A DNA stretch of 38,422 nucleotides from an uncultured Planctomycetales bacterium. GTDB lineage: Bacteria > Planctomycetota > UBA1135. The translations under genes and the position numbers were made by a program. Position 1 is the first letter of the stretch. Each line of letters starts with the position of its first letter. Below the pieces are notes generated by a model. That model ran no database searches, was not told where the DNA came from, and saw only the letters and a program-made list of their open reading frames with translations. Of this stretch, positions 1 through 38,422 are shown piece after piece. The stretch is from assembly GCA_964389745.1 (NCBI GenBank), contig CAYMFV010000001.1:1-38422 (forward strand). The letters are read 5' to 3'.

Positions 1-279
1 GCCCAGGCCCAGGGCCGAGGCCCGGGCCGCCGCCGGGATGTCGAGGCCGAGGGCGCCCCAGCCGCCCAGGAGCAGGGTCCAGAGGGTGCTCGAGTGCCCC
101 TCCACCCGCTCGCCGGGGTTGAAGACCAGCCCGTGCCCCCGGGCCAGGTTGGCGGCGAAGCGGAAGTAGATGTAGGCGTCGTCGACGATCAGGTCGAGAT
201 AGCGCCCGGCATGGAGGCCCAGACCCAGGAGGGCGGCCAGGAGGAGGAGGAGCGGCAGGCGGGAGGCGGGGCGGTCCAC
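1..279 (-). CDS. Polytopic membrane protein, N-terminal part (GT-C-like glycosyltransferase motif); runs off the window at its 3' end
   Basis: My own translation of the minus strand gives (GTG)DRPASRLPLLLLLAALLGLGLHAGRYLDLIVDDAYIYFRFAANLARGHGLVFNPGERVEGHSSTLWTLLLGGWGALGLDIP... This has a hydrophobic N-terminal helix followed by a DDAY-x-FR...NPGE-x-VEG motif that I associate with membrane arabinosyl/mannosyl-transferase-like proteins. It is not in the ORF track because it leaves the window. The GTG start at 279 is a guess. Confidence 0.4.
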   Translation of the reverse strand, partial: MDRPASRLPLLLLLAALLGLGLHAGRYLDLIVDDAYIYFRFAANLARGHGLVFNPGERVEGHSSTLWTLLLGGWGALGLDIPAAARASALGLG

Positions 280-335
280 CAGGAGGTCGGGCCGGGTGCA
301 GGGGCGCCGGCGGGGCGGTAGCCTAGCGCCCGAGG

Positions 336-1532
336 ATGAGTCAGCGCCCGAGCCCCGACCGGGACGGCCTCGCCTGGACGACGGCGGGGGAGTCCCACGG
401 CCCCTGCCTGGTGGCCATCCTGGAGGGCCTGCCCGCCGGCCTGGCGCTGGACCTGGAGGCCGTCCAGGCTGGCATGGCCCGGCGCTGGCAGGCCCACGGC
501 CGGGGCCGCCGGGCCCGCTTCGAGCGGGACCGGGTGGAGTGCCTGGCCGGCCTCAAGGGAGGAGTGACCCTGGGCACCCCCCTGGCCCTGCGGGTCGCCA
601 ACGGCGACACCGGCATCGACACCCTGCCGAACCTGGCGGCGCCCCGGCCGGGGCACGCCGACCTGGCCGGGGTCCTGCGCAGCCGCTGCCGGGACATCCG
701 GGCGGTCCTGGAGCGGGCCTCGGCCCGGGAGACCGCGGCCCGGACCGCCCTCGGCGAAGTGGCCCGGCAGCTCCTGGCCCCCTTCGGCATCCAGGTCCTG
801 GCCTGCGTCACCGAGCTCGGCGGCGTCCCGGGCCCGCCGGTGCCCGAGGCCCCGGCGGATCTCCAGCACGGGCGGGCGGCCAGCGGCTTCCTGGGGGCGG
901 GCCCCGAGGCCGACCCGGCCTGGCGGGCCCGGCTCAACGCGGCGGCGGCGGCGGGGGACTCCCTCGGGGGCATCTTCGAGGTCCGGGTCTACGGCTGTCC
1001 GCCGGGGCTCGGGGGCCTGGCCCAGCCCTGCGACCGCCTGGACGCCCGTCTCCTGGGGGCCCTGGCCTCCATCCCGGCCATCAAGGGCGTGGAGATCGGC
1101 CTCGGCTTCGCCGGCGCCGGGGTGCCGGGCAGCCGCTACCACGACCCCATCGAGCCCGACCCGGCGGGCTGGGCGGGTCTCGGCCGCCCCACGAACCGTG
1201 CCGGGGGGGTCGAGGGCGGCCTGACGACGGGCCAGACCGTCCGCCTGCGGGCGGTGATGAAGCCCATCCCCACCCTGCGCCGGGGCCTGCCCTCGGTGGA
1301 CCTGGCCACCCTGGAGCCCCGCCGGGCCACCTACGAGCGGAGCGACGTCTGCACCGTGCCGGCGGCGGCGGTGGTGGGGGAGGCGGTGGTGGCCCTCGAG
1401 GTGGCCTCCGCGCTCCGGGCCCGGCTCGGGGGCTTCACCCTCGAGGAGATGCGGGCCCGGTGGGCCACCCTGGGCCGGGAGGAGGATCCCCGGGACTGGC
1501 CCGAGGACCTGGCGGGGCGGTCCGGGGACTAG
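336..1532 (+). CDS. aroC: Chorismate synthase
   Basis: 398-aa ORF with TTAGESHG, RPGHAD, ERASARETA, GDSLGG...PPGLG, IPAIKGVEIG and NRAGGVEGG motifs, colinear with AroC. Confidence 0.9.
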   Translation: MSQRPSPDRDGLAWTTAGESHGPCLVAILEGLPAGLALDLEAVQAGMARRWQAHGRGRRARFERDRVECLAGLKGGVTLGTPLALRVANGDTGIDTLPNLAAPRPGHADLAGVLRSRCRDIRAVLERASARETAARTALGEVARQLLAPFGIQVLACVTELGGVPGPPVPEAPADLQHGRAASGFLGAGPEADPAWRARLNAAAAAGDSLGGIFEVRVYGCPPGLGGLAQPCDRLDARLLGALASIPAIKGVEIGLGFAGAGVPGSRYHDPIEPDPAGWAGLGRPTNRAGGVEGGLTTGQTVRLRAVMKPIPTLRRGLPSVDLATLEPRRATYERSDVCTVPAAAVVGEAVVALEVASALRARLGGFTLEEMRARWATLGREEDPRDWPEDLAGRSGD

Positions 1533-1548
1533 GGCAATATAATGCCCT
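1531..1548 (+). terminator. Short hairpin AGGGCA-atataa-TGCCCT overlapping the aroC stop codon; AT-rich island containing TATAAT
   Basis: Perfect 6-bp inverted repeat read directly. There is no clear U-tract, so its function (terminator or -10-like element) is uncertain. Confidence 0.2.
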
Positions 1549-1595
1549 CTTGCCTCGCCCCGCCGCTCCTGGCACGATTTTCGTAGGCCTCAGGC

Positions 1596-1623
1596 TTGAC
1601 CGGGGGTTCGTCAGCCGTAAACT
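1596..1623 (+). promoter_or_regulatory. Sigma70-type promoter candidate P1 (TTGACC-N16-TAAACT) upstream of the tRNA-tuf unit
   Basis: TTGACC at 1596-1601, a 16-nt spacer, then TAAACT at 1618-1623, about 28 nt before tRNA-Thr. The same architecture recurs at 15194 and 18780. Confidence 0.4.
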
Positions 1624-1651
1624 GTCTCGCCCTTTCGGCCTCCGGCGGCAG

Positions 1652-1727
1652 GCTAGCGTAGCTCAGTCGGCAGAGCTTCCGCCTTGTAAGCGGACGGTCG
1701 AGGGTTCGAGTCCCTCCGCTAGCTCCA
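1652..1727 (+). tRNA. tRNA-Thr (anticodon TGT), CCA encoded
   Basis: Hand-folded cloverleaf: acceptor GCTAGCG/CGCTAGC, anticodon stem TCCGC/GCGGA with loop CTTGTAA, T arm GAGGG-TTCGAGT-CCCTC, discriminator T plus CCA. Confidence 0.93.
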
Positions 1728-1814
1728 GGGTGGCTGCCAGCAGGTCCAGAGGACGGGCGGACGGTTCTTTCCCATACCGGGGTGCCTTGCGAGCTCGGAG
1801 CCAGGGCTCGCCAA

Positions 1815-1899
1815 GGGGAGATACCGAAGTGGCCAAACGGGACGGACTGTAAATCCGTTGGCTCAGCCTTCAGAGGTTCGAATCCTCTTCTCCCCACCA
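1815..1899 (+). tRNA. tRNA-Tyr (anticodon GTA), long variable arm, CCA encoded
   Basis: Acceptor GGGGAGA/TCTCCCC, anticodon stem ACGGA/TCCGT with loop CTGTAAA, long variable arm, T loop TTCGAAT. Confidence 0.93.
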
Positions 1900-1960
1900 G
1901 GATCGACGCGTGGCCGGGCCGGGGGCCGGTCCCGCCGGGCCCGGCCACGCCGGTCGCCAG

Positions 1961-2034
<74 letters not shown>

Positions 2035-2105
2035 TGCCCACCGGCCGCCGGAACGGTTCCGGCGGCCCGCCCGACCGGCCCTCGCCGGCGGGTCCGAGGC
2101 AGCAC

Positions 2106-2180
2106 GCTGCTGTAGCTCAGTGGTAGAGCACCTCCTTGGTAAGGAGGAGGTCACGGGTTCAAGTCCCGTCAGCAGCTCCA
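2106..2180 (+). tRNA. tRNA-Thr (anticodon GGT), CCA encoded
   Basis: Acceptor GCTGCTG/CAGCAGC, anticodon stem CCTCC/GGAGG with loop TTGGTAA, T loop TTCAAGT. Confidence 0.93.
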
Positions 2181-2331
2181 GTCGGCCGCCTCCAGGTCCA
2201 CTCCCAGGCACCCCCGGCGTCTGCGGGCTTCTGCCGGAAGCTCCGCAGCGCTTTCGCACCCCCACCTCCCGGTCGTCCGGCCCGCCGCGACGGCCACCCA
2301 GCAACTGCTCAACGCACACGCGCAACGGACC

Positions 2332-3537
<1,206 letters not shown>

Positions 3538-3550
3538 AACCGCTGCACCC

Positions 3551-3595
3551 GGCCGGGTCGCCGCGTGTCCCAGGTGGGGGAGCGGCGGCCCGGCC
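3551..3595 (+). other. 14-bp GC-rich stem-loop between tuf and rpmG
   Basis: GGCCGGGTCGCCGC (3551-3564) pairs with GCGGCGGCCCGGCC (3582-3595) with one G-U pair and a 17-nt loop. There is no U-tract. It is followed by GGGAGG (3597-3602) and the rpmG ATG. Confidence 0.45.
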
Positions 3596-3608
3596 TGGGA
3601 GGCCAACC

Positions 3609-3767
3609 ATGAAGAACAAGGAACGGCACGTCTTTCTCGAGTGCACCGAGTGCCGCAACCGCAACTACACCACGGGCAAACGGCTGCGGGCTGGCTACAA
3701 GCTCGAGAAGAAGAAGTTCTGCCCCTTCTGCGGCCGGCACACCGTGCACAAGGAGAAGAAGCTCTGA
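3609..3767 (+). CDS. rpmG: 50S ribosomal protein L33 (four-Cys zinc form)
   Basis: In-frame ATG within ORF 3270..3767 gives MKNKERHVFLECTECRNRNYTTGK...FCPFCGRHTVHKEKKL (52 aa), with GGGAGG upstream. Confidence 0.9.
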   Translation: MKNKERHVFLECTECRNRNYTTGKRLRAGYKLEKKKFCPFCGRHTVHKEKKL

Positions 3768-3791
3768 CGACCGCTCGGGGCGCAAGCAGGG

Positions 3792-4238
3792 ATGCTGTAC
3801 CGCTACAAGCCTGACGAGGGACGCAACGCCCGCCAGACCGCCTTCTGGGTGATCGAGGGGCTGATCGCCTATGGGTGCCTCACCCTGCGTGGCATGCTGG
3901 ACGGGAGCTATGCCCTACGCAAGCCCCTCCTGGAAGGCATGCAGGAGATCCCGATCCTCGGGACGACCCTGAACCTGTCCCTGCTGGTCGCCCTGCTGGT
4001 CTTCCTGGGCGGCACCTTCGCCTGGGTGCGCTTCCTGGCCCGGCCGAAGACGGCCGACCACCTGATCGAGGTGGAGGCGGAGCTGCGCAAGGTGACCTGG
4101 CCCTCTTTCAAGGAGGCCAGCAACTCCTCCATCGTCGTCATCGCCACGGTGCTGGTGCTGCTGCTCTTCTTCATGTTCGCGGACTTCCTCCTGGGCCGGG
4201 TCTTCGAGCTCATCCTGTGGCGGACGGTGGGGACCTGA
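3792..4238 (+). CDS. secE: Preprotein translocase subunit SecE
   Basis: 148-aa ORF in the canonical rpmG-secE-nusG position. It has the C-terminal motif EVEAELRKVTWPSFKE followed by a TM helix, plus extra N-terminal TM segments. Confidence 0.8.
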   Translation: MLYRYKPDEGRNARQTAFWVIEGLIAYGCLTLRGMLDGSYALRKPLLEGMQEIPILGTTLNLSLLVALLVFLGGTFAWVRFLARPKTADHLIEVEAELRKVTWPSFKEASNSSIVVIATVLVLLLFFMFADFLLGRVFELILWRTVGT

Positions 4239-4240
4239 CC

Positions 4241-4798
4241 ATGGGCATGGACTGGTACGTGGTCCGGGTTCCGACCAACCAGGAGGACCGGGTGCGAGAG
4301 ACCCTGGAGCGGCGCGTCAAGGCTGCCGGCCTCGAGCACCGCATCCCCCGGGTGCTGGTGCCCGTGGAGCGGGTGACCGAGATCAAGGCCGGGCGCAAGC
4401 GGGTCAAGACCAGCAAGATCTATCCCGGCTACCTGATGCTGCAGGCGGACCTGGGGGAGAAGGGCTCCGAGGATCCCGAGGACCAGGCGGTCTGGTTCGT
4501 CCTCCACGAGACGCCGGGCTTCAAGGACTTCGTCGGCGGCGGCGACTGGCCGGCGCCCATGAACGAGGAGGAGGTGCAGGAGATCCTGCGCCGCATGGAG
4601 CAGAGCGAGGCCGCACCACGCCTCGCCGTGCGCATCAAGCGCGGCGACCTGGTGCGCATCAAGGAGGGGCCCTTCGAGGGCTTCGACGGCAGCGTCGAGG
4701 AGCTCCTGGAGAGCCAGGGCAAGCTGCGGATCTCCGTCACCATCTTCGGCCGGGCAACCAGCGTGGAGATCGAGCACTGGCTCGTGGAACCCGTCTAG
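4241..4798 (+). CDS. nusG: Transcription termination/antitermination factor NusG
   Basis: In-frame ATG 2 nt after the secE stop gives MGMDWYVVRVPTNQEDRV...IYPGYLM...KGDLVRIKEGPFEGFDGSVEE (NGN plus KOW). Confidence 0.92.
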   Translation: MGMDWYVVRVPTNQEDRVRETLERRVKAAGLEHRIPRVLVPVERVTEIKAGRKRVKTSKIYPGYLMLQADLGEKGSEDPEDQAVWFVLHETPGFKDFVGGGDWPAPMNEEEVQEILRRMEQSEAAPRLAVRIKRGDLVRIKEGPFEGFDGSVEELLESQGKLRISVTIFGRATSVEIEHWLVEPV

Positions 4799-4879
4799 GC
4801 CCGCCCGCGGCTGGCGCCGGGCGCCGGTCGCACCCGTGAGCACCGCTGGCGCCGTGGCCGGCACGGCGGGAGGGAAGAA

Positions 4880-5311
4880 ATGGCCAAGGAAATCATCGCC
4901 AAGATCAAGCTGCAGTGCCCCGGAGGGGCCGCCACCCCGGCGCCGCCGGTGGGGCCGGCCCTGGGCGCCCATGGTGTGCCCATCGGGGAGTTCGTGAAGC
5001 AGTTCAACGACGCCACCCAGGACAAGCGGGGTCTGGTGATCCCGGTCGTGGTGACCGTCTACAAGGACCGCTCCTTCTCCTTCGTGCTCAAGTCGCCGCC
5101 GGCTGCGGTCCTCCTCAAGAAGGCCGCGGGTGTCGAGAAGGGCGCCGGGCTGGTGGGCATCGAGACCGTCGGCCAGGTCACCTGGGATCAGGTCCGGGAG
5201 ATCGCCGAGATGAAGCAGGCGGACCTGAACGCCTCTTCCGTGGAGGCGGCCATGCGCATCATCGAGGGCACCGCCCGGTCCATGGGCATCGTCGTGGAGG
5301 GTGAGGCATGA
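4880..5311 (+). CDS. rplK: 50S ribosomal protein L11
   Basis: 143-aa [32 protein letters not shown]... with GGGAGGG SD upstream. Confidence 0.97.
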
Positions 5312-5991
5312 AGTGCAGCCGTCGTGTGCGGGAGAACATGGCCACGGTGGACCGGCAGCGCGTCTACCCCATGGCCGAGGCCTTCCGCACCCTCAAGAGC
5401 CTGCGCGGGGCCCGCTTCGACGAGACCGTGGAGGTGGCGGCCCGCCTGGGAGTGGATCCCAAGAAATCGGACCAGATGGTCCGGGGCGCCGTCAGCCTGC
5501 CCCATGGCCTGGGCAAGAGCGTTCGCGTGATCGCCTTCGCCGAGGGCCAGGCCGCCGACGAGGCCCGGGAGGCCGGGGCGATGGAGGTCGGCGGCGAGGA
5601 GCTGGCCAAGCGCATCCAGGAGGGTTGGATGGACTTCGACATCGTCGTCGCCCACCCGGCCATGATGCGGGTCGTCGGCCGTCTCGGCCGGGTCCTCGGA
5701 CCCCAGGGCAAGATGCCCTCGCCCAAGTCCGGCACCGTGACCCCGAATGTCGCCCAGGCGGTCCGGGAGTTCCTGGCTGGCAAGGTGGAGTTCCGGGTGG
5801 ACGCAGGCGGCAACGTGCACGTGCCCATCGGCAAGGCCTCCTTCCCCGAGGAGCAGCTGGTGGAGAACGCCCGGGCCTTCCTGGACTACCTGGTGACCCT
5901 GCGGCCGCCCACGGCCAAGGGCACCTACATCCGCAACGTCAGCGTCTCCACCTCCATGGGGCCCGGGCTCCGGGTCGAGTACAGCCACTAG
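5308..5991 (+). CDS. rplA: 50S ribosomal protein L1
   Basis: 227-aa ORF. Its start overlaps the rplK stop (ATGA). Contains [34 protein letters not shown]. Confidence 0.95.
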
Positions 5992-6002
5992 GGAGCGCCG
6001 CC

Positions 6003-6533
6003 ATGGTCAGCCAGCTCAATCGTTGGATCGTTCGCGAGTACGCCGAGTTCCTCCAGGGCCAGGACGGCGTGGTGGTGCTGGGCATGCACGGCCTCACCGT
6101 CGAGGAGGCCCAGGATCTGCGCCGCCGGGTGCGGAACTCCGGGGCCCGTCTCCAGGTCGTCCGGCGTCGTCTCGCCCGGCAGGTCTTCCGGGAGATCGGC
6201 ATCGAGCTGGACGAGGAGGTCTTCAACGGCCCCTGCGCCCTGCTGGTCGGGGATACCGACCAGGCCATCTCCGCCACGAAGGCCATCGAGGAGATGTGGC
6301 GCAAGGCCGCCGACAGGAAGATCGAGTACCGGGGGGCCTTCTTCGATGGCTCCGTGCTCGGCCCGGCCGAGGCCGCTCGCATCCCCACCATGCCCGACAA
6401 GCAGACCATGCGTGCCATGCTCTGCTCGGCCATTCTCGGTCCCGCCCGCATGCTCGCCACCGCGCTGCGGGAGGTGCCCGCCTCCACTGCCCGGGTGCTC
6501 CAGGCCCGGGCGGACCAGGAGGACCAGGCCTAG
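6003..6533 (+). CDS. rplJ: 50S ribosomal protein L10
   Basis: Internal ATG of ORF 5301..6533 gives a 176-aa L10-like sequence ([35 protein letters not shown]...) in canonical order between rplA and rplL. Confidence 0.9.
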
Positions 6534-6588
6534 GCGCCGGTCCTCCCTCCCCAGATCCCCGAACCGCAAACCAGCAGCCGCAAGTCCC

Positions 6589-6996
6589 ATGTCCGAGGAA
6601 ACCCAAGCCACCGTCGAGCTCGAGCCGGAACTCGAGGAGATCTTCCAGAAGCTGGACGCCCTGCCCCTGGGCAAGGCCGCCCAGCTCGTCAAGGCCCTCG
6701 AGGAACGTTGGGGCGTGAGCGCCGCCGCCCCGGTGGCCGTGGCCGCCGCCCCCGGAGCTGCCGCCGACGAGGAGGAGGAGGAGAAGACCTCCTTCGACGT
6801 CATCCTCGAGAGCTTTGGCGAGAAGAAGATCGACGTCATCAAGGCAGTCCGTGCCATCACCTCCCTGGGTCTCAAGGAGGCCAAGGAACTGGTCGAGTCC
6901 GCGCCCAAGGCCATCAAGGAGGGCGTCTCCAAGGACGAGGCCGAGGCCGTCAAGAAGCAACTGGAAGAGGCCGGAGCCACGGTCAAGCTGGCCTGA
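6589..6996 (+). CDS. rplL: 50S ribosomal protein L7/L12
   Basis: Internal ATG of ORF 6346..6996, 135 aa. It has an Ala-rich hinge and the C-terminal domain [55 protein letters not shown]. Confidence 0.96.
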
Positions 6997-7231
6997 CCAC
7001 GCTGCACGAGCCGACCCTCTACCGGGGCCGCGCCATCGGCTCCACCGGAGCGCCGGGGATGCCCCGCTCCGCGTGGCCGGAGGAGTGGCCCGGTGCCAAC
7101 CTGCTCTCCCCTCGGGGCCGCCGCCAGCCTCAGGGGGGGCGGGCCCGATCCGGCCCGGGCGCCGTCTGCGCCCCCGCTGCCCGTCGTCTCCTCCCTCCGC
7201 CGCTCCCGCGCCGCCGGCACGCCATCCACGC

Positions 7232-10200
7232 ATGACCGCCTCCTCCACCGACATCGCCGGGTTCGAGATCCGGGACTACCGCTCCTTCCCCTTCCGGGAC
7301 CAGGCCCAGCTGCCGGGGCTCTCCGATCTGCAGACCCAGGCCTACGAGGACTTCCTGCAGACCCGAATCCCCGCCAGTCGCCGCAAGGTGCAGGGACTCG
7401 AGGCCCTGTTCCGGGAGATCTTCCCCATCGAGAGCCACGACAAGACCATGGCTCTCGAGTACATCTCCTACCACCTGGGCCGGCCCCGCTACACCCCGGA
7501 GGAATGCCGCCAGCTCAAGTACACCTACGCCTACCCCCTGCGCGTTCGGGTGGCCCTGCGCAAGGGCAGCGAGCGCATCGAGGAGGAGATCTACCTGGGC
7601 GAGGTTCCGGTGATGATGGGGGGCGGCGAGTTCATCATCAACGGTTCCGAGCGGGTCATCGTCTCCCAGCTCCACCGCTCGCCGGGCATCGACTTCGCCG
7701 TCGATCATCACGGCGGCGAGAAGCGCTTCCACTCGGCCCGGATCATTCCGGAGCGGGGCTCGTGGATCGAGGTCACGGTGTCCAGCAAGGGCACCCTCCA
7801 AGTCCGCATCGACCAGCAGAGCAAGTTCTCGGCCCTGACCCTGCTCCGGGCCTTGAACCCCGACTGGGGCAGCAACGACGCCGTGCTGCGGCTCTTCTAC
7901 CCGGTGGAGAAGATCAAGCGGGGCAAGGGCAGCCGGGCCCGCTTCGCCAAGGCGCTGGCCGGGCGCCTGGCGCTGGGCCAGGTCCGGGACCTCAAGACCG
8001 GGGAGATCTGGGTCGAGTCCGGGACGGCCATCACCCCGGAGGCCGCCGAGCGCATCGCCGCCTCCGAGATCCACGAGGTGGAGGTCATCGCCAGGGTCGA
8101 GGACTCCCTGATCCTCGAGTCCCTGAAGGAGGACACGGCCACCAGCCACGAGGAGGCCCTGGCGGCCATCTACGCCAAGCTCCGTCCGGGCAACCCGATC
8201 CAGCTCGAGAAGGCCCGGGAGCTCCTCCAGGACCGCTTCTTCGACCCCCAGCGCTACTGCCTGGGGCGGGTCGGCCGTTTCCGCATCTCCCGGAAGTTCC
8301 AGCGGCCGGAGGAGGCCGACACCGGGCCGGTCACCCTCCAGCCCGAGGACTACCTGGACGCCGTCCGTTACATCATCGGCCTGCGGGCCGGGGTGGGCGA
8401 GGTGGACGACATCGATCACCTGGGCATCCGGCGGGTCCGGACCATTGCCGAGCTGGCTGGCGAGGAGTTCCGCAAGGGCCTGACCAAGGTCGCCCGGGCG
8501 GCGGTGGACCGGATGTCCCAGCAGGACGACACCGAGACCCAGACACCGCGCAGCCTGATCAACGCCAAGGCCTTCTCCACCTCGGTGGAGCAGTTCTTCG
8601 CCCGGGGCGAGCTGTCGCAGGTGGTGGACCAGACCAACCCCTTGAGCCAGCTCACCCACGAGCGGCGCCTGTCGGCCCTCGGGCCCGGTGGCCTCAACCG
8701 CAAGCGGGCGGGCTTCCAGGAGCGGGACGTCCACATCAGCCACTACGGGCGGCTGTGCCCCATCGAGACGCCGGAAGGGGCCAACATCGGCCTCATCTCC
8801 TCCCTGGCCCTGTTCGCCGTCGTGGACGACCACGGCTTCCTGGTCGCCCCCTATCGGGAGGTGCGCAAGGGCAAGGTCGGCGAGGCGATCCAGCTGCTCC
8901 GGGCCGACGAGGAGTACGAGCGCGTCTTCGCTCCGGCGGACACTCCGGTGGACGCCAAGGGGCGTCTGGTCCCCGACGAACAGGGGCTCGTCATGTGCCG
9001 CTACCACGGGGAGTTCACCCGCAAGCCGGTGCAGGACGTGGAGTTCCTGGACGTGGATCCCGCCCAGATCCTGGGTGTCTCCGCCGCCCTGATCCCCTTC
9101 GTCGAGCACGATGACGCCAACCGGGCGCTGATGGGCTCGAACATGCAGCGCCAGGCGGTGCCCCTGCTCATCACCGAGCCGCCCCTGGTGGGCACCGGTC
9201 TGGAGCGCACGGTGGCCGAGAACTCGGGGATGGTGATCCGGGCCCGGCGCAGCGGCGTCGTGGAGTACGTGGATGCCACGACCATCCGCATCAAGGGCGA
9301 CCCCGAGCCCTATCGGCTGCGCAAGTTCCAGGGCCTGAACGAGCGCACATGCCTCAATCAGCGCCCCTTGGTCAAGGTGGGGGACAAGGTCCGCACTGGC
9401 CAGGTGATCGCCGACGGGGCTGGTACCCACCAGGGCGAGCTGGCCCTCGGGCGCAATCTCCTGGTCGCCTTCATGTCCTGGGAGGGATACAACTACGAGG
9501 ACGCGATCATCGTCTCCGAGCGCCTGGTGAAGGACGACGTCTTCACCTCCATCCACATCGAGGAGTACGAGGCGGAGATCCGGGAGACGACCCTGGGCAA
9601 GGAGGAGTTCACCCGGGACATCCCCAACGCCGGCGAGCGGGCCCTGCGCAACCTGGACGAGAGCGGCATTGTCCGGATTGGCACCCGGGTCGGCCCGAAC
9701 GACATCCTGGTGGGCAAGATCGCCCCCAAGTCGAAGACCGAGTTGACGCCGGAGGAGCGCCTCCTGCACGCCATCTTCGGCCGGGCCGGCGAGGACGTGA
9801 AGAACGTCTCCCTCAAGCTGCCGGCTGGTGTCCACGGCATCGTCATCGGCGCCGAGAAGTTCACGCGCAAGGTGAACATGACCGCCGCCGAGCGCCGGGC
9901 CGCCCACGCCCGCATCCGGGAGATCGAGGCGGAGTTCGACGAGGTCCTGCACCGGGAGGTGGCGGCGGCCGTCGCCGACCTGAGCGAGTACCTCGGCGAG
10001 CCGATCAGGGATCCGGCCACGGGCAAGCCCGTCAAGGTCACCGACACCCTGCTGTACGGGGACCTGAAGCACATCCTGGAGGTCCTCAAGACTCACGCCG
10101 AGGGCGTCGAGCACCCGAGCCGGCGGGCCAAGGCCGAAGACCTCGTCCGCCTCCACGCCGACCGGGTCGAGGACAAGGAGGTCTGGAAGCAGAAGATGAC

Positions 10201-10975
10201 CAACCGGCTCGCCCGGGGTGACGACCTGCCGAACGGCGTGCTGGAGATGGTCAAGGTCTACATCGCCACCAAGCGCAACCTCTCGGTGGGCGACAAGATG
10301 GCCGGCCGCCACGGCAACAAGGGCGTGATCGCCAAGATCCTGCCCGAGGAGGACATGCCCTTCCTCGAGGACGGTACGCCGGTGGACATCATCCTCAACC
10401 CCCTGGGCGTGCCCTCCCGGATGAACGTCGGCCAGATCCTGGAGACCCACCTGGGCTGGGCGGCGAAGAAGCTTGGCTTCCGGGCCTTCACCGGCGCCTT
10501 TGACGGCGCCAGCGAGGAGGACATCGAGAAGGCCCTGGAAGAGGCCGGCCTGCCCCGCACCGGCACCGCCGTCCTCTGCGACGGTCGCACCGGCGCCCCC
10601 TTCGAGCAGAAGGTCACGGTCGGCTACATGTACATGTTGAAGCTCCACCACCTGGTGGACGAGAAGGTGCACGCCCGCTCCACCGGGCCCTACAGCCTCA
10701 TCACCCAGCAGCCCCTGGGCGGCAAGGCCCGCTTCGGGGGCCAGCGTTTCGGGGAGATGGAGGTCTGGGCCCTGGAGGCCTATGGCGCCGCCTACCTGCT
10801 GCAGGAACTCCTGACCGTGAAGTCCGACGACGTGGACGGCCGGACCAAGATCTACGAGTCCATGGTCAAGGGCAAGAACATCCTCGAACCCGGCACCCCG
10901 GTCAGCTTCGAGGTGCTGATGAACGAGATCCGCGGCCTGGCCCTGAACATCCAGCTCGAGAAGAACGTCCGCTGA
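7232..10975 (+). CDS. rpoB: DNA-directed RNA polymerase subunit beta
   Basis: ORF 6815..10975 trimmed to ATG 7232, because the upstream part overlaps rplL and is Pro/Arg-rich nonsense. 1247 aa with SQLSQ-type motifs ([29 protein letters not shown]) and [13 protein letters not shown]. Confidence 0.95.
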
Positions 10976-10985
10976 CCCGACCGCC

Positions 10986-15173
<4,188 letters not shown>

Positions 15174-15193
15174 GCCCGGGCGGGCTCCGGGGC

Positions 15194-15221
15194 TTGACCC
15201 GGGAGCCCGTTCGGGTAGACT
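15194..15221 (+). promoter_or_regulatory. Sigma70-type promoter candidate P2 (TTGACC-N16-TAGACT) upstream of rpsL
   Basis: TTGACC at 15194-15199, a 16-nt spacer, then TAGACT at 15216-15221, 50 nt before the rpsL ATG. Same architecture as P1 and P3. Confidence 0.45.
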
Positions 15222-15271
15222 TCTGACCCTTTTCCCGGCCCGGGCCGCCCGGGTCCGGCCAGATCGACACC

Positions 15272-15643
15272 ATGCCGACCATCAACCAGCTCGTGCGCAA
15301 GGGCCGCCGGCCCCAGCGGCGCAAGTCCAAGAGCCCGGTCCTTGGCTCCTGCCCCCAGAAGCGGGGGGTGTGCGTCCAGGTCAAGACCATGACCCCGAAG
15401 AAGCCGAACTCGGCCCTTCGAAAGGTGGCCCGGGTCCGTCTCTCCAACGGCAAGGAGATCACGGCCTACATCCCCGGGGAGGGGCACAACCTCCAGGAGC
15501 ACAGCATCGTCCTCGTCCGGGGAGGCCGGGTCCGGGACCTCCCGGGCGTCCGCTACCACGTCATCCGCGGCACCCTGGACGCCTCCGGCGTCGACGACCG
15601 GCGCCAGGGCCGTTCGAAGTACGGCGCCCGCCGGCCGAAGTAG
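15272..15643 (+). CDS. rpsL: 30S ribosomal protein S12
   Basis: 123-aa [15 protein letters not shown]...[20 protein letters not shown]. Confidence 0.98.
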
Positions 15644-15663
15644 CCCCTGCAACAGCCGCCGCC

Positions 15664-16137
15664 ATGCCCCGCAACTACAAGTCCACCGCCCGCTTCCTCC
15701 AGCCGGACCCGCGCTTCGGGTCCAAGCTGGCCATGAAGTTCATCAACCAGATCATGTGGGATGGCAAGAAGTCCATCGCCATGCGGATCTTCTACGACGC
15801 CGTGGACATGGCCAGCAAGCGCCTCAAGGAAGTGCCCCCCGAGGAGGTCTTCGTCCGGGCCCTGGACAACGTCAAGCCGGCGGTGGAGGTGCGCAGCAAG
15901 CGCATCGGCGGCGCCACCTACCAGGTGCCCCGGGAGGTGGACCGGCGCCGGGCCCAGGCCCTGGCCATCCGCACCATCGTCAGCAACGCCCGGAAGAAGA
16001 AGGGCATGTCCATGGCCCGGCGGCTGGCCGCCGAGTTCGTGGATGCCTGCAACAACATGGGTGCCTCCGTCACCTGGAAGGAGAATGTCCACAAGATGGC
16101 CGAGGCCAACAAGGCCTACAGCCACTTCGCCCGCTAG
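15664..16137 (+). CDS. rpsG: 30S ribosomal protein S7
   Basis: Internal ATG of ORF 15370..16137, 157 aa: MPRNYKSTARFLQPDPRFGSKLAMKFINQIMWDGKKSIA...KENVHKMAEANKAYSHFAR. Confidence 0.96.
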   Translation: MPRNYKSTARFLQPDPRFGSKLAMKFINQIMWDGKKSIAMRIFYDAVDMASKRLKEVPPEEVFVRALDNVKPAVEVRSKRIGGATYQVPREVDRRRAQALAIRTIVSNARKKKGMSMARRLAAEFVDACNNMGASVTWKENVHKMAEANKAYSHFAR

Positions 16138-16143
16138 CCACCG

Positions 16144-16173
16144 GGGGCCGCCCCGGCCCCTCCGGGCGGCCCC
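16144..16173 (+). other. 9-bp all-G:C stem-loop in the rpsG to Tsr3-like spacer
   Basis: GGGGCCGCC (16144-16152) pairs perfectly with GGCGGCCCC (16165-16173) around a 12-nt loop, with no U-tract. It may be an attenuator or processing/stability element. Confidence 0.4.
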
Positions 16174-16206
16174 TGGTGGGCCGCCCGGCGCCGTTTCCGG
16201 CCCGCC

Positions 16207-16674
16207 ATGCCCCGCCCCCAGGTCATCGTCCTGCGCCTGGACAAGGAGGACCGGCGCAAGTGCAGCCTGACGGCCCTGCGCCGCCGGCGCCCGGAAGGTT
16301 TCCGCTGGCTCGACTGCCGGCTCGGAGACCGGGTGGAGGTGGGGGAGGTGACCTTCCTCCATCCCAGGGGGGAGCTCCTGGGCCCGGCCGACGCCGGGCG
16401 CCCCCTGCTCCTGGTGGACTCCTCCTGGCGGGACCTGCCCCGGGTCCTCCGGGGGGTCGAGGGCGTCCTGCACCGCCGCCGGCTGCCGGCCGGCCTGCGC
16501 ACCGCCTACCCCCGGCGTTCCCGGACCTTTCCGGACCCGGTTGCGGGCCTGGCCAGCATCGAGGCCCTGCACGCCGCCCTGGCCCGGCTGGGCTGGCGAG
16601 AAGACGGCCTCCTCGAGGGCTACCACTGGCGGGAGCTCTGGCTGGAGCGGAACGCGGCCCTCCTGCGGGCCTAG
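16207..16674 (+). CDS. Tsr3-like / DTW-superfamily aminocarboxypropyl (acp) transferase homologue
   Basis: 155-aa ORF carrying LDKEDRRKCS, DSSW (nt 16417-16428), HRRRLP, LASIEAL and W-x-x-L-W-L-E-R-N-A-A-LL. By eye this is colinear with archaeal Tsr3 as I remember it. It lacks the N-terminal CxxC of TapT/YfiP. Its stop lies 11 nt before the EF-G-like start. Confidence 0.6.
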   Translation: MPRPQVIVLRLDKEDRRKCSLTALRRRRPEGFRWLDCRLGDRVEVGEVTFLHPRGELLGPADAGRPLLLVDSSWRDLPRVLRGVEGVLHRRRLPAGLRTAYPRRSRTFPDPVAGLASIEALHAALARLGWREDGLLEGYHWRELWLERNAALLRA

Positions 16675-16685
16675 AATCCCCGACC

Positions 16686-18749
16686 ATGGACCTGGGCGCC
16701 CTGCGCAACATCGGGATCGTCGCCCACATCGACGCCGGCAAGACCACGGTCACCGAGCGGTTCCTCTACTACACCGGGGTCGAGCACCGCATGGGCGAGG
16801 TCCACGAGGGCACGACGGTCATGGACTGGATGGCCGAGGAGCGGGAGCGGGGGATCACCATCACGGCCGCCGTCACCCGCTGCCCGTGGCGGGAGCACGT
16901 GGTCCAGCTCATCGACACCCCCGGGCACGTGGACTTCAGCGCCGAGGTGGCTCGCTCCCTCCGGGTCCTGGACGGAGCCGTGGTGGTGCTTTGCGCCGTC
17001 GCCGGCGTCCAGGCCCAGACCGAGACCGTCCTCCGCCAGGCCGAGCACTTCCACCTGCCCTGGCTGGCCTTCGTGAACAAGATGGACCGGGCCGGGGCCG
17101 ACTTCCTGGCGGCGGTCCGCTCCCTGCGGAAGCGCCTGGGCGCTCCGGCCGTCCCGGTCCAGCTGCCGGCCGGCAGCGGCCCGGAGCTGCAAGGGGTCCT
17201 GGACCTCCTGGAGCCGGGCCTGCTCCGCTGGCGGCCAGGCAGCGACGGCCGGGAGTACGCCCGGGAGCCCGTCCCAGAGGCCCTCTGGGAGGAGGTGGCG
17301 GCGGCCCGCCGGCGGCTGGTGGAGGCGGTGGCCGAGACCGACGAGGCCCTGCTGGACGCCTACCTGACCGCCGACGGCCTGGGGACGGCCGAGCTCCGGG
17401 CGGGCCTGCGCCGGGCGGTGGCCCGCAGGGATCTGGTCCCGGTCCTGTGCGGGGCGGCCCTGCGCAACGTCGGCATCCAGCCCCTCCTGGACGCGGTGGT
17501 GGAGTGGCTGCCGTCTCCCCTGGAGCGGCCGCCGGTCCGGGGCTGGCTGCCCGGGGACCCGGGCACCGAGGTCCTGCGCCATCCCCGGGAGGACGAGCCC
17601 TTCTGCGGCCTGGTCTTCAAGCTCCAGCACGACGCCCACGGGGTCCAGGCCTTCTGCCGGGTGTACAGCGGCCGCATCCGGGAGGGGGACCAGGTGCACA
17701 ACGCCCGGACCGGCCGGGCCGAGCGGGTGCAGCAGGTCCTCCTGGCCCACGCCGACCACCGGGAGCGCCTCCGGGAGGCCGGTCCCGGGGCGATCGTGGT
17801 CCTCACGGGCCTTCGCCAGGCGGCGACCGGCGACACCCTCCACGCCCGGGGGGCGCCCATCGCCCTGCACCCCATCGAGTTCCCGGAGCCGGTCATCCGC
17901 CAGAGCATCGAGCCCAGGAGCGTCGCCGACCGGGACCGCCTCCTGGCGGCCCTCGCCGCCCTGGACCGGGAGGACCCCACCCTCCGGGTGGAGGTGGACG
18001 AGGACTCGGGCCAGGCGGTCCTGGCCGGTCTGGGCGAGCTGCACCTGGAGGTGGCCCTGCACCGCCTGGCCCGGGACTTCCGGGTGAACGCCCGGGCGGG
18101 CCGGCCCCTGGTGGCCTACCGGGAGTCCATCCGGGAGGCCGCCGAGGCCGAGGGGCAGGCCCAGCGGCCCCTGGCCGAGGGCGGCTACCAGGTGGTCACC
18201 GCCCGGGTCCAGGTGGAGCCCGCCGACGTGGCCAGGCCGGAGCTGGAGGTGGCGGCGGACCTGGGGCTCCTGGAGCGCCCGGTCCGGGAGGCCTTCCTGG
18301 CCGAGGCCGCGAGCCTCCTGGACCGGGGCGGGGACCTCGGCTTCCCCCTGGCCCGGCTGCGGGCCACGGTCCGGGAGCTGGCCTGGCAGCCCTCGGGGGC
18401 GGCACCGGGGGCGGACCTCCTCCTGGGTGCGGTCTCCCGGGCCCTGGACCGGGCCTTCGACGGCCGGGCTCTCCTCCTGGAGCCGGTGATGGCCCTCCGG
18501 GTGGAGGTGCCCGAGGAGTTCCTGAGCGGGGTCCTGGCCGACCTCCAGGCCCGCCAGGCCGAGGTCGAGGATCTGGAGATCGCCGGGGGGCTCCGGCGGA
18601 TCCGGGCCCGGGTGCCCCTGGAGCGGATGTTCGCCTACTCCACCGACCTGCGCTCCCTGACCCAGGGCCGGGGGCAGTTCAGTCTGGAGCCCGCGGGCTA
18701 CCAGCCGGTCCCGCCGGAGCGAGCCCGGGGTCTCGGCCTGGCGGTCTAG
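16686..18749 (+). CDS. fusA: Elongation factor G family GTPase in the fusA position; divergent, with degenerate domain IV
   Basis: Internal ATG of ORF 15756..18749, 687 aa. It has AHIDAGKTT, RGITI, DTPGHVDF, NKMD, a G' insert, and domains II, III and V (TGDTL, EPVIRQSIEP, GELHLEV, YSTDLRSLTQGRG). The domain IV loops QSGGRGQYGH and H-x-VDSS are replaced by RPLAEGGYQVV and AWQPSGAAPG. Confidence 0.85.
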   Translation: MDLGALRNIGIVAHIDAGKTTVTERFLYYTGVEHRMGEVHEGTTVMDWMAEERERGITITAAVTRCPWREHVVQLIDTPGHVDFSAEVARSLRVLDGAVVVLCAVAGVQAQTETVLRQAEHFHLPWLAFVNKMDRAGADFLAAVRSLRKRLGAPAVPVQLPAGSGPELQGVLDLLEPGLLRWRPGSDGREYAREPVPEALWEEVAAARRRLVEAVAETDEALLDAYLTADGLGTAELRAGLRRAVARRDLVPVLCGAALRNVGIQPLLDAVVEWLPSPLERPPVRGWLPGDPGTEVLRHPREDEPFCGLVFKLQHDAHGVQAFCRVYSGRIREGDQVHNARTGRAERVQQVLLAHADHRERLREAGPGAIVVLTGLRQAATGDTLHARGAPIALHPIEFPEPVIRQSIEPRSVADRDRLLAALAALDREDPTLRVEVDEDSGQAVLAGLGELHLEVALHRLARDFRVNARAGRPLVAYRESIREAAEAEGQAQRPLAEGGYQVVTARVQVEPADVARPELEVAADLGLLERPVREAFLAEAASLLDRGGDLGFPLARLRATVRELAWQPSGAAPGADLLLGAVSRALDRAFDGRALLLEPVMALRVEVPEEFLSGVLADLQARQAEVEDLEIAGGLRRIRARVPLERMFAYSTDLRSLTQGRGQFSLEPAGYQPVPPERARGLGLAV

Positions 18750-18755
18750 GGCGGT

Positions 18756-18771
18756 GCCGGGCTTTCCCGGC
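18756..18771 (+). terminator. Hairpin GCCGGG-cttt-CCCGGC immediately after the EF-G-like stop
   Basis: Perfect 6-bp stem with a 4-nt loop, 7 nt after the stop and directly before promoter candidate P3. No U-tract. Confidence 0.3.
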
Positions 18772-18779
18772 CCGGCGCC

Positions 18780-18807
18780 TTGACCCTGGGCTGCCTACTG
18801 CTAGAAT
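18780..18807 (+). promoter_or_regulatory. Sigma70-type promoter candidate P3 (TTGACC-N16-TAGAAT) upstream of the S10 cluster
   Basis: TTGACC at 18780-18785, a 16-nt spacer, then TAGAAT at 18802-18807. It would give a leader of about 130 nt before the rpsJ ATG at 18948. Confidence 0.5.
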
Positions 18808-18947
18808 TCCTGGCCGCTTTCGGCGGCAGGTCCAGTCCAGGGCGCTTCCAGACCGTCTTCCCCGGCGTTCCTCGCGCCCCCAGGGGGGGATCCTGCCGTT
18901 CCGACGCTGCGGCCCTCCCGCAGTTCCGAAGAGCCCGACCCGCAGAC

Positions 18948-19253
18948 ATGGGGAATCGCATCCAGATCCGCCTCGAGGCCTACGACCACGAGGCCATCGA
19001 CCAGGCCACCGAATCCATCCTGGAGGCGGCGCGCCTGACCGGGGTCAAGGTGTCGGGACCGATCCCGCTGCCGACCCGCATCGAGCGGTACACGGTCCTC
19101 CGCTCGCCACACATCGACAAGAAGTCCCGGGAGCAGTTCGAGATCCGCACGCACAAGCGGCTCATGTACCTCCTGGACCCGACCCCCCAGACCGTCGATG
19201 CCCTCAACCGGCTGGTGCTCAGTGCAGGAGTGGACGTCCGCATCAAGGTCTGA
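18948..19253 (+). CDS. rpsJ: 30S ribosomal protein S10
   Basis: Internal ATG of ORF 18780..19253 (whose listed start is a TTG), 101 aa: [19 protein letters not shown]...[36 protein letters not shown]. Confidence 0.96.
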
Positions 19254-19334
19254 GCGCCGGCCCGACCGGTCCCGCATGCTCCTGCTGGAGCCGCTGCGAA
19301 TTTCCCGAATGGATCCCGGGACGACTGAAGAGAG

Positions 19335-20075
19335 ATGCCCGACACCAAGTTCCTGCTGGCACGGAAGAAGGGGATGACCCAGGTCTTCCGGGAGGACGGC
19401 ACGGTGGTGCCGGTCACGATCCTGGAAGCGGGCCCGTGCACGGTCACCGGTCTCCGCACCCGGGAGCGGGACGGCTACACCGCCGTCCAGCTCGGCTTCC
19501 TCCCGGCCCGGGCGAAGCACGTCCGCAAGCCCCAGCGGGTCGCCGCCGAGAAGGCCGGGGTCAAGCCCCACCGGGTCCTCCGGGAGTTCCGGGTGGCCGC
19601 GGTGGAGGCCTGGCGGACCGGCCAGGAGCTGCGCTGCGACCTGTTCCAGCCCGGCGACGTGGTGGACATCGCCGGCACCTCCAAGGGCCGGGGCTTCGCC
19701 GGCACGGTGAAGGCCCACGGATTCTCCCGGGGGCCGGAGACCCACGGTTCCATGAACGTCCGGGCGCCCGGTTCGATCGGCTGCTCCGCCTACCCCGCCC
19801 GGGTCTTCAAGGGCACGCGCATGGCCCGTCACCACGGCGCCCGGCGCGCCACGATCAAGAACCTGGTGATCGAGGCCGTGGAGCCCGACCTGGGCCTGAT
19901 CCTGGTCCGGGGCGGCGTCCCCGGGCCGCCCAACGGCATCCTCGAGATCCGCAGCGCCAAGGCCCCGACGCCTGGGGCCTTCCGTCGTTCCCGGCAGGCC
20001 GGCTCCCTCCACGCCCCGGGACGGCCGGCCCCCGAAGCCGCCGCCGAGGAGACCGCGGGAGGCGAGGAGGAGTAG
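19335..20075 (+). CDS. rplC: 50S ribosomal protein L3 (about 35-aa low-complexity acidic C-terminal extension)
   Basis: 246-aa ORF with KKGMTQVF, GTSKGRGFAGTVKAHGF and PGSIG motifs. Confidence 0.95.
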   Translation: MPDTKFLLARKKGMTQVFREDGTVVPVTILEAGPCTVTGLRTRERDGYTAVQLGFLPARAKHVRKPQRVAAEKAGVKPHRVLREFRVAAVEAWRTGQELRCDLFQPGDVVDIAGTSKGRGFAGTVKAHGFSRGPETHGSMNVRAPGSIGCSAYPARVFKGTRMARHHGARRATIKNLVIEAVEPDLGLILVRGGVPGPPNGILEIRSAKAPTPGAFRRSRQAGSLHAPGRPAPEAAAEETAGGEEE

Positions 20076-20079
20076 TCCG

Positions 20080-20760
20080 ATGGTGCGCATCCCCACCTAC
20101 GACGTGGCCACCGCCGCCAGCGGCGAGCGGGAGTTCGACAGCGCCGCCCTGGGCGAGCGGGTCCTGTACCGCACCCTCAAGGAGGTGCTGGTCCAGTACC
20201 TGGCCAACCGCCGGCAGGGCGACGCCCATACCAAGGTGCGCTCGGAGATCTCCGGCCACCGGAAGAAGCCCTGGAAGCAGAAGAAGACCGGTCGCGCCCG
20301 GCACGGCGACCGGCGCAGTCCGCTCTGGCGGGGAGGGGCGACGGTCTTCGGCCCGCGCAACGACCGCCATTGGCACTACTACCTGCCCCGGCGGCAGCGG
20401 CTCGTGGCCCTGAGCGGCGCCTTGCTGGGCAAGCTCCAGGACGGCGAGGTCCGGGAGTTCCGGGGCCTCTCCCTGGAGACCCCCTCGGCCAAGACCGCCC
20501 GCAAGCTGCTGACCGAGTGCGCCGGTGCAGGCAGCGTCCTGGTCCTCCTCCGGGAGCATGACCCGGTGCTCTGGCTGTCCTTCCGGAACTTCCCCCGGGT
20601 CTCGGTCCGGCCCGCCGCCGAGGCCACGGCCTACGACCTCCTGGCGCACCGCTGGGTCCTGGCCCAGGAGGGCGCCCTGGACGTCCTCCAGGCCCGCTGC
20701 ACCGCCGGCCGTGCGGCGCAGGCGACCGCCGCCACGAGCAGTGAGGAGGAGCAGGCATGA
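20080..20760 (+). CDS. rplD: 50S ribosomal protein L4
   Basis: 226-aa ORF in the canonical position with KPWKQKKTGRARHGDRRSPLWRGGATVFGPR. Confidence 0.95.
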   Translation: MVRIPTYDVATAASGEREFDSAALGERVLYRTLKEVLVQYLANRRQGDAHTKVRSEISGHRKKPWKQKKTGRARHGDRRSPLWRGGATVFGPRNDRHWHYYLPRRQRLVALSGALLGKLQDGEVREFRGLSLETPSAKTARKLLTECAGAGSVLVLLREHDPVLWLSFRNFPRVSVRPAAEATAYDLLAHRWVLAQEGALDVLQARCTAGRAAQATAATSSEEEQA

Positions 20761-21047
20761 CCAGCCTCCAGGAGTGCTACCGCATCATCCTCAAGCCTGT
20801 CCTGACCGAGAAGTCCACGGACGAGCAGGCCCGGGACAACGTCTACCGCTTCGAGGTGGCGCCCGGCGCCAACAAGATCGAGATCAAGGCCGCCATCGAG
20901 CGCCTCTTCGAGGTGAAGGTGCGCAAGGTGCGGACCCAGATCCGGCCGGGCAAGCCGCGCCGTCGCGGCCTCACCGCCTACCACACCCCGGCCCGCAAGA
21001 TCGCCATCGTGGCGCTCGAGGAAGGCCAGAAGATCGAGCTGATGTGA
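20757..21047 (+). CDS. rplW: 50S ribosomal protein L23
   Basis: 96-aa ORF overlapping the rplD stop (ATGA): ILKPVLTEKST...YRFEVAPGANKIEIKAAIERLFEVKV. Confidence 0.95.
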   Translation: MTSLQECYRIILKPVLTEKSTDEQARDNVYRFEVAPGANKIEIKAAIERLFEVKVRKVRTQIRPGKPRRRGLTAYHTPARKIAIVALEEGQKIELM

Positions 21048-21064
21048 GCGGGGGAGCCTGACCC

Positions 21065-21898
21065 ATGGGCATCAAGACCTACAAGCCGACCTCGCCCGGG
21101 CGCCGTGGCGCCTCGGTCCTGGACCGGGCGGAGATCACCCGGCAGAAGCCGGAGAAGAGCCTGCTCGCACCCCTCAAGAAGAGCGGCGGCCGGAACAACC
21201 TCGGCCGGGTGACCGTGCGCCATCGGGGCGGCGGCCACAAGCGGCGCTACCGGATCATCGACTTCAAGCGGGACAAGGACGGCGTCCCGGCCAAGGTCGC
21301 GCACATCGAGTACGACCCGAACCGCAGCGCCTACATCGCCCTGCTCCACTACGCCGACGGCGAGAAGCGCTACATCCTCTGGCCCAAGGGCCTCAAGCAG
21401 GGCGACCTCGTCACCTCCGGCCCGGGCTCGGAGCCGAAGATCGGTTGCGCCATGACCCTGGCCGACATCCCCCTCGGCCTGGAGGTGCACAACGTCGAGC
21501 TGCGTCCCGGCCAGGGCGGCAAGATGGTCCGTGCCGCCGGCACCTCCGCACGCCTGGCCGCCCGGGAGGGCAAGTACGCCCTCCTGTCCCTGCCCAGCGG
21601 CGAGCTGCGCAAGGTGCTGGTCACGTGCCGGGCCACGATTGGCGAGGTGGGCAACGCCGACCACCAGAACGTCACCCTGGGCAAGGCCGGCCGCAAGCGC
21701 CACATGGGCAAGCGGCCCCACGTCCGGGGCGTCGCCATGTACCCGGCCGCCCACCCCCACGGTGGGGGTGAAGGCCGCACCAAGGGCAAGCACCCGGTGT
21801 CCCCGTGGGGCAAGCCTGCCAAGGGGTCGAAGACCCGTAACCGCCGGAAGCCCGGCAGCAAGCTCATCGTTCGCCGTCGCAAGAGAGGAGTCCGCTAG
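21065..21898 (+). CDS. rplB: 50S ribosomal protein L2
   Basis: 277-aa [17 protein letters not shown]...[15 protein letters not shown]...[10 protein letters not shown]. Confidence 0.98.
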
Positions 21899-21901
21899 GC
21901 C

Positions 21902-22165
21902 ATGGGGCGCAGTGTCAAGAAGGGACCGTGGGTGGACCCCCGGGTCCACCGCAAGGTGCTCAAGGCCCTGGAGACCGGGGATCGGCAGCCGATCCGCACC
22001 TGGTCCAGGGCGAGCACCATCCTTCCCGAGTACGTCGGGCTGACCTTCATGGTCCACAACGGCAAGACCTTCTGGAAGGTCTTCGTCACCGAGGACATGG
22101 TCGGCCACCGTCTCGGCGAGTTCTCCCCGACCCGGACCTTCCGCGGCCACACCAAGGGCAAGTAG
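21902..22165 (+). CDS. rpsS: 30S ribosomal protein S19
   Basis: 87-aa [15 protein letters not shown]...VHNGKTF...[18 protein letters not shown]. Confidence 0.97.
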
Positions 22166-22178
22166 CCAGTACCCGGAC

Positions 22179-22529
22179 ATGGAATTCCGCGCCGTCCACC
22201 GCTTCGCACGGATCGCCGCCTCCAAGGCCCGGCCGGCCGCCGACCTGATCCGTGGCCGGGACGTGAACATGGCCCTGGAGCTCCTCGAACACCACCCGAG
22301 CCGGGGCGCCTACCTCCTGGCCAAGGTGCTTCGCTCCGCCGTCGCCAACGCCGCCCAGGACGACGCTGTCGACGTCAACCGCCTGGTGGTGGTGGACGCC
22401 CGGGCCGACGGAGGCCCCCTCCTCCAGGGCCGGATGCGCTGGCGGCCGGGCCCCATGGGCCGAGCCATGCCCATCCGCCGTCGGACCTCCCACCTGAAGG
22501 TCACCCTCGCCGAGAAGGAGGGCCAGTAG
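22179..22529 (+). CDS. rplV: 50S ribosomal protein L22
   Basis: 116-aa ORF in the canonical position: IAASKARPAADLIRGRDVNMALELL...RWRPGPMGRAMPIRRRTSHLKVTL. Confidence 0.95.
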   Translation: MEFRAVHRFARIAASKARPAADLIRGRDVNMALELLEHHPSRGAYLLAKVLRSAVANAAQDDAVDVNRLVVVDARADGGPLLQGRMRWRPGPMGRAMPIRRRTSHLKVTLAEKEGQ

Positions 22530-22531
22530 AC

Positions 22532-23167
22532 ATGGGCCAGAAGATCCATCCCATCGGCTTCCGCGTCGGCATCTCCGAGCCCTGGCGTTCCCGCTGGTTC
22601 GCCCGGGGCCGGAATTACGCCGACAAGCTGCTCATGGACTTCCGCATCCGGGAGGTCATCCGCAAGCGCTTCCGCAAGGGGATCATCTCCCGGATCGACA
22701 TCCAGCAGCGCGGAGATCGGGTGACGATCTACCTGCGCTGCACCCGCAAGGGCGAGGTCATCGGCCGCGGTTATGCCACCCGGGACGCCCTGGTGGCCGA
22801 CCTGGAGCAACTGACGGGCATGGAGGTCAAGCTGGACATCCAGGAGGTCCGGCACTGGGACCTGGACGCCCAGACCGTCGCCGAGAACCTGGCGGCCGCC
22901 ACCGAGCGCCGGGTGTCGCCCCGGCGGCAGATGAAGCGCGTCCTTGAGAACTGCATGAACGCCGGCGCCGAGGGCGTGAAGATCCAGGTCAGCGGGCGTA
23001 TTGACGGCGCCGAGATGAGCCGGACCCTCACCCAACGGGCGGGCCGCATTCCCCTCCAGACCCTGGACGCCCGCATCGACTACGGCTTCTCGGAGGCGAA
23101 GACCGTGGCCGGGATCGTCGGCGTCAAGGTCTGGATCTTCAGCGGGCGCGACGAGAACGAGATCTGA
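22532..23167 (+). CDS. rpsC: 30S ribosomal protein S3
   Basis: 211-aa ORF MGQKIHPIGFRVGI... with KH and C-terminal domains (GAEMSRT...GRIPLQTLDARIDYG). Confidence 0.97.
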   Translation: MGQKIHPIGFRVGISEPWRSRWFARGRNYADKLLMDFRIREVIRKRFRKGIISRIDIQQRGDRVTIYLRCTRKGEVIGRGYATRDALVADLEQLTGMEVKLDIQEVRHWDLDAQTVAENLAAATERRVSPRRQMKRVLENCMNAGAEGVKIQVSGRIDGAEMSRTLTQRAGRIPLQTLDARIDYGFSEAKTVAGIVGVKVWIFSGRDENEI

Positions 23168-23185
23168 GGCGGGGAGGAAGCAGCC

Positions 23186-23596
23186 ATGTTGATGCCCAAA
23201 CGAGTCAAGTACCGAAAGACCCAGCGGGGCCGTGTCAAGGGCAAGGCCACCCGGGGCAACACCGTGGCCTTCGGCGACTTCGGTCTCCAGGCCCTCGAGT
23301 GGTGCTGGCTGTCGGCGCGGACCATCGAAGCCGGCCGGGTGGCGGCGACCCGGGCGGCGGGCGAGGCCCGGCTGTGGATCCGGGTCTTCCCCCACAAGTC
23401 CGTGACCGCCAAGCCCCAGGAAGTGCGCATGGGCTCCGGCAAGGGCGATGTCGACCGCTGGGTGGCCGTCGTCAAGCCCGGGACCATCCTCTACGAGCTG
23501 GGCGGGGTCGACGAGCGCACCGCCCGCAAGGCCTTCAACCGCGTTGCCCACAAGATGCCGGTGCGGGTGCGCATGGTCGCCCGCAAGCACATCTAG
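23186..23596 (+). CDS. rplP: 50S ribosomal protein L16
   Basis: 136-aa ORF MLMPKRVKYRKTQRGR...RMGSGKGDVDRWVAVVKPGTILYE. Confidence 0.97.
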   Translation: MLMPKRVKYRKTQRGRVKGKATRGNTVAFGDFGLQALEWCWLSARTIEAGRVAATRAAGEARLWIRVFPHKSVTAKPQEVRMGSGKGDVDRWVAVVKPGTILYELGGVDERTARKAFNRVAHKMPVRVRMVARKHI

Positions 23597-23612
23597 GAGC
23601 TCGGAGAGGACC

Positions 23613-23825
23613 ATGAAGCCCCAGGAGATACGCGGCAAGGAGGACGCCGAGATCCTCTTCGACATCGAGCAGCTCGAGAAGGAGCTGTTCCAGCTCCGCT
23701 TCCGGTCCCTCACCGAGGGCATTGCGGACCCGGCCCGGATCCGGCGCGTGCGCCGGGACCTGGCCCGCATGAAGACCATCCTCCTCGAGCGCCAGCTCCA
23801 GATTCGCGGCCAGGAGTCGCGTTAG
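23613..23825 (+). CDS. rpmC: 50S ribosomal protein L29
   Basis: Internal ATG of ORF 23448..23825, 70 aa: MKPQEIRGKEDAEILFDIEQLEKELFQLRFR... in the canonical position. Confidence 0.9.
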   Translation: MKPQEIRGKEDAEILFDIEQLEKELFQLRFRSLTEGIADPARIRRVRRDLARMKTILLERQLQIRGQESR

Positions 23826-23841
23826 GCAGGCGAAGGATTCG

Positions 23842-24144
23842 ATGACCGACAACCAGACCCAGCAGGAGACTCCGCCCCGCCCGGCCCGGGGGCAGCGCAA
23901 GGCGCTCCGGGGCACGGTGGTGTCCGACGCCATGGAGCGGACCATCGTGGTCCAGGTGGAGCGCATGGCCAGGCATCCCCGCTACCGGAAGACCATCAAG
24001 GTGCGGCGGAAGTTCTACGCCCACGACCAGGAGAACCAGGCCAAGGTCGGGGACGTGGTGGAGATCATGTCCACCCGCCCCCTGTCCAAGCTCAAGCGCT
24101 GGCGCCTGGTCCGGATCATCCAGTCCGCCCCCCGGCGCGGCTGA
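23842..24144 (+). CDS. rpsQ: 30S ribosomal protein S17
   Basis: 100-aa ORF with [20 protein letters not shown]...[18 protein letters not shown]...[20 protein letters not shown]. Confidence 0.95.
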
Positions 24145-24191
24145 ACGAGGCACTACCAGGACCCACCCAGAGCAGCAGGCAGGGAAGAACG

Positions 24192-24560
24192 ATGATCCAG
24201 ATGCAGACCCGCTTGGACGTCGCCGACAACAGCGGCGCCAAGGTCGTGCAGTGCATCAAGGTGCTGGGCGGCACCAACCGCCGCTTCGCCGGCCTCGGCG
24301 ACGTCGTCGTGGCCTCGGTGAAGAAGGCCCAGCCCGGTTCCGACGTCAAGTCTGGCCAGGTGGTGCGCGGCGTCATCGTCCGTACCCGGCAAAGGGTACG
24401 CCGTCGGGACGGCTCCTACGTCCGCTTTGACAGCAACGCCCTGGTGTTGGTGGACAACGAGGGCAACCCTCGTGGCACCCGGATCTTCGGCGCCGTGGCC
24501 CGGGAGCTGCGGGAACGCAACTTCATGAAGATCGTTTCCCTGGCCCAGGAGGTGGTCTGA
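24192..24560 (+). CDS. rplN: 50S ribosomal protein L14
   Basis: 122-aa [20 protein letters not shown]... Confidence 0.98.
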
Positions 24561-24561
24561 G

Positions 24562-24870
24562 ATGCACGTCAAGCGAGGCGACCAGGTAGTGGTCATCGCC
24601 GGCAACGAACGCGGCAAGCGCGGCCGGATCCTGCGTGTCCTCCCCAAAGAGAACCGTGTGGTGGTGGAGGGCGTCAACATCCGGGTCAAGCACCTGCGCA
24701 AGACCCAGGCCAATCCCCAGGGGGGACGCATCGAGCGCGAGTTCCCCATCCACGTCTCCAACGTGCTGCTGTGGTCCGAGAAGGCCGGCAAGGGCGTCCG
24801 GGTCCGGCAGCAGGTCCAGGACGGACGCAAGGTCCGCGTTGGCATCCCCTGTGGCACCGTCTTCGATTGA
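24562..24870 (+). CDS. rplX: 50S ribosomal protein L24
   Basis: 102-aa [29 protein letters not shown]... (KOW motif). Confidence 0.95.
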
Positions 24871-24874
24871 AGCC

Positions 24875-25429
24875 ATGACCCGTCTCCTCGACAAGTACCG
24901 CCAGGAGATCGTTCCCGCCCTCGAGGAGCGCTTCCGCTTCGGCAACCGTCTGGCCATCCCGCGCCTCGAGAAGATCGTGGTGAGCATGGGCGTCGGCCGG
25001 GCGGTCGAGACCCGCACGCGCCTCGACGCCGCGGTCGCCGACCTGGCCCGGATCACCGGCCAGAAGCCGGTGATCCGCAAGGCCCGCAAGTCGGTGTCCG
25101 GGTTCCGCCTCCGGGAGGGGATGCCGGTGGGTTGCATGGTCACCCTGCGGGAGCGGCGCATGTACGAGTTCCTGGACCGCCTGATCTCGGTGGTCCTGCC
25201 GCGGATCCGGGACTTCCGGGGGCTGCGGGACAACTTCGACGGGCACGGCAACTTCAGCCTCGGCCTCAGCGAGCAGACCCTCTTTCCGGAGATCGATCTG
25301 GACAAGATCGAGTTTCCCCAGGGCATGAACATCACCATCGTCACCACCGCCCGCACCGACGAGGAAGGTCGGGCGCTCCTCGAGGGCTTCGGCATGCCCT
25401 TCCGTCGCCAGGCCGAGCAGGCCGCCTGA
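24875..25429 (+). CDS. rplE: 50S ribosomal protein L5
   Basis: Internal ATG of ORF 24635..25429, 184 aa: [16 protein letters not shown]...[14 protein letters not shown]...FRGL...[14 protein letters not shown]. Confidence 0.96.
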
Positions 25430-25439
25430 TCCAGCAACC

Positions 25440-25745
25440 ATGGCCAAGAAGAGCGTCACCCTGCGCCAGGAGAAGCGCGAGCAGCTGGTGCGTCGCTACG
25501 CCGAGCGGCGTGCGGCCTTGAAAGCCATCGTTCGGGACCCGAAGGCCTCTCTGGAGGAGAAGCTGGCGGCCTCCTGGAAGCTGGCCGCCCTGCCTCGGGA
25601 CAGCAGTCCGGTGCGCCTGCGCAACCGCTGCGCCATCACGAGCCGGCCCCGGGCCTACTACCGGCGCTTCGGCGTCTCCCGTCTCGTCTTCCGGCGTCTC
25701 GCCCACAAGGGCGAGCTTCCGGGTGTCCGCAAGGCCTCGTGGTAG
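25440..25745 (+). CDS. rpsN: 30S ribosomal protein S14 (long, non-zinc form)
   Basis: 101-aa ORF ending [41 protein letters not shown]. Confidence 0.95.
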
Positions 25746-25758
25746 GGGAGGAATCGCC

Positions 25759-26160
25759 ATGGTCATGACCGACCCCATCGCCGACATGCTCACCCGGATC
25801 CGCAACGGCATCCAGGTGCGGCGCCGCTACGTGGACGTGCCGTCCTCGCGGATCAAGAGCGGCATCGCCCTGGTCCTGAAGGAAGAGGGCTACATCGAAA
25901 ACGTGGAGGCCCGTGAGGACGAGCGGGGCTTCGGCCTCCTGCGCATCCACCTCCGCTACGACCAGGATGGGCGCAGCGCCATCACCGAGCTGAAGCGAAC
26001 GTCCAAGCCGGGCTGCCGGGTCTACACCAGCAGCCGGGAGGTTCCCGAGGTCCGCCGTGGCCTGGGAGTGGCCATCCTGTCCACTCCCAAGGGCGTCATG
26101 AGCGGGCGCAAGGCCGCCGCCGAGAAGGTGGGCGGTGAAGTCCTGTGCACGGTGTTTTGA
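25759..26160 (+). CDS. rpsH: 30S ribosomal protein S8
   Basis: Internal ATG of ORF 25723..26160, preceded by GGAGG: MVMTDPIADMLTRIRNG... Confidence 0.95.
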   Translation: MVMTDPIADMLTRIRNGIQVRRRYVDVPSSRIKSGIALVLKEEGYIENVEAREDERGFGLLRIHLRYDQDGRSAITELKRTSKPGCRVYTSSREVPEVRRGLGVAILSTPKGVMSGRKAAAEKVGGEVLCTVF

Positions 26161-26164
26161 AGCC

Positions 26165-26707
26165 ATGTCCCGCATCGGCAAGACGCCCGTTCCCCTGCCG
26201 TCCGGCGTGACCGTGAAGGTCGCCGGCGACTCCTTCGAGGTCCATGGCCCGAAGGGCAGCCTGCGGTTTCCCCTGTTCCCCGAGGTCGCCATCCGGGTCG
26301 AGGACGGCGTCGCCTACGTGGAGCGGACCGGGGCCGGTGGGGAGCGCCAGGCCCGGGCCTACCACGGGCTCGTCCGGGCCCACCTGGCGAACATGGTCCA
26401 AGGTGTCAGCGAGGGCTTCACCAAGGTCCTCGAGATCGTCGGCACGGGCTGGAACGCCAAGGTGCAGGGCAACGCCGTGGAGCTGCAGATCGGTTTCTGC
26501 CATCCGGTGGTGTGCACCGCCCCCGAGGGGGTGACGGTCACCGTTCCCACCCCGAACCAGATCGTCATCAGCGGTCCCGACAAGCAGAAGGTCGGCCAGT
26601 TCGCCGCCAACGTGCGTCGGGTCCGCCCGCCCGAGCCCTACAAGGGCAAGGGCATCCGCTACCAGGGTGAAGAGGTGCGCCGCAAGGTCGGCAAGTCCCT
26701 CAGCTGA
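26165..26707 (+). CDS. rplF: 50S ribosomal protein L6
   Basis: Internal ATG of ORF 26135..26707: [19 protein letters not shown]...[14 protein letters not shown]. Confidence 0.96.
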
Positions 26708-26709
26708 TC

Positions 26710-27084
26710 ATGGACCATCTCCAGCAACGCAAGAAGTGGCGCCGCCGGCTGCGGAAGCGCCTGGGTGTCCGCCGTCGGTTGCGCCTGGCGGGCGACCGCC
26801 CCCGGCTCTCGGTCTACCGGAGCCACAAGCACATCCTGGCCCAGGTCATCGACGACCAGGCCGGTCACACCCTGGCCGCCGCCAGCGACTACGAAGCAGC
26901 ACTGCGCCAGGAGCTGGCGGGCAAGCCCAAGCAGGAGCGGGCCGCTGCGGTGGGTCGCTTGGTGGCCGAGCGGGCTCGGGCCGCGGGGGTCGAGAAGGTG
27001 GCCTTCGACCGGGGCGCCTACCGTTACCACGGCCGCGTGAAGGCCCTCGCCGAGGCCGCCAGGGGGGCGGGACTCCAGTTCTGA
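26710..27084 (+). CDS. rplR: 50S ribosomal protein L18
   Basis: 124-aa ORF with [18 protein letters not shown]...[26 protein letters not shown]. Confidence 0.96.
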
Positions 27085-27096
27085 TCGGGAGACAAG

Positions 27097-27609
27097 ATGG
27101 CCAAGCCCAAGTTCGAGTTCATGGACCGTACCGAGGCCGAGAAGGTCGGCGAGCTGAAGGAAGAGCGCCTCAAGGTCAACCGCTCCGCCAAGGTGGTGAA
27201 GGGCGGCCGCCGCTTCTCCTTCTCCACCCTGACCGTGGTGGGGAACCAGGACGGCATCGTCGGCTTCGGCTTCGGCAAGGCCAAGGAGATCCCCCTGGCC
27301 ATGCAGAAAGCGATGAAGGACGGCCGCAAGCACCTGATCCGGGTGCCCCGGGTCGGCACCACCATCCCCCACGAGGTGGAGGGGCGCTACTGCTCGTCCA
27401 AGGTGCGCCTGATTCCGGCCGCGCCCGGCACCGGGATCATCGCCGGGGGCACGGTGCGGGCGGTGCTGGAGCTGGCCGGCGTCAAGGACGTCCTCAGCAA
27501 GGCCTACGGTTCCACCAACCCGGTCAACCTGGTCAAGGCCACGATCGATGCCCTGGCCCGGCTGCGGACCAAGGAAGAGATCGAGGAGATCCGAGGAGTG
27601 AAGCTCTGA
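27097..27609 (+). CDS. rpsE: 30S ribosomal protein S5
   Basis: 170-aa ORF with [38 protein letters not shown]. Confidence 0.97.
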
Positions 27610-28055
27610 TGCAGGTTCACGACGTCACTGCCAAGGGAGTCTCGCACCGGCCCCGCAAGCGGCTCGGTCGCGGTCCGGGCTCGGGCACGGGCAAGACCGC
27701 TGGCCGGGGCCACAAGGGCCAGCGCTCCCGCTCCGGCGTGAGCCGCCGGCCGGGCTTCGAGGGCGGGCAGATGCCCCTCTTCCGGAAGGTGCCGAAGCGG
27801 GGCTTCACCAACGCCCGCTTCAAGAAGCACTACACACTGGTGAACGTCGAGCGTCTCAACCACTTCCCCGACGGCGCCGAGGTCGACCTGGACCAGGTCC
27901 TGGCCGCCGGCCTGACCCGGCGCAGCGGCGACCGCCTGAAGGTCCTCGGGGAAGGCGAGCTGCAGCGCCGGCTCGTGGTCCGGGCGCATCGCTTCTCGGC
28001 GGCGGCCCGGGCCAAGATCGAGGCCGCAGGCGGCAGCGTGGAGGTCCTCGACTAG
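27609..28055 (+). CDS. rplO: 50S ribosomal protein L15
   Basis: Internal ATG of ORF 26667..28055 that overlaps the rpsE stop (TGATG), 148 aa: ...[26 protein letters not shown]...[18 protein letters not shown]. Confidence 0.93.
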
Positions 28056-28063
28056 AGCAGGCC

Positions 28064-29377
28064 ATGGACCAGCTCCTCGCCCTGTTTCGGATCCCGGAGC
28101 TGCGCCGGAAGATCAGCGTCACCTTCCTGATGCTGCTCATCTACCGCCTGGGCTTCCAGGTGCCCCTGCCGGGGCTCAACCTGGCCCAGGTCAAGACGGC
28201 CGCCGAGAAGGTCGCCCAGGGCGCCTTTGGCGGCCTGTTCGGCATCATGAACGCCTTCACCGGGGCAGGGATCGGCAACGCCGTCATCTTCTCCCTGGGG
28301 GTGATGCCCTACATCTCGGCCTCCATCATCTTCAGCCTGCTGGTGAAGGTCCTGCCCTCCCTGGAGGCCCTGTCGAAGGAGGGGGCGGCGGGCCAGAAGA
28401 AGATCAACCAGTACACGCGTCTGGCGACGGTGCCGATCTGCATCCTGCAGGCGATCTTCATCCTCTTCGGGGTGATCCTGAACCCGAACTACGGCCTGGT
28501 CACCGGTCAGGTGTCCATGGCCTACGGCCTGCTGGTGATCCTGGCCCTTACCGCTGGCACGATGTTCATCATGTGGCTGGGGGAGCAGATCACGGAGTAC
28601 GGGATCGGTAACGGTGTCTCCCTGATCATCATGGCCGGCATCATCGCCCGGCTGCCGAGCTCCCTGAAGCAGTTTCTGGCGGTGAGCGACGATCCCCGGC
28701 AGATGTCGGTGATCCTGGCGGCCATCTGGGCCGGCGTGGTCCTGGTGGTGGTCTACATCCACCGTGGCCAGCGGCGGATCCCCATCCAGCAGGCCAAGCT
28801 GACCCGGGGTAGAAAGGTCATCGGTGGCGCCCGCCACTACCTGCCCCTGCGGGTCAACCAGGCCGGCGTCATGCCGATCATCTTCGCCGGCGCCTTGTTC
28901 ATGGCGCCGAACCTCCTGGCGACGGTCCCGGGCCTGCGGTGGATGGGGGAGGTGTTCCGGCCGGGCAGCTTCCTGTACATCGTCTGCTACGCGAGCCTGA
29001 TCTTCTTCTTCTCCTTCTTCTGGGTGCGCCTGATGTTCCAGCCGGAGGAGATCGCCAACAACCTGAAGGAGTATGGGTCCTTCATCCCGGGCATCCGGCC
29101 CGGCAAGGCCACGGCGGACTACCTGTCCTTCGTCCTGGACCGGATCACCCTGGCGGGGGCGGCCTTCCTGGCGGTCATCGCCATCCTGCCGAACCTGGTC
29201 ACGTCGAATCTGCGCATCCCGCTGATGGTGTCCTACTTCATGGGCGGTACCTCGATCCTGATCGTGGTATCGGTGGCCCTGGACATCGTCGACAGCCTCA
29301 ACAGTCACCTGCTGATGCGCAACTACGATGGCTTCATGAAGGCTGGGGGCACCGGCTGGGCCAGGAGGAGGCAGTAA
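28064..29377 (+). CDS. secY: Preprotein translocase subunit SecY
   Basis: 437-aa polytopic ORF with GIMPYISASII-type (GVMPYISASIIFSLL) and WLGEQITEYGIGNGVSLII motifs. Confidence 0.97.
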   Translation: MDQLLALFRIPELRRKISVTFLMLLIYRLGFQVPLPGLNLAQVKTAAEKVAQGAFGGLFGIMNAFTGAGIGNAVIFSLGVMPYISASIIFSLLVKVLPSLEALSKEGAAGQKKINQYTRLATVPICILQAIFILFGVILNPNYGLVTGQVSMAYGLLVILALTAGTMFIMWLGEQITEYGIGNGVSLIIMAGIIARLPSSLKQFLAVSDDPRQMSVILAAIWAGVVLVVVYIHRGQRRIPIQQAKLTRGRKVIGGARHYLPLRVNQAGVMPIIFAGALFMAPNLLATVPGLRWMGEVFRPGSFLYIVCYASLIFFFSFFWVRLMFQPEEIANNLKEYGSFIPGIRPGKATADYLSFVLDRITLAGAAFLAVIAILPNLVTSNLRIPLMVSYFMGGTSILIVVSVALDIVDSLNSHLLMRNYDGFMKAGGTGWARRRQ

Positions 29378-29379
29378 CG

Positions 29380-29943
29380 GTGATCGTCGTCCTCCTGGGG
29401 CCGCCTGGAGTGGGCAAGGGGACCCAGGGCAGCCGGGCCGCCGAGTCGGAGGGCTGGCTGCACCTCTCCACCGGCGACATCCTCCGGGAGGAGGTGGCCC
29501 GGGAGACGGCCCTGGGCCTCCAGGCCCGGCAGTACATGGAGCGGGGCGACCTGGTCCCCGACGGGCTGATGGTCGACATGGTCGCGGGCCGCCTCCGGGA
29601 CATCCCCGAGGACCAGGTGCTGCTCCTGGACGGCTTCCCCCGGACCCTGGCCCAGGCCGAGGCCCTGGAGGAGACGGCGGGTGGCGGCACCTTGGGCCTG
29701 GCGCTATACTTCTACGCCCCTGTCGCCGTGCTCGCGGCCCGGCTCGTGGGTCGGGGCCGTGCCGACGACTCTCGGAAGGTGGTGGAGCGCCGGCTCGCCG
29801 TCTACCGGGAGACCACTGAACCCCTGGTGGCGTGGTATCGCGACCGGGGACTGCTCCAGGAGATCGACGCCGACCGCCCGGTGGAGGCCATCCAGGAGGA
29901 GATCATCCAGATCGTTCGCAACAAGCTCGCTGCTCGCACCTGA
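29380..29943 (+). CDS. adk: Adenylate kinase (short-lid type)
   Basis: GTG start 2 nt after the secY stop gives (M)[16 protein letters not shown]...LLDGFPRT...GRGRADD...R, 187 aa. There is no Cys4 lid. Confidence 0.88.
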
Positions 29944-29962
29944 ACGGCGCCCCGCGCCCCCC

Positions 29963-30241
29963 ATGGCCAAGGAAGAACCCATAACCGCCCAGGCGATTGT
30001 CCGCGAAGCCCTCCCAAACGCAATGTTTCGGGTGGAGCTGGAGAATGGGCACATGGTCCTGGCCAACATCTCCGGGCGGATGCGCATGCACTACATCCGC
30101 ATCCTCCCGGGGGACACCGTCACCGTGGAGATGTCGCCCTACGACCTCACCCGGTGCCGGATCGTGTACCGGGGAGAGCGCCGCCCGGGGACCCGCAGCG
30201 GCACCTCCCGTCGCCGTCGCAGCCGCCGCCGGCGGCGTTGA
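29963..30241 (+). CDS. infA: Translation initiation factor IF-1 with an Arg-rich C-terminal extension
   Basis: Internal ATG of ORF 29681..30241, 92 aa: ...[54 protein letters not shown] followed by [22 protein letters not shown]. Confidence 0.93.
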
Positions 30242-30257
30242 AGCCGAGAGAAGAACC

Positions 30258-30374
30258 ATGAAGGTCCGCTCCAGTGTTCGTCGCATGTGTGACCATTGCA
30301 AGATCATCCGCCGCCACGGCAAGGTGCGGGTGATCTGCAGCCGTGACCCCCGCCACAAGCAGCGGCAGGGTTGA
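30258..30374 (+). CDS. rpmJ: 50S ribosomal protein L36
   Basis: Internal ATG of ORF 29997..30374, 38 aa: [38 protein letters not shown]. Confidence 0.93.
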
Positions 30375-30416
30375 AACCCCTCTTCCCCGACAGCCAAGAA
30401 CCGAGAGCCATCCCAC

Positions 30417-30800
30417 ATGCCGCGCGTCATCGGCGTCGACATTCCCGGCAACAAGCGCACCGTGATCGCCCTGACCTACATCCTGGGGATCGGGCCGACC
30501 CGGGCGGCGGAGGTCTGCCTGGCCCTGGAGCTTGACCCGGACAAGCGGGCGAAGGACCTGAGCGACGAGGAGCTCGGCGCCCTGGCCGCGCACCTGGAGC
30601 GCACCTATACCCTGGAAGGGGGCCTGCGCCGGCAGGTGGCGGGCAACATCAACCGTCTGCGGGAGATCGCCTGTTATCGGGGTCTGCGCCACCGCCGTGG
30701 CCTGCCCGTGCGCGGCCAGCGCAGCCGGACCAACGCTCGGACCCGGAAGGGCCCGCGCAAGACCGTCGCCGGCAAGAAGTCCGTCAAGGCGATGAAGTGA
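30417..30800 (+). CDS. rpsM: 30S ribosomal protein S13
   Basis: 127-aa [29 protein letters not shown]... Confidence 0.97.
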
Positions 30801-30837
30801 TCCGGGACCGGAACCAGACAGCAGCGAAGACATCGGA

Positions 30838-31224
30838 ATGAGCGCCGCCAAGAGCCGCAAGTCCAGGTCGAAGAAGGTCGGATCCAGGGGCGTCGCCCAC
30901 ATCCGCTCCACCTTCAACAACACCATCATCAGCCTCACCGACTCCTACGGCCAGGTCATCGCCTGGCAGTCGGCGGGTTCCGTGGGCTACAAGGGCGCCC
31001 GCAAGTCCACCCCCTTCGCCGCCCAGCTCGCCTCCTCCCGGGTGGCCGAAACGGCCTACAAGATGGGCCTCCGCGAGGTGGACGTGCGGGTCAAGGGCCC
31101 TGGTTCCGGGCGGGAGAGCGCCATCCGCGGTCTCGCCCAGGGCGGCCTTCGGGTCCTCACCATCGAGGACGTCACCCCCCTTCCCCACAACGGCTGCCGG
31201 CCCCGCAAGAAGCGCCGCGTCTGA
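30838..31224 (+). CDS. rpsK: 30S ribosomal protein S11
   Basis: 128-aa ORF with [18 protein letters not shown]...[16 protein letters not shown]. Confidence 0.97.
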
Positions 31225-31227
31225 TCC

Positions 31228-31860
31228 ATGGCTCGATTCACTGGGAACGTCTGTCGCCTGTGCCGTCGGGAGGGCTACAAGCTCTTCCTCAAGGGTCGCC
31301 GCTGCGAGAGCGAGAAGTGCGCCGTGGACCGGCGCAACGTGCCCCCGGGTACGAACATCCGCTCCCGCCCCCGGCGCCTGTCGGACTACGGCGTGCACCT
31401 GCGGGAGAAGCAGAAGGTCAAGCGGATCTATGGCGTCCTGGAACGCCAGTTCAAGCGCTACTTCCACATGGCCGAGCGCATGAAGGGGAACACGGGGGTC
31501 AACCTCCTGACCATCCTCGAGCGCCGGCTGGACAACGTCGTGGATGCCGCCGGCCTGTCCCTGTCCCGGCCCCATGCCCGGCAGCTCATCGTCCACGGCC
31601 ATTTCACGGTCAACGGTCGCCGGGTCGACGTGCCGAGCTACATGGTCCGCCCGGGCGACGTGATCGCACCCAAGAGCAGGGAGCGCACCCGCAAGCTGGT
31701 GGCCGAGCTCCTGGAGCTCAACAGCGACAAGACCCCGCCGGCGTGGCTGGCGGTGGACAAGGGCAGCGCCTCGGTCAAGGTGCTGCACAACCCCGCCCGG
31801 GTGGATGTCCGCTTCCCGGACATCCAGGAACAGTTCATCGTCGAGTTCTGCTCCCGCTAG
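31228..31860 (+). CDS. rpsD: 30S ribosomal protein S4 (Cys4 zinc-knuckle form)
   Basis: 210-aa ORF MARFTGNVCRLCRREGYKLFLKGRRCESEKC... with an S4 RNA-binding domain. Confidence 0.96.
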   Translation: MARFTGNVCRLCRREGYKLFLKGRRCESEKCAVDRRNVPPGTNIRSRPRRLSDYGVHLREKQKVKRIYGVLERQFKRYFHMAERMKGNTGVNLLTILERRLDNVVDAAGLSLSRPHARQLIVHGHFTVNGRRVDVPSYMVRPGDVIAPKSRERTRKLVAELLELNSDKTPPAWLAVDKGSASVKVLHNPARVDVRFPDIQEQFIVEFCSR

Positions 31861-31885
31861 GGCAGGCACGGCTGGAGGGAGGAAC

Positions 31886-32899
31886 ATGCGCATTCGCTGG
31901 CGAGACTTCGAGCTGCCGTCCGGTGTCAAGCTGGACGAGGCCACCGCGACCGCGACCTACGGTCGCTTCGTGGTCGAGCCCTTCGAACGGGGCTTCGGCC
32001 ACACCATCGGCAACGGACTGCGCCGGGTGCTGCTCTCCTCCATCGAGGGGGCCGCGGTGACGGCCCTGCAGCTCGAGGGGGTCGAGCACGAGTTCAAGTC
32101 CATCGAGGGCGTCCAGGAGGACGTGCCCTACATTGTCCTGGCCTGCAAGCGCCTGCGGGTCCGCCTGGAGGGCGGGGAGACGCCGGTCCACCTGCACTTC
32201 AAGAAGACCGGGCCCTGCACGGTCACGGCGGCCGACCTGGAGTGCCCCACGGGGGTGAGCGTCGTCAACCAGGACCTGCAGCTGTGCACGATCACGGGCG
32301 AGGGGCGCACCCTGGAGGGCACCCTCACGGTGCGCCGGGGCCGGGGCTACGTGGCCGCCGAGGAGACCGGTGAACCCATGGACCAGGTCGGGCTGATCCC
32401 CCTGGACGCGGCCTTCTCCCCGGTGAAGCGGGTCCGCTACAGCATCGAGGCCACCCGCGTCGGCAAGTTCACCAACTACGATCGCCTGGTCCTGGAGGTC
32501 TGGACCGACGGCACGGTGGACCCGCGCATGGCCCTGGTGGAGGCGGGCAAGATCTACCGCAAGCACCTGAACCCCTTGGTCCAGTTCGGCGAGGCCCTGC
32601 ACGGCGTACCGGTGGTGGACGAGGTCAAGGCCATCGACGCCGCGGCCGAGCGCCGGCGGGATCGGGTCAGCGCCCTGCTCCACGAGCCGATCGACAAGCT
32701 CGACCTCTCCACCCGGGCCCGCAACTGCCTGGACGCCGCCGGCATCCAGACGCTGGAGGACCTGGTCTTCAAGACCCGGGAGGAGCTCCTGGACATCAAG
32801 AACCTCGGCCAGACCGTGCTCACCGAGATCGAGAAGAAGCTGGGCGAGCTCGACCTCGAGGTGGGCATGGATCGTGAGGCCATCCTGGGCCAGTCCTGA
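31886..32899 (+). CDS. rpoA: DNA-directed RNA polymerase subunit alpha
   Basis: Internal ATG of ORF 31805..32899, preceded by GGAGGGAGG, 337 aa: ...FVVEPFERGFGHTIGNGLRRVLLSSIEGAAV... with C-terminal domain LDLSTRARNCLDAAGIQTLEDL. Confidence 0.96.
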   Translation: MRIRWRDFELPSGVKLDEATATATYGRFVVEPFERGFGHTIGNGLRRVLLSSIEGAAVTALQLEGVEHEFKSIEGVQEDVPYIVLACKRLRVRLEGGETPVHLHFKKTGPCTVTAADLECPTGVSVVNQDLQLCTITGEGRTLEGTLTVRRGRGYVAAEETGEPMDQVGLIPLDAAFSPVKRVRYSIEATRVGKFTNYDRLVLEVWTDGTVDPRMALVEAGKIYRKHLNPLVQFGEALHGVPVVDEVKAIDAAAERRRDRVSALLHEPIDKLDLSTRARNCLDAAGIQTLEDLVFKTREELLDIKNLGQTVLTEIEKKLGELDLEVGMDREAILGQS

Positions 32900-32913
32900 C
32901 CGCACCTGGAACC

Positions 32914-33312
32914 ATGCGCCACCGCGTCAAGACCCGCAAGCTCTCCCGGACCAGCGCCCATCGCCGGGCCCTGGCCCGCAACCTGGCCGCGGCGCTCATC
33001 GAGCATGAGCGCATCGAGACCACTGTGGTCAAGGCCAAGGCCCACCGGCCCTTCGTCGAAAAGCTGGTGACCCTGGCGAAGCACAAGAACCTGCACAACT
33101 ACCGCCGCGCCCTGGCCTTGCTGGGGAACAACGAGGCGGCCGTGGCCAAGCTCTTCCAGGTCATCGGTCCGCGCTTCGCCGAGCGGCCGGGTGGCTATAC
33201 CCGGATCCTGAAGCTCTCCCGGCCCCGTCTCGGGGACAAGGCGCCCCGGGCGATCTTCGAGTTCGTGGAGCGCTCCCCGAAGGACGAGAGCGCCGAGGTC
33301 GAGGAGGCCTGA
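32914..33312 (+). CDS. rplQ: 50S ribosomal protein L17
   Basis: 132-aa ORF MRHRVKTRKLSRTSAHRRALARNLAAALIEHERIETT... Confidence 0.96.
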   Translation: MRHRVKTRKLSRTSAHRRALARNLAAALIEHERIETTVVKAKAHRPFVEKLVTLAKHKNLHNYRRALALLGNNEAAVAKLFQVIGPRFAERPGGYTRILKLSRPRLGDKAPRAIFEFVERSPKDESAEVEEA

Positions 33313-33326
33313 AGGCCCTGACCTGG

Positions 33327-33349
33327 GGGCGGTTGGCCCGCGACCGCCC
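33327..33349. terminator. Stem-loop in the 36-nt convergent gap between rplQ and dnaE
   Basis: GGGCGGT (33327-33333) pairs with ACCGCCC (33343-33349) around a 9-nt loop and touches the dnaE stop codon. There is no U-tract. It is a candidate bidirectional terminator. Confidence 0.3.
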
Positions 33350-36300
33350 TAGACCGCGCCCGCTGCCGGAGCCTGTGTCCGGGAGCGGGCGCGCCCGTTT
33401 CGCGGCCGTCCGGAAACCACCCGGACCCGGCCCGGGCCCAGGACCGCTTCCAGGGACTGGACCAGGGAGCCCGACACGGCCACCTGCCACTCGCCCGAGG
33501 CCCGGAGCATCCGGGACTCGCCGTCCGGCCCCTCGTAGACGAAGCGGACCACCGAGCGGCCGGGGCAGGCCTTGAGGATGCGTGCCACCGCCTCCAGGGG
33601 CGGCTGGCTGCCCGCCAGGTGCAGCTCCAGGTCCCCCTGGAGATGGAGCTCCTGGCGCTCAGCGAGGGTCTCGATCCGCTCCACCCGGAGCTCCACCTCC
33701 TCGCCGTTGCTGCTCAGGACGCCGTGGAAGAGGCCAACCTGGTCCTCGACCACCATGTCCCGGCAGGCCTCGTAGGCCTCGGGCCAGACCAGGGCCGCCA
33801 CCGAGCCGTGGAGGTCCTCGATGCGCAGGCGGGCGTACTTCCGGGACGGGTCCTTTCGGGTCGGGCGCACCTGCACGGCGCTGGCGATGCCGGCCAGGGT
33901 CACCTCCTGGCCGTCGCCGGCGTCCTGGAGGTTGGCCGTGGTCCAGGGCGTGAGTCCCGCCAGGACGTCCCGGTAGGGATCCAGGGGATGCCGGGTGAGG
34001 TACAGGCCCAGGGACTCCTTCTCCATGGCCAGGGCCCGCTTGCGGTCCTCCTCGGTCACGGCGCCGGCGTCGGCCGGGCCGGTGCCCGGTGCCGGGGTCG
34101 AGGCCGGTTCCGGTCCGCCGTTCCCCGTGGCCGCCGCCGCGAAGAGCAGGCCCTGGCCCCGGCGCCGATCCTCGGCCTGCCGCTGGGCGATGCACAGGCT
34201 CTCCTCGAGGCCGTCCAGGAGGACCACCCGGTTCGGGTGGAAGGTGGCCAGGGCGCCGGCCTTCACCAGGCTCTCGAAGGTGGTCTTGTTGAAGCCCGCC
34301 GCCACCCCCTCGGCCAGGAAGTCGTCCTGATCGGTGTAGCGGCCCTCGGGGCGCTCCTCCCGGATGCGCACCAGGGCCTCGGCGGCGCCGGCGCCCACCC
34401 CCTTGACCGCGGCCAGGCCATAGCGGATGGCGTCGTCGGCCTCGACCCGGAAGCCCCTGCTGCTCCGCTGGATGCACGGCGGCAGCACCCGGAGCCCGTG
34501 CCGCCGGGCGTCCTCGATCAGCACCCGGAGCTTGTCGGTGTCGCTGGCCTCGTGGGTGAAGGTGGCGGCGTAGAACTCGGCCGGGTAGTGGGCCTTCATC
34601 CAGGCCGCCTGGTAGGTGACCAGGGCGTAGCCCGCGGAGTGGCTCTTGTTGAAGCCGTAGTCCGCGAACTTGACCATCATCTTCCAGATCTCCCGGGCGG
34701 TGGCCTCGGGAACGCCGCCGCCGATGGCTCCGTCCAGGAACTGGCGCTCGAAGCCCTCCATGAGGGAGCGCACCTTCTTGCCCATGGCCTTGCGCAGGGA
34801 GTCGGCCTCGGCCAGGGTGAAGCCGCCCATGCGCTGGGCCACGCGCATGATCTGCTCCTGGTAGATCAGCACCCCGTAGGTCTCCCGGAGGATCTCCTCG
34901 AGCATGGGGTGGGGGTAGCGGACCTCCTCCTGGCCGTGCTTCCGCCGAGCGTAGATCTCGTGCAGGCCCGAGCCCAGGGGCCCCGGCCGGAACAGGGCCA
35001 GGACGGCGATGATGTCCTCGAAGCAGCTCGGGCGGAGATCCGCCAGGAGCCGGCGCATGCCCCCGGACTCGAGCTGGAAGACGCCCTCGGTGTCGGCCCG
35101 GCAGAGGAGCTCGTAGACCGCCGGGTCGTCCAGGGGCAGGGCGTCCAGGTCCACCTGCACGTCGTGGCGCTCAGCCACCATGTGCACGGCCGTGTCCAGA
35201 ATGGTGAGGGTGCGCAGCCCCAGGAAGTCCATCTTCAGGAGACCGACCTGCTCGCAGGCCTTCATGTCCCACTGGGTGGTGACCACGTCGTCCTGCTTGG
35301 AGAGGGGCACCACCTCCTCGAGGGGCACGTCGGCGATGACCACCCCGGCGGCATGGACGCTGCTGTGCCGGGACAGGCCCTCGATGCGAGTGGCCAGGTC
35401 GAGCCAGTCCTTGTGCTTGTCGGAGCGCCCGGCCACGGCGGCCAGCTCCGGGTCCTCCTCCAGGACCCGGGCCAGGGAGACCTTGGGTCCCTCGGGCACC
35501 TTCTTCGCCACCTGGTCCACCTCGGCCAGGGGCAGGTCCAGGACCCGGGCCACGTCCCGGAGGGCGGCCCGGGCCTTCATCTTGCCGAAGGTGATGATCT
35601 GGCAGACCCGATCGTCGCCATAACGCTCCCGGACGTAGCGCAACATCTCCTCCCGCCGGTCCTTGCAGAAGTCGATGTCGATGTCCGGCATGGAGATCCG
35701 GGAGGGGTTCAGGAAACGCTCGAAGATCAGGTCGTAGCGCAGGGGATCGATGCGGGTGATGCCCAGGACGTAGGCAACGATGGAGCCTGCCGCCGAGCCC
35801 CGGCCGGGACCCACCGGGATGCCCTGCTCTCGGGCGTGGCGGACCAGGTCCCAGACGATCAGGAAGTAGGGCACGAAGCCCATCTCCTGGATGACCCGCA
35901 TCTCGTACTCCAGGCGCTCCCGGGCCTGCCCCGGTTGCTCCGGGTAGCAGCGGGCAAAGCCCTCCTCGCACAGCCGGCGGAAGTAGTCCTCGGGGCTGCT
36001 GCCGTCGGGGGGCTCGAAGCGGGGCAGGCGGTGGCGGCCCAGCTCCAGGCTCAGGTCCACCTGCTCGGCCACCTGGATGGTGTTGCGCAGGGCTTCGGGG
36101 AGGTCCCCGAAGATCCGGTGCATGTCCTCCCGGGTCCGGAAGAACAGGGTCTCGGTCTCCATGCGCCAGCGCTTGGGATCGTCCAGCTTGGCGCCGGTGT
36201 GGATGCACAGCAGGGCGTCCTGGGCCCGGCAGTCCTCGTGGCGGAGATAGTGAATATCGTTGGTCGCCACCAGGGGAGCGTCGACCCGGCTCCGGAGGGC

Positions 36301-36873
36301 CACCATGCCCTCGGTGAGGCGCTCCTGGGCCTCCATGCCGTTGCGCATCACCTCCAGGAAGAAGTGCTCCTGCCCGAACATGTCCTGGAGGAGGCCGGCC
36401 ATGGCCAGGGCGCCGTCCTGGTCGCCGGCCTGGAGCAGGCGGTTCACCGGGCCGCTCATGCAGCCCGAAAGGCAGGTCAGGCCCGCGGCGTGGCGGGAGA
36501 GGAGCTCCAGGTCGACCCTGGGCCGGTAGTGCTGCCCCTCCAGGTGGGCCCGGCTGACCAGGTGCAGGAGGTTGCGCCAGCCGGTGGCGTCCCGGGCCAG
36601 GAGGGTCAGGTGCCAGTAGGGGTTGGTGTTCCGGTCGTGGCGCCGGTGCATCGAGGCCCGGGCCACGTACACCTCGCAGCCCAGGATCGGGCGCACGTCC
36701 GCCTTCCGGCAGGCGTTGTAGAACTCGATGGCGCCGAAGAGGTTGCCGTGGTCGGTGATGGCCAGGGCCTGGTGGCCGTCCCGGACCGCCGCCTCCACCA
36801 GATCGGGGATGCGGTTGGCGCCGTCGAGGAGGGAGTACTCGGTGTGGACGTGGAGGTGGACGAAGGGTTCCAT
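33349..36873 (-). CDS. dnaE: DNA polymerase III subunit alpha
   Basis: ORF 33349..36891 (-). The listed start is a TTG. ATG at 36873 gives the canonical N-terminus MEPFVHLHVHTEYSLLDGA (PHP domain). Colinear with DnaE throughout, with no intein-like insertion. Confidence 0.95.
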   Translation of the reverse strand: MEPFVHLHVHTEYSLLDGANRIPDLVEAAVRDGHQALAITDHGNLFGAIEFYNACRKADVRPILGCEVYVARASMHRRHDRNTNPYWHLTLLARDATGWRNLLHLVSRAHLEGQHYRPRVDLELLSRHAAGLTCLSGCMSGPVNRLLQAGDQDGALAMAGLLQDMFGQEHFFLEVMRNGMEAQERLTEGMVALRSRVDAPLVATNDIHYLRHEDCRAQDALLCIHTGAKLDDPKRWRMETETLFFRTREDMHRIFGDLPEALRNTIQVAEQVDLSLELGRHRLPRFEPPDGSSPEDYFRRLCEEGFARCYPEQPGQARERLEYEMRVIQEMGFVPYFLIVWDLVRHAREQGIPVGPGRGSAAGSIVAYVLGITRIDPLRYDLIFERFLNPSRISMPDIDIDFCKDRREEMLRYVRERYGDDRVCQIITFGKMKARAALRDVARVLDLPLAEVDQVAKKVPEGPKVSLARVLEEDPELAAVAGRSDKHKDWLDLATRIEGLSRHSSVHAAGVVIADVPLEEVVPLSKQDDVVTTQWDMKACEQVGLLKMDFLGLRTLTILDTAVHMVAERHDVQVDLDALPLDDPAVYELLCRADTEGVFQLESGGMRRLLADLRPSCFEDIIAVLALFRPGPLGSGLHEIYARRKHGQEEVRYPHPMLEEILRETYGVLIYQEQIMRVAQRMGGFTLAEADSLRKAMGKKVRSLMEGFERQFLDGAIGGGVPEATAREIWKMMVKFADYGFNKSHSAGYALVTYQAAWMKAHYPAEFYAATFTHEASDTDKLRVLIEDARRHGLRVLPPCIQRSSRGFRVEADDAIRYGLAAVKGVGAGAAEALVRIREERPEGRYTDQDDFLAEGVAAGFNKTTFESLVKAGALATFHPNRVVLLDGLEESLCIAQRQAEDRRRGQGLLFAAAATGNGGPEPASTPAPGTGPADAGAVTEEDRKRALAMEKESLGLYLTRHPLDPYRDVLAGLTPWTTANLQDAGDGQEVTLAGIASAVQVRPTRKDPSRKYARLRIEDLHGSVAALVWPEAYEACRDMVVEDQVGLFHGVLSSNGEEVELRVERIETLAERQELHLQGDLELHLAGSQPPLEAVARILKACPGRSVVRFVYEGPDGESRMLRASGEWQVAVSGSLVQSLEAVLGPGRVRVVSGRPRNGRARSRTQAPAAGAV

Positions 36874-36930
36874 GCCGGGAAGCGGGCCCAATCTACCCGG
36901 CCAGGCGGGCGGATGCGACCGCCGGCGCCG

Positions 36931-38148
36931 TCAACCCGCCGCCGGGCGGGCGCCGAAGCTCTCGCCCGCACGCACGAGGCGGTCCCGCACCCGGGCGAAG
37001 GCTCCCAGGAAGCGCTCCAGGTGCTCCTCGGTATGGGTGGCCATGAAGGAGCAGCGCAGCAGGTCCATTCCCGGCGGCACCCCCGGCGAGGTGACGGCAT
37101 TGACGAACACACCCTCTTCGAGCAGCGCCTTCCAGAAGCGGAACGTGTGCTCCCGGTTGCCCAGGATCACCGGCACGATGGGGCTCTCCGACGGGCCGGT
37201 GTCGAAGCCGAGTTCCTGGAGCCCTTCCCGGGCCTGGGCCGCCAGGGCCAGAACCCGGGTCCGGCGCTCGGGCTCGGTGCGGATGATCTCCAGGCACTTC
37301 AGGGCCGCGGCACAGATGGCCGGCGGCGTGCTGGCCGAGAAGATCATCGTCCGTGCGTGGTGGCGCATGTACTCCACCACGTCCCGGGGCCCGCCACAGA
37401 AGCCGCCGATGCCCGCCAGGGACTTGGAGAAGGTGCCCATGATCAGGTCCACCTCCTCGTCCAGGCCGAAGTGGTCCGGCGTGCCCGCGCCCCGGTCCCC
37501 GAAGACGCCGAAGGAGTGGGCGTCGTCGACCAGCACCCGGGCGCCGTACTGCCGGGCCAGGCGCACAATCTCGGGCAGCTGGGCCAGCTCCCCGGTCATG
37601 CTGAACAGGCCGTCGGTGACCACCAGCATGGCCCGGCCCCCGCCGGCGGCCAGGTGCTCCTCCAGGGCCGCCATGTCCGCGTGGCGGAACTTGCGCACCT
37701 CGGCGAAGGAGAGCCGGCAGCCATCGACGATGGAGGCGTGGTTCTCCCGGTCGGAGAGGACCAGCTCGTCCCGGCCCATCAGGGCCTGGATGACGCCCAG
37801 GCAGGTGTGGTAGCCGGTGGAGAAGACCAGGGCCGCCTCCTTCTGGAGGATCTCGGCCAGGCGGGCCTCGAGCTCCAGGTGGAGGTTCAGGGTCCCGTTC
37901 AGGAAGCGGCTGCCGGTGCAGCCGGTCCCGAAGCGGGCCAGGGCCTCCTGGGCGGCGGCGATGACCCGGGGATCGTGGGTCAGGCCCAGGTAGTTGTTCG
38001 AGCCCGCCATGATCACCCGCCGGCCGTGCAGCAGCACCTCCGTCCCCTCCGAGACCTCGATGGGCTGGAAATAGGGGTAGAGGCCGGCCTGCTGGACGGC
38101 GTGGTAGGGCTGGGGGCCCCGGCATTTCGCGAATACGTCCCGGGCCAT
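36931..38148 (-). CDS. PLP-dependent alpha-oxoamine synthase, serine palmitoyltransferase-like subgroup (family also includes BioF and Kbl)
   Basis: ORF 36931..38223 (-) trimmed to ATG 38148 (MARDVFAK...), because the longer form would overlap the divergent gene. Motifs: GSNNYLGL, GSRFLNGT, HASIVDGC, DDAHS, and GTFSKS (PLP lysine). Confidence 0.8.
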   Translation of the reverse strand: MARDVFAKCRGPQPYHAVQQAGLYPYFQPIEVSEGTEVLLHGRRVIMAGSNNYLGLTHDPRVIAAAQEALARFGTGCTGSRFLNGTLNLHLELEARLAEILQKEAALVFSTGYHTCLGVIQALMGRDELVLSDRENHASIVDGCRLSFAEVRKFRHADMAALEEHLAAGGGRAMLVVTDGLFSMTGELAQLPEIVRLARQYGARVLVDDAHSFGVFGDRGAGTPDHFGLDEEVDLIMGTFSKSLAGIGGFCGGPRDVVEYMRHHARTMIFSASTPPAICAAALKCLEIIRTEPERRTRVLALAAQAREGLQELGFDTGPSESPIVPVILGNREHTFRFWKALLEEGVFVNAVTSPGVPPGMDLLRCSFMATHTEEHLERFLGAFARVRDRLVRAGESFGARPAAG

Positions 38149-38206
38149 GCCCCTGCCATTGTGCGGGCGCGGGCCCGCTCGGTCCAGTGCTCCTAGAATC
38201 CGCGCC

Positions 38207-38422
38207 GTGCGCATCCTCCTCACCGGGGCCAGCGGCTTCGTCGGCCGCCGCCTGCTGCCAGCGCTCCTGGGGGCCGGGCACCGGATCCGGGCCCTGGTCC
38301 GGGAGCCGGCCCGCCTGCCCGCCGCGGCCCGGCGGCATCCGGACCTGGAGGCCTTTCGGGGGCACCCGGAGGATTCCGTCGGCCTCCAGGCCGGCGGGGA
38401 GGGGGACGACCCCGTCCTCCAC
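38207..38422 (+). CDS. NAD(P)-binding Rossmann-fold protein (SDR / NAD-dependent epimerase-dehydratase family), N-terminal fragment running off the window
   Basis: My own translation from GTG 38207 gives (M)RILLTGASGFVGRRLLPALLGAGHRIRALVREPARL..., 72 codons without a stop. It has the classic TGxxGxxG dinucleotide-binding motif. It is not in the ORF track. Confidence 0.6.
   Translation, partial: MRILLTGASGFVGRRLLPALLGAGHRIRALVREPARLPAAARRHPDLEAFRGHPEDSVGLQAGGEGDDPVLH

Follow-up and report, generated by a model that had tools for sequence, protein, structure and literature searches.

What does a gene that resembles an rRNA-modifying enzyme of archaea and eukaryotes do in the str region of a planctomycete? 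The DNA analysed here, a stretch of 38,422 nt to which we refer as the window, carries such a gene between rpsG and the gene for elongation factor EF-G (Table 1). The initial annotation had proposed homology of the encoded protein to Tsr3, the small-subunit rRNA aminocarboxypropyl (acp) transferase. Known forms of this enzyme include archaeal VdTsr3 and SsTsr3 (PDB 5apg and 5ap8), yeast Tsr3 and human TSR3.

A conserved gene between rpsG and the EF-G gene

The 155-aa ORF is present as annotated. It is separated by 69 nt from the end of rpsG and by 11 nt from the start of the EF-G gene (16686), and the motifs of the translated protein are found at the expected places: LDKEDRRKCS at residue 11, DSSW at residue 71 (nt 16417-16428), HRRRLP at residue 89, LASIEAL at residue 115 and LWLERNAALL at residue 144. 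The protein is small and very basic, with 28 arginines and a net charge of about +10. We found no recognisable Shine-Dalgarno sequence upstream of the gene, and the neighbouring genes likewise lack one.

Third-position composition and conservation led us to reject a spurious or chance ORF. Against a GC background of 70% in the DNA of the locus, GC3 of the ORF is 0.94, which lies within the range of the neighbouring genes (0.91-0.97) and above that of overlapping shadow ORFs (0.59-0.73). The gene is kept in at least 271 species representatives, and the protein shares 46-76% identity with its counterparts across at least 80 species-level genomes. These relatives are encoded in Planctomycetota MAGs; in the homology searches, no named cultured organism was found among the best 120 matches, all of which are uncultured.

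Table 1. Features of the str region in the window
Feature	Position	Strand	Remarks
Promoter candidate upstream of rpsL	15194..15221	+	Sigma-70-like, TTGACC-16-TAGACT; consensus match only
rpsL (S12)	15272..15643	+	ORF, 123 aa; in syntenic loci, identity to relatives has a median of 87%
rpsG (S7)	15664..16137	+	157 aa; translation and synteny
Spacer	16138..16206	+	69 nt, GC-rich; candidate attenuator or leaky terminator
Tsr3-like gene	16207..16674	+	ATG start, 155 aa; predicted SAM-dependent aminocarboxypropyl transferase (pc1599-type, TDD superfamily)
fusA-like gene (EF-G)	16686..18749	+	687 aa; divergent
Promoter candidate upstream of rpsJ	18780..18807	+	Sigma-70-like, TTGACC-16-TAGAAT, with TG
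rpsJ (S10)	18948..19253	+	First gene of the S10 operon; ORF, synteny

The gene had been described as an insertion at the rpsG-fusA junction. Its position is confirmed, but it is clade-wide and not a one-off: in all 80 loci that we fetched from related genomes, the gene lies in the str region, in the order rpoC-rpsL-rpsG-X-fusA-rpsJ. At most 400 nt separate the gene from rpsG in 65 of 74 loci, and from fusA in 68 of 73. We did not find a description of this str-operon arrangement in the literature. In a second subclade, extra genes are located among rpsG, the Tsr3-like gene and fusA, encoding a kinase, a Fic-like protein, secreted proteins and an efflux pump; these inserted genes are mutually unrelated and therefore uninformative.

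A scan for consensus promoters returned the two sites listed in Table 1, compared to 0.1 expected. The spacer after rpsG can form a strong hairpin (16138-16179) or, alternatively, a terminator-like hairpin (16162-16188) that is followed by CGCCGTTTCC; the predicted folding energy is -54 kcal/mol, with a z score of only -1.8. A hairpin with a T-run follows rpsG in 29 of 66 relatives, as opposed to 1 of 72 in the spacer between the Tsr3-like gene and fusA, the median length of which is 13 nt. The Tsr3-like gene is tightly coupled to fusA. Its proposed co-transcription with the genes for S12 and S7, however, must be regarded as uncertain, since many relatives have a terminator-like hairpin after rpsG. 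The Tsr3-like gene and the EF-G gene may be expressed as a tight unit downstream of rpsL-rpsG, with expression probably being lower because of the leaky terminator-like hairpin.

The adjacent EF-G had been called a paralogue. Its divergence is evident from a score just below the TIGR00484 cutoff, with all NCBIfam cutoffs being missed, and from a median identity to relatives of 51%, compared to 58% for the Tsr3-like protein. Paralogy is unproven, and the best PDB matches are canonical EF-G. An assignment as spdEFG1 was rejected on the basis of these matches and the absence of a KDG insertion in switch I.

Homology to Tsr3

The protein is a Tsr3 homologue over its whole length. In a search with the single sequence, Tsr3 was the sole match in the PDB (E = 0.007), and matches in Pfam and NCBIfam were limited to Tsr3/DUF367 models. 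A profile of 47 family members matched VdTsr3 (5apg, E = 5.3e-11) and SsTsr3 (5ap8, E = 1.5e-4) in the PDB, and hhalign aligned the family to VdTsr3 over the full length (probability 97.6%, E = 3.9e-12, 138 columns). The alignment is colinear throughout, and like Tsr3, the window protein consists of a single domain, in a size range of about 150-185 aa. The location of its gene in a ribosomal gene cluster is also reminiscent of the Tsr3 genes of several archaea.

All 47 family members match PF04034 (Ribo_biogen_C), and a precomputed match to this model is present in many close relatives. While the window protein matches the Tsr3/DUF367 models, it does not reach the curated cutoffs, scoring 20.7 bits with PF04034 (GA 29.9), 27.4 with NF002621 (cutoff 152) and 23.1 with NF053630 (cutoff 300). 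In contrast to Tsr3 proper, to which it is about 28% identical, it is found in a bacterial host, and its clade has an invariant insert motif of its own (T-A-Y-P-R-x-S/Q...D-P-x-x-G-L-A-S). We conclude that the protein falls outside Tsr3 proper (COG2042), in a separate sister family from bacteria.

Predicted fold and active site

The AF2 model of the window protein (pLDDT 92.8) contains five strands, and is predicted to adopt the SPOUT-like five-stranded fold of Tsr3. Significant Foldseek matches were limited to two Tsr3 structures, with 5apg ranking best (TM 0.73, E = 6e-8) and 5ap8 next.

We mapped the functional residues of VdTsr3 onto the window protein, using alignments and the data of Meyer 2016. 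[quoted passage not shown] The SAM contacts T19, L45/P47, L93, L110, T112 and A115 correspond to S20, L51/P53, L93, L115, S117 and A120, respectively, and A76 is paired with L77. Among the 47 members, D71, S73 and W74 are invariant, as are most of the mapped SAM-site residues. The family thus shares with Tsr3 the D-x-S-W motif, which provides the catalytic aspartate and the methyl-burying tryptophan, along with the residues contacting SAM. The catalytic aspartate, the tryptophan and the SAM-contact residues are also kept in the chlamydial branch of the family. VdTsr3 binds helix 31 through the basic residues R9, K17, K22, R25, K74 and R91. In the alignment, R9, K17, K74 and R91 have conserved equivalents (R10, K18, R75 and R91 of the window protein) that are candidates for RNA binding, and the position of K22 is an unconserved Ala or Pro in the bacterial family. 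Part of the basic RNA-binding patch therefore appears to be kept at the sequence level.

Given these similarities, the window protein is very probably an acp transferase. By analogy with Tsr3, the enzyme would hold SAM such that the methyl group is buried beneath Trp74 while the 3-amino-3-carboxypropyl arm stays exposed. With Asp71 serving as general base, this acp group could then be passed on to N3 of a uridine, the acceptor being one of the RNAs of the translation machinery.

Distinction from TapT-type enzymes

TapT (YfiP) and DTWD1/DTWD2 are the tRNA acp3U47 and acp3U20/20a transferases; to our knowledge, this class comprises the sole acp3U enzymes demonstrated in bacteria. The window protein belongs to the same superfamily, shares the D-x-T/S-W motif and, by analogy, would use the same SAM-dependent acp-transfer chemistry, but it is not TapT-like. 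The annotated absence of a TapT-type cysteine cluster was borne out, Cys19 and Cys37 being the only cysteines and a CxxC motif being absent. In TapT, C31, C34, C41 and C43 form an N-terminal zinc finger with the pattern CxxC...CxC, which the window protein lacks, and the sheet has four strands (PMC12630136), as opposed to five in our model. Foldseek ranked TapT (9kyt) seventh, with an E value of 0.29 and a TM score of 0.51, compared to 0.73 for Tsr3. Apart from the D-x-x-W motif, the planctomycete branch displays no similarity to E. coli TapT (hhalign probability 0.3%), and Pfam DTW (PF03942) is matched by just 2 of the 47 members, in both cases weakly. The basic surface residues also differ between the two proteins; the basic residues used by Tsr3 for RNA binding have been reported to be unconserved in TapT (PMC7026641).

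A bacterial sister family of Tsr3

A family termed 'pc1599' was named within the TDD superfamily by Burroughs & Aravind in 2014 (PMC4275035). As described there, it comprises bacterial single-domain proteins of 148-180 aa, mainly from the Planctomycetes-Verrucomicrobia-Chlamydiae (PVC), with members in Planctomyces maris, P. brasiliensis, Schlesneria, Protochlamydia, Parachlamydia, Waddlia, Simkania and Coraliomargarita. RNase activity was predicted for the family. The paper contains no gene-neighbourhood analysis of pc1599, and mentions neither a str-operon position nor coupling to fusA or fusions to RnpA.

The family of the window protein is probably pc1599, a match made by description (size and taxa). 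The window protein has a single TDD domain, its length falls in the pc1599 range, and it is set apart both from Tsr3, by its scores below the cutoffs, and from TapT. The family includes, besides the Planctomycetota relatives, a Chlamydiota branch, which hhalign aligns to the planctomycete branch with a probability of 100% (E = 1e-39). According to the 2014 list, cultured carriers exist, namely Gimesia and Rubinisphaera.

JGI and NCBI already label relatives of the window protein as TSR3/DUF367. Because of these labels and the naming of pc1599 in 2014, the earlier description of the family as archaeal and eukaryotic is inaccurate insofar as it implies 'only'. The window protein adds a member to a known, uncharacterised family. 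Judging by its residues, this large bacterial sister family of Tsr3 appears to have an intact active site, and in one planctomycete clade its gene is locked into the str operon beside that of EF-G.

Position 966 of 16S rRNA as a candidate target

Position 966 (E. coli numbering) is located in the helix 31 loop of 16S rRNA, where it touches the P-site tRNA. In E. coli, RsmD and RsmB are the methyltransferases that generate m2G966 and m5C967. If the window protein modifies rRNA, it would act on the same P-site-contacting loop nucleotide as these enzymes, which are unrelated Rossmann-fold proteins whose substrates are G966 and C967 and which transfer a methyl rather than an acp group. The initial annotation had allowed for either 16S rRNA or a tRNA as the target. 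The likeliest target, in our view, is a uridine at position 966, and by analogy with Tsr3 in archaea and eukaryotes, acp3U966 would be formed during late 30S assembly. We know of no Nep1 or modifying snoRNP in bacteria, and the product would therefore be acp3U rather than m1acp3-pseudouridine. The closeness to Tsr3, the RNA-binding residues that appear to be kept and the existence of Planctomycetota-like 16S rRNA with U966 all favour this target. Provided that the protein is an acp transferase, we put the chance that it acts on U966 of 16S rRNA at about even. In the literature, TSR3 orthologues are stated to be absent from bacteria, and bacterial 16S rRNA to contain a methylated G at the site of the eukaryotic m1acp3-pseudouridine (PMC6895100, PMC7026641).

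The 38,422-nt window contains no rRNA gene. A pattern scan of metagenomes returned at least 120 matches to bacterial-type 16S rRNA with U966, mostly stand-alone 1.5-kb records without a link to carrier genomes. We classed these by FISH/qPCR probe sites (EUB338-I/II/III, PLA46, PLA886 and pan-Chlamydiales), which separated Planctomycetota-like and EUB338-III-type groups. Planctomycetes probe signatures are carried by 22 of the at least 120 matches, a count that reflects a crude classing without a G966 baseline, and the same probe sites revealed no convincing Chlamydiales among the matches. In the loops of the Planctomycetota-like sequences (AGUCUACG, AAUCAACG), U966-C967 is preserved, matching the archaeal and eukaryotic loops. 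Since U966 is also common outside PVC-like sequences, its occurrence is compatible with the 16S hypothesis but not specific to it.

Taken as a whole, the best explanation of the locus is a Tsr3-like acp transferase that modifies U966 of 16S rRNA and is expressed with the EF-G gene, to which we assign somewhat less than an even chance. More tentatively, acp3U966 might occur in Planctomycetes, and perhaps in other PVC bacteria, generated by an ancient bacterial sister of Tsr3 whose gene forms a unit with that of a fast-evolving EF-G. Together, the intact active site of the family, the str-operon position beside EF-G and the existence of bacterial 16S genes with U966 turn a vague bioinformatic note from 2014 into a directly testable hypothesis, namely that some bacteria carry acp3U966. 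If true, a P-site contact would be decorated in the style of archaea and eukaryotes, which has never been reported for a bacterial ribosome, and the textbook m2G at this site in bacteria would be lineage-specific. In that case, acp modification of helix 31 would be older than the split of bacteria and archaea or would have crossed domains by transfer, revising the picture of how this P-site rRNA loop is decorated across domains and of the ancestry of that decoration.

Alternative substrates

We consider it less likely that the protein is a tRNA acp transferase. It would be a PVC-specific functional analogue of TapT/DTWD that modifies tRNAs to acp3U, either in the variable loop or in the D-loop, and the str-operon position of its gene would be due only to the co-regulation of translation genes. 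Part of the evidence that favours such a role comes from the Chlamydiota, where the family genes are found in a conserved neighbourhood a few kb downstream of rpmH-rnpA. The order is rpmH-rnpA-uvrD ... Tsr3-like gene, and in two of five lineages (L202 and L206) a gene for a PolyA_pol/CCA-type nucleotidyltransferase is located directly downstream, at a distance of 41-48 nt. In three cluster representatives (P0285, P0274 and P0376), the domain is fused to RnpA, the protein component of RNase P, with the family motifs intact. This context and the fusions point to tRNA maturation. However, the fusions are rare (2 among the best 120 chlamydial relatives). In addition, rnpA belongs to ribosomal-protein neighbourhoods (rpmH, rpsN, rpmJ), so that the context is not specific to tRNA, and the high synteny of chlamydial genomes makes guilt by association a weaker argument. 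Two other apparent fusions, of GT9 to the domain in P0243 and of the domain to TonB_C in P0362, were set aside as probable gene-calling artefacts.

Similarity to TapT differs between the branches. The Pfam DTW model gives scores for chlamydial members, and a comparison of chlamydial A2 with TapT yields 63% over the motif region. The planctomycete branch, by contrast, has only D-x-x-W in common with TapT, lacks the zinc finger, is predicted to have a Tsr3-type sheet, and keeps basic residues of Tsr3 that are absent from TapT. The five phyla for which TapT orthologues have been listed (PMC6895100) do not include any of the PVC group, which leaves room for the window family as its tRNA acp3U enzyme, and all known bacterial acp3U is located in tRNA, as listed in a 2026 compendium (PMC13602947). 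If tRNA is the target, the window family would supply the missing acp3U enzyme of the PVC phyla.

It seems improbable to us that acp, or another SAM-derived group, is transferred to a different substrate, be it another uridine of 16S or 23S rRNA, a small RNA or, much more remotely, the EF-G encoded next to it. The short spacer to fusA, with a hairpin in between essentially never found, and the unusually fast evolution of EF-G speak for this reading. Yet two loci (L042 and L059) keep the Tsr3-like gene without an adjacent fusA, the chlamydial homologues lie away from fusA, the candidate RNA-binding residues are conserved and the protein is very basic. EF-G as the enzyme's own substrate, for which the acp-derived diphthamide of archaeal and eukaryotic EF-2 offers a loose analogy, is barely credible, and we know of no TDD enzyme that acts on a protein.

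Finally, the low scores against curated Tsr3 models and the missing Shine-Dalgarno sequence would be consistent with a non-functional ORF, or with a protein that has lost catalysis and whose sole remaining role is to bind RNA in ribosome assembly or as a chaperone, but both are very improbable given that the neighbouring genes lack a Shine-Dalgarno sequence as well and that GC3, retention in so many species representatives, and the invariance of the aspartate, the tryptophan and the SAM contacts in the 47 members and the chlamydial branch argue for a functional enzyme.

A Tsr3-like gene between rpsG and fusA

The window has a GC content of ~70% and the composition of a typical high-GC bacterial translation supercluster, with aroC, four tRNAs, tuf, nusG, rplKAJL, rpoB, rpoC and the str, S10, spc and alpha operons. 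Because long shadow ORFs occur in every frame of GC-rich DNA, the length of the Tsr3-like ORF alone is no proof of a gene. The ORF is a real gene, because its GC3 (0.94) matches that of the flanking genes (0.91–0.97; overlapping shadow ORFs, 0.59–0.73) and its protein is conserved across many genomes. With 28 Arg residues, the protein is strongly basic (net charge ~+10). The position of the gene between rpsG and the EF-G gene, both gap lengths and each sequence motif given in the initial annotation were confirmed, and inspection of the sequence bore out the absence of a CxxC motif.

Coordinates of the Tsr3-like gene and related features, and residues equivalent to those of VdTsr3 (PDB 5apg). 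L-numbers are loci and P-numbers cluster representatives
Feature	Position	Remark
Tsr3-like ORF	window 16207–16674 (+)	155 aa; ORF listing
rpsG	window 15664–16137	stop 69 nt before Tsr3-like ORF start
EF-G gene	window 16686–18749	ATG 11 nt after Tsr3-like ORF end
rpsG–tsr3 spacers with hairpin	window 16138–16206; L001, L003, L009, L016, L020–L023, L027, L029–L031, L033, L035–L039	
RnpA (PF00825) fusions	P0285; P0274 (locus L205 6001–6792); P0376	Chlamydiota-type sequences
Chlamydial Tsr3-like gene with PolyA_pol/PolyA_pol_RNAbd gene	L202 10001–11810; L206 10001–11808; L207 10001–13251	CCA-adding or PcnB-type
VdTsr3 D70	D71	proposed catalytic base
VdTsr3 W73	W74	buries SAM methyl, so that acp is transferred instead of methyl
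VdTsr3 A76	L77	SAM methyl pocket
VdTsr3 T19	S20	SAM contact
VdTsr3 L45, P47	L51, P53	SAM contact
VdTsr3 L93	L93	SAM contact
VdTsr3 L110	L115	SAM contact
VdTsr3 T112	S117	SAM contact
VdTsr3 A115	A120	SAM contact

Homology, fold and predicted activity

Single-sequence searches gave weak but consistent matches: only Tsr3 (5apg) in the PDB (E 0.007), only PF04034 in Pfam (20.7 bits, under the 29.9 cutoff), and only DUF367 and one Tsr3 model in NCBIfam, both far under their cutoffs. A 5.8-billion-protein collection contained 233 relatives at E ≤ 1e-3, nearly all from Planctomycetota MAGs. Many have a precomputed PF04034 match, and some bear the JGI or NCBI names ‘pre-rRNA-processing protein TSR3’ or ‘DUF367 domain-containing protein’. 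The profile of A1, a 47-member alignment of this planctomycete branch, matched VdTsr3 at E 5.3e-11 and SsTsr3 (PDB 5ap8) at E 1.5e-4. PF04034 was matched by 47/47 members and DTW by 2/47, weakly. Using hhalign, A1 aligned to VdTsr3 at 97.6% (E 3.9e-12, 138 columns), whereas E. coli TapT, the bacterial tRNA acp3U enzyme, reached 0.3% and was covered at the D-x-x-W motif alone. An AlphaFold model built from A1 was confident (pLDDT 92.8, pTM 0.89). In a Foldseek search of the PDB, its only significant matches were two Tsr3 structures (TM 0.73 and 0.61), and TapT ranked seventh (E 0.29, TM 0.51). The model contains five predicted strands, as in Tsr3, in contrast to the four strands and zinc finger of TapT (PMC12630136). 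The homology first proposed by eye was right.

Residues were mapped from VdTsr3 using HMMER alignments and the roles described by Meyer et al. 2016 (PMC4872110). D71, W74, S20, L51, L115, S117 and A120 are invariant across A1. Four of the basic residues with which Tsr3 is proposed to bind RNA (R9, K17, K74 and R91), reported not to be conserved in TapT (PMC7026641), correspond to R10, K18, R75 and R91 and are conserved in the alignment. Because the active-site and RNA-binding residues are kept and the protein is very basic, its predicted activity, SAM-dependent transfer of acp onto an RNA uridine, is highly likely.

Conservation in the str operon

When GTDB was scanned with a single genome for each species, 271 genomes were found to encode a relative, and synteny was analysed for the best 80 of these loci, all from MAGs and nearly all labelled Planctomycetota. 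The order rpoC–rpsL–rpsG–X–fusA–rpsJ–rplC, where X is the Tsr3-like gene, was present in 80/80. The position is therefore conserved clade-wide and is not an isolated insertion. rpsG lies ≤400 nt upstream in 65/74 testable loci and fusA ≤400 nt downstream in 68/73; the remainder have unrelated genes inserted or have lost the adjacent fusA. Two planctomycete lineages, L042 (tsr3 5514–5966, rpsJ 6154–) and L059 (tsr3 6001–6438, followed by MFP and RND efflux genes), retain the Tsr3-like gene behind rpsG with no adjoining fusA, which has moved or been lost from their str operon. In a second subclade (L048, L050, L051, L052, L055, L058, L063 and L066), both junctions, rpsG/tsr3 and tsr3/fusA, are hot-spots for insertion, occupied by mutually unrelated genes for Ser/Thr-kinase-like, Fic-like and signal-peptide proteins, a GT39-like membrane protein and an FAD-dependent protein.

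The adjoining EF-G has the full set of EF-G domains (Pfam) and is unusually divergent. It scored 658.8 against the TIGR00484 cutoff of 659.4 and passed no NCBIfam cutoff. Median identity to relatives is 51% for EF-G, 58% for the Tsr3-like protein and 87–89% for S12 and S10, and the local GC of the EF-G gene is 0.77, compared with 0.65–0.70 in r-protein genes. The best PDB matches are canonical EF-G (~570 bits), followed by mitochondrial EF-G2 (459), mitochondrial EF-G1 (417) and Thermus EF-G-2 (279). It is not spdEFG1, because the KDG insertion that this group has in switch I (PMC3150367) is absent.

The X–fusA spacer is short (median 13 nt), with a hairpin and T-run in 1/72 loci. The rpsG–X spacer (median 82 nt) contains a GC hairpin and T-run resembling an intrinsic terminator in 29/66 loci, mostly of the window's own subclade; the T-run has ≥5 T in 20 of the 29. 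In the window, the spacer folds at -54 kcal/mol, just 1.8 sd under shuffled sequences, with a degenerate T-run and two mutually exclusive possible hairpins (16138–16179 and 16162–16188). Promoter-like sites were found before rpsL and before rpsJ only. This arrangement points to a leaky terminator or an attenuator inside the str operon. Located after an rpsL–rpsG part that is presumably strongly expressed, it would lower expression of the tightly coupled X–fusA pair.

A bacterial family with two branches

An exhaustive profile search retrieved 469 clusters (50% identity) at E ≤ 1e-3, 299 of them at E ≤ 1e-10, and the Tsr3-like proteins thus form a sizeable, distinct bacterial family. A second branch (alignment A2) comprises Chlamydiota and a few entries labelled Verrucomicrobia. 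It is colinear with A1 over the full length (probability 100%, E 1e-39) and shares the motifs K-K-C-S-L, D-x-[ST]-W, R-x-L-P, T-A-Y-P-R and G-L-A-S-[IV]-E-A-L. Judged by the published description, the window protein very probably belongs to pc1599, a family listed by Burroughs & Aravind in 2014 with 12 proteins of 148–235 aa from Planctomyces maris, P. brasiliensis, Schlesneria, Protochlamydia, Parachlamydia, Waddlia, Simkania, Coraliomargarita and others (PMC4275035). In that paper, pc1599 was predicted to be an RNase, with no neighbourhood analysis of the family; its contents table gives neighbourhoods for archaeal TSR3 and DTWD2 only. We found no other mention of pc1599 in the searchable literature. 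A later experimental paper described TSR3 orthologues as ‘not in bacteria’ (PMC6895100), another assigned a methylated G to the corresponding position of bacterial 16S (PMC7026641), and a 2026 review places bacterial acp3U in tRNA only, made by TapT (PMC13602947). The gene is a member of a known, functionally uncharacterised family, and the initial claim of novelty is to be reduced: the bacterial family was named in 2014, and databases annotate relatives as TSR3/DUF367. Apparent fusions to a family-9 glycosyltransferase (P0243, 522 aa) and a TonB C-terminal domain (P0362, 242 aa) are probably gene-calling or assembly artefacts.

Candidate RNA targets

The canonical Tsr3 site would require U at 16S position 966 in this organism. 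No rRNA genes were found within the 38,422-nt window. A metagenome collection scanned for a bacterial helix-31 context in which E. coli position 966 is T yielded at least 120 U966-type bacterial records (L081–L200), mostly full-length 16S. Among the matches listed, the commonest loops were AUUCAACG, AAUCAACG and AGUCUACG, all keeping U966–C967; the first is identical to the archaeal loop. For taxonomic sorting we used probe target sites of the FISH literature, taking PLA46, PLA886 and EUB338-II as Planctomycetota signatures and EUB338-III as Verrucomicrobia-type. Among the at least 120 matches listed, 22 were Planctomycetota-like (PLA46, PLA886 or EUB338-II, 0–1 mismatch), 34 had the EUB338-III site and 64 resembled other bacteria. 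U966 is thus real in bacteria, including 16S with Planctomycetes probe signatures, and is not PVC-restricted. These taxonomically diverse records contradict the usual view that G occupies position 966 of bacterial 16S.

Mostly stand-alone 16S records, these sequences are compatible with an rRNA target without deciding it. The planctomycete branch is closer to Tsr3 than the chlamydial one (5apg matched at 5e-11 and 0.0085, respectively), which we take as mild further support for an rRNA target in this organism. We tentatively put 16S U966 as the enzyme's target at nearly an even chance.

Action on tRNA is possible but rather unlikely. The chlamydial genes lie in a conserved block that runs from rpsN and rpmJ (opposite strand) through rpmH–rnpA–uvrD-like genes and a thioredoxin-like gene (opposite strand) to the Tsr3-like gene, and a PolyA_pol/CCA-type nucleotidyltransferase gene follows downstream after 41–48 nt in two lineages and 1.5 kb in a third. 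Together with in-frame RnpA fusions that leave the motifs intact in three cluster representatives, this neighbourhood has a tRNA-maturation flavour. However, the fusions are rare (2 among the best 120 relatives listed), rnpA itself accompanies r-protein genes, and the high synteny of chlamydial genomes weakens the argument from context. ybeY lies divergently upstream of the fusion gene in L205. Some other substrate is improbable, and a non-catalytic protein even more so.

As judged from the searchable literature, the new findings are the strict clade-wide str-operon position of the Tsr3-like gene, its close linkage, after a hairpin resembling a terminator, with the gene of a rapidly evolving EF-G, the fusions to RnpA and the neighbouring CCA-type enzyme gene in the Chlamydiota branch, and U966-type 16S carrying Planctomycetes probe signatures. 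The gene leads to a specific prediction open to test, namely a bacterial enzyme that makes acp3U in rRNA or tRNA.

Other features of the window

An ORF of 1525 aa (33619–38193, +) had no Pfam match at E ≤ 1e-5; it could be a chance reading frame favoured by the high GC, or else encode a large protein of a new kind. The NusG ORF (3875–4795) spans 307 aa from its first GTG, and the NusG domain begins only at residue 125; either the protein is much extended at its N terminus or the listed start lies too far upstream.
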